Counted from the first letter of the whole stretch, positions 1-63,366 are shown. The stretch: DNA of 63,366 bases, filler included, from Reclinomonas americana ATCC 50394 (GCA_048213135.1; 23 parts of 23 records of this genome joined end to end with filler, not necessarily neighbours in it); one strand, 5' to 3'. Notes: a model not told the origin generated them from the letters alone. Numbers and translations are program-made.

Positions 1-39
1 TGGAGGGAGAAGGAGTGCAGGAGGAAAGGGATGACGAAC

Positions 40-1563
40 CGAGTGGCGGCGTCATCTTCTGGCACAGCACGAGGGCGTCCTCGTCGCTGCCGAGCGACGA
101 CAGCTGCTTCATGACGACCTTGATGGCCGACAGCACGACAGCCGAGTTGGCGTGCGCCAGGCGCGGCAGCACACGCTCCGCAATGCCCTTGGCCTCGTCG
201 GCATCGCGAGCCTGGTAGGTGGCGAGCGCGTCGAGGATGAACACCTGACCCCACTCCGTGCACTCATTGACGGCCAGGAAGAGCTTGTGCAGGGTGCCGG
301 CGTCGAGCTCCAGCACGGGGTGCGCCGCACGGGCCGAGATATCGGCCAGCGCCGCCACCGCATTGGCAATGACCATCGGGTTGCTGTCCTCCAGCATGCG
401 CTTCAGGTCGTCCAGGAAGCTGTGCGCGCACAAACAGGCATAACACGCGTCAAGAATGAACCAATTTGCACTCGTCGCCCAACTTCTCAACATGCACTGC
501 CGCGAAAGTGGCACACGAAAGGAGAGGCCTACGTGCAAGCAAAGTGTGCGTGCGTGTGCGTGTGCGTCTGTGTGCGTCTGTCTGTGTGTGCGTGCGCCAT
601 GGAACGACAATGACGCACGCCGCCCCCCTCCCCTCCCCGCTCCCCACGCACCCCTGATCCTCAATGAGCTGTGGGTTGGTGTCGTAGATCTTGGCCACGG
701 CAATCGCCGCCGTCTTGCGCACGTAGGGATCACCATCGGCCATGGACTGACGCAATGCGTCGGCCAGATACTCGGTCACACGCTCCACACGAATGCAAGA
801 CATGGTGCGCACGGCCAGCGCGCGCACCAGCGGGTTCGGGTCGCGCGCATCCTACGCAAAAACACATCACCGACAAGTGTGAGTTTGTGACACGCAAACA
901 CAAAAAAAACATGGCGCGCGACATGGCGCGGGCGATGTGCACACGCACACACACTTGCACAAAGACACGAAATGCATCGCGTGGAGCGCAACAGGTAGAC
1001 ACACGACGTGCACGGGCAACGTGCAACAAAACAGACAAGTGTGCGTGTGTGCGTGTGTCTTCTCCCATGGCGCACTCTTTCCTCCTCCTCCTCCTCCTCC
1101 TCTCACTCGTGCTCAAACAGCATGTATGCACACACCTGAGTGAAGGTGTTGACGGCCATGACGGCCTCCTCCTCCTGCGTCTTGGCGTAGTTGATGATGT
1201 AGAGGTATACCAACTTCTTGAGCTCAATGTTGTTGGTCTGGCTGCACTTGACCACATCGGGGAAGAGCGCCGACACGTCCTTGCCCACCGTCATGGTGGC
1301 AATGACCTGCGCAGAGTAGAACACAAGAGCGAAGATGAGCACGACACGCAGAGATGATGCATCAGTTTCCTCCATGTCTCGCTTGCCTTCTTCATGGCGT
1401 CCTTCTTCCGTTCAAGGCTCTCCTCGTTGTTGAGGTCCTGCTGCCACTCGCGCAGCTCACCTGCACAGCGTCACTCAGAACACACACGCATACACAACCA
1501 AAATGCACTGCCATAAACAAACAAACCCTTCAGGCGATTCGACGATGCCGGTGGTCGACTCAT
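40..1563 (-). CDS. AP-1/AP-2 beta-adaptin, spliced, 3' partial
   Basis: Exons complement(1527..1563,1387..1460,1136..1306,652..851,40..419) give [72 protein letters not shown], the beta-adaptin N-terminus. A possible in-frame upstream extension uses exons 1703..1729 and 1641..1665. Confidence 0.93.
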
Positions 1564-1721
1564 GAGCTCTTTTGCTGCACGATGACCAAGGTCAGCGAGA
1601 AGGAGAGAAAGGGAGAAAGGGACTGTCGCGGTGAACTCACCGTGCTCGAAGAAAAATGCAATGACCTTTCGGTCGGTTTGTGCGGACGGTGGAGTTTCTC
1701 ACTTGCTTCTTTGTGTGCACG

Positions 1722-2501
1722 ATGCCCATCGAGTGCGTTTTCTTGTGGTGCGTGGAACGCAATGCGGCGGTGACGTACCGGCGGTTTGTGACGGGCGCGC
1801 TGGATGTGACGGAGTGTGTGCGGTTGACGCGCGACAGGTGAGTCTCTCTGCTCACGCTCTCTCTCTCTCTCTTGTGTTGTTGACTTGTGTGCGCGCGCCC
1901 GCAGCTGGCCTGTGAAGCAGAGTCCCGACACACCACCACAGTACCACAGTGCGAGCTTGGGGTGTGTGTGTGTGTGTGTGCATGCAAGTGATCACATTGA
2001 CGATTGATTGATCACTGACTCACAATACGCAGTCGCGGTCGCGTGGCGGTCATGGTGTACCTCGACGAGCTGCTCTTCTTTGCAGTGGGTTCAGAGGAGG
2101 CCGAGGAGTTCTTTTGTTGCGTTCTCCATTCATCTCCGTTCATCGCTGTCTCTCTCGTCTGACACACTCCAACAGTGCACGACTGGATGGAGGAAATGGC
2201 GCCACTGCTGCGCTCGGTGGCGGGTGGACGACGAGTAGACGTGGAGTCTGTCATTCGGTGCGTACACACACACACACTTGCGTCTTGTGTTTATTGGTCG
2301 CTGACTCATCGCACAGCGAACACGCCAAGATCTGCATGATCCTCGATCAGAGCTGCTTTGCCGGTGCCGCCTCCTTTACAGAGGTCTCTAGTGCTGCTGC
2401 CTTGCCTGCGTCTGTGTCGAGGGAATGCGTGCTTATACGGTTTATACATGCAGGACGAGGGCCACAAGGGTTTCTTGGAGCTGAAGGTCAAGAAGAGCTG
2501 A
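1722..2501 (+). CDS. Adaptor small (sigma/zeta, longin-fold) subunit, TSET TSPOON/LOLITA-like, 150 aa, 6 exons
   Basis: Exons 1722..1837,1905..1961,2033..2115,2176..2257,2317..2383,2454..2501 are all GT-AG and sum to 453 nt. Product MPIECVFLW..RRF..LLFFAVGSEEAEEFFL..EHAKICMILDQSCFAG..T..FLELKVKKS resembles LOLITA (YGRICLCLDEIVWNG..T..LIRLK). Confidence 0.72.
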
Positions 2502-2615
2502 GGCTGCACGGCGACAAGAGAAAGAAAAAAAGTGTACATGACCACCTACGTACGTAGTTGCCATTGGTCTTGCAGAGGCCGGCCACAGGACACCGATTTC
2601 CTTCTTTCATATCAA

Positions 2616-5077
2616 ATGGCGCGTGGACCACCACAAAAGCGCAGTCGAACCGCTGGAGGTGCAGTGTCGCATCACCAGAAAGGTGGAGCGGGCAGGAAAC
2701 CCAGCAGAGGAGGCGGAGGCGGAGGAGGTCGCGGAGGACGAGGACGGGGAGGAGGAGGCAGTCGCGGTGGCATGAGTCGATCTCGACCTGGCGGGTGTGT
2801 GTGTGTGTGTGTGCATGTGCATGTGCACTTGTCACCACGTGCCCCATCTTGCGCGTGTGCTGGCCTCCTGCTGACGCCACCACTCCACTCTACTTGTGTG
2901 ATGCGTGCTGCAGTTTCGGGCGCAAGCGGCCGCGTGAGGAGGCCGAGGTGTCGTCCGAGGTCGATGGTGACGATGACGATCATGTTGTGGAAGACAGCGA
3001 TGACGATGAGCAGCTGGAGGTGCGTGGTGTCGCCTTACGTATGCAAGCAGGGGAGACACTAATTGTGTGTTGCGGGGCACAGAGCTTTGAGCGTCGGCCA
3101 CGCTCGTTTGCGCGTGAGGTCACTCGTGCACCGGCGTTGCCGATCAAGACCGGGGCTGGCGTGTTTGAGATGCCCGAGAGTTGCGGTTGCCACGCACTCC
3201 CGCGGCAGTGTCTTGCTCCGCCCACTCACCCCGCTTGCAGTGGTGTTTGAGGACGAGGACGAGGAGGGAGAGCACGATGAGACCGATGGTGGAGAGGGCG
3301 ACGAGGAAGGCGAGGGTGAAGAGGATGAGTACGATGAGGAGGAGGAAGACGAGGATGCGCCGATGGAGTTTGAGGAAGTTGTGCATGCGTCGACGACGCA
3401 GCGACCCACCGGGCGGTTGCCAGACCCGGAGACGGTGCGAAGGAAGCGAGAGAACCGACTGCGACGGCTGCGAGAGCGCATTGCCATTCTGTGTTCCAAG
3501 ATTCTGCAGGACCCCGAAAAGACTGTTGCGCCGCTGTTCCCCCCTTGCTTCCGCGTGCCTCACTTGTTGTGCTCACGCATGGCGCTCAGAAACCGGAGAT
3601 GAAGGAGCTGCACGAGTTGTGCGACGATGGCGAGGCCGAGATTCAACAACTCGGCATGCTGTCCATGACGCAGGTGTTTATCGACATTGCACCGGGCTAC
3701 CGCATTCGACCGCCCACCGAGCAGGAGATGTCGGTGAAACTCAAGCGCGAGACGGCCAAGCTGCGCGACTTTGAGAACTGGCTCCTCTCGTCGTATCAGC
3801 TGCACTTGCAGCGACTCGAATCGCGCCTGCAGCGCTCCGCCAACAACCCCGAACGACGTATCTCGGCGCAATGCGCTGCGCAGTGCCTCGGCTCGCTCCT
3901 GGCGCAGTTGCCACACTTCAACTTCCGCTCCAACATTGTCGCGCTGCTGGTGCCGCTCATGGAGATTCCGCTCATGTTGGCCGGCGTCTCCACCCGCACC
4001 CCCCAGCAGGAGCACGCGGAACGACTCTGCAACATCTGTTGCGATGCGTGCCACGAACTATTTGCGTACGAGAATGTCGGTGAGGCGTCGATGGACGTGG
4101 TCAAGTCGCTGGCCGAGCTCGTCAAGTCGACCAAGCCCGGCTACACGGTGCCACCGAGCGTGGTCGGCACCTTCCTGTCGCTGCCACTCAACGAGCAACT
4201 GGACGCCGGGCAGACGCTCAACAATCTGCTCACGGGCAGGAAACCCGAGACGGCCACGAAGCGTCGCTACCTGCCAGAGAAGGAGTTCAAGAAGGTGAAG
4301 GAACAGCGCAAGGCGGAGCGAGCGCGCGAGTTCAAGAAGCAGGCCATTGCGTCGGCTGCGGCGGCAGCTGGCAAGGATCCCCACGCTGGCGACCGCTCGG
4401 CCGCGCGCAAGGCCATTCAGGAGACGGTCGAAGAGCAGCTGCAGCGCGACCTGGAGGAGGGACAGGCTACGTTGTCGGCCGACATGAGGAGACGTCTGGT
4501 GAGTGTGTGTGCAAGGTGCGATAGTGACATGCGGGTGCGAGACTCACGTCTTATGTTCTTCTTGTTGTTGCTACCAGCACACGGAGGTGCTCCAGCACGT
4601 GATTGTGACGTATTTCCGCGTGCTCAAGGCCAACATGGGCGGCTCGGCGGCGTTCTCGTCGAAGCAGCGTGAATACTCGTCCGAGTTGCTGTTTGCCGTG
4701 CTCGAGGGCCTGGCCAAGTTTGCGCATCTGATCAGCGTCGACATTCTCGCCGACCTGCTGCAATGTTTGCAGCAGTTGCCGCACTACTCGCAGCGCGCAG
4801 AGGAGGAGGCGATGGAGGCGGAGAGGCTCGGCGCAGAGGGCTTGCCGACGCTGACACCCACCACCTCGTTGAGGGCCATTCTGACCGCGTTCCAGATTCT
4901 GTCGCGCGGTCATGGCGTGGCACTGGATGTGGATCCGCAGCAGTACTACACCCACTTGTACGCGCTCATGTTCCCGGTGCTCACACGCCACTTCCCCGGC
5001 GGCGAGACCGACGAGCGCAAAATGGCCCTGCTCGGGTCGGCGCTCTACAACTTTTTGATTGCCACCAAGAATGTTGC

Positions 5078-5114
<37 letters not shown>

Positions 5115-5935
5115 GAGAGCAGGCGCCTTTTGATTTCTTTCCATCGGCCGACTTACACCCGTGTGACACAGGTGTCGCTGGAACGCATGGCGGCGTTTGC
5201 CAAGCGGGCGTGTGCCGCAGCGTTGTTGGCGTCGGATCCGTCGGGCGCGTTGCCGATGCTGTACATTGCGGGTCTGACGGTGCAGAAGAATTGCCGAGTG
5301 GCATCGCTGTTTGAGCCCAGCGAGGGTGCAGGCGGCTATCGTGCAGAGGTGGACGACCCCGATGCGTGCAACGCCCTGAGTGCCACCGCGTGGGAATTGG
5401 TGTTGCTCCGCCACCACTTCCACCCGCATGTGCGACGTGCGGCTGAGAAGTTGACGAACTTTGTCGGCACGGCACAGTCGTCGAACGGCACCAGTGTGTT
5501 CCAGCCGTTCGGTGCGCGCGCCACACCCACCATGGTGTCGCAGCGATACAGCTACCGAGTGCACGGTGTGGTGCCGGATCCGCCGCCCCAGCGAACCACC
5601 ACCAAGGCCTCGCACATGCTGGTCGACCGTGTCAGCCCGTTTGTGCAGCACACGGCAGCGGCGGTGACTACGACCACCACCACCACCGCCACTGCCGATG
5701 CGGAAGGCCTGCGTGACATGTACGCGGAGGCCAAGATCCATCGCGACGTGCAGCGCGCCGACCACGTGCTGGAGACTGCGGCGGCGATGAAGCAGCGACT
5801 CGCCGCTCTCCGTGCCGACTTTGTCAAGCGCAAGAAGCAAAAGCCGGCGGCAGTGGTGGCGGCGCCCAAGGAGGTGAAGGGCAAGGAGAAGGAGAAGTTG
5901 ATGAAGAAGACAAAGAAGAAGCAGGCAGTGGTGAT
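2616..5935 (+). CDS. NOC3: Nucleolar complex protein 3 (NOC3/CBF domain), spliced, 3' partial
   Basis: RGG-rich/acidic N-terminus, LPIKT motif, PGYRIRP, HFNFRSNI, LEGLAKFAHLI, ERMAAFAKR, WELVLLRHHFHP. Several short GT-AG introns, one containing (GA)n at ~5078-5171. Confidence 0.88.
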
Positions 5936-6035
5936 NNNNNNNNNNNNNNNNNNNNNNNNNNNNNNNNNNNNNNNNNNNNTTAATTAATTAANNNNNNNNN
6001 NNNNNNNNNNNNNNNNNNNNNNNNNNNNNNNNNNN
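5936..6035. other. Artificial contig spacer (first of 22)
   Basis: 44N-TTAATTAATTAA-44N (stops in all six frames). The same 100-bp spacer starts at 14308,17042,19204,20367,22967,24090,26681,29644,31826,33051,35360,38795,39977,41447,46047,48181,49283,52123,55166,58777,62263. Confidence 0.99.
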
Positions 6036-6227
6036 TTCGTGCGATCCACAATGTGGATCAGCAGAAAATCACGGTCAATGCGATTCACATGGTGATCCGC
6101 ATTTTTTGACGGATCTCACCAACGCAACGAAGGTTGATCGCTCCGCAAGGCTCCACTATTCCGAGTTCAGACCGTGCGATCATACCTGTGGAGTCGCGCG
6201 ACATGCTGATGATTGAGCCGAGTGATC

Positions 6228-9200
6228 ATGGCTTCGCCCAACGTCTATGACTGGACACGACTCTGGTACCCGCTCGACGCGCGCCTGCCGGTCGAGCACG
6301 GCTATCTTGAACCCCAGCCCGGCGATCTCGGCGCTACGATCGCCGACCTCAGCGACACCCCCTGCCTCGTCTTGCTGGGCGCGCCAGGGATGGGAAAGAG
6401 CCACGAAGCCAAGCGCGCGTGGACCGATCTACAAGCCCGTGGCGAAGCCGCCGATCTCGTCGAAGCGCCGCTACGGCGCGATATCGGCCAGACCCTGCTA
6501 GCGCTCCTGGGCAGCGAGCATGGCCAGGACTGGGCCCAGTCCGGGCGGTCTTGGACGGTTCTCGTTGATGGGCTCGATGAACTCGAAAAAGGCGCCTCCG
6601 CTTTCAACGAAAGCCTGAAACTCTTCCTGACGGAGCTGATGCGGGTTCGCGCGGACCTGCAGGGTTTCCGGCTTCGCCTCTATTGCCGAACGGTCGAGTG
6701 GGCCGGCACGCTCGATCAGACCTTGGCCCCCGCCTGGCCTGCGCTAGACATCCAGAAGCGCCAACTTGCCCCCCTTTCCAGGGCGGACGTTCTCAAGGCC
6801 GCGGACACCGAGCTTGGTTCGTCGGACGACGCGGCGAACTTTGTCGCCGACGTCGAATCCAAAAACGTCCAAGCGCTCGCGGCCAAACCCGTTTCGCTGC
6901 GAATGCTGGTCAAGCTCTTTGCTCGACACAGCGCGCTGCCTGCGCGCCAGGCGGATCTCTTCCGCCAAGGGATCGGCGCCCTCCTGGAAGATCAGTTGAA
7001 TTCCGGTCGCCGCCGGCGCTCGGCCGCCGATGTCGACACCCTCACCATGATGGCGGGACGCATCGCCACGGCCATGGCGCTGTCTGGCGCCGGCGCCGTG
7101 ACCCTGTCCGATCAAGGCGGCGTCGAGGTGGACAGGGGGGTGATCGCCCTCGGAAAGCTCGCCAATGGGTTTGAGCCGCTCCCTCCCTTCAGCGTGCCGG
7201 TGCGCCCGCAGGATCTGCTTGAGGTCATTCGGTCCTCGCTCTTCGACCCGATCGGGGGCGATACATACGTTTGGGCCCACCAGACCTTCATGGAGTATCT
7301 GGCCGGTCGCTACTTGATCGCCCACGAACTCGAGCCAGCGCGGCTTCTCGACTTTCTGACGGTCGCCGATCCGGACGGTGGCCCGGGCGGTGTCGCGCCG
7401 CAGCTGCGTGAAGTGGCGGCGTGGACCGCGGCGCTGTCCAGGCCGGTCTTCGAGGCTCTGCTTAATCTCGAGCCTGACATCCTCTTGCAGAGTGATGTGG
7501 CCACCGCGGAACCGCAGACGCGCGCCGATCTCGTCGCCTCCCTCCTAGATCGCCTGGACACGGGCGCCCTGGACGACACGTTCTGGCAGCTCCGCTCACT
7601 GCTGGGCCGCCTGAGCCACCCAAGGCTCGCGGCGCAACTGCACGCGGCGATTACCTCGTCAGAGCGCAGCCTCCGCACTCGACTTGGCGCCATCGACATC
7701 GCCGAAGAAGCCAAGGTGACCGAGCTGGCCGCCACCTTGGTCGAACTGGCGCTCGACGACACCGGTCCGTTGTCCCTGCGGCGCGAGGCGGCCAATGCCG
7801 TGGCGTTGCTTGGCGGCCCGGACGAAAAGAAGAGGCTCTCCGGCCTATTGAAGGCTCCGGGGACGCTCGACGACGAGATCCGAGGATCGGTGCTCCACGC
7901 CCTGTGGCCAAGCGCCCTTACTGTGCCAGAACTTCTTGGTGCCCTGACCCCGCCTCAGGTCTCGAATTTTATCGGGATCTACTCGACGTTCCTCTACAGC
8001 TTCAAGATCGAGGCCGTTTCCAAGCAAGACGCGCTAGCGATCCTGGCCTGGGTCGAACCGTTCCTTCAACGCGACGACCAAGATGGCGACAACTATTCGC
8101 TACGCCGCGCCATCGCCCGGCTGTTCTGGGCGGCTGTTTCGCAGAGCCACGAGCCGGAAGTCCGCGCGGAGCTTGCTCGGCTCCTGAACGTCGCCTTCGA
8201 GAAGCTTACGCAATCGGCGTTCGAAGATGACGACGTTAAAGCCATTTGGCCCGGCTCCGTCGAAGACCGCATCGCCGTTGTCGTCGCCACGATCGAGGCC
8301 GCCAAGGACCCAGTCCGCGCGAGCCGGTATATGCAGCACTTCACCCCCGCGCTCGTCGGGGAGGGCGACCTGCCGCTGCTCCTGGCCGCGTTGCAGGTCA
8401 ATTCCGCGCCGTCGGTGCGAGAGGCCCTGGCCGAACTGGTCCTGTCGCTTTCACGCAGCTTGCCCCTGGACGAGCTGGGCGATCTCTACGATCTCGCCCA
8501 GCAGGACCCTTTGCTCGGCGACGCCTGGGAGGCGTTCTATTCCGTCGCCTTGGACTCGCCGTCCGTCGAATGGATGCGACAAAACGCTAAGCGACATGCG
8601 GCGGCAGAACAGCGTCGCGTCGACCAGCTTCTCGTCCGGGATCGGGCGAACACGGCGATACTCTCCTATCTGGATCAGATCGAGAATGGCGCGCCAGACC
8701 TTTGGTGGCGCCTCAATCTGCAGCTCTTTGTCGACGAGAACGGGTCCTACCAGAACGATCTGGAGTTCCAGTCCGACCTGACCGAGACGCCTGGCTGGAA
8801 GCGGCTTGATGACGCCACACACCGCCGGCTGGTCGCTGCCGCCGAAGCCTCTCTGGTCGACAGCCCCCGCCAGCCCGTCGATTGGCTGGCGACCAACACC
8901 CACAATCGGCCCGCGGCTGCCGGCTATCGTGCCCTGCGCCTTCTGCACGACCTTCGTCCAGATCGCTACGATGCGCTCGATGCGCGGGTCTGGCGCAACT
9001 GGGCGCCGGCGACGATCGGCTTCTTCGACAACGATGCGGGCGCCGCGGATCAGGTTCAGAGCCAGATTGTCGCGCGCGCCTATCAGCGCTCGCCTCGGTC
9101 GATCATCCGCGCGCTTATAATTCTGTCGCGGAAAGCCGGTTCGGAAGGCCTAACGGGCCGCCCTCTCGAGCTCCTCAAGCAGGCCTACGACGAGCGTCTG

Positions 9201-11201
9201 GGTGCGGTGCTCAGTAGCCTACGCGGCGCGCGCCGCGTTGATCCGAAGATCGATGCGACGTTGGTGTCGTTCCTGGTTCGCCAGGGATACGCGCCCCTGG
9301 AAGCTGAGTTGAAGATGGGCCTGAGCGCCCGGCTATCGAGCGTTGGCGAGCGGGCGACGCAACCCGCCAAGGGCTTCAGCAACGCCATCGCCGCCTTGAT
9401 GTCTGCATCGCACGCCGACGTTTGGGCCAAGGTAGTCGAGCTAACGGATCTCGAGCCTGATCTGGCGAGTGAAATCTGGGAACACTTGGCGTCAATCTAT
9501 TCGTTCCGAAAGGCGCCTCAGATCGAGTCGCTCGACGAGGAGCTTGTCGCCAGGGCTTATGTCGCTCTTTTCCAGCTTTTTCCGGATCGACCGGAGGAGA
9601 CCTCGGGCGCGCGTTTCCTCTCCGCGGTCGATTTTGTTGATCAGCTGCGCGGCTCGCTCCTCAACAATCTCGTGGCGCGTGGCACGCCGGCGGCTGTCGA
9701 CGCCGTTTCGCGGATCGCCAGCTCGGCGGCGGACGATGGTTGGGCGCGGCGCAACATTCCTGAGGCGCGGCGCAACTACCGGGCCAAAGTGAAGCATGGG
9801 GAGCCCGCTGAACTCCTTCAGCGCATCTTCCTGATGAGCCCGTCTTACCCGCCGCGCCCGGTCGAGACCCTGCCCCCTGAACCGCCGGTCGAGCTTTCGA
9901 CGGACCTGCCCACGGAGCCGAGCGCACCTATCTCGCCTGGGGATCTCCCTGGTCCGACGGGCGCGCCAACGCTCGGCAGCCGAGTCCTTCGAATTGTCTC
10001 AGTGGCGACCGAATGGGGATCGGGCAGCGGTGGCGTCTCGACGCTGAACCGTGAGCTCTGTATCGCGCTGGCCGGCCAGGGCCACTCTGTCGTCTGCGTC
10101 GTGATCGATGCATCCCAGGCCGAAATCCTCCAGGCCAATGCGGCCGGCGTCGAAATCGTCCGCGCGCCCACCATGACCGAAATCCACGACCGAGATAGGC
10201 TCCTGCTCTTGAAGCCGGAGAACTTCCCGGAAAAATCGCCGGACATCGTCTTCGGGCACGATCAGGTCACCGGCCCAGCGGCGCATCGCCTGTCGCTCGA
10301 GTTGGGCGCCGCCTACGTGCACTTCCTGCACACGGTCCCCGAGGAGATCGAGCTTCAGAAGAGCCGGACCAAGTCGCTTTTCCGCGGCAATGCCAAGAAG
10401 GAAGCCCAGCGCGCGCTCTGCGAATGCGCCCGCCTTGTGGTCGGGATCGGACCCCGGATCTCCGAGAACGCGCCTTATGTGGCGGGCGTGCCCCTTCACG
10501 AGATGATTCCTGGCCTGAACGTGGATCTTTTGGGCCGCCCCGTGGTCCCCAGGCCCCGCAAGACGTTCTGGATCGGTGGGCGAATGGAGGACGCCGATCT
10601 CAAGGGCCTGGCAATCGCCTCGTCCGCCGTTTGGAAGCTTGGCGAAAGCGGGAAGTATCCCATCCGACCAACGCTGACCGTAAGAGGGCTCGACCCCGAT
10701 AGCGACTACGAGGACATGGCCAAGACAGGCCTTCACGATGGCCAGTGGCAGGCCTGTATTCAGCCGCGGCCGTTCACCTCGGAGACGAAGAAGATCTACG
10801 AGGACATCGAGGAGGCCGCCGTCGTGCTCATGCCCTCCCTCACCGAAGGCTTCGGGCTTACGGGGTTCGAAGCCATAGCTGCCGGCCATCCCGTGCTGAT
10901 CTCGATGGAAAGCGGACTGGCCCAATGGCTCCACGGACTTGAAGTGAAGGGGCGTATCAGCGCGGGATTCAGCGATGCCTGCATTGCGCAAGTGGTGCTT
11001 TCGGACACCGCACGGACTGACATCTGGCACGACAAGCTCGCCAAGCTTTTCGGTGCGCCAGAGGTCGCGTTCGAACGGGCCGACAAGTTGCGTGAGACGC
11101 TGAAGATCGAATTTACCTGGGAGCGGGCCGCTAAAGGCTTCTCCGACAAGCTCCTTGAGCTCGTTGCCGAGGGTGATGTGGACGGTTCGATCGACGAATG
11201 A
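6228..11201 (+). CDS. NACHT/STAND P-loop NTPase with HEAT-like helical region and C-terminal GT4 (GT-B) glycosyltransferase domain
   Basis: Walker A GAPGMGKS (6378-6401), Walker B VLVDGLDE (6558-6581), winged-helix HQTFMEYLAG, long helical repeats, Pro-rich linker, then from ~9981 ATEWGSGSGGVSTLNREL..HFLHT..GRMED..LKG..MPSLTEGFGLTGFEAIAAGHPVL (GT4 EX7E motif). Confidence 0.85.
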   Translation: MASPNVYDWTRLWYPLDARLPVEHGYLEPQPGDLGATIADLSDTPCLVLLGAPGMGKSHEAKRAWTDLQARGEAADLVEAPLRRDIGQTLLALLGSEHGQDWAQSGRSWTVLVDGLDELEKGASAFNESLKLFLTELMRVRADLQGFRLRLYCRTVEWAGTLDQTLAPAWPALDIQKRQLAPLSRADVLKAADTELGSSDDAANFVADVESKNVQALAAKPVSLRMLVKLFARHSALPARQADLFRQGIGALLEDQLNSGRRRRSAADVDTLTMMAGRIATAMALSGAGAVTLSDQGGVEVDRGVIALGKLANGFEPLPPFSVPVRPQDLLEVIRSSLFDPIGGDTYVWAHQTFMEYLAGRYLIAHELEPARLLDFLTVADPDGGPGGVAPQLREVAAWTAALSRPVFEALLNLEPDILLQSDVATAEPQTRADLVASLLDRLDTGALDDTFWQLRSLLGRLSHPRLAAQLHAAITSSERSLRTRLGAIDIAEEAKVTELAATLVELALDDTGPLSLRREAANAVALLGGPDEKKRLSGLLKAPGTLDDEIRGSVLHALWPSALTVPELLGALTPPQVSNFIGIYSTFLYSFKIEAVSKQDALAILAWVEPFLQRDDQDGDNYSLRRAIARLFWAAVSQSHEPEVRAELARLLNVAFEKLTQSAFEDDDVKAIWPGSVEDRIAVVVATIEAAKDPVRASRYMQHFTPALVGEGDLPLLLAALQVNSAPSVREALAELVLSLSRSLPLDELGDLYDLAQQDPLLGDAWEAFYSVALDSPSVEWMRQNAKRHAAAEQRRVDQLLVRDRANTAILSYLDQIENGAPDLWWRLNLQLFVDENGSYQNDLEFQSDLTETPGWKRLDDATHRRLVAAAEASLVDSPRQPVDWLATNTHNRPAAAGYRALRLLHDLRPDRYDALDARVWRNWAPATIGFFDNDAGAADQVQSQIVARAYQRSPRSIIRALIILSRKAGSEGLTGRPLELLKQAYDERLGAVLSSLRGARRVDPKIDATLVSFLVRQGYAPLEAELKMGLSARLSSVGERATQPAKGFSNAIAALMSASHADVWAKVVELTDLEPDLASEIWEHLASIYSFRKAPQIESLDEELVARAYVALFQLFPDRPEETSGARFLSAVDFVDQLRGSLLNNLVARGTPAAVDAVSRIASSAADDGWARRNIPEARRNYRAKVKHGEPAELLQRIFLMSPSYPPRPVETLPPEPPVELSTDLPTEPSAPISPGDLPGPTGAPTLGSRVLRIVSVATEWGSGSGGVSTLNRELCIALAGQGHSVVCVVIDASQAEILQANAAGVEIVRAPTMTEIHDRDRLLLLKPENFPEKSPDIVFGHDQVTGPAAHRLSLELGAAYVHFLHTVPEEIELQKSRTKSLFRGNAKKEAQRALCECARLVVGIGPRISENAPYVAGVPLHEMIPGLNVDLLGRPVVPRPRKTFWIGGRMEDADLKGLAIASSAVWKLGESGKYPIRPTLTVRGLDPDSDYEDMAKTGLHDGQWQACIQPRPFTSETKKIYEDIEEAAVVLMPSLTEGFGLTGFEAIAAGHPVLISMESGLAQWLHGLEVKGRISAGFSDACIAQVVLSDTARTDIWHDKLAKLFGAPEVAFERADKLRETLKIEFTWERAAKGFSDKLLELVAEGDVDGSIDE

Positions 11202-11291
11202 ATGACTAGCGGGACATGCCCCATCACAAAACATATGTCCTGCAGAGCATAATATATTCTTTTAAGTATACGTGCAGACGTTAGGCTGTTG

Positions 11292-11320
11292 ATCGTCCGC
11301 GCAGGGCGGTTAGCGTCATG
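11292..11320 (+). repeat. Putative recombination site A (degenerate)
   Basis: ATC GTCCGC GCA GGGCGG TTA GCG-TC ATG, with a 1-nt deletion in the right arm. Confidence 0.6.
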
Positions 11321-11339
11321 CTGAATAGCGAGGATCGTT

Positions 11340-11666
11340 GTGCGCAGACGATACTATCGGTGCGATTGGAAAAGTCTCGACGAGTCAAATCCGACTGCGA
11401 TCTTCTACGAGGTGGATCAGCACAATCTGGTTACTCGAACCATTAACGTCTTCGCAGACGACGAGGCTGTGGGGCAATTGACTAGCGATTTCCCAACCGG
11501 GACACGGATGGGCCGGAGCCTGGTGGACGGAACGTTCTCGCGAGCTATCGGAGGTATGACGCTCGGCGAGATCAATTGGACCAGTGATGGCGAGATCACC
11601 CTGCACGAAATCGATGAGCGCGAGTTTGAAACGGCCTGGAAGCTGACCCTTTTACCGTCTGACTAG
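11340..11666 (+). CDS. Small hypothetical protein, DUF6881-like (cassette gene)
   Basis: YYRCDW..NPTAIFYEVD..RTINVFAD..EIDEREFETAW pattern; AGGA RBS upstream. Confidence 0.65.
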   Translation: MRRRYYRCDWKSLDESNPTAIFYEVDQHNLVTRTINVFADDEAVGQLTSDFPTGTRMGRSLVDGTFSRAIGGMTLGEINWTSDGEITLHEIDEREFETAWKLTLLPSD

Positions 11667-11683
11667 GGCGGAAGAGAGGCGTA
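11654..11683 (+). repeat. Putative recombination site A2 overlapping the stop codon of the preceding gene
   Basis: ACC GTCTGA CTA GGGCGG AAG AGAGGC GTA; the TAG stop at 11664-11666 lies inside the site; right arm degenerate. Confidence 0.5.
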
Positions 11684-11890
11684 GGCGCGGGTAGCGTGGG
11701 CGGATGAAGCAGCGGACTTGTATCGCCTTGAGCATCGGCTTAGTCGCGTTGACCGCCTTCCTTATATGGCGCGCTCCCGCGATTTATCGGCTCTATCAGG
11801 ATCGGCATCTGATCGCTGCTTGCGCCCGCGACAACAGCAATTGCCCTTGAGTATCATGGCTTCGTCGGCACCCAGAAAGCTGACTTGCTG

Positions 11891-11920
11891 GATGTCAGTG
11901 AAGGGTGGTTTGCGGGCTTG
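11891..11920 (+). repeat. Putative recombination site B
   Basis: GAT GTCAGT GAA GGGTGG TTT GCGGGC TTG. Confidence 0.65.
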
Positions 11921-12121
11921 GCTTGGCTAGCTTGGATCAGTCGAGCGATGGAGGTGGCTATTAGTCCAGAAAAGCCCTTCCCCAATAGCGAGGAGCGAAA
12001 TCCCTAGGGCGACTCGCTCCCAGCTGAAGGATACGGCGTGCCGTCCCCAGAACATCGGAAGCCGTCGTCGGCTCGGCGCCATGACGGCGACATTGGCAGG
12101 GCAACTCTCAGCACCGGCGCC

Positions 12122-12151
12122 AATGACCGCTCACGACCCTAATCGGACTCT
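12122..12151 (-). repeat. Putative recombination site C
   Basis: Reverse strand AGA GTCCGA TTA GGGTCG TGA GCGGTC ATT, 3 bp after the stop of 12155..12604. Confidence 0.72.
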
Positions 12152-12154
12152 TGA

Positions 12155-12604
12155 TCAGTCCGCTCCGAATTGCGGGCGCGTGTAAGTCACCTTTGGCAAC
12201 TCGTTCGAAATGATCTCCAGGCACTGGTTCTGACCGCCCAGCAGGAAGTGCCGCAGCGGACCGGTAACGAGCCCTGACACCCCTCGACTGAGTTCGTCGA
12301 GATAGATGCTCTTCGATATCTCGTAACCGAAGGCAGGGGGAATGCCCTCCTCGTCTCGGCGAGCCCAATAAGCAATCAGTTCTCGCTCATCGTGAACCCG
12401 GTAGCTGATCGGATCGTCAACGACGACCCAAGCGGAACCGATCTCGCCGTCATACTCCGCGATCAATTTCCATCCGGTCTTCAGGCCGTAAGCGAACTGG
12501 AAAAGGTCCCCCTGGTCCTTGGGGCCTCCACGCCAACCGATTTGCTGATCAATCGAGGCGAAGCCAAGTGGGGGGAGTATAAGATCGACTTGTTCTACAC
12601 TCAC
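12155..12604 (-). CDS. Hypothetical protein (cassette gene)
   Basis: 149-aa ORF, GTG start with GAGGA RBS, lying between sites C and D. Confidence 0.7.
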   Translation of the reverse strand: MSVEQVDLILPPLGFASIDQQIGWRGGPKDQGDLFQFAYGLKTGWKLIAEYDGEIGSAWVVVDDPISYRVHDERELIAYWARRDEEGIPPAFGYEISKSIYLDELSRGVSGLVTGPLRHFLLGGQNQCLEIISNELPKVTYTRPQFGAD

Positions 12605-12652
12605 TGCGTCCTCACTTTCGGGCGAGATTTTCGCAGTCTACCGGGACCAGTC

Positions 12653-12682
12653 AACGTCGCCTAACCACCCATGGCGGACAGT
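12653..12682 (-). repeat. Putative recombination site D
   Basis: Reverse strand ACT GTCCGC CAT GGGTGG TTA GGCGAC GTT. Confidence 0.75.
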
Positions 12683-12732
12683 CGGAAAGTCTGCTCTACG
12701 ATCTCACGCGTAGGTAACGCCACTGCCAATCC

Positions 12733-13452
12733 ATGCTCGCCCATCCACCACTTCGTGCAGCTCTTGACGCGCTTTATGCCGCGCTCGCCGGTTACCCTAT
12801 GCCCACCAGATGGGAAGCAGCGCCGGGCCGACCGACCGACCTTCTCCGGCGCCTGGCCGGCGCGCCGTTGCGAGAGCTGACGTGCGAAGTTCTTGGTCCA
12901 TACTCTGGCTGGGCGATGACCACCGTAGGGGAGCCGCGACACTACAAGCACTTCCTCCCCCGGATCGCTGAGCTAGCTGTCCAGGGCGATTGCGCGCACC
13001 AAGGGACAATCCCGCCGGTTCTAGCCGGCAAGATCATCTACGCAGGTTTCGACCGTTGGCCCGCCTCAGAGCAGCGGGCGGTCCGGGCGCTCTTTCGTGT
13101 CGCCTTCGAGCAAGCCGTCACCGAACGCCCGGGGTTTGCCGACGCGGAGCAATGGCTCTGCGCCGACCTGCGCCTTGGAGCCGACATATCTGAGGCGCTC
13201 CAGATCTGGGCCGCCGCTCCGCAGCCCAATGCAACCCTGCAGTTGGCCCAGAGCGTACAAGCGGCCAACCTCCGGAGCCTGGAAAACGAAGTGCCGCCCT
13301 TTTGGGAAGAGCTTCCAGCGCTGCACCGTCCCATCTTCGACGCTTGGCTACGGCGTCCAGCCACTCGCGCCAACTTAGAAGCTGCGATATGCGGCGCGGG
13401 CGATGATGAGTGGCTCATCCAAGGCGCGCTCAAAGCCGCGCCGCTTCAGTAG
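12733..13452 (+). CDS. Hypothetical protein (cassette gene)
   Basis: 239 aa with PLRELT..GPYSGWAMTTVG..YKHFLPRI motif; lies between sites D and E. Confidence 0.72.
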   Translation: MLAHPPLRAALDALYAALAGYPMPTRWEAAPGRPTDLLRRLAGAPLRELTCEVLGPYSGWAMTTVGEPRHYKHFLPRIAELAVQGDCAHQGTIPPVLAGKIIYAGFDRWPASEQRAVRALFRVAFEQAVTERPGFADAEQWLCADLRLGADISEALQIWAAAPQPNATLQLAQSVQAANLRSLENEVPPFWEELPALHRPIFDAWLRRPATRANLEAAICGAGDDEWLIQGALKAAPLQ

Positions 13453-13453
13453 C

Positions 13454-13483
13454 TACGTCCGCCATCCACCCTAGTCGGCCATG
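13454..13483 (-). repeat. Putative recombination site E, recombinase-proximal
   Basis: Reverse strand CAT GGCCGA CTA GGGTGG ATG GCGGAC GTA, 1 bp after the TAG of 12733..13452. Confidence 0.75.
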
Positions 13484-13584
13484 ACCGAGGGCAGCTCCCG
13501 CGGCGGCGCTGCGTAAGCGCAGCCGCAGAGGCCTGAACGTGGTAGGATGAGCCGAGGGGAATAGCCAATTCGCAGGAGGCGGAC

Positions 13585-14211
13585 ATGGCTCAATTTGACC
13601 TTTTCCTTCCACCCAAACGCGCTTGGAACACTGGCCGCATCATCGGTCCTAAGCCGCCGTTCAAGCCCAGACACATCTGGGGAATCCGACAGCAGCTCAA
13701 AGCGAACGGGCGAGTCCGCGACCTCGCCATGTTCAATTGCGCTATAGACGCCAAGCTCAGAGGCTGCGACTTGGTGAAGCTGCGTGTCAGCGACGTAGCG
13801 CCGGGTGGCGCACTGCGCGCACGCGCGACGATCATTCAGCAGAAGACAGGGCAGCCCGTACCGTTCGAGATCACGGAACCCACAAGAGACGCTTTGGCAG
13901 TTTGGCTGAAGGTGCGTGGGCGACGTAGCGACGACTGGCTATTTCCCAGCCGCAGTCGACCAGGCGATCACGTCAGCACGCGGCAGTATGCTCGCCTGGT
14001 CGACAAGTGGGTGTCGATGATTGAACTCGAGCCTCGGGCTTACGGCACGCATAGCCTGCGCCGAACGAAGGTGGCGCTGATCTACAAGAAGACGGGCAAC
14101 TTGCGCGCATGCCAATTGCTACTCGGACACCGGAAACTAGAGAGCACGGTCCGATACCTTGGCATTGAGGTCGATGACGCGCTGGAGATGTCTGAGCAGA
14201 TCGACCTCTAG
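13585..14211 (+). CDS. Tyrosine recombinase/integrase, catalytic domain only (208 aa)
   Basis: Catalytic R (KLRGCDL), K (QQKTG), HxxR (HSLRR), H (LLGH), Y (TVRYLG); AGGAGG RBS; no room for an N-terminal core-binding domain. Confidence 0.93.
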   Translation: MAQFDLFLPPKRAWNTGRIIGPKPPFKPRHIWGIRQQLKANGRVRDLAMFNCAIDAKLRGCDLVKLRVSDVAPGGALRARATIIQQKTGQPVPFEITEPTRDALAVWLKVRGRRSDDWLFPSRSRPGDHVSTRQYARLVDKWVSMIELEPRAYGTHSLRRTKVALIYKKTGNLRACQLLLGHRKLESTVRYLGIEVDDALEMSEQIDL

Positions 14212-14561
14212 CTCATCGGCCCAACTGCATTGGGGCGGTCCCGGTGCAAGACGCGCCTCCACTGAACGTCGAGTTCCTGGAGTAGCGCCAAGGTCAGCGT
14301 TTGGCGCNNNNNNNNNNNNNNNNNNNNNNNNNNNNNNNNNNNNNNNNNNNNTTAATTAATTAANNNNNNNNNNNNNNNNNNNNNNNNNNNNNNNNNNNNN
14401 NNNNNNNGCGATCGGCGAGGACGGAGAGTGCGGTCGCCATCGGACCGGCGAGGCCCAAATCGGAAGCGACTTCACCTCGAAGGGTCGCCATCCACCGAAG
14501 AAGGACGAGCCGCTGTCGGGGGGCATGTGCGATCGCCCAGTCTCGGCGGTGCGACTTTCCG

Positions 14562-16373
14562 ATGAGAGAGCATCGCGTCACCGGACGCCTCACCGCGACG
14601 ACGATCGCGCCGACGGTCAGGGAGGCCGACGAGGCCGCACTGCGGCGCGAGCAGATCGATGAGGTCTTCCGAATGGTGATCCCGGGTGTGGCCGGTGCCG
14701 GCCTCGCCGCGCTGATCCTCGCGGTGTTCCTGGTCGCGCTCGGCGCATCCGATCCCCGCACCGCCTCCATCTGGGCCGCCTGTGTCCTGACATGCGCCGT
14801 CGCGCATACGCTCCTCGCCCTTGGCTACCGGCGCGCCGATTGCGTTGTCAGGGCCGCATCGACATGGCCACTCGCCTTCACCGTCGTTGCGGGGCTGGAA
14901 GGAATCGCCTGGGGCTTCGCCCCCGTGGGCCTGACGCCTGACGCTCCCTTCGACATACGCTTCCTTCCTCTCGCCGTCACGCTCGGGGTGACGGCCGGCG
15001 CGATTCCCGCCTTCGGCCCGTGGCTGCCTGCCTTCCTCGCATTGTTCCTGCCCGCGACCTTGCCCTATGTGGCCGCGAATTTTTTTCGCCCGGCGCTCGT
15101 CGAGCGGGCGAGCGCGTTCCTGATGCTGATCTATGTCGTGGTCATGGGCGGCCTCGGCGTCCGCAGCCACCGCGCCTTCATCGAGATCGTCGGCTTGCGG
15201 CTGCGGAGCGAGGCGCTGGCGGAGGACCTGCGGCGGGAACGGGATACAGCCGATGCAGCAAATCGTGCCAAATCGAGCTTTCTGGCTGCGGCAAGCCATG
15301 ACCTGCGCCAACCGGTGCATGCGCTCGGTCTGTTCGCGGGAGCGCTGCTTCGCCTGGACCTGCCCGGCGAGGCTCGTCTCCTCGTCGAGCGGATCGAGGC
15401 GTCCGCCGCTGCCATGGACGGCCTGTTCAACGCCATCCTCGACATCTCGCGGCTCGATGCCGGCGTGGTCGAGGTCGCGCCGCGAGCCTTCCGGGTCGGC
15501 CCCTACCTCGCCCGCATCTGCCGCGACCTCCGTCCCGAGGCGGAGGCCAAAGGGCTGCGGCTGCGCTGCCGCTCCTGCGACGAGGTGGCCTGGACGGACC
15601 CGTTTCTGCTCGAACGCGTGGTGCGCAACCTCGTCTCCAACGCGGTCCGCTATTCGGACCGGGGCGGCGTGCTCGTCGCGTGCCGTCGACGCGGCGGCCG
15701 CCTCGCGATCCAGGTCTTCGACACGGGTCCCGGCATCGCCGCGGGCGACCACGAGCGCATTTTCCAGGAATACGTTCAGATCGGAAATGTCGAGCGCGAC
15801 CGCACCAAGGGCTTGGGCCTCGGATTGGCGATCGTGCGGCGGACCTGCGCGATCCTCGATATGCCCATCGCGCTGCGCTCCCGCATCGGCCGAGGCTCAT
15901 GCTTCGAGGTTAAGATGGCACTCTCCGACGAGGCTGCCCTGGCGGAGGATTCCGTCGCGGCGGCGCCGGGGGCGCTCGCGGAGAGAAGCCTGATCGTCGT
16001 GATCGACGACGAGGCGTCCATCCGCGAGGCGATGGAGCGCCTGCTCGCGGGCTGGGGCCACGACGTCATCGCAGCGGGTTCCGGTGACGAAGCGGTCGCG
16101 CGGCTCGCATCGCACCCGACGCGGCCGGATCTGATCGTCTCCGATTATCGCCTGCGGGACGGCGAGACGGGAACCGAGGTGATCGAGCGCCTTCGCTCGG
16201 AATTCAACGAGACGATCCCGGCGTTGATCATCACCGGCGACACCGCGCCCGACAGGCTGATCGAGGCCCGGACGAGTGGCCTCGTACTCCTCCACAAACC
16301 TGTGCCGAACGGGAAACTGCGCGCCGCGATGCGCAATCTCATGGTGGGCGCGCGCGCATCCTCGGGCGAATGA
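14562..16373 (+). CDS. Membrane hybrid sensor histidine kinase (HisKA, HATPase, receiver)
   Basis: TM helices, ASHDLRQP H-box, NAVRY, DTGPGI, GLGLGL, C-terminal IDDE..SDY..KP receiver. Confidence 0.93.
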   Translation: MREHRVTGRLTATTIAPTVREADEAALRREQIDEVFRMVIPGVAGAGLAALILAVFLVALGASDPRTASIWAACVLTCAVAHTLLALGYRRADCVVRAASTWPLAFTVVAGLEGIAWGFAPVGLTPDAPFDIRFLPLAVTLGVTAGAIPAFGPWLPAFLALFLPATLPYVAANFFRPALVERASAFLMLIYVVVMGGLGVRSHRAFIEIVGLRLRSEALAEDLRRERDTADAANRAKSSFLAAASHDLRQPVHALGLFAGALLRLDLPGEARLLVERIEASAAAMDGLFNAILDISRLDAGVVEVAPRAFRVGPYLARICRDLRPEAEAKGLRLRCRSCDEVAWTDPFLLERVVRNLVSNAVRYSDRGGVLVACRRRGGRLAIQVFDTGPGIAAGDHERIFQEYVQIGNVERDRTKGLGLGLAIVRRTCAILDMPIALRSRIGRGSCFEVKMALSDEAALAEDSVAAAPGALAERSLIVVIDDEASIREAMERLLAGWGHDVIAAGSGDEAVARLASHPTRPDLIVSDYRLRDGETGTEVIERLRSEFNETIPALIITGDTAPDRLIEARTSGLVLLHKPVPNGKLRAAMRNLMVGARASSGE

Positions 16374-16380
16374 GACCGCC

Positions 16381-17026
16381 TCAGATAAGGCCCGCCGCAC
16401 GCGCCGCCGCAGCCGCCTGGGTGCGGTTGATGGCGCCCAGCACCTTGAAGATGGCGGTGACGTGCGCCTTCACGGTCTTCTCCGAGAGATCGAGTTCGTA
16501 GGCGATGATCTTGTTCGGCTGCCCGGAGCTCAGGCGGCGCAACACCTCGACCTGACGCGCGGTGAGCGCAGAGGCGGTGACGTCCGCCGGGCTCGGCGGC
16601 ACCTTCTGAGGGAGCGCCGTTCCCGTCACCTCGGCGAGGATGAGGGGCGGCACATAGACCTCGCCATCCATCACGAGGCTGATCGCTGCGAGCAGCGTGT
16701 TGTGGCTCGCCGATTTCGGGACATAGCCGAGGGCACCACTGGCTAGGGCGCGGCGAGCGTCTTCCGCCTTCTCCGAAGAGGACAGGACGATCACCGGCAC
16801 TTCCGGTCGCACGCGGCCGAACTCGCCGATCGCGCTGAGCCCGTCCATGCCGGGCAGGACCATGTCGAGAATGACCACGTCGAGATCGTCGTTCGCTTCG
16901 GCCAGACGCAGGGCCTCAGGCACCGTTCCGGCTTCGAGCATCGCCACCTCGGGTCCGGCCCGCCGGAGCAGGGCCGCGATGCCCTCGCGCAAAACGGGAT
17001 CGGTCATCGACGATCAGAAACTTCAT
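16381..17026 (-). CDS. NarL/LuxR family response regulator, with +1 frameshift at ~17001
   Basis: MKFLIVDD from ATG 17026 joins (H)PVLREG if one base is removed; LTARQVEVL..NKIIA..LSEKTVKAH HTH. Confidence 0.9.
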
Positions 17027-17174
17027 CGCCGGAGTATTGCCNNNNNNNNNNNNNNNNNNNNNNNNNNNNNNNNNNNNNNNNNNNNTTAATTAATTAANNN
17101 NNNNNNNNNNNNNNNNNNNNNNNNNNNNNNNNNNNNNNNNNACGGACACTTCAGCGACCGCAGGGGAAGGCACC

Positions 17175-17984
17175 GTGTTGGCTCTCGCGCAGGGCGGGCC
17201 GCATCCATGGCCGACGGTGCCGGCGGCCTGGCGCGTCCGGCTGACCGCGCTGGGGATCGCGGCCGTCGCCATCCTCGTGACCACCCTGATGACCGTCCCG
17301 GATTCCCCCACGGCCGCTCTTCTTCTCGACCGGCAGCGCTACAGCGTCTTTCCCTATCCCTTCACCATCCAAAACCTCATCTACCTCGCTCTCGCCTGGG
17401 CGATGGGTGAACTCTACCGACGCTGGCGCGCCGCACGACGCGAGCGCGCCTTCCTTCAGGCCGGCTTGTTGCCGGAAGACCCCAATTCTCTCCTCGAACT
17501 GCACGAACTCGGGCCGATCCGCCGCCGCGTTGCCGAACTGCACGATGCCGAAAGCGGCTTTCTTCCGGCCCTGATCGACCTGACGATCCTTCAGCTCCAG
17601 GCGAGCCGCTCGGTCGATCAGGCGATCAACGTGCTCACCAGCTCGCTGAACCTAATGAGCGACCAGGTCGACCTGCGCTACCAGATGCTGCGCTACATGG
17701 CGTGGCTCATCCCGACGATCGGCTTCCTCGGCACCGTCATCGGCCTGTCGCTCGCGCTGCACCTCATCGACCCTGCCAATATGGATCTCGGCAAGGTGGT
17801 CGGCGGCCTCTCGGTGTCGTTCTACACCACGCTCGTCGCGCTGATCGCCAGCGCGATGATGGCCTTCGTGCAGCATGCCGTTCAGGAACAGGAGGAGCTC
17901 GCGCTCAATGCCGCCGGGCAATACTGTCTCAAGAACCTGATCAACCGCGTCTATGTGGACCACGAGAGCGTGGTCGCGCGATGA
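17175..17984 (+). CDS. MotA/TolQ/ExbB proton channel family protein
   Basis: WLIPTIGFLGTVIGL and GLSVSFYTTLVAL TM motifs; start uncertain. Confidence 0.85.
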   Translation: MLALAQGGPHPWPTVPAAWRVRLTALGIAAVAILVTTLMTVPDSPTAALLLDRQRYSVFPYPFTIQNLIYLALAWAMGELYRRWRAARRERAFLQAGLLPEDPNSLLELHELGPIRRRVAELHDAESGFLPALIDLTILQLQASRSVDQAINVLTSSLNLMSDQVDLRYQMLRYMAWLIPTIGFLGTVIGLSLALHLIDPANMDLGKVVGGLSVSFYTTLVALIASAMMAFVQHAVQEQEELALNAAGQYCLKNLINRVYVDHESVVAR

Positions 17985-18009
17985 GGACAGGGCCGGCGAG
18001 GCAGCCGCG

Positions 18010-19203
18010 ATGAGGAGGCGAAGGCGGCAAGCCGAAACCAGCGAGGTCGCCTTGATGGCCGTGATGACGAAGGCGATGGGAGCCTTCCTCATCCTCATGG
18101 TCTTCGGGATGAAATATTACATTCCCGACTTCACCTCCGAACAGATCGCCGCAATCGTCCGGGCCTCTCTCGACGGCGTCCGCACGCAGCTCGAGGCTTC
18201 CAGCCGGAAGTTGAAATCCGGTGATTACACCAGGGAGGATCTCGATCGTCTCCAGCAGCAGATCGACGCGGCCGTAGCCAGCCTCGCCCAGAGCCAGCGC
18301 GACGTGTCGCGGCTCCAGACACGGCTCGATCAGGCGAGCTCCCAGCTGCACCGGGTCGAGGACGAGCGAAAGCGCCTCCAGACGGCGCTCGCCGATGCCG
18401 AGGCGCAGACGCGGCGGTTCGAGGCGGAGGCGGCGGCGCTCAGGGCGGAGGTCGAGCGCCTGAGGGCGGAGGACAGCGTGGCGCTGAAGGCACGCATCGC
18501 TCAGCTCGCTCGGGAGAACGCGGCGCTTGCGGCGCGGCGGACGGCGGTCGTTCAGTTGCGTTACAGCTGTTCGGATGCGGTGATCGTCGTCGGTGTCTCG
18601 CATCAGCAGGTGCGGGAGCTCGGCAAGCCCGAACCCGTGATACCCGCGGACGACTCGCCAGGTTACGGGCCCATCCTGCGCGGCCCGGACGAGATAGACC
18701 CGGGCGAGAGCCTGGACTTCAGCCCGCTGCGGGGCACGCGCGAGTTAGCCTCGACCTGGATCGGTCGAACGCTTCGCCCGGGCGATTCCCTGGCGGTCTA
18801 TGCGAAATACCTGAATGCAGTCCCGGCGGGGGGCGGCCAGGGTCCTAGCTTGGCGGAGAGCTCTTGTGCCGTGTCGAGCTTTCTGTCTTCCGGCGGCCCT
18901 GCCGTGGGAGCGCCGCCCATCCGGATCGGCCCGCAGCAGCCCTTCGTCTTTATCGGCCTCGTGCGTCTCGATGGCGAGCAGCTCAAAGCGGTACCGCTCG
19001 ACGAAGCACAGCAGCGCTGGTTCAGGGCGCGGTTGGACGACGCACCCTGCAGGGCGCCGATCTGCGACCCGTCGAGCGCCGCCGCCCGCACGGCGCTGCG
19101 CGGCTATCTCGCCGTTCTCTATGGCAGGCGCCTCGCCGACAAGCCCGCCGGTGCGCCTGGCAACGAAGGCGCCGCAGGGTCACTTTTGACGGATCTGCTC
19201 GAC
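18010..19203 (+). CDS. MotB/ExbD/TolR-like partner: single TM plus coiled coil, 3' partial
   Basis: MRRRRR basic N-terminus, TM ..VMTKAMGAFLILMV..YY, long coiled coil; directly follows the TolQ-like gene. Confidence 0.65.
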
Positions 19204-19303
19204 NNNNNNNNNNNNNNNNNNNNNNNNNNNNNNNNNNNNNNNNNNNNTTAATTAATTAANNNNNNNNNNNNNNNNNNNNNNNNNNNNNNNNNNNNNNNNN
19301 NNN

Positions 19304-19708
19304 GATGCGCTGGCCGCGGGCGATTGGCCCGGCTTGATCGCCGCGTACAAGGCGATCGGCGAGCGGCGTGCGCCGCTCGTCGATGCGAACATGGCCTATG
19401 CCGTGAGCAGCGCCCGGGGACTCGACGGGCCCTATGACCGCCTTCTCGTCATGGCGGACGGGGGCGCAGCCGTCATGCACCCGCGGTCCCGCGGGGTCAT
19501 CGGGTGGCTCTGTGAGACGGGGCGCGCCGGGCTCCCCAAGGATCTGCCGAACGCCGCTCTTTGGATTGCGCTCGCTCTCACGGGCATGAAGCCGGACGAT
19601 GCGCTCTTCGCTGAGCTGAGCAAGCGCTATGCCGGGCTCAAGGACGCGTTGCCACCGGGCCAACGCGCGCTCGTCGAGCAGGTCGCAAAGGATATCGGGG
19701 TTCAGTGA
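19304..19708 (+). CDS. Hypothetical protein, 5' partial
   Basis: Open frame from contig start with high-GC3 codon usage, ending TGA at 19708. Confidence 0.55.
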   Translation, partial: DALAAGDWPGLIAAYKAIGERRAPLVDANMAYAVSSARGLDGPYDRLLVMADGGAAVMHPRSRGVIGWLCETGRAGLPKDLPNAALWIALALTGMKPDDALFAELSKRYAGLKDALPPGQRALVEQVAKDIGVQ

Positions 19709-19831
19709 GCCCTCCCGGCCGCCTGCTTCGGACTGGACCTCCATTTTCCGCTCGGCGCTGTTCTCGCTGCCATCGAACCGCGTTCGCCCGCTCATCGCGG
19801 GCGCTTGTGCCGCCTTGACCTGGAACGTGCT

Positions 19832-20347
19832 TCAGGACGAGCAGAACGCCTCCTTCACGGTGCACCGGCCCTTGTCGTCCTGCTCGCACTCCGCCAGGGC
19901 CGCACGGCGGGCGGCCGCGAGCGAACCGCGCCAATATGTCCACCAACGGCCGTTGCCCGCGGTCACGAGGGCGGCGCAGGCGTTGGAGAACCAGAGCCGT
20001 ACCCGGCAGCCCGGAAGCCCTCCGGCGATGCAGTTTCGCATCGCCGCGGCTTCCGCGCGCCCGCGAGATTCGTAATCATAGGATGTTCCCCATCGCAGGG
20101 AGCCCTTGTCGCTGTCGGAGATCGCGATGGCGCCATAGCCGCCACCGGACCGGCCGGGACCGCTGCCGGGCGCCGCTCCAAAGGGCGAGAGGCCGTCATT
20201 CGATCCGGCACAGGCCCTGTAGCAGTCGTTATACATGCCGTTGCACATCATCGAGCACTGATTGTTCTGGGCCGCGGCCGGGAAGGCCAGCAGCAGCGCC
20301 GCAGCGACGGCCGCGCTCGCAAGACGAAAGCGGGTGATCATGGACAT
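19832..20347 (-). CDS. Secreted DUF4189-domain protein
   Basis: Signal peptide (AAA-Q), YGAIAIS..AEAAAMRNC..C..WFSNACAAL, paired Cys. Confidence 0.75.
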   Translation of the reverse strand: MSMITRFRLASAAVAAALLLAFPAAAQNNQCSMMCNGMYNDCYRACAGSNDGLSPFGAAPGSGPGRSGGGYGAIAISDSDKGSLRWGTSYDYESRGRAEAAAMRNCIAGGLPGCRVRLWFSNACAALVTAGNGRWWTYWRGSLAAARRAALAECEQDDKGRCTVKEAFCSS

Positions 20348-20466
20348 CGCGATACCCCCTGTAAGANNNNNNNNNNNNNNNNNNNNNNNNNNNNNNNNNN
20401 NNNNNNNNNNTTAATTAATTAANNNNNNNNNNNNNNNNNNNNNNNNNNNNNNNNNNNNNNNNNNNN

Positions 20467-32534: not shown

Positions 32535-33050
32535 ATGCAGCCAGCGATGTCACCGGACGCCGCGGCGCCCGTCCTGCGAGATGTGGATTCATGGCCGTTC
32601 AACTGGATCGGCGACCTGCTGCGGGTGATCTATGCCTGCCGCGTCGCCGCGATCTCCGTCCTGCTCGGCTACCTGCTGCTGACCAAGGTTCCGCAGGCGC
32701 GCGACCTCTTCCTGGTCTTCCAGGGACCAGCCTTCGGACCGGGGACCGACTATCCCCGCTTCTGGGAGATGCTGTTCCGCTGGCTCGTCTATTTCGTCAT
32801 CCACATCATCGCCTGGAGCGGCGCCGTCCAGGCGTCCGCCGAGCATCTGCTCGGCGAAAGCGCCTGGCTGATCGGCCCGTCCCGGGAACTCACGCCGCGC
32901 GACATGGCGATCTACGATCGCCGCTTTCGCGCCTTCGTCCTCGTCGTACCCTATGCGCTCGCACTTCTGACCTTTTTCGCGGTCTGGCGCGGTTATGAGG
33001 CCGCGCTGGCCGATCTGCCCCGCGACGGCGTCGGCTCCCTGGCCTTGTCC
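32535..33050 (+). CDS. Hypothetical membrane protein, 3' partial
   Basis: Several hydrophobic segments, high GC3. Confidence 0.6.
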
Positions 33051-33150
33051 NNNNNNNNNNNNNNNNNNNNNNNNNNNNNNNNNNNNNNNNNNNNTTAATT
33101 AATTAANNNNNNNNNNNNNNNNNNNNNNNNNNNNNNNNNNNNNNNNNNNN

Positions 33151-33327
33151 CTCGACGCACGCCTCCTTGGAGCGGAAGTATCGCCACAGGGTGCGCGTCG
33201 CGATCCCCGCCGCTGCGGCGATGTCGTCCCCGCGCGTGGCCGAAACCCCGTCTCGCCAGAAGAGTTCCGCGGCCAGACGAGACACCTGCAGGCGTGCATC
33301 CGGACGGCGGCGCAGATCGATGGGCAC
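33151..33327 (-). CDS. TetR family regulator, 3' partial
   Basis: AAELFWRDGVSAT..DIAAAAGIATRTLWRYFRSKE HTH. Confidence 0.9.
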
Positions 33328-33337
33328 TCGAGTTTCT

Positions 33338-33406
33338 GTCACATAGTGACTATACGCCGTGGATGAGCTACGATCTGTCATGAAGTGACAGTAGACACTT
33401 CATGAC
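33338..33406. promoter_or_regulatory. Candidate TetR operators in divergent promoter
   Basis: GTCAC-ATA-GTGAC (33338-50), CTGTCA-N5-TGACAG (33375-91), and 11-bp inverted repeat GTCATGAAGTG/CACTTCATGAC (33377-33406). Confidence 0.6.
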
Positions 33407-33429
33407 TATAGAGAAACGGGTCCACCGCC

Positions 33430-34202
33430 ATGAACACCTCCACCTCACCGCGCCGGCTGCGCGTGTGGCATTACCTCGTCATCGTGGCGGTCTACATCGC
33501 CATCGTCCAGGCGACGGGGATCTTCCTCACCGCCGGTCAGGACGTCGAGTACGCGCAGCCCACGTCGGTGGACTATCTGATCAGGTCGTACGTCATCCCC
33601 GTCGGACTCGGCATCCTCTTCGCGATCGGAATCACGGGGTACCTGGGCCGATGGCAGGAGATCTTCGTGGAAGGCAGACGGTTCCGACGCTGGACCCTCG
33701 TCGTGCCCGCGATCGTGCTCGTCTGCGCGCTGATCATCACCAACTACAGCGGCCTCGGCGAGAAGGGCATCGTCTTCGCGCTGCTGCTGTTCATCTCGAC
33801 CATGATGGTCGGCTTCGGCGAAGAGCTCGTGTTCCGCGGCATCGGAGTCTCCGCCTTCCGCGACGGCGGATTCAGCGAGTTCAAGGTCGGGCTGTGGACC
33901 ACCGTGATCTTCGGGCTCGCGCACGGCACGAACATCTCGTCGCCGGCCCGCAGGCGCTGGTCCAGGTCGTCGCCACCACCGCCACGGGGTTCGTGTTCTA
34001 CCTCGTCCTCCGCAGTACCGGTGCTCTGGTGATCGCGATGGCCGCCCATGGGCTCTGGGACTTCTCCGTCATCAGCACCCAGGTGAACCCCGACTCACCG
34101 TCACCCCTGGCGAACATCGCCGGAGTCGCCCTCGCGGTCGTGCTCCTCATCGCGGTCCTCGCGCGCAAGCGGCTGAACCCCTCGGGTGCGAAGTCCGCCT
34201 GA
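33430..34202 (+). CDS. CPBP/CAAX intramembrane metalloprotease, -1 frameshift at ~33936
   Basis: GEELVFRG and FGLAH in one frame; AAHGLWD in the frame ending at 34202. Confidence 0.85.
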
Positions 34203-34210
34203 TCCCGCCG

Positions 34211-35359
34211 TCAGAGCCCTTCGCGACGCACCATCGGGACGGCCACCGCACGCACCACTGTCTCCAGTAGGCGCCATCCTGCTCGGTGCCGCCACGGAAG
34301 GTGGTGCGTGTACACCGCGGTGTACTCGAATTCCGGCTCGGCCCCTCGGTTGCGCTTGAACGCGGCCACCCCGCTCGAGTTGTGCAGCTGGACACCGTTC
34401 TCGTTGGCGGTGCGGGCCACGAGATAGCTGAGCATCCGATAGAGGCCGCGTTCCTGCGGGAGCTGCGTGTCGTAGCCGAGAACAGGAGCGGCGAGGAAGC
34501 CGTTCGCCACGCGGAACCCGAAGACGCCGTCGATGCGAGCGTCACCCTCGCGTTCGAGCAGGACGAACTCCAGCAGCCCGCTCTGCTGCGCGACGCCGAT
34601 GAACGCGGCGTTGTAGCGAGGGTTGAGCCGCGAGTACTTGTCGACGTACAGCTGCGTGTAGAGCTGGGCGATCCGCTCGCGCACGGGGAGGGGCGACATC
34701 CCGGTGACGGGGTCGAGCGGTGCGGGCCGCGCCCGATAGGCCGAGCCTTCGTACACGGCGCGATCGCGCACGGTGTCACGGACGCGCGCCCATCCGGTAC
34801 CGCGCGTCTCGGTGAACAGGACGCTGCGCGCGGGGATGAGCCGATAGCCGCAGCGGCGCAACGTCTCAGGCAGCAGGTTGCCGCGCCCGTGCACGCTGCG
34901 CCAGCCGATGGCGAGATGCGGATGCGACCGCTGCAGCGCCTCGGTGAGCCCGGCCACCTCCGCCTCGTCGAGCTGCGGATGCAGATTCGTAGAGATCAGG
35001 GAGTTGCCCACGAACGCGACGTCGTCGATGCGCGACACGGCGAACGCCATCCCGAGGACGTGCAGCAGACCCCGAGCTGCGAGGCGGGCCGCCCGAGAAC
35101 GCAGCTCTCCCACCTCCTCGCGGGCATAGTGCAGGTAGTGCGTCACGGGTGACACGACGTAGCTCTGCGGATCGGTCTCTTCACTCCGCACGTCCGGGCG
35201 CGAAGTAAGGGATGAGGGCGTGGTCAACGGCAGTCGCTCGCCGCCGACCGCCACGACCGAGAGGGTGACGTCGACGTTGGATGCGACGTCGCGGGTACCG
35301 CCCGCACGGGCGACGGCGGCCGCGAACGCATCGGCCCCGCTGTGCTGTACCGGCTCGGG
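34211..35359 (-). CDS. Conserved hypothetical protein with GNAT-like C-terminus, 5' partial
   Basis: SYVVSP..HY, N.LISTNLHP, LYVDKYSRLNP, GYDT..GLYRML, SSG..FKRNRGA; frame open to contig end. Confidence 0.72.
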   Translation of the reverse strand, partial: PEPVQHSGADAFAAAVARAGGTRDVASNVDVTLSVVAVGGERLPLTTPSSLTSRPDVRSEETDPQSYVVSPVTHYLHYAREEVGELRSRAARLAARGLLHVLGMAFAVSRIDDVAFVGNSLISTNLHPQLDEAEVAGLTEALQRSHPHLAIGWRSVHGRGNLLPETLRRCGYRLIPARSVLFTETRGTGWARVRDTVRDRAVYEGSAYRARPAPLDPVTGMSPLPVRERIAQLYTQLYVDKYSRLNPRYNAAFIGVAQQSGLLEFVLLEREGDARIDGVFGFRVANGFLAAPVLGYDTQLPQERGLYRMLSYLVARTANENGVQLHNSSGVAAFKRNRGAEPEFEYTAVYTHHLPWRHRAGWRLLETVVRAVAVPMVRREGL

Positions 35360-35459
35360 NNNNNNNNNNNNNNNNNNNNNNNNNNNNNNNNNNNNNNNNN
35401 NNNTTAATTAATTAANNNNNNNNNNNNNNNNNNNNNNNNNNNNNNNNNNNNNNNNNNNN

Positions 35460-35979
35460 CTCCGTCTTCGCCGTCCTGTCCATCCTCACCGTGATGCTCA
35501 CCTTCCTCCTCGGCGTCACCCGCGTGTGGTTCTCGATGAGTCGCGATGGGCTCCTCCCGGGGTGGTTCGCCAAGACCGACCGAAACGGCACCCCACAGCG
35601 CGTCACCTGGATCGCCGGCGTCGCCTCAGCACTCCTCGCGGGCGTGTTCCCCATCAAGGCCGTCGCGGATCTCACCAACATCGGCATCCTCGCTGCGTTC
35701 GTCGTGGTCTGCTTGTCGGTCATCATCTTCCGATACAAGCGCCCGGATGCTCCCCGCACCTTCCGGCTCCCGCTCATGCCGCTGGTTCCCGCCTTCGGCA
35801 TGCTCGCCTCCGGCTTCCTGATGCTCCAGCTGCACTGGGAGACCTGGCTCCGCTTCGGCGGCTGGCTCATCATCGGCCTCATCATCTACTTCGTCTACGG
35901 CCGCAGGCACTCCCTGATGAACCCGAACAGTCCACGACACGCGGAGAAGCCGGCAGCGAAGGCACCGGGCAGCGAATAG
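35460..35979 (+). CDS. APC-family amino acid permease, 5' partial
   Basis: RVWFSMSRDGLLP..TP..NIGILAAF..RTFRLP..TWLRF..YGRRHS. Confidence 0.92.
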
Positions 35980-36003
35980 GGAGTGCCGAAGCGGGGAGGA
36001 AAG

Positions 36004-36873
36004 ATGGTCGATATTGACGAGGCCCTGGTGGCCCAGCTCATATCGGAGCAGTTTCCGCACTGGAGCACCCTGCACATTCGCGCGGTTCCGCAACAGGGGT
36101 GGGACAACCGGACGTTTCGCCTGGGAGATGACCTTTCCGTGCGGCTGCCCAGTGGCGAGGCCTATGCCGCGGCTGTCGAGAAGGAGAAGCGCGCGCTCGA
36201 GTTCCTCGACGGGAAGCTCCCGGTTCTCGTCCCCGGTGTCGTGGCAGTTGGAGCGCCGAGCCAGGACTACCCGCTTCCGTGGTCCGTGCGTCGATGGCTG
36301 CCCGGTGACACGCTGGACGAGAATTCGCTGATCGACCGGGTCTCCTTGGCCGTCGATCTGGGAACGGTGCTGCGCGCACTGAGATCCCTCCCGACAGGGG
36401 CGGGCGCCGCAGCGGGACGACATTCCTTCTACCGCGGCTGTCACCCGAGCGTGTACGGCGATCAGGTGCAGATCGCCCTCGAACGTCTGGGAGACGACGT
36501 CGATGCGGAGCGGTGCCGAGAGATCTGGCTCGCCGCGACGACGTCTGCGTGGGAGTCCGAGCCTGTCTGGTTCCACGGAGACGTCGCCACCGGCAACCTC
36601 CTCACAGAGGAAGGACGACTTTCGGCACTCATCGATCTCGGCACATGCGGGATCGGCGACCCCGCATGTGACCTCGTCATCGCGTGGACCTTGTTCGACG
36701 GCGAGGCGCGTGCGGCGTTTCACGAGTCGGTCGGCCTCGATGATGCGACCTGGCAACGCGCGCGAGGATGGGCCCTCTGGAAAGCGCTTGTGACCATGTC
36801 GGACCAGTCCGGCCCGGATCCCGGGAGAACTCAGCAGCGCGTGCTCGCGGAAGTCCTCTCCACGGCGCCCTAG
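36004..36873 (+). CDS. Aminoglycoside phosphotransferase (APH) family protein
   Basis: GWDNRTFRLG, HGDVATGNLL, IDLG..GDPACDL; GGAGG RBS. Confidence 0.92.
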   Translation: MVDIDEALVAQLISEQFPHWSTLHIRAVPQQGWDNRTFRLGDDLSVRLPSGEAYAAAVEKEKRALEFLDGKLPVLVPGVVAVGAPSQDYPLPWSVRRWLPGDTLDENSLIDRVSLAVDLGTVLRALRSLPTGAGAAAGRHSFYRGCHPSVYGDQVQIALERLGDDVDAERCREIWLAATTSAWESEPVWFHGDVATGNLLTEEGRLSALIDLGTCGIGDPACDLVIAWTLFDGEARAAFHESVGLDDATWQRARGWALWKALVTMSDQSGPDPGRTQQRVLAEVLSTAP

Positions 36874-36913
36874 GTCGCCGGGGACTCTGTCGTGTTGACC
36901 CGGAACCTACAAC

Positions 36914-38287
36914 TCAGTTGAAGTCGCCGCCCGGGGCCATGTCCTTGAAGCGCGAGTAGTGACCCTGGAACGCGACCGTGATGGTGGCGGTCGGGCCGTT
37001 ACGGTGCTTGGCGACGATGAGGTCTGCCTCGCCCGGACGCACGTCCTTGTCGTAGACGGAATCGCGGTGGAGCAGGATGACCATGTCGGCATCCTGCTCG
37101 ATCGAGCCGGACTCACGCAGGTCGCTGATCGCGGGCTTCTTGTCCTGCCGCTGCTCGGGACCACGGTTCAGTTGCGACAGGGCGATGACGGGAACCTGCA
37201 GCTCCTTGGCGATGAGCTTGAGGCTTCGCGAGAACTCGGAGACCTCCTGCTGACGCGACTCGACGCGCTTGCCCGATGTCATGAGCTGCAGATAGTCGAT
37301 GATGACCATGCGCAGACCCTCGCGCTGCTTGAGTCGACGGCACTTGGCGCGGATCTCGACGAGCGTCATGTTGGGGCTGTCGTCGATGTAGAGGGGCGCG
37401 TCGTTGATGCGACCGCGGGTCGCGGCGACGGTGGTCCAGTCGCGCGGGTCGAGCGTTCCCTTGCGCATGTTCTGCAGCGGGATCCCGCCCTCGGCGCTGA
37501 GCAGACGCATCGCGATCTCGCTCTTGCCCATCTCGAGCGAGAAGAAGATCGACGGGAAGTCATGACCGATGGATGCCGCGCGGGCGAAGTCGAGGGCGAG
37601 CGTCGACTTACCCATCGCGGGTCGGGCCGCGACGACGATCATCTGGCCACCGTGGAGGCCGTTGGTGAGCTCGTCGAGCTCTTTGAACCCGGTCGGGATG
37701 CCGGTCATCGACCCGTCGCGGCCGTTCGCGGCCTCGATCTCCTCGATCGCCGCGTCGACGGCCGTGGTCAACGGCACGTAGTCCTCGGCCGTCTCCGTGC
37801 CGGTGACCGAGTAGATCTCGGCCTGGGCGTTGTTGACGATGTCGGTCGCGTCGCCCTCGCCGGCGTACCCGAGCTGCACGATGCGCGTGCCCGCGTCGAC
37901 CAGGCGACGCAGGATGGCCCGTTCGTTGACGATGCCCGCGTAGTACCCGGCGTTCGCTGCGGTCGGGACGATCGAGGTGAGGGTGTGCAGGTAGTCGGCG
38001 CCGCCGGCCCTGCCGAGCTCGCCTGTCTTGATGAGCTCGTCGGTGACCGCGACCACATCCGTCGGTTCGCCGTGCGAGTACAGCGACAGGATCGCCTCGA
38101 AGATCAACTCGTGCTTCGGGATGTAGAAGTCGGCGCCCTTGAGGGTCTCGATCACGTCGGCGACGGCGTCTTTCGACAGCAGCATGCCGCCCAGCGCGCT
38201 CTGCTCGGCGAGGAGGTCATGGGGAGGCGTGCGCTCGGGCGGGCGCTGCCCTCCCAGGCGCTCCTCTGAGATGTCCGCGATCGACAC
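36914..38287 (-). CDS. dnaB: Replicative DNA helicase (no intein)
   Basis: PPHDLLAEQSALGGML, AARPAMGKS, IIDYLQL, SQLNR, DLRESGSIEQDAD, AKHRNGPT. Confidence 0.98.
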   Translation of the reverse strand: MSIADISEERLGGQRPPERTPPHDLLAEQSALGGMLLSKDAVADVIETLKGADFYIPKHELIFEAILSLYSHGEPTDVVAVTDELIKTGELGRAGGADYLHTLTSIVPTAANAGYYAGIVNERAILRRLVDAGTRIVQLGYAGEGDATDIVNNAQAEIYSVTGTETAEDYVPLTTAVDAAIEEIEAANGRDGSMTGIPTGFKELDELTNGLHGGQMIVVAARPAMGKSTLALDFARAASIGHDFPSIFFSLEMGKSEIAMRLLSAEGGIPLQNMRKGTLDPRDWTTVAATRGRINDAPLYIDDSPNMTLVEIRAKCRRLKQREGLRMVIIDYLQLMTSGKRVESRQQEVSEFSRSLKLIAKELQVPVIALSQLNRGPEQRQDKKPAISDLRESGSIEQDADMVILLHRDSVYDKDVRPGEADLIVAKHRNGPTATITVAFQGHYSRFKDMAPGGDFN

Positions 38288-38445
38288 GCTTTTCCCTTCG
38301 ATGCGACGTTTCCGAATGCGCCGCCCCGAGGGGCGGAGCCGTGTCCGTCCGGCCGTTCCGGCCGCTGTGCACAGCGAATCAGGAGCCCCCGACATTCGGT
38401 CGCTCGACCACGCTACGAGCGGCGTGAATCGGGTGCAACACAGCC

Positions 38446-38588
38446 TGTGGATAACTCTGTGGAGAGTTTGCGGACAAAGCCGGAGTGTCTGTGTAGAACG
38501 GTTGTGGATAACCCGGTGGACGGTCTTTCATATTGGTTTTCTTAATCGCCCTGACCTGGGCTTTCTCGATTCCCCAGCCTGTGGATGG
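38446..38588. promoter_or_regulatory. DnaA-box cluster upstream of dnaB
   Basis: Perfect TGTGGATAA at 38446 and 38503; mismatched boxes at 38458, 38469, 38515 and 38580, all co-oriented. Confidence 0.75.
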
Positions 38589-39724
38589 GAACCGGGTTCA
38601 ATGCGTGATTGAAGGTTTTCCCGTCATGGGACGACATGTGCAGAACCTGGGGAAAGTCAAGCCGAGATTCTGCCGGGCGCGTCATCGCGCGATGAGCTTC
38701 CGGACCTGCGCGAAATAGCCCTGGACAACGGCTGTAAGCGCGAGTATCGTCAGCCCATCGAGCACGTTCGTGCCGATGGTGCGTTGCCTTCAGANNNNNN
38801 NNNNNNNNNNNNNNNNNNNNNNNNNNNNNNNNNNNNNNTTAATTAATTAANNNNNNNNNNNNNNNNNNNNNNNNNNNNNNNNNNNNNNNNNNNNAGCAGC
38901 AGCAGCACGTTTCGACGAGAACGATCAGAGTCTCAACAGGGAAGTGAAGACTTCGATCGTATTTCACTTACGAAACCGTGATATTCCAACTGTGATGGAA
39001 ATCCGGGTTTCCTCTGTATGTGAGACTTTTCATTCTCTCTGCCTTGTTCCTCCTTCCCCAAATGCCGTCGTCTGTCAAGTTTTTCTTTCTATTGCCAGGG
39101 AGCCCATGCTTGATGATTGGCTGCCGTGTACTATACCATGGTGAGCGAGAAAAGGAGTGTTGGCTGACAGAGAGAGTCTGTGTGTGTGAGAAAGAGAGTC
39201 CGCGACCATGTGAAGAAGAAGAAGAAGAAGAAGAAGTTCATACATCGTGACGCGACCATGTGAAAGATGATTCGGATCATTTGTTATTTATGGTACACTG
39301 TTTTCTGAACGTGAATGAACAAGCAGTCGACCTTTTTTCTTCTGCTCGTTCTTCTTTTCGTTTTGCGTACTTGAGTACGGACTGACGTCCCCTGCATGTA
39401 TGATCTCGTGCTCTACGCTGCGCGAGAGAACACTCACTGTGATGGCGAGACAACTGTGGCAATAATTTGAGACAGATGTGAAATAGTATTGCAAAGCATC
39501 TCTCGCTGCTTTGAGTAGCCAATAGCTCACTTCATTATCTCTGCTCGCATTTTGCGTCATCAAGTCACGGCTCATTCTGGCTTTCACCGCTTGTCTTTAA
39601 AACGTACGGATCATGCAGGCTCTTGCGGCCTGCTTAGCCCCACCCACCGCATTGCACCCGACTCCGATATCAATCATTCAAGAGTTCGACTGATTCACTT
39701 GTTTCTGCACCCAGTACTTATTCT

Positions 39725-40310
39725 CTCTCTACCACGCACACACACTCACTGAGCATGGACTCGCGGACACACAACAACAGCGACAGCAACAGTAACAAAA
39801 CAGACAGACATCACACAGCAGATCGCGCAGCCAATCTCTCTCTCTCTCTCCCACGCACACACACACACTCTCTCACTGTGCATCGACTCGCGGACACACA
39901 ACGACAGCAACGGCAACAAACAAACAGACATCGCACAGCAGATCGCGCAGCCAATCTCTCTCTCTCTCTCCCACACNNNNNNNNNNNNNNNNNNNNNNNN
40001 NNNNNNNNNNNNNNNNNNNNTTAATTAATTAANNNNNNNNNNNNNNNNNNNNNNNNNNNNNNNNNNNNNNNNNNNNCACACTCTCACTGTGCATCGACTC
40101 GCGGACACACAACAACGGCAACAGCAACGGCAACAGACAGACAGACATCGCACAGCAGATCGCGCAGCCAATCTCTCTCTCTATCCCAACACGCACACAC
40201 ACTCACTGAGCATCGACTCGCGGACACAAAACAACAGCGACAGCAACAGACAGACATCGCACAGCAGATCGCGCAGCCAATCTCTCTCTCTCCCACACAC
40301 ACATACACAC
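39725..40310. repeat. Tandem minisatellite, ~120-bp unit, interrupted by a gap
   Basis: Unit CACTG(A/T)GCATCGACTCGCGGACAC..CGCACAGCAGATCGCGCAGCCAATCTCTC, at least 4 copies. Confidence 0.85.
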
Positions 40311-40559
40311 ATGATCATGCAGGCTCTCGTTTCGGCTTCTTGGCCTGCCTTGCCCCACCCGCCGCATTGCACCCCGACTCCGAAATCAATCATTCAATAG
40401 TGCATTTGTATCACTAATTTCTGCACCGCGTGGTGCATGCAACGACTCACTCGCACATCGAGAACACACGACACAACAGCAGCAACAAACAACAGACAGC
40501 ACATGGACAGTACAGCAGATAAGCACACGCACACACACTCTGTTTCTCATCTCTCTCCT

Positions 40560-41920
40560 TGTCTCCCTCTCTCACTGCATCAACTCGCTCTCGCATACCG
40601 AGAACACACAACAACACAACAACGAACAGACAAGACAGCACTAAGCAGATTCCACAGCCGTTCTCTCCTTCTCCCTCTCCCTCTCTCACTGCATCAACTC
40701 GCTCGCACACCAAGTACACACAACAACACAACAACGAACAGACAAGACAGCACTAAGCAGATTCCACAGCCAGTCTCTCCTTCTCTCTCTCCCTCTCCCA
40801 CTGCATCGACTCGCTCTCGCATACCAAGTACACACAATTGCAACAGCACAAAACAGATCTCACAGTCGTTCTCTCCTTCTCTCTCTCTCCCTCTCTCGCT
40901 GCATCGACTCACTCTCGCATACCGAGAACACGCAACAACACAACAACGAACATAAAGACAGCACAAAGCAGATATCACAGTTGTTCTCTCCTTCTCTCTC
41001 TCTCCCTCTCTCACTGCATCAACTCGTTCTCGCACACCGAGTATACGTACACGCAACAACAACAACAGCGAACAGAAAGACAGCACAAAGCAGATCTCAC
41101 AGCCGTTCTCTCCTTCTCTCTCCCTCTGCATCGATATCGACTCGTTCTTGCACACCGAGAACACACAACAACACAGCAACGAACATAAAGACAGCACAAA
41201 GCAGATATCACAGTTGTTCTCTCCTTCTCTCCCTCTCCCTCTCTCGCTGCATCAACTCGCTCTCGCATACTGCTGCAACACAACAACGAACACAAAGACA
41301 GCATAGAGCAGATCTCACAGCCGTTCTCTCCTTCTCTCTCTCTCCCTCTCTCAATGCATCAACTCGCTCTCGCATACTGCTGCAACACAACAACGAACAG
41401 AAAGACAGCACAAAGCAGATCTCACAGCCATTCTCCCCTTCTCCCTNNNNNNNNNNNNNNNNNNNNNNNNNNNNNNNNNNNNNNNNNNNNTTAATTAATT
41501 AANNNNNNNNNNNNNNNNNNNNNNNNNNNNNNNNNNNNNNNNNNNNATCGCATACTGCTGCAACACAACAACGAACAGAAAGACAGCACAAAGCAGATCT
41601 CACAGCCATTCTCCCCTTCTCCCTCTCTCTCTCTCCCTCTCTCAATGCATCAACTCGCTATCGCATACTGCTGCAACACAACAACGAACAGAAAGACAGC
41701 ACAAAGCAGATCTCACAGCCATTCTCCCCTTCTCCCTCTCTCTCTCTCTTACTGCATCAACTCGCTCTCGCATACCGAGAACACACAACAACACAACAAC
41801 GAACAGAAAGACGGCACAAAGCTGATCTCACAGTTGTTCTCTCCTTCTCCCTCTCCCTCTCTCACTGCATCAACTCGCTCTCGCATACCGAGAACACACA
41901 ACAACACAACAACGATGAAC
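40560..41920. repeat. Tandem minisatellite, ~100-bp unit, interrupted by a gap
   Basis: Unit TGCATCAACTCGCTCTCGCATAC..CAACAACGAACA..AAGACAGCACAAAGCAGATCTCACAG, about a dozen copies. Confidence 0.88.
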
Positions 41921-43962
41921 GGAAAGACAAAGCACGGCCATTCTCTCTCCCTCTTCTTATCCAACCAAATGTCCACCAACCTCTCGGTTGTTGTTTCTCT
42001 CACCGATGAGTATCAGCATTCACAGCAGATGTACTTGTGAAAAAATGAGGATCTGACTGCGTTTCCATCCACCCATGCACTCTCTCTTGCCCCTTTTGAA
42101 TGAACGTGAGGCATCGTGGCATCAAGAGAGAGTGTGTACAAATCGTCACTGCTCTGTCGACCGCAACCAGGTATGCTCTACCTGCTTGTTTGTCGGTATA
42201 GAGGGGCAGCGGCTCACTTTGTTGTTTCTCTCTCTCTCTCTCTCCATCTCCATCTCCATCTCCATCTCCACCACTTACATGGATCGTTGTTGTAGTTGCT
42301 GTTGTCGTTTGTTCTCTCGTCGCTGGTGATGGGCACTGTTCTCACGGTGGCATCAAGAGTGAGAGAGAGAGAGAGGGAGCGCACCTCGTTGCTGCCGTGG
42401 TCACTCGCCAGCAGGTGCGCTCAGTCTGTGTGCCTATGCACAAGCCACTGCCTATCGTATATGAAAACCACACCATTCTATAATAATTATCGGCGTTCAT
42501 TGTAATTCTCGGGGAATCTGCTCTCCTTCTTGTCAACCACTCTGCTCGCGATCAATCACTCGCCACCAGCACTGCATCCACTCTTCCATCAACTTACTTC
42601 ATCTCGTCTCTTGACTTCTTGTATCAAATCACCTTCCCATCCACCATTTACACATGACATACCCATAACTTGCATTCACCACCTCCACTTGTGCTTCTCC
42701 ATCTCTCCCTCTCCCTCTTTCCACCAAACATCCTCACTCGCAGTTGGCTCATCTCATACTCATCCACTCTCTTGCTCATGCGCTCCCAACATCCCCGCAC
42801 CGCACCTCCACTTCTGCTTCTTCATCTCTCTCTCTCACTCTCCATCAAACATCCTCACTCACTCATGTTCACCCACTTCTCATTCTCCGAGGGAGGACTG
42901 CGGTACAAGGAAAGGAACGCACTATCGCGCACTGTCTCTCACTCTCCTCTCTCGCTCTCTCATTTCTCAATCTCACTCCTCATTCACAGTCTCTTCCGCC
43001 CACCAATCTCACTCCCCATTACGCATCGCTCACCGTCCTCACCACTCACACATCCACTCGAGCTCAATCATCTCAAAACACATTCCCTGCTTCTGCATCA
43101 CCGCATCTCGTCTCGTATCGCCTCCTTCTCCATCCACTCACTCACAAATGCATTCGTCTTGCCTACCTTCACCCCTCACGCGCTTTCTGCCACCATCGTC
43201 ACTCCCTCATCTCACGCTACATCAACTTGCAGCACTTCTCTGCGCTCTCTTTCTCTTTCCCTCCGTCTCTCTCTTCTCCAACCCTCCACTTCGACTGCCA
43301 TCTCTTCTCTCTTGTACTCAATCGCCCCACACCCTTGTCCTTCCGTGCCCTCATCTCACCCTTCATCAACCTGCATCACTCTTCTCTGCGCTCTTTCCCT
43401 CTGTCTCCACCAATCCTTCACCTCGACTGCCATGTCTTATCTCTCCTTCTTCTTTCCTAGTCCTTCCATCTCCCTTCTCTTCCTCCTCCTCCTCCTGCCT
43501 CGACTCTCCCGCAGAAGCACTCACACGCACTCAAATCATCCCAAACCACTGTCTTCGCTTCCTTGTATTTCCACTGCTTTCCTCTCATTCATCCGACTTT
43601 GCCACCCACTCACTCTTCATTCCCTCCCCCTTGTCGATGTTCACTCCGCCCACCATGCATGTCACCTCACAGTCCATACCTCTTCGTACTTTTCTCTGAT
43701 TCCCTTTCCCGAGTATCCACTCACCTACAATTCTGATGTACATGCAGTCCACCATCCTCACCAGTCACTCACTCACTCGCCCATCTCATTCTCCGATCGT
43801 GCATCTTGCACACCTCGGCTCGTCCTATCAGTTCGTCCCCTTCACTCACTCACCATCCTCGCCATTCACTCGAGCTCACTCTCTCGCCCATCACATACTC
43901 CGATTGTACATCTCGCCCACCTCGGCTCGTGCTATCCCTTCGTCTCCTTCACTCGTCCACTC

Positions 43963-44207
43963 ACTCAGTGATCTTATCTTCAACTCAGATTAGCTTTCCG
44001 TGCAGTCATCTGACTTTATTCTCGTCCGTCTATTCGCCTTTGATTCCCTCATCCGCGTCGACTTACCTTATCCACGCCTCTGCTCTCACTCCCTTTCCCG
44101 TTTACTCAGTCATCTCATCTTTACTCAGATTAGCTTTCCGTGCAGTTATCTGACTTTCTTCTCGTCCGTCTATTCGCCTTTGATTCCCTCATCCGCGTCG
44201 ACTTACC
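43963..44207. repeat. Direct duplication of ~105 bp
   Basis: ACTCAGATTAGCTTTCCGTGCAG..CGCGTCGACTTACC at 43963-44067 and 44104-44207. Confidence 0.85.
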
Positions 44208-44943
44208 CCATGCGCCCTCTGCTCTCACGTGCACTCCCTTTCGAGGCCTCTTTCAAGAACGAACTGACAAAGTCTTTCAGTGATCGCTTCATTTGCATTC
44301 GCACTCAGGGTAGTTGCCACCGTGTGTGCAAACTGGTGTTGTGTTGCGTCGCATAGATTCATGTGTTCTGCAAACGAGAGTCGAGGTTAGGACACCAACC
44401 ATGAATTGCTTCGGCAGGGGGAAAAGTGTCACCTTGGGTCATATAAAGAAGCAAAATGATTGAACCTCAAGTCTTGTGCTCCGAGGCTTGCTGGCATCCA
44501 GGAGCGTGGAGGTCGGTCGAGCGGCAACACGTCCACTGGAAGTCATCCTAGAGCAGAACAAATAAGAGACAGATCTCAGCAAGTGAGCGAATAAACCTGT
44601 GCAAACCATCTTTCCCTCAACCCGCTGCTGTTGCATCCACTCCATCTGTTCAAGCATAGTGATGAAATAGAGGGAGCAAATTGCGCAAAATTGCTTGAAT
44701 ACGAACCATCTGCCAGTAAAGGTTAGTGAGTGAAATGAGCCGATTCTCAAGACAACAAAATACACACCTTGTTAAACTGCAACATATCATCCCGAGATTA
44801 AGCAATCAGAGTTGTTTCGAATGAACAGAAAACTGAGCAATTACAAACCGTCTATAAAGCAGAACAAAGTCAGTCGAATCGAAACACTCTCTCAGACACA
44901 TGCAAAAAATACACGTTATCCATATTTGGCAACCAATGCACGC

Positions 44944-46046
44944 AAAACACACACAAACATACACAAACTACATACAATCTCTCTCTCCTCTCTCTTCGTT
45001 CTTTCTTCTCTCCCTCTCTCTCTCTCCCTACTCTCCTTAATTCTCTTCCCAAACACACACACATACACATACACATACACAAACTCTCTGTCTTTCTCTC
45101 TCCTTCCCTCTTCCTCGTTCTCTCTCTCTTTCTCTCTCTCGGTCTGTCTTTTCTCACACTCTGTTTCTCCCTCTCTCTCTCACCCCTCTCCCTTCTCCTC
45201 TCTTCTCTCTTTCTCCCTCCATACACACGCATACTCAACTTCCTGCATGATCATGCATCCATCGCCATTGTCGCCGTGCATACAAACACACACAGACACG
45301 CACAAACACAAACGCACAAACACGCCACATGCACTGTCAGTCGACCACACACGCACACATACACTCAGTCTTTTCTCTCTCTCTTTCTCTCTTTCTCTCT
45401 CCTTCTCACACTTTCTCTCTCTCTCTCTCTCTAACACACACGCACACATTTTCTCTCTCACTCTCTGACTCTCTCACTCCCCTGTCTCTACACTCCCCCG
45501 CTCTCTCTCACTTTCTCCCCTCTCTCTTCTCACTTTCTCTTTCTCATACACAAATACATACACACACTCAAACATACACTCGAACATATGCACTCAACCA
45601 TGCACTCATCCATTATTTTGCAAACAACACATACAAAACGAAACAAAACACACACAAACATACACAAACTACATACAATCTCTCTCTTCTCTTTCCTCTC
45701 TCCCTCCCTCTCTCTCTCCCTACTCTCCCTAATTCTCTTCCAAAACACACACACATACACATACGCATACACGAACTCTCTCTTTCTCTCTCTCTTCTTC
45801 CCTCTTCCTCGCTCCCCCTTTCTCTCTCTTTCTCACCGTCTTTCTCCACTCTCTCCCTTCTCTCCCTTCTCTCTCTTCTCTTGTTCTCGCATACACACAC
45901 ACACACACATACATACTCAACTAGCTGCATGATCATGCATCCATCGCCATTGTCGCCATGCATACAAACACACACAAACGCACACACAAACACAAACACA
46001 CAAACACGCCACATGCACAGTCAGTCGACCACACACGCACACACGC
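44944..46046. repeat. Direct duplication of ~400 bp
   Basis: 44944-45360 resembles 45645-46046 (shared CATGATCATGCATCCATCGCCATTGTCGCC and CAGTCGACCACAC). Confidence 0.8.
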
Positions 46047-46211
46047 NNNNNNNNNNNNNNNNNNNNNNNNNNNNNNNNNNNNNNNNNNNNTTAATTAATT
46101 AANNNNNNNNNNNNNNNNNNNNNNNNNNNNNNNNNNNNNNNNNNNNCACCAGATGAATAGTCTCGGAAGCGGACCCTGACCAGATATGGCGAGCGGGAGC
46201 GCGCAAGGGAA

Positions 46212-46796
46212 ATGACGCAGGGGCATGACCCGGTAACGCCAGGCGCGGGACACGGCGCCGTCTACAGTCCGACAGCGCGCATGCTGCACTGGATCACGGT
46301 CGCGGCGGTGTTCGTGATGATCCCGCTCGGGCTCGCCATGACCTATCGCGGCAACACGCTCGACATCTGGGACGGGGTGACCGACGCGCTCTATTCGACG
46401 CACAAGCTGCTCGGCTTCCTCGTGCTCTGGCTCGGCACTGGCCGGCTGATCTACCGGCTGTTGCACGGTGCTCCGCCCGACGAGCCGACGCTGGAATGGT
46501 GGCAAAAGGCCGCTTCCCATCTCGTTCACTGGGTGCTGTACGGCCTGCTGCTGATCGTGCCGCTGCTCGGCTGGATCGGCGTCTCGCTCTTCCCGTCGCT
46601 AATGGTGTTCAATCTGTTCGACCTGCCGGCACTGGCTGCGCCGAACGAGGAGACCGCCAAGCGCGTGCTGTCCATCCATGGCTGGCTCGCCATCCTGCTG
46701 GCGCTGCTGGTCTGCGCGCATATCGGCGCGGCGCTCTTCCACCATTTCATCCGCAAGGACGGCGTGCTGCGCCGGATGCTGCCTGGGCTGAAATAG
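46212..46796 (+). CDS. Cytochrome b561 family protein
   Basis: YS..ARMLHW, HKLLG, HLVHW.LY, HGWLA, HIGAALFHHFIRKDGVLRRM. Confidence 0.92.
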   Translation: MTQGHDPVTPGAGHGAVYSPTARMLHWITVAAVFVMIPLGLAMTYRGNTLDIWDGVTDALYSTHKLLGFLVLWLGTGRLIYRLLHGAPPDEPTLEWWQKAASHLVHWVLYGLLLIVPLLGWIGVSLFPSLMVFNLFDLPALAAPNEETAKRVLSIHGWLAILLALLVCAHIGAALFHHFIRKDGVLRRMLPGLK

Positions 46797-46799
46797 GGC

Positions 46800-47321
46800 T
46801 CACCACTCCGCGGGCAGCGCTGTCCCCTCGATGATCTCCGCCAGCCGGCGGCGTGTGCCCGGCGTCGTCCTGTCCGGCAGGGCCGAGAGCGGGAAGAAGC
46901 GCGCCTCGGCGATCTCGCGATCCGGCTGCTTCGGAGCACTCTGGATAAAGGCCCGTACGATGAAGACGGCGACATGGTCGCGGTCGGAGACATGGCGGTT
47001 GAGGAAGACCCCGTGCAGCGCCGCCGGGCCGGTCAGCGCGATGTTGGCCTCCTCGCGCAATTCCTTGGCGAGCGCGTCGGTGAGCGTCTCGTCCGGCTCG
47101 ACCCCGCCGCCGGGCATATGCCAGCCTGGCGTATAGGTGTGGCGCACCAGCAGGACTTCGCCGGTCTCGCTCAGAACGGCGGCGCGGACGCCGAGGGTCA
47201 TGCCGCGCCGCAGGCGGAAATAGAGGTGCAGGGCGCGCCCGGCCAACCGCCGGAGGAGGGGCGGCACCAGTTCGATCCCCGATGCGCCGGAGCGAGGGCC
47301 GGATCCATCTTCGTTGCTCAC
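46800..47321 (-). CDS. NUDIX hydrolase
   Basis: PGGGVEPDETLTDALAKELREEAN Nudix box. Confidence 0.93.
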   Translation of the reverse strand: MSNEDGSGPRSGASGIELVPPLLRRLAGRALHLYFRLRRGMTLGVRAAVLSETGEVLLVRHTYTPGWHMPGGGVEPDETLTDALAKELREEANIALTGPAALHGVFLNRHVSDRDHVAVFIVRAFIQSAPKQPDREIAEARFFPLSALPDRTTPGTRRRLAEIIEGTALPAEW

Positions 47322-47460
47322 GATGTGGGCAAATCCTGATGCCGGGTTAATTGTCTATGCAATGGACGCATAACAGAACTCTGTTCAGCCTCTCGCTATA
47401 ACACAAACGCGCCTTAAATAGAGCTCACAAGCTCATGCCGTTACCGCTGGGGAAATTACC

Positions 47461-47577
47461 ATGCTTCTCGCCTTCATCACCGCCCGTCTGAATGCCAAGC
47501 CGCGTTATGTCTGGAAGCCGGCCGTCACCCTGACCGATCCGCGCATCGTCTCGGAGCTGACCGGCTCGGCCAACTGA
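47461..47577 (+). CDS. Putative 38-aa small protein
   Basis: MLLAFITARLNAKPRYVWKPAVTLTDPRIVSELTGSAN; GGGGA RBS, high GC3, AT-rich upstream region, small hairpin after the stop. Confidence 0.55.
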   Translation: MLLAFITARLNAKPRYVWKPAVTLTDPRIVSELTGSAN

Positions 47578-47658
47578 GCCTTCATAGGCTGCGTCATCTT
47601 CGCCCGCCGCCGCCGTCATGCTTGACGCGGCGCGGGCGTTGAAGGCAAGCGCTGGAGC

Positions 47659-48180
47659 GTGTTCACGCTCGCGCATCTCTCCGACCCGCATCTCGGGCCG
47701 CTGACCAAGTTCTCGCTGCGCGAGCTGATCGGCAAGCGCGCCACGGGTTATGTCAACTGGCGACGCAAGCGGCGTCATGCCCATGACATGGAAATCCTCG
47801 GGCTGATCGTCGCCGACATCCTGGCGCAGAAGCCCGACCACATCGCCTGCACCGGCGATGTCTCGCATATCGGCCTGCCGACCGAATTCAAGACGGCGCT
47901 CTCCTTCCTAGATACGCTCGGCCCGCGCGATAGCGTCAGCTTCGTGCCGGGCAACCATGATTGCTATGCGCGCTCGTCGCTGTCGGCGCTGGCGCGCGAG
48001 CTTGCGCCCTGGTGCGCAAGCGATGGTGGCGAGGCTGGCTATCCCTGGTATCGCCAGCGCGGCCCGGTCGCATTGATAGGGGTGAATACCGGGATCCCGA
48101 CCCTGCCGCTGATGGCGACCGGCCGCCTCGGTTCAGCCCAGATCGCCGTCGCCGAGAAGCTGCTGACGCAAGCCAAGGCC
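47659..48180 (+). CDS. Calcineurin-like metallophosphoesterase, 3' partial
   Basis: HLSDPH, TGD, PGNHD motifs. Confidence 0.92.
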
Positions 48181-48280
48181 NNNNNNNNNNNNNNNNNNNN
48201 NNNNNNNNNNNNNNNNNNNNNNNNTTAATTAATTAANNNNNNNNNNNNNNNNNNNNNNNNNNNNNNNNNNNNNNNNNNNN

Positions 48281-48643
48281 GGAGGCGGCGATCTGCCCGA
48301 GGCTCGGCACCTCGGAATTCAGCAGCGCGGGCGAGGCGAGGAGGACCAGCAGGAAGAGCGTCGTCGCGGCCCAGTACAGCGGCACGATCCGCGCGATGCG
48401 CCGGGCGATGAACAGGCGCGCACCCTCCGGCCGGTCGAACAGCCCAGCCGAGGAGTGCACCATGATGAAACCGGAGATCACAAAGAACAGGTCGACGCCG
48501 GCTGTCCAGGGCAAGGCATGCGAGGGCGAGAAGGCGGTGCCGGCCTTGGCCGCGAGGAAGCCGGCATCGCCCTGGACGTGATGGACCGCGACCATCAGCG
48601 CCGCGAGCGCGCGCAGGACCTGGATGCCGTAGAGCTGGGGCAA
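48281..48643 (-). CDS. Acyltransferase_3 (OafA-like), 3' partial
   Basis: IQVLRALAALMVAVHH, GVDLFFVISGFIM, RRIARIVPLYW. Confidence 0.92.
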
Positions 48644-48687
48644 GGCTGGGGATCGTCTTCGAAGAGGGCAGGGGAGCGCTGGAGCGC

Positions 48688-49282
48688 TCACGCAAACCAC
48701 AAGCGCGCGGGATCGTCGAGGCCGAAGCGAGCGGGAGCCGAGGCGATCGCCGCGAGGCCTTGCTCGGCGGGGTCGTCGGCGGTGATGACGTTGAGCGCGA
48801 AACGGGCGGCGAGATCCTCGACCGGCGGTTTGCCGCAGAAGACGGCGTGGATCGTCGCCTTGTCGGCGAGCGGCAGGATGCGTGGCGCGATGCCGCCGGC
48901 GAGATAGACGCCGCCCGTCGCCTTGAAGCCGAGCGCGAGGTCGCCGGCGACACGCGCCAGCAGCCGCCAGAAGCAGACCACCGCCATCAGCGCGCCGGGA
49001 TTGCCGTCGAGCGCCAGTGCGGTGACGTCGGCGGCGCTGACGTCCGGCTCCGCTACATTCGATTGCCGCATCACCGCGCGATGGAAGCGGATGAGACCGC
49101 TGCCACTGAGCAATTCCTCGACCGTGACGCGCGGGATGCCCTCGGCCAGCGCCGGCCAGAGCTTCACCTCGGTCGGATCCTCCGGTCCGATGCCGATATG
49201 GCCGGATTCGGTCGGCACCAGCATGCCGCTGTCGCCGCGTCGCAACAGGGCGGCAGCGCCGAAGCCGGTGCCGGGACCGAGC
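48688..49282 (-). CDS. glk: Glucokinase, 5' partial
   Basis: GPGTGFG, PTESGH, EELLSGSGL, AGDLAL..GGVYLAGGIAPRI. Confidence 0.88.
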
Positions 49283-49382
49283 NNNNNNNNNNNNNNNNNN
49301 NNNNNNNNNNNNNNNNNNNNNNNNNNTTAATTAATTAANNNNNNNNNNNNNNNNNNNNNNNNNNNNNNNNNNNNNNNNNNNN

Positions 49383-49857
49383 GGCGTAAGCTGCACCATA
49401 GGGTCGGCAAGACGCCGGAAAAGCCGCCGAAGCCGCCCATGATGCCGCCGCCGATCCCGATCGCGCCATCGGCCAGGCGTCCGCCGAAGCGGACCGGCGG
49501 CAGATGCGGCGCGAACAGCATGATCGGGCACCAGAGCGCCAGCAGGGTGCCGAGGCCGGCCTTGAACAGATTGGGCTCGACCAGCGGCAGCAGCAGGACG
49601 CCGACCGGGATGCCGGCAAGGCCGCCGAGCAGGAAGGGCCAGAGCTGGGCGAAATCGAAGCCGCGGCGCACGGTGACGGCCGCGATGGTCTGGCCGGTCA
49701 GCCCGCCGAACACGGCCATGACGGCGGCGAGCTTGGGATCGAGCGTCCAGGCCCAGACGGACAGGGAGACGAGGCTGAAGGCGAAGCCGGACAGGCCCTG
49801 CACGAAGCCGGCGAGCGCGGCTCCGAGGATGAGGGTCAGGATGGTGGAGGTATCCAT
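49383..49857 (-). CDS. TauE/SafE sulfite exporter family, 3' partial
   Basis: AGFVQGLSGFAF, GGLAGIPVG, GGIMGG..G.SG. Confidence 0.88.
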
Positions 49858-49898
49858 GAACGGGCCTGTTCTTCGCACGCCTCGTCTTCAAGGCCCTA

Positions 49899-49999
49899 GT
49901 CGTCCCGGGCGGAGCGAAGCGCAGACCCGGGACCCATTCCGGAACGGTTCAGGAATGGATCCCGGATCGGCGCCGCTATCGCGGCTTGTCCGGGATGAC
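49899..49999. repeat. Alphaproteobacterial intergenic palindromic (REP/RPE-like) element
   Basis: GTCGTCCCGG..GCGAAGC..CCCGGGACCCAT..ATGGATCCCGGAT..TCCGGGATGAC nested inverted repeats. Confidence 0.78.
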
Positions 50000-50021
50000 T
50001 CGTGAGGGGTTCAGCGAGGGG

Positions 50022-51008
50022 TTATTTCTTTTCCGGCTTCGCTGGCGGATTCGGGTCCTTCGAGAAGCTGCGGAAGACCATGTCGGGCGAGGAGGTGTTG
50101 TGGCGCGAATGGGTGGTGCGGCCCATCCAGACATCGGTCGCCTTGCCGCCGGCGAAGGGCATCAGAGGCTCCTCGCGCCAGCCCTTGGCGCCGGGTTCGC
50201 GGATGGCGATGCGGGCGACGTCGTTGTTGAACTCGGTGACGTACATCGAGCGCAGCGCGGCGAAGGCCTTGCCGCCGGTGACCGGCTTGTCGAGCACGGC
50301 GTCGAGCACCATGCGATTCTCGTCGACGCTGTCGAGCTTGAGCGTGCCTGAGGAGCCGTCCTTGAAGGCGAGCTTGAAGGAGAGCGTCTTGGGATCGAAC
50401 GCGATCTCCTTGATGTTCACCACCGGCCGCGCGCCGTCCTGCTCGACCGGGCCGAATAGGAAGGAGGAACCGTAGGCGGCGGCCGAGAGCTGCTGCGGCG
50501 GCAGCGGCCGGACGCGCCAGTAGCCGTCCTGCGGATAGACGACCAGAACTCAGTAGGAGCCGGTCTTGCCGAGCTTCCAGAGCTGGACGAGATGGAGGCC
50601 CTTCTCGACGCGGTCGCCGACCCGGAAGGTCGTCTCGGCCGGGCGCCAGAAGCTCTCGAAGGTGTAGCCGACGAGCCAGTACTCGATGCTCTCGTAGAAG
50701 GTGATGCGCCGCGGCGGCACCGGCGCCTTGTGGACGGGATCGCCGCTCATGTCGCAATCGGTCCAGTCGGCGTCCCAATTGTCGCGCAGCAGGCCGGCGA
50801 TATAGGCCGGGTGCGCCGCCTCGATGCGGAAGCGCCGGACCTCGGGCGAGATCGCCTTGATGGTGACGTTGTCCTTCTCGGCGCAGAGCACGGGCTCCGA
50901 CTCGTTCCTGACCTCCACGGCGACGTCGCCGGCGGCATGGGCCGCGAAGGCGGTCAGCAGAAGCGTCACGGAGATGGCGAGCGGGCGAACGAGAGCGAGC
51001 ATGGTCAT
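50022..51008 (-). CDS. Secreted hypothetical protein interrupted by an in-frame TGA at 50550-50552
   Basis: Signal peptide AHA-A; the frame continues after TGA as VLVVYPQDGYWRVRPLPP.. into ORF 50022..50423. Confidence 0.72.
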
Positions 51009-51197
51009 CCTTGGTCGGTTGCGTTCCTGGCCAGCCTGGACAGCGCAAGATGAACGCAGGCTGAGCCGGGTCATAGAACCGATGCGCCTGCGAAGAAAGC
51101 GCGACACCGTGGCAGCTTCCGCAATCGACGCGGGCAAGGCCAGATTGCCGTTGCGTGAGGCGCGCCCTGCGGCCTTTGCGTGCAGGGACTGCCTTCG

Positions 51198-51587
51198 ATG
51201 CAAAGCTATCTGTTTGCCGCTGGCGTGCTGATGATCCTGATCGGCATCGCCCATTCGGTGCTCGGCGAGATTCTGATCTTCCGGCAATTGCGGGCAGGGA
51301 CGATCGTGCCGCTGCTTGCGCCGGCGCCGCTGCGCGAGCGGCATCTGCGGATACTCTGGGCGAACTGGCACCTGACCTCGGTGCTCGGCTGGGGATTGGC
51401 GGCGCTGCTGATCCTGATTGCGATGTCGCCAGTTCCGTCGGCGCACGCCCTGCATGTGCGGATCATTGCGATCGCGACTCTCGCCGGTTCGCTGCTCGTG
51501 CTCTACGCGACGAGGGGCCGACACCCGGGCTGGCTGGGCCTGCTCATGGCCGCCGGCCTCGCTTGGTTGGGACAAACTGGCGTGTAA
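51198..51587 (+). CDS. Hypothetical membrane protein
   Basis: Four hydrophobic segments; HSVLGE and HPGW motifs. Confidence 0.7.
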   Translation: MQSYLFAAGVLMILIGIAHSVLGEILIFRQLRAGTIVPLLAPAPLRERHLRILWANWHLTSVLGWGLAALLILIAMSPVPSAHALHVRIIAIATLAGSLLVLYATRGRHPGWLGLLMAAGLAWLGQTGV

Positions 51588-51590
51588 GTC

Positions 51591-52122
51591 TCAGCGCAAT
51601 AGGAGCGCGTAGACGTCGCCGGAGTTCGCCTCGTGCGGCAAATCGCGGAGATGGCTGCCCATCGCCTCCGCATCGACCGCTTCGGCGAAGACCAATGCCT
51701 GGCTCTCGCCCAGCGCGACATTGAAGCGATAGGGCCCGAGCGCGGCGAGGCGAGCTAGGCAGGCTTCCGCGACATCGCGCTGGATCGTGGTGAACTCGAA
51801 GGAGAGGGCGGGCGGCATCTGGCTGAGACCGGTGAGGACATGCGCCTCGAAGCCCTCGACATCGATCTTGATGAAGGCGGGCAGGCCGTGTTCGCCGATC
51901 AACGCATCGAGCGTGGTGCAGGGCACGGTGAGCTCGCGATCCCAGACCTGCTCGCGCCAGCCATCCTGGCCATGGGCGGCATCGACGAACTCGCCCGAGA
52001 GGGTCGAGACCGTCGGATTGGCGCTGTTGATCCTCAGCGTCGCGGTGCCCTCGCTGTCGCCGCAGGCGGCCTCGACCAGCGTCACCTTGGGATCGCGGCC
52101 ATGGATCAGGCGCAGCGCGCGG
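51591..52122 (-). CDS. FkbM family methyltransferase, 5' partial
   Basis: VPCTTLD..FIKIDVEGFEAHVLTG..LSFEF. Confidence 0.9.
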
Positions 52123-52521
52123 NNNNNNNNNNNNNNNNNNNNNNNNNNNNNNNNNNNNNNNNNNNNTTAATTAATTAANNNNNNNNNNNNNNNNNNNNNN
52201 NNNNNNNNNNNNNNNNNNNNNNGATCTGGCAAGAACAGGATCTCGAACATATTTGTGATGGCTCATGGGGGGAGGAAAGACCGACGGCAACTGCTTCGAT
52301 AATATCCATGCATCATACAAGGGGAGCGACGTCGCTTGCTGTCTCACGAAGCGACGTGAGCAGACTCGCCCTCGACGTCGACCATCTTGCATTGGACTGC
52401 ACAAACACTTCTTCCACATATGCATCCCTCGCGTGATATGCGCAAAGAGTGTGGATATTGCAGTGCATGCAGTGTGTAATAAGGGGGCAACAACAGCAGG
52501 AAGCTGGTGCTGTCCGCCACA

Positions 52522-55165
52522 ATGCATCGTCCGTCCTTCATGTTGTTGTCCGACAGGCGAGTCGTCTTGCGTCGGAGCGGAGGTCGTGCGTCGACATACG
52601 AGGAGGTCGAGCAGCAGTACGAAGAGACCATGCAGCATTTACGCAGTGGTGACTATGCCGCCGCCGCGCGCCTGTATGGTACCTGCTGGCGAGATTTTGA
52701 GGACATGCGCGGCCCCGACGATGAACGGAGCGAAGGTCGTGATGCGCCGACTTTCGAGGAGGTCAAGCGGCAGTACGATGAGGCCAAACGGCACTGCCGC
52801 AGTGGTGACTATGCCACCGCGGCACCTCTCCTCGCTCGCTGCATGCGAGACTTTGAGGACTTGCGCGGCCCCGATGATGCATGGACTCTTGCGTGTGCAC
52901 ACAACTACGCAAATGCACTCTTGAATTCGGGAGATGCGCAGAGCGCTCTGTCGGTGTTCGAGGATGTGCTGGAGAGGAAAAATCGCGTGTCGGGTGCGAC
53001 TCACAAGGAGACATTGATTGTGGCTTCCAGCATGGGCAATGCGCTGTGGCAGCTCGGGCGGCATCGCGAGGCCATTGCGTTGCTGCGCGACACGGCGGAG
53101 AAGCAGGAGCGCTACGGGGCCAAGGAGGACGTCGAGGATGCGTTGAATACGTGGCACCACTTGGCACAGGCGCTCGATGACAACAAGGAGTGCGAGGAGT
53201 CGATTCGGATTATGCGCGACATTTTGCGCCGGAAGGTTGAATTGCTGGTCGACAAGGATCACCTGGACTGGCTGGTGAGCATGCAAATCATGGCAACGGC
53301 GGTGGCCAGAGCAGGCGGGTTGGATCTGGAGGAGGCGTTGGATGTCTTCGAGGTGTTGCCACTGCGTCGTCGCGAGCTGGGACCGGACCGCGAAGCCACC
53401 ATGCGTACTGCCGACCGTATAATCAGCGCCTTCGCAGCCCTTGCGACACTCCGCAAGGTTTTTTCAATAACTTCCCCATCTGGTACGTCTGTGCCGCACT
53501 CTTGTGATTCATCCTCAACACTCGTTGATCATCCGCGAATGCAGCTTCCTCTGCGTTTTTTGCATCGGCTTCACCACCAGTGCATTTTCCGGTGAGAGAA
53601 TCTCGACAAGTGCCGATGCCTGCCCAACACTGACCTCTCTGTGCACCAACCAGCCGCCACCGGTGAACTCGGCCCGCGAGCAGCAGCTGGAGGCAGCAAA
53701 CGCACAACAACAACACGACTTGACCGAGCAGCAGCGCCTCGTGCAGCGGCAGACGCAGGAGGTGACCACGCTTCGCAGCCAGCAGTCGCAATCACAGGCC
53801 ACCATTGCCCAGCTGCAGCGTGTCCTCGCGCTACAGCGGGCGACGACGCAGCAGCACGAAGGAACCATCGCGCAACCGCCGCGCGAGGTGGAAGAGCAAC
53901 AGGCGGCGGTCCGCGAGCGGGCCGCCCAAGTGGATGCAGCGCAGCAGCTGGTGCAGCGACACGAGGCCACCGTTACGCAATCGCGACGCGAGGCGGAGGA
54001 GCAGCGACAGCGAGTCGAGCAGTTGACCGCGCAATTGGAGGCGGCACAAGCGGCCGATCGCGCAAGCGCAGCGAACGTTGCGCGCCTGCAGCAGGAGTTG
54101 GAGGAGAAGAGGGCGCATGGGCAACCGCAGGAAGAGGCCGCTATCCAGCGCCTGCGTGAGGAATGTGCGGCTCTTCGAGTCTCCCTGGAGCGAATGGACG
54201 AGCTGCGCCAGCAAGAATTCGACCGCGCGCAACGACTGGCCGCTGATTTGGCCGCCGCGCAACACGAGCTCAACCACCGTGGTGAGTGCGAGTGAGTGTG
54301 TGGCGATGACTGCTTGTGCACTGCCCCACTGACCAGCATTCTTGCAGTTCCGCTCACGGCCTTTACCTGGGAGCAAATCGGCGCCATGACAAATGGCTTC
54401 GCTCGTCGTCTTGGCACGGGTGGACAGGGAAGCGTGTTTTCTGGCACGTGGAAGGAGCAGCAGGTGGCCGTCAAGGTGTTCGACAGCGACGCGCCGTGGT
54501 GCATCGAGTCCTTCTCCAATGAGGTGAGTGCTGCGTGTGTGCGGAGACCAGGTGATCATCCCCCTGTGTGTTTATCGTTTCTTGCTGGGTGCAGTTGAAG
54601 AAACTGAAGAGTGTGACGGTGCCTGGTGCGGTACGCATGATTGGTTTCGCCGAGTCGGACCGCGGAGAAAAGTGCATTGTGCTGGAGGCCATGAGGTTGG
54701 TGTTGGTCACATGCAGTTCTTTTGATTCGTTGTTGCTGATGTGCTGTTCTTCTCTCGATCATTGACAAGTGAGCACAACCTCGAGCACCGGTTGTTGGAG
54801 TATCAAGAACTCGGTTTGCCAGTGATGGCCATTGAGGAACGGATGACATGCTTGCTTCGATGCTCGGAGATCGTGGCGGCATTGCACAGGTGAGGCAGCT
54901 GCAATAAGAAGCCAGGTGCATGTGGTCGTGTCTCATCGTCTCTTCTTGTTGTGCAGGATGGTTTGTGGTGTCGTTGTGCAGCTTTCTGTTGACTTCGTTT
55001 CTCACTCTCCTTCCCTCTCACTGTCACTGCATTCTGTTCTCTCGCCTTCACCCAGAATGGTGAGTCTCCATGAGCTCATTTACTTCGTGGCCTCAATTAT
55101 TCACCACGATTTGCAGTCATTCGCCGCGACCTGAAGCCGGCCAACATCCTGTTTGACGAGCGTGG
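52522..55165 (+). CDS. Eukaryotic TPR + coiled-coil + IRAK/RLK-like protein kinase, spliced, ends uncertain
   Basis: Phase-consistent exons ..53482, 53545..53591, 53654..54281, 54348..54523, 54595..54695, 54770..54889, 54957..54960, 55056..55059, 55117..; motifs FTWEQIGAMTNGF..LGTGGQGSVFSG..VAVK..E..RDLKPANIL. Confidence 0.78.
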
Positions 55166-56489
55166 NNNNNNNNNNNNNNNNNNNNNNNNNNNNNNNNNNN
55201 NNNNNNNNNTTAATTAATTAANNNNNNNNNNNNNNNNNNNNNNNNNNNNNNNNNNNNNNNNNNNNGAATGAGATGTCCTCGGCCGAGGTGCCGGTGACCA
55301 GCGGGAAACCGCCGGTACATGTTATTACAGTGGAGTCGCGAAGACCGATTACGTGAATCTGCAAAGGAGAGAAGGGGAAGGGTGAGTGAGAGAGGGAGAA
55401 AAGGAGAGAGGCGGGAGAGAGGGAGGGGAAAGGAGGGAGAGGAGAAACGGTGACTTAGAGAGGAGGAAAGAGACGGAAGGGAGGGTGAGAGGCAGTTAAG
55501 GAATGATGAGGTGAGGGAGAGGAGAGAGGGGGAGACAAGTGAGAAAAGAAATAGTGATGCATGGAACAGAGCGAAAGACAGAGAGGGCCAGAGAAAGACA
55601 AACAGAGTGAGACACAGAGAGAGAGGAGGGGAGGAAAAGGAGACAGAGAGGGGGATGGATGAAGGGAGAGAAAAAGACAGAGAGGAGGGAAGAGAGGGAA
55701 GGGAGGTTGCGATGCAGTTAAGGAGTGATCAGGTGAGGGATGGAGAGAGAGACTGCGAAGGCTGAGAGAGAGACTGCGAGAGAGAGAGAGAGAGAGAGAA
55801 AGAGGGAGGGAGGCGGAAGGGAGACGAGTGAGAAGGAGATAGAGAGAGGCAGGAAAGGGGAGAGAGCGGAGTGAGTGAGGTCAATGTCTCTCTCTATCTC
55901 TCTCGTTCCCCACTGCCTCCCACCCTCTCATTATTCCGTCTTTGTCTCTCTCTCTCTCTCTTTCCTTCTCTCTCCTTTCTCCCTCCCTCAATGTCTCTGT
56001 CCCTCACTCTCTGTTTCTCACTGTCTCTCTCCGACATTTTCTCTCAGTCTCTCTCTCGCACACACACACACACTCGCTCTTTCTCTCTCATTTCTTCCCC
56101 CTCAGTTTCGCTCAATCTATGACGGTCTCTCTGCTCCCTGGATGGAGGAAGAGAGACACAGAGTGAGACTAAGAGACTAAGAGAAAGACAGAGAGAGAGA
56201 GAGCGAGAGAGGCAGGGAAGGAAAAGGGACAGAGAAAGAAGGACAGAGAGAGAAGGAGAGGATGAAGGGAGGGAGGGGAGAGAGAGAAAGAAAGAGAGAA
56301 AGAGAGAGAGACAGTGACGCAGTCCGTCATGTTGTTTACTATTCTCTCCCTCCCTCCCCGTTTCCCCTTTCCCCTCCCCCTTTTTGTCTCCCCCTCCCTT
56401 CTCCTTCCTCACTCCTTCCTTCCCCCCTTTTCTCCCTTTCCCCCTTTCCCTCCTTCTCCCTCCCCTCCCCCATTGCCCCCACCACGCAA

Positions 56490-57681
56490 CATTCATCCCC
56501 TGCACTCTGAGCAAGGTGACGGGCGACGGATCGGGACCCGTCAACACAGGGCACACGTGCCCCCGCAAACCAATTACAACGTCGTGCAACGCGCCGAGGA
56601 GATCCATGGCGGACTGCGCGGAGCACACGCCGCGCAGCGATTTGAGGTAGAGTTGAATCAGCGGCGATGGCGACGCATCGCCACTGCCGCCACTGCCACT
56701 GCCACCAATCAGCGCATCGCACACCGACGGCAACGCATCAAACATCGACATGCAGCCGTTCCACGGCTGCACCGACTCGTGCACCGGCACCGACGCCAGC
56801 GCACTGGCCGCCGGCGATCCCGCCGGTTTCACAATCAGCGGCGCGGCCGGTGACGAGGCCATGGTCAGCAGTGGACGCGACGCTGCGGCCGCCGATGCCG
56901 CCGCCGACGCCGACGACGACGACGAGCCTACTCCATGCAACAGCGGCGACGCATTCATGGCCGCCGCCGCCAACGAGGCCACGGCCGCCGGCGATGCGGT
57001 CGGTGCATGGCCGACCTGCGCCAACAACAGCGCCTGCATTGCTGTATTCAGTGGCGTCGCATTGCTGCCGCCGCCGCCGACACCGCCCATCACCGGCTGC
57101 GGAGGAGCCATGGCGTTGGCCATCGGTGGCGTACTCAACGAGCTGCCCAGCGGTCCCTCCGTCGACGCATTCCGGTTCAACATCAACGCAAACAGTGCCG
57201 GCGTCTTCTTCTTGCTGTCAATCGCCACACCGTCGCCCACCGAGGCTGCTGGCGGCGGTTGTGGTGGCTGCTGCTGTTGCTGTTGTTGTTGCTGTTGTGG
57301 AGGAAGTGGTGATGACGCGCCTCCGGTTTGTGAAAACGGAGACGAGGATGCGCCGGCAGGCTGACCAAAGCTACCCAGTGGATGATGCAATGCATGATGA
57401 TGATGGTGCAGCGATGACGACGACGACGAGTAGTGATTGTGTTGCAGTGGTGGCTGAAAGTGACGCGAGGGCTGACCGAGCGAGTGCGTCACCGCGGCTG
57501 CTGCGGCGGCTGCAGAGGCGATCTGCGCCAGTTGATCGGCAGGCGCAGCATCGTACGAGTTGGGATGTGGAGGTGTGGCAGTTGGAGTGGTGCTCGTGGT
57601 CGTTCCAGGCGGCAAATGATGATGATGGTGATGATGTTGTTGATACAGATGCGGTGGCAAGGAGAATCCATTCGCCATCAT
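56490..57681 (-). CDS. Low-complexity His/Gln/Ala-rich eukaryotic protein, first exon
   Basis: Long ORF with codon-like periodicity, ending in a purine-rich intron; no recognisable domain. Confidence 0.5.
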
Positions 57682-58899
57682 TGCATACGAGGCCTACATA
57701 AGCGGAGGAAGGGAGCGGGGAGAGATAGACAGTCAGCCATGTGTCTGCTTTTGACTGCGCGAACAGGCACAAGGGGAAACGAAAGAGAAAAGAAAAGAGG
57801 GAACGCAAGACAGGAGGCGCGGAAAGACGAGTGACCGCCAAACGGAGTTTGCAACACGACTTACCGGGTCCACCGACGCAGGGTTAAGTGCAGAGAGATC
57901 GCCGCCACCACCATACACTGTGCGCGCAACTGCCAGGTGAGTCGAAACACACAAACAAGAAAAAAAACAGGAGCTCTACAAATTCGCGCGCGCGTAACTT
58001 CGTTTGTGCTGTTGTTGCTGTTGCTGCTGCTGCTGCTCATTCAACGCAAATGGAGAGGCTGCAGCTGCAGCAGCAGCAGCCGCCGCGAGCGCCGACGAAT
58101 GTCCATTGGTGCCACCGCCGAGAAGCGTGAAAGAGCCTACAGTGGCATTTCCGACGCGAATGCTCGAGTTCGAAGGCAGGAAGCGGAAGTCGACTTCGCC
58201 TTCCCAGTTCTTGCCCTGCAGCGCCGCTTTTTCGGCCTCAATTTCCGCCCGTCGTCGTCGCTTGCGTCGTTGCACATCGCGACACGTCTCCTCCAGGCCC
58301 AGACTCACACATCGTCTGAGCAAGAGAGAGAAAATGCACACAGAAAAAAGAATAAGCACACACGCAGACAAGGGAAGACAGGAGCGTGTGAGAGTGCGAT
58401 GTTGCCAAGAGGGGCGGATACGGGGACGAACTGATGCAGCACACAAAAGGGGACTATTCACGGAGGCTCGTGATTGTTGGACAACCCCGTAAGGAAGGTG
58501 TGGGATTCGAAGTGATGTTCTCTCTCTCTCTGCGTGTGTGAGACCAACCGCACAGTGCGTGTGTGTGCGTGTGTGGTGAAGACAGTGTGCGACAGCGTTG
58601 ACAGGCGAACGCAGAGCGATGGCGGGAATCACGAGGAAAACAAGCTGTCTTATGTACGTGCGCGTGTGTGTGTTGTGGACGTCAGCGACAGAGTGTGTCG
58701 CGCTCAACGATCTGCACAACGAGGCGCAACAAGAGACAGACAGACGCAGAGAGCGAGGATAGATTCGCCCACAGTGNNNNNNNNNNNNNNNNNNNNNNNN
58801 NNNNNNNNNNNNNNNNNNNNTTAATTAATTAANNNNNNNNNNNNNNNNNNNNNNNNNNNNNNNNNNNNNNNNNNNNGAGAGAGAGAGAGAGAGAGAGCA

Positions 58900-59976
58900 A
58901 GAATCTCACCCGCGGTTGTGGTGGAGGTTGGCGGTCGTCGAATTCGCTGCGAGACAAACAAAGCAAGTGAGTCGAATGAGGCGAGCGACAGTGATGAGTC
59001 AACTTGGTCGCACCTGTGCTCCAAGTCGGTGGCCAACCTTCTTCGCTGCTCATCCTCCATTCTTCTCCGGTCTTCGTCATCCTGTGTAGTCGCTGGTGTC
59101 AGAGAGGAACCAAAAGTGATCACAAGACACACACACCACCAACTCACCTTTCGCACACGCTCGCGTTCCATGGCCTCGGCCTCCTCACGCTGCGCACGCA
59201 GTCGCTCTGCAATCTCGCGCTCCTGTGCCTCCTTGGCCGCCTGGGCGCGTAACCTCTCCCGCTCAGCCTCGGCTGAGCGCTGCCGTTCCGCCTCCATCTC
59301 GGCCGCTCTCCGCGCCTCCGAGTCATCCTCTCGCGACGCACGTCGGCCTTGTGATTGTGGTGGTGGTGGCGGGGGTGGCGCTTGCTGCTGCTGTTGTTGT
59401 TGCTGTTGTTGCATGCGAGCGGCAAAGTCGTCAAACGGATTTCGCTCGCCGAATTTGCGCCTGAACATGTGGTCGTCGTCGTCGGGCTCCTCCACCACGG
59501 GGCCGCCGGAGCCGCCGGGTGGGATGCGGATTTCGCTCTCGTCGGCCGGTTCCTCCACCTCGAAGGAGAGGCGGGGTGGCATGTAGCCGTTGGAGGAGCC
59601 CTGGGGGGAGGGAAAGGGGAAGGAGGGTGAGCAGAGGGAGGACAGGGAAAGAAGTCACCGACTCTCAGAGAGAAACGCTGGGTTCTCACTAAACAATCTG
59701 CCGCTCGTTTACACAGTCAACACACATATTCACAATGCAAGATAGACAACACCAAGATGCAAGCAAACTGTTGCATCTAACCCATACAACTACACTCAAT
59801 CACTCGCCACACATTTACGCACACGGACTCTCCTGCTCACTCACTCAGGAATTCACTCAAGCACCATTTGCGCACATACTCCCTACCTTTCTGTGTCTCT
59901 TTGCTCACTCGCTCACTGTACGCTCCACGACAAGATCAGACGTGGATCTACCTGAGCAATATCGACACTGGGGCAC

Positions 59977-60011
<35 letters not shown>

Positions 60012-61640
60012 CCCAATAACCTCAATGAACGCCCTCACTCCACAACCATTCTCCTACACATGCAATCAAGGAGGACAGTGTACTAAGCACTTTCTGTCTC
60101 ACGCAATTCCTTTTCCTCTGTAACCTCACTTGTCTCTCTCATTCACGCCTACATGCTGCGGCATTCGCTCACCTGGAAACACACTCACCCACTAACTCCT
60201 CCACAAAAATGCAAACCACTGTGTCGTCTCCCTTTCCTCTCTACCCCCTTATTCGTCTTATTCTCTCTCTGGCGCTCAACACTCACATACTCAATGCACT
60301 CTCTCTCTCTCCTTCTCCCCCTCTCTCTCTTGCCTCTCTTCCCTCTCTTCTTCCCCACCACAACGCACCCTCTTCTCCAGCGGCTCCAGCGCCCTCTCCA
60401 ACTCGGCCATGCGCGTAACACCCGACCCACGCGGCTTGCCGGGAATGTCGGACTCGATAACCATCGACGAGGAGGCCATGTGTCGGTGCGCGGCGACAAC
60501 ACTCTTCAAAATCTCCCGCAGGTAATGGTTGCAGTCGAGTCGCCACGTTGCTGAAAGAAATAAAGTGAGATCGAGCATCGCTCTGAAGAGAAGGGGAGAT
60601 CTAAAACACGCAACGCTTTCCACGATCGCAGTGAATGAGATAGTCGACCAGGAACAACTCGTAAAACTTCTCCACCAGCACCTCGCCATGCCGCTTCATG
60701 GTGAGGATTTCGCACAGCGACTCCAGCGGCGTGACCAGCACGTCGTCCTCCTTGTTGCCCTCGACCATTTGCGAGGTGACCAGCACGTCCACACAAATGT
60801 ACAGAATGGCCCACAATTCGTGCGACTCCACGTCGAAGGAGGTCATGAGGCGCTCGATCATGGCCACGTAGGGACGTACTTCGGGTCGGCGGGACCACAG
60901 GTCGAGGAGGTTTTCGCTCTGTGGGAGGGGCAAGGAGGGAAAGGCGGAAGTGAGAACAGAGGGAAGGGGAAGGAAAAGGGGGAGAGAAGGGGGGAGAGGA
61001 AAAGGAGAAAGAAGGGGGAAGAAGGGGAAGCAGGGAGACGAAGGGGAAAGAAGGAAGCAATGCAAGAAGGGAATAAGAGAGGCAAAGTGAAGATAGGAAA
61101 CGAGAGAAGGGGGAGAAGGAAGGAGAAGGGAAGGAGAAGGACGGAGAAGGAAGGAGAAGGGAGGAGAAGGGAGGAGAAGGAAGGAGAAGCAAGGAGAAAG
61201 AAGGAGAAGAGAGGTGAGGAGAAGGAAGGAGAAAGAAGGAGACGGAAGACAAAGAGAGGTGAGGAGAAGGAAGGAAACGAGAGTAGAAGAGAGACAGAGT
61301 GATGAAGAGAGAAAGAGCAGACGATACCGAGGCCATTAACGCTGCTCTCCAACAAGTCAACGCAACATCCTCCAACACTGGCAGGCTGAACTTGAAGTAT
61401 CGAACGAGGCACAGATACTCGGCGGCGTTGAGGGCCGACTCGCAGTCGAGTGGTGCGGGGTACAAGAAGTGGGGAATGCCCTCGGCTGCACGAAGCGTGG
61501 CTGAGTTGAGAGTGCAAACACGACTGGAGAGAATCACTCGGTGAGACGCAACGACCCTCCTCGAAGGCCATGACCAGGTCAGAGAATGTGCGGAATCGAT
61601 CCTTGAGCTCCTCCTTGACGCCTGTGGCGTGCTCTGTGAA
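58900..61640 (-). CDS. Multi-exon hypothetical eukaryotic protein (exons ~61320-61640, 60620-60918, 60370-60550, 59148-59600)
   Basis: Coding-like blocks separated by polypyrimidine introns; C-terminal poly-Q and E/R coiled coil; no family recognised. Confidence 0.45.
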
Positions 61641-62368
61641 GAATGACGAGTGAGCACGAGAGAGGAATGTGTTACATAGTGCAGTCTGCAGGATCTATCA
61701 ATATCTCTCACAACAGCGCCGAGGGTCAAGCGAGAGAATTCTGAACGCATAGATCTCCTTCTCATTCCGCGACTCGTCAAGCAGCTCACAAGAGCGATGC
61801 GCACGAGTCGGGTTCTTGAGAGAGCAACAGGGACAGTGAAAAGATCTTCCCTCTCATTCTTGACTCGTCAAGCAGCAAGGAGAGATAAAGAACATACATC
61901 TGCAACTCATCAAGAAGCTCGAAGGTTCACATGCACACAAAGAGAGCGGGTTGCACGAATCGGACTCTCGAGAGAGGAATAGTGAGTGCCTCTCTCTCAA
62001 TGGATCTCACTGCAACTCGCCAAGCAGCGCACACGAGTCGGGGGGGTTTTTGAGAGAGAGAGAGACAGTGACAGAGAACAGATCATCCGTCTCTGCATTC
62101 TGCTCAAGCAGAGCGAGAGCGAATTGCACGAGTCGGACCCTTGAGAGAGGCATAGTGAATACCTCTCTCTCTCTCACACCCTCTGAGACTCGTCAAGAAG
62201 CGCACACGACTCGAGAGAGAGAGAGAGAGGCACACACAAAGAACATCCACCCGTCTCTGCTANNNNNNNNNNNNNNNNNNNNNNNNNNNNNNNNNNNNNN
62301 NNNNNNTTAATTAATTAANNNNNNNNNNNNNNNNNNNNNNNNNNNNNNNNNNNNNNNNNNNNTCCAGC

Positions 62369-63230
62369 ATGGATCCGGCGGCGCAGCAGCACACGCCGGT
62401 GCCTCTGGTGGTGGTGTACGACGACTTGGACTGGAGCGCTCACTGCGAGCGGCGCTCGCGTATTGCCCTTTGCATGCCATCATTCCTGCTGGTTTGTTGT
62501 GTTCGATTCCAGTTAGTGTGTGTATCGTTGTTTGCCTACAACATCATTTGCTGCCAGATTTGCTGGCGGAAGTGGCCAATGGTGGCGACGACTACGACTT
62601 CTCGTTGCCTTGCAAGCTATTGCGACAGGAGATTGATGCGGTTGACAGGCTGATGCTTTTCGCCAATCTTATGCGCCGAGAGCTGCGCGGCAAGTTCAGC
62701 ACCCTGGTGCTTGCCGCCAAAAGTATGGCAGATCCAGAGGAGGATGTGGTGGACCTGCAGTGCTGGCTGAGCTACTTGGACGCACTGGCGAGCATCGTGC
62801 CTTGTATACGTACCATGTCGAACGGTGTCGTGCGCGTGACGCATGGAGGCGTGTCGGCGCACTTGCAGATGCTTGCGCGGGATGGCGAGAGGAACGCATT
62901 CTCTCTCGGGTCGTTGTGTGGCGAAACGGCGACGATCGCGCGGGAACTGCTGCACGTGAAGAAGCAGATCGATAACTGCATCCGATGCTTTTCCGCATCT
63001 GGATCCACTGCATCACATGCGGATAGTGGCGTGCAGTCTCCTCTCCATCTGTCGGTGTCGCACCTGCGAGCACTCCTGTCGCGCATTCAGTGTGATGAAT
63101 CATCACAGCCGATGCACGTCGACGATGCTGGCACTGACGATGTCGATGCTGGTCACAGTGCAGCAGGTGTTGGTGGAGGTGAGATTGTTGTTGTTGCATC
63201 GCATCGGTGCACCACCAGCGGTGTACTCAC
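62369..63230 (+). CDS. Hypothetical eukaryotic protein fragment
   Basis: Coding-like frame 62558-63230; splice phase to ATG 62369 not resolved. Confidence 0.35.
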
Positions 63231-63366
63231 AGTCTTCATTGCATCGTCTCTCTGCAGTCACTGCAACAATGTATGATCAGGACACCAGTGCGACGGCGGC
63301 TGCCGGTGTCGTTCGCGATTGTGAGCACAGGCCTGACCAAGAATCCGGTGGCGGTGTGTGCATGCA

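Follow-up and report, generated by a model that had tools for sequence, protein, structure and literature searches.

Described systems of site-bounded gene modules

The integrase of integrons, IntI, is a tyrosine recombinase of about 320 residues with an IntI-specific insertion in its catalytic domain, and the attC sites of the cassettes are imperfect palindromes that recombine in folded, single-stranded form. Clusters of attC sites without an integrase are known as CALINs. In the pdif (Xer) modules of Acinetobacter plasmids, discrete gene modules are found in varied contexts, enclosed by short sites of arm-core-arm type around a 6-nt centre; these sites resemble the host dif and depend on the host recombinases XerC and XerD. 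The invertases FimB and FimE are similarly small to the enzyme described below. The recombinase-associated acquired interbacterial defence clusters of Bacteroidales (rAID-1) have been called integron-like by their authors (Ross et al., bioRxiv 10.1101/471110). That preprint delimits them by a recombinase at the 5' end that is XerD-like and shares more than 44% identity with the B. fragilis reference, followed by at least two co-directional low-GC genes, and places close homologues of the enzyme only in Bacteroidales.

The region described here is probably a mobile array of single-gene cassettes, set at duplex arm-core-arm sites beside a catalytic-domain-only recombinase that is itself a site-bounded module. 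No published description of such an integron-like gene-capture system was found in the literature. Like integrons and CALINs, it combines a tyrosine recombinase with an adjoining array of cassettes, most with a single gene and most unannotated. It also shares with integrons a site directly adjoining the recombinase gene and cassette borders that fall at one constant position in the sites, the content between them varying (the 239- and 149-residue cassettes, as well as the arrays), and with CALINs the common occurrence of arrays without the enzyme. However, the enzyme has 208 residues and a catalytic domain only, the sites are 24-nt duplex-type sequences that do not fold instead of attC hairpins, the genes lie in either orientation, at least one cassette holds its own promoter, and the recombinase gene is a site-bounded mobile module. 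Integron identity, which the sequence-only reading had also denied, was rejected on the size of the enzyme, its score with the NCBIfam XerA/integron-integrase model (49 bits against a cut-off of 220), and the sites, which are not attC-like. Single-stranded folding of four window sites gave z-scores of -0.1 to -0.8 against shuffles, no better than shuffled sequence, and two double sites gave -2.0 and -0.7.

The pdif modules resemble it as discrete units set between short arm-core-arm sites whose centre measures 6 nt. Nevertheless, the sites here are accompanied by a dedicated small recombinase, and the candidate dif in these genomes departs from the cassette sites in its core and one arm, the second. 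This candidate is present as a single copy in genomes G004, G005, and G063, and as two overlapping matches at one locus in G021; none was detected in G003. The left arm of the site just past the Brevundimonas recombinase (GTCGCCTAA) matches one candidate-dif arm in 8 of 9 bases, so that a role for Xer retains some plausibility. Apart from this arm, the sites are unlike the candidate host dif and the enzyme reaches no Xer cut-off, and membership in the pdif/Xer modules was rejected, in agreement with the distinction drawn earlier.

With Cre/loxP and other simple tyrosine recombinase systems, the region shares inverted arms around an asymmetric 6-nt core. The structure model of the enzyme matches the fold of Cre, XerA, XerH, and the catalytic domain of lambda Int. 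Unlike Cre and Xer, however, the enzyme has no N-terminal core-binding domain, the model being ordered only from residue 28 on. Membership among FimB/FimE-type invertases was rejected, since the invertase model NF007370 gives 24.8 bits against a cut-off of 221. Moreover, unlike Cre/loxP and FimB/FimE, the enzyme, if acting here, would use many cargo-bounding sites and not a single switch.

A possible resemblance to rAID-1 lies in one Brevundimonas cassette, whose product (one among 18 cassette ORFs of related loci) belongs to DUF4279, an immunity family (PMC9424270), and whose array abuts a YD-repeat gene. As the preprint describes them, rAID-1 clusters differ in their XerD-like enzyme, which is set apart by description from the catalytic-domain-only enzyme found here, and in their co-directional genes, whereas here both orientations occur. 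Many of the rAID-1 genes are also recognisable immunity genes, while 13 of the 18 cassette ORFs have no family.

Organization of the array

The DNA analysed is a window of 63,366 nt, in which 23 short contigs are joined by N linkers. The array is carried by the contig at 6036-14307, whose end falls inside its last site. Core alignment of the window sites gives a left arm GTCYG.., a 6-nt core GGGYSG, and a right arm closing in ..GCGGAC, and the site was modelled as a 24-nt arm-core-arm unit (GTCCGC-N3 / GGGTSG / N3-GCGGAC). The six sites of the sequence-only reading, with their inverted arms and asymmetric core, were all found again at the same places and on the same strands. Its 12-6-12 layout had to be replaced, as the conserved unit spans 24 nt in a 9-6-9 arrangement.

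The array is bordered by a defence-like gene of 1662 codons (6213-11201, + strand), whose product combines an N-terminal part of NACHT type with a 'GT4-conflict' glycosyltransferase at the C terminus. This product matches Pfam PF20706 (2e-99), scores 178 and 131 bits with the NCBIfam EruA/HyoA NACHT antiphage models, well under their cut-offs, and has no PADLOC match. Next to it, sites A (11295-11318, +; GTCCGCGCA / GGGCGG / TTAGCGTCA) and A2 (11657-11680, +; GTCTGACTA / GGGCGG / AAGAGAGGC) both match a strict 15-nt pattern exactly but have poor right arms when scored with a position weight matrix (PWM; 5.8 and -0.2 bits), A having a good left arm and core with a weak right arm, and A2 a degenerate right arm. 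Between them lies a 108-codon cassette gene (11340-11666, +) encoding a DUF6881 protein (Pfam PF21812, 2.5e-08, above cut-off). A further ORF of 48 codons (11704-11850, +), taken from the ORF list only and without a Pfam family, is an uncertain gene between A2 and B. Site B (11894-11917, +; GTCAGTGAA / GGGTGG / TTTGCGGGC) has one mismatch to the 15-nt pattern, scores 10.7 bits, and points the opposite way to C, D, and E.

Site C (12125-12148, -; GTCCGATTA / GGGTCG / TGAGCGGTC), with its core at 12134-12139, scores 28.4 bits, although it is one of the ten sites, mostly from Brevundimonas, with which the PWM was seeded. Between C and D (12656-12679, -; GTCCGCCAT / GGGTGG / TTAGGCGAC; core 12665-12670; 19.3 bits) lies a cassette gene of 149 codons (12155-12604, -), whose product has no known family in Pfam, NCBIfam, and further searches. 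A promoter scan placed a sigma-70-like promoter, TTGACT-16-GAAAAT, at 12654-12627, just within this cassette. A gene of 239 codons (12733-13452, +) follows between D and E (13457-13480, -; GGCCGACTA / GGGTGG / ATGGCGGAC; core 13466-13471; 12.3 bits), opposite in orientation to its flanking sites. Its product belongs to a rare family, with 33 homologues found and no Pfam match, and the cargo of the window comprises DUF6881 and two proteins without family. The site pairs A/A2, C/D, and D/E flank the 108-, 149-, and 239-codon genes as had been claimed. The accompanying claim that a downstream site overlaps the stop codon or lies 1-3 nt from it holds for A2, within which the DUF6881 gene ends with its TAG stop (11664-11666), whereas C and E lie 6 and 4 nt from the stops of their genes.

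When both strands of the 63,366-nt window were scanned with the strict 15-nt pattern (GTCYGNNNWGGGYSG), the four matches (A, A2, C, and D) all fell inside the array, against 0.22 expected, and none of 100 shuffles reached four, which excludes chance as their origin in the window. With one mismatch allowed, 9 matches stand against 6.6 expected, a difference without significance over the whole window; six of these matches, B and E joining the strict four, lie within 11295-13480.

The recombinase and its mobile module

The recombinase gene (13585-14211, +) is intact. Its 208-residue product holds the catalytic residues R59, K87, H156, R159, H182, and Y191, assigned by alignment to PDB 4a8e together with a 24-sequence family alignment, and the R-K-H-R-H-Y enzyme recognised beforehand is thereby upheld. 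The family alignment shows a mean column identity of 74% across classes, with five of the catalytic residues invariant and R59 conserved in at least 90% of the sequences. The sole Pfam domain is PF00589 (Phage_integrase, 1.1e-16, residues 41-192), and the protein remains below every NCBIfam cut-off, including those of the IntI, Xer, and invertase families. The best Foldseek match of the structure model is XerA (5hxy, E 1e-08, TM 0.66). With this catalytic set and its predicted catalytic-domain fold, the protein qualifies as a member of the tyrosine recombinase superfamily.

The recombinase module (approximately 0.7-0.8 kb from site to site) is the only DNA common to the compared loci. Its left edge lies at 13519-13584 (+), where a complete + strand site ends in other contexts; in the window, only a remnant of a site is present just upstream of the gene, and homology to Caulobacter recombinase modules begins at 13527-13540. 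Past the gene, the pattern match of a seventh site, F (14293-14307, +; GTCAGCGTT / TGGCGC), represents a second core class and is cut by the contig end. Sites of this class are found at an equal offset after the recombinase in locus L001, whereas seven other alphaproteobacterial loci have one about 78 nt before the gene. In loci from beta- and gammaproteobacteria, inverted sites enclose the recombinase gene. Across proteobacterial classes, the module is always site-bounded and holds the only conserved gene that travels with the sites.

Cassette borders in other genomes and metagenomes

The borders of mobile units coincide with the cores of the sites. The 239-codon cassette recurs in genome G236, with a protein 93% identical and nucleotides 92.7% identical over window positions 12667-13471, that is, from the core of D to the last core base of E; the surrounding DNA is different, and G236 has the recombinase at the opposite side. 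Nine distant homologues of this protein (at most 46% identity) have no site match of at least 10 PWM bits within about 1.5 kb. A copy of the 149-codon cassette (87% nucleotide identity) in metagenome contig L082 begins its homology at 12670, inside the core of D, which therefore holds both this limit and that of G236. Both of the distant homologues of the 149-residue protein found in 401 Caulobacteraceae genomes sit between co-oriented sites. The DUF6881 gene has a 78%-identical copy in G182, with nucleotide homology over 11269-11674. It stops three bases beyond the core of A2 and runs through A to 11269, so that A is unsupported as a border in this single comparison.

Contigs from two metagenome studies diverge from the window at the same cores. 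Those of runs X1 and X2 match it up to 12139, at the edge of the C core, and are unlike it from 12140, while those of X1 (study P1) and X3 (study P2) match from 12665 on, in the D core, and differ up to 12664; the X3 flank at D is a complete alternative site. Contigs of X1 and X2 also join ...GTCCGACTAGGGTCGTGA to window position 13519 (GCAGCC...), which yields a full site. Eight junctions were inspected in the betaproteobacterial loci L061, L065, and L070, and every one of them coincides with a core, either CGGCCA or GGGTCG. To judge from this comparison of borders, the sites are recombination joints. The interpretation of the array as a capture/excision platform, put forward by the sequence-only reading, is supported by both lines, as by every other test applied: copies of two of the three cassettes were found elsewhere, their homology ending at 6-nt cores, and independent metagenome contigs break there.

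Distribution of sites and enzyme

The sites are conserved beside homologues of the enzyme. Over 78 homologue loci (1.22 Mb), the strict pattern matches 34 times, and 31 of these matches share the strand of the recombinase. In 12 alphaproteobacterial loci outside the PWM seeds, 15 matches of at least 15 bits (13 on the recombinase strand) compare with 0.4 in shuffles, and in 60 loci of other classes 25 compare with 1.2. Five Brevundimonas loci have a site 38 nt past the recombinase stop codon, with co-oriented sites after it, and the arrays downstream of the Brevundimonas homologues hold single small ORFs. Genome G005 holds a 16-kb run with 19 site matches in 15 groups, 18 of the matches being co-oriented, as well as two small arrays without recombinase. 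Enrichment of sites at gene boundaries had been predicted, and in 13 of 19 cassettes of up to 1 kb the stop codon of the longest ORF lies within 30 nt of a site. Cassette genes of related loci take either orientation, while the sites of an array share one direction regardless.

The motif is not evenly spread over genomes: in the 2.8 Mb of G004, all six matches with up to two mismatches lie within 4.4 kb, beside the sole copy of the recombinase. With three mismatches allowed in that genome, the 24-nt pattern is no commoner than its reversed control. Across Brevundimonas, sites (up to two mismatches) occur in 58 of 61 genomes, and the recombinase (E <= 1e-40) in 12, nine with a full-length and three with a partial or split copy; because of this disparity, the link between enzyme and sites is inferred. 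According to the Brevundimonas tables, genomes without recombinase carry a mean of 7.7 sites, against 16.2 in the nine full-length carriers. Five site-rich genomes without it have only Xer-sized relatives (E about 1e-12 to 1e-14), which means that sites persist, often perfectly, without the enzyme. A variable intergenic locus compared in 19 Brevundimonas genomes also speaks against the cassette reading, as only one of them carries an array there and one other a single weak match.

Alternative explanations

This distribution could also be expected if the sites were true recombination sites worked by host XerC/XerD or by an unrecognised recombinase, the 208-residue gene being one more module that landed there. 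The presence of Xer-sized tyrosine recombinases alone in the site-rich genomes without the mini recombinase and the dif-like arm of one Brevundimonas site also fit such an origin. It is nonetheless unlikely, as the core and the other arm of the candidate dif are unlike the cassette sites, the module is site-bounded across proteobacterial classes as the only conserved gene accompanying them, every good site of G004 lies beside the sole recombinase copy, and full-length carriers have about twice as many sites. The array could also be a fossil, assembled in the past and now a stable accessory island in which sites and enzyme no longer act together. The poor scores of A, A2, and B on the full 24-nt model and the mere remnant upstream of the recombinase are consistent with this, as is the lack of excision or inversion joints among the contigs of four runs over the region. 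However, the recombinase is intact and strongly conserved, the array contig itself breaks inside site F, and contigs of the same and of another study show alternative joins at the C and D cores and at 13519, which point to recent or ongoing variation and render a fossil improbable.

A main role in DNA inversion, as a shufflon or phase switch flipping between A/A2/B and C/D/E, is suggested by the occurrence of window sites on both strands, by the inversion of the 239-codon cassette and its sites relative to the recombinase between the window and G236, by the inverted sites around the recombinase gene in beta- and gammaproteobacterial loci, and by the size of FimB/FimE-type invertases, despite the low score with their model. 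It is very unlikely given that the sites lie between complete genes, not within a gene or beside a promoterless one, that most arrays are uniformly oriented, and that whole cassettes change between contexts. Even less credit is due to REP-like or regulatory palindromes (terminators or protein-binding sites) with borders made by ordinary homologous or illegitimate recombination. Sites directly past stop codons and numerous in many enzyme-less genomes would suit such elements, but the core is asymmetric, the direction of array sites is uniform whatever that of the genes, and homology ends at the 6-nt core in both recurring window cassettes and in every betaproteobacterial junction inspected. REP identity in particular was rejected, since the sites are clustered in arrays instead of dispersed and fold no better than shuffles.

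Proposed mechanism

In the mobile cassette array favoured here, recombinase subunits would bind both inverted arms of a site, two sites with an identical core would pair, and strands would be exchanged at the core edges in the fashion of Cre and Xer. Between direct sites, a cassette would be excised as a circle or inserted, and between inverted sites the intervening segment would flip. Pairing partners would be set by the core (GGGCGG, GGGTGG, GGGTCG, or TGGCGC), and cassettes would bring their own promoter and lie in either orientation. The comparisons establish the sites, their conservation beside homologues of the enzyme, and the exact borders of mobile units at the cores; that the 208-residue enzyme acts on these sites, by this chemistry and at the present day, is inferred.

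A broader proposal, for which the case is evenly balanced, is that of a Proteobacteria-wide cassette system. Its recombinase, of about 200 residues and with a catalytic domain only, would be a mobile cassette between sites in its own right, and would take up, release, flip, and swap single-gene cassettes with their own promoters at duplex sites resembling lox. The 6-nt cores would then define docking classes that exclude one another, amounting to a naturally occurring recombinase-mediated cassette exchange, and enzyme-less arrays would persist in most genomes and be serviced in trans once a recombinase module arrives.

Organization of the array and its sites

The window is not one genomic stretch, as it consists of 23 short contigs (1–8 kb) joined by 100-nt N linkers; it is a fragmented bin that may be of mixed origin. 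The contig holding the array (6036–14307) ends 96 nt past the stop codon of the recombinase gene. It encodes a 1662-aa protein (6213–11201), the three cassette genes—the 108-aa DUF6881 gene (11340–11666, + strand), a 149-aa gene (12155–12604, − strand), and a 239-aa gene (12733–13452, + strand)—as well as a doubtful 48-aa ORF, and the 208-aa tyrosine recombinase (13585–14211, + strand). The 1662-aa gene, immediately adjoining the array, is defence-like. Its product combines an NTPase region of the NACHT type with a glycosyltransferase (‘GT4-conflict’) at the C terminus; the NTPase region is similar to the antiphage EruA/HyoA models, yet scores well under their cut-offs, and PADLOC returned no match for the protein. 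Searches of Pfam, NCBIfam, PADLOC, and the protein atlas gave no function for the 149-aa and 239-aa proteins. The G+C content of the window contigs varies from 0.48 to 0.71.

The sequence-only reading had described six arm-core-arm sites, with A, A2, and B on the + strand and C, D, and E on the − strand, and alignment on the core recovered all of them in these orientations, with the common form GTCYG-N3-W, GGGYSG, and roughly 9 nt with GCGGAC at the end. The strict 15-nt pattern matches four times in the whole window, always within the array, against 0.22 expected matches (0 of 100 shuffles reach four). With one mismatch allowed, nine matches are found window-wide versus 6.6 expected, which is not significant, and six of the nine lie within the 2.2-kb array. 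Under the full 24-nt position weight matrix (PWM), A (5.8 bits), A2 (−0.2), and B (10.7) are weaker than D (19.3), E (12.3), and C (28.4, this site being one of the ten seeds of the matrix). A seventh site, F (14293–14307), with the core TGGCGC, is cut off by the contig end. Since the cores read GGGCGG in A and A2, GGGTGG in B, D, and E, and GGGTCG in C, the like-core direct pairs are A/A2 and D/E. The proposed position of sites at or within 1–3 bp of stop codons stands for A2, which overlaps the TAG stop of the DUF6881 gene, but C and E lie 6 and 4 nt off, respectively.

Cassette borders at the site cores

The strongest evidence for these putative cassettes is that homology borders fall at the cores. 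One compared genome (G236) encodes the 239-aa protein at 93% identity, and nucleotide homology there covers window positions 12667–13471, from the core of D (12665–12670) to the final base of the E core (13466–13471); outside, the DNA differs, and the recombinase lies on the opposite side of the cassette from that in the window. Similarly, a metagenome contig (L082) carries the 149-aa cassette in a copy with 87% nucleotide identity, with homology beginning at 12670, within the core of D, while the arm and the neighbouring gene differ from those of the window. This contig is itself an array, in which the stop codons of the ORFs overlap with sites. Contigs from sequencing runs X1 and X2 fit the window only to 12139, where the core of C has its edge, and those from X1 and X3 (a run from another study) fit from 12665, at the edge of the D core, with a complete alternative site as the flank in X3. 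Modules are shuffled among three betaproteobacterial loci (L061, L065, and L070), where all eight inspected junctions lie at a CGGCCA or GGGTCG core. Among 401 Caulobacteraceae genomes, two distant homologues of the 149-aa protein were found, both between co-oriented sites. For nine distant homologues of the 239-aa protein, no site scoring 10 bits or more lies within roughly 1.5 kb. The bracketing of the DUF6881 gene by A and A2 held on one side only: homology with the copy in another genome (G182) stops 3 nt beyond the A2 core, but at the other end crosses A to 11269. No joints were seen in the contigs (as distinct from raw reads) of the four runs, in all of which 12140–12664, the 149-aa cassette, is nearly without cover.

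The recombinase gene itself appears to be a site-bounded module. DNA common with Caulobacter genomes is limited to window positions 13527/13540 to 14212 (to 14307 in one case), and across Brevundimonas species to approximately 770 bp around the recombinase, from site to site; in all other classes, likewise, only the site-to-site recombinase stretch is common between loci. Contigs of X1 and X2 have a full site joined to window position 13519, just upstream of the gene. In the last bin (14040–14307), word depth is about tenfold that elsewhere in the contig, and several loose ends begin at 14212, both of which fit the presence of the module in many contexts. In X1, X2, and X4 contigs, unrelated sequence precedes 14167–14307 (the last ~45 nt of the gene plus downstream DNA), giving a loose end before 14167.

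A minimal recombinase of a large family

The only Pfam domain of the recombinase is Phage_integrase (residues 41–192), with the catalytic residues R59, K87, H156, R159, H182, and Y191, and none of the NCBIfam cut-offs for XerC/D, XerA/integron integrase, or the invertase family is reached. In its AlphaFold model (pLDDT 78), order begins only at residue 28, and the fold corresponds to the catalytic domains of XerA, XerH, Cre, and lambda Int; a core-binding domain is absent.

The family is very large and strongly conserved. In a protein search, all 8000 candidates that were scored proved significant, and the best 120 of them are almost all 208 aa long and mostly 80–98% identical. In species-representative genomes, 465 stretches encode a relative, with identities of ~76–95% in Caulobacter, Brevundimonas, and Phenylobacterium, and ~60% in Beta- and Gammaproteobacteria. 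Homologues range over Alpha-, Beta-, and Gammaproteobacteria and plasmids, where relatives occur in 2424 records, 664 of them with at least 80% of the protein covered. Close relatives are absent from the named phages of the phage collection.

A proposed mechanism for single-gene capture

What had been noticed is real, and the comparisons support its reading as a single-gene capture platform, with a putative enzyme–site link and presumed present-day activity. In the proposed mechanism, recombinase subunits would bind the 9-nt arms of a site, two sites with the same 6-nt core would pair, and strands would be exchanged at the core edges, so that direct sites would lead to cassette excision or insertion and inverted sites to inversion. 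Cassettes would carry their own promoter; a promoter-like TTGACT-16-GAAAAT lies just within the 149-aa cassette, with TTGACC...GAAGAT as its counterpart in L082. We infer these steps from the anatomy of the array, whereas the borders and the conservation are read directly from the sequences.

What appears to be new is a cassette-array system of a variant kind, with a minimal recombinase and 24-nt duplex-type sites, which may be active. It looks like a second solution to gene capture, where a minimal enzyme and plain sites would move single genes, including the gene of the enzyme. If the link between enzyme and sites is true, many small hypervariable islets, along with the assembly breaks that surround them, would be accounted for, and there would be a marker for accessory, immunity-like, and defence-adjacent genes; a very small recombinase, together with the several core variants that occur in nature, might also serve as a genetic tool for site-specific recombination.

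Sites and arrays beside recombinase homologues

The expected enrichment of sites near homologues was borne out. In 12 non-seed alphaproteobacterial loci, the PWM gives 15 matches of at least 15 bits (13 on the recombinase strand) versus 0.4 in shuffles, and in 60 loci of other classes, 25 versus 1.2. The strict pattern matches 34 times in 78 fetched loci (1.22 Mb), 31 of them on the recombinase strand, and its instances yield the 24-nt consensus GTCCGC-WAT-GGGTSG-GRA-GCGGAC. The sites are not distributed genome-wide: in Brevundimonas genome G004 (2.8 Mb), all six matches with up to two mismatches are inside 4.4 kb adjoining the single recombinase gene, and at three mismatches the 24-nt pattern is not above its reversed control. 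A second Brevundimonas genome, G005, has a cluster at the recombinase, a 16-kb run with 19 site matches in 15 groups (18 co-oriented), and two further small arrays without recombinase.

Five Brevundimonas loci have a site 38 nt past the recombinase stop, followed by co-oriented sites spaced ~0.4 to 3 kb. Many sites in these arrays are tandem doubles, 25 nt apart. Such doubles occur at cassette joints in L007, L008 (e.g., L008:11123-11171), L010, L011, L083, and L084, in the order of a GGGTCG-core site and then GTCGCC-TAA-GGGTGG-GAA-GCGGAC, with one triple in L083; directly 3′ of the recombinase, only the second type is present. A hairpin or attC nature of the double sites was ruled out by sequence inspection and folding.

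The stop codon of the longest ORF lies within 30 nt of a site in 13 of 19 cassettes of up to 1 kb. Five of these 19 ORFs run with the sites, 13 against them, and one between inverted sites. No Pfam family was assigned to 13 of 18 cassette ORFs, the rest being DUF4279, SIMPL, DUF805, and two matches below cut-off. DUF4279 is an immunity family (PMC9424270). The first cassette of the L008 array is a DUF4279 gene, and a ~1500-aa YD-repeat (Rhs-like) gene lies directly 3′ of that array (L008:12690-17554).

Sites without the enzyme

Genome-wide counts of sites covered five related genomes and then 61. Among these 61 Brevundimonas genomes, the recombinase is present in 12 (full-length in nine), whereas sites with at most two mismatches are present in 58. 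The mean number of sites per genome, summed from tables, is 7.7 without the recombinase versus 16.2 in the nine full-length carriers. Since sites greatly outnumber the enzyme, the question arises of how recombinase-free arrays are maintained. Five site-rich, recombinase-free genomes hold Xer-sized relatives only, which implies either that arrays persist without the enzyme, like CALINs, or that another enzyme acts. Split, truncated, or stop-interrupted recombinase genes were observed in Brevundimonas at G018:C16:398651-399272, G039:C2:375708-376109, G047:C60:20900-21160, and G028:C1:1704523-1705146; these broken copies suggest that the enzyme often decays while the sites stay.

The gap between a conserved convergent gene pair (L086, in G021:C5, and L088-L105) measures from 9 bp to 4.3 kb in 19 Brevundimonas genomes, which marks a general hotspot for insertions. 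A site array, with two mini cassettes, is present there in G021 alone, and G058 has one weak match; with an array in one of 19 genomes, the locus gives no sign of site-driven turnover.

Relation to known systems

Integrons, the standard example of genes being captured through site-specific recombination, need an integrase of the IntI family and folded attC sites. Neither is found here, in agreement with the sequence-only reading: the sites fold no better than shuffles, and the recombinase falls under the integron-integrase cut-off. A candidate dif site, CGCCTAAGATATATTATGCGAA or a close variant, occurs at a single locus per genome in four of five genomes (G004:C12:188063-188084, G005, G021, and G063, all Brevundimonas). 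It differs from the cassette sites in the core and the second arm, although its other arm matches the GTCGCCTAA arm of the site 3′ of the Brevundimonas recombinase at eight of nine bases. The array is judged to be neither an integron nor of the Xer type.

The closest described systems are integrons and CALINs, pdif modules, and rAID-1 clusters. CALINs resemble the arrays described here in being kept without an integrase, as these are without the recombinase, and pdif modules are described relatives of such site-bounded gene modules. In the rAID-1 clusters of Bacteroidales, an intergenic motif recurs after a recombinase gene, and the authors call these clusters “integron-like” (bioRxiv 10.1101/471110). 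Full-text searches, in which subscription journals are sparsely covered, returned no account of this recombinase family with such sites, and the passages of Smyshlyaev et al. 2021 (PMC8138268) matching the search terms contain nothing on catalytic-domain-only enzymes.

A 1.38-kb stretch common to L007 and L014 was considered as a shared cassette, a reading ruled out because the stretch is an IS110-family insertion within a site. The element (L007:8561-9939 and L014:6637-8012), whose 341-aa transposase is 91% identical between the loci, sits in a CCAATGTCCGCTTC/TGGCGC-class site in both genomes. This insertion recalls IS1111-type elements, which target the attC sites of integrons.
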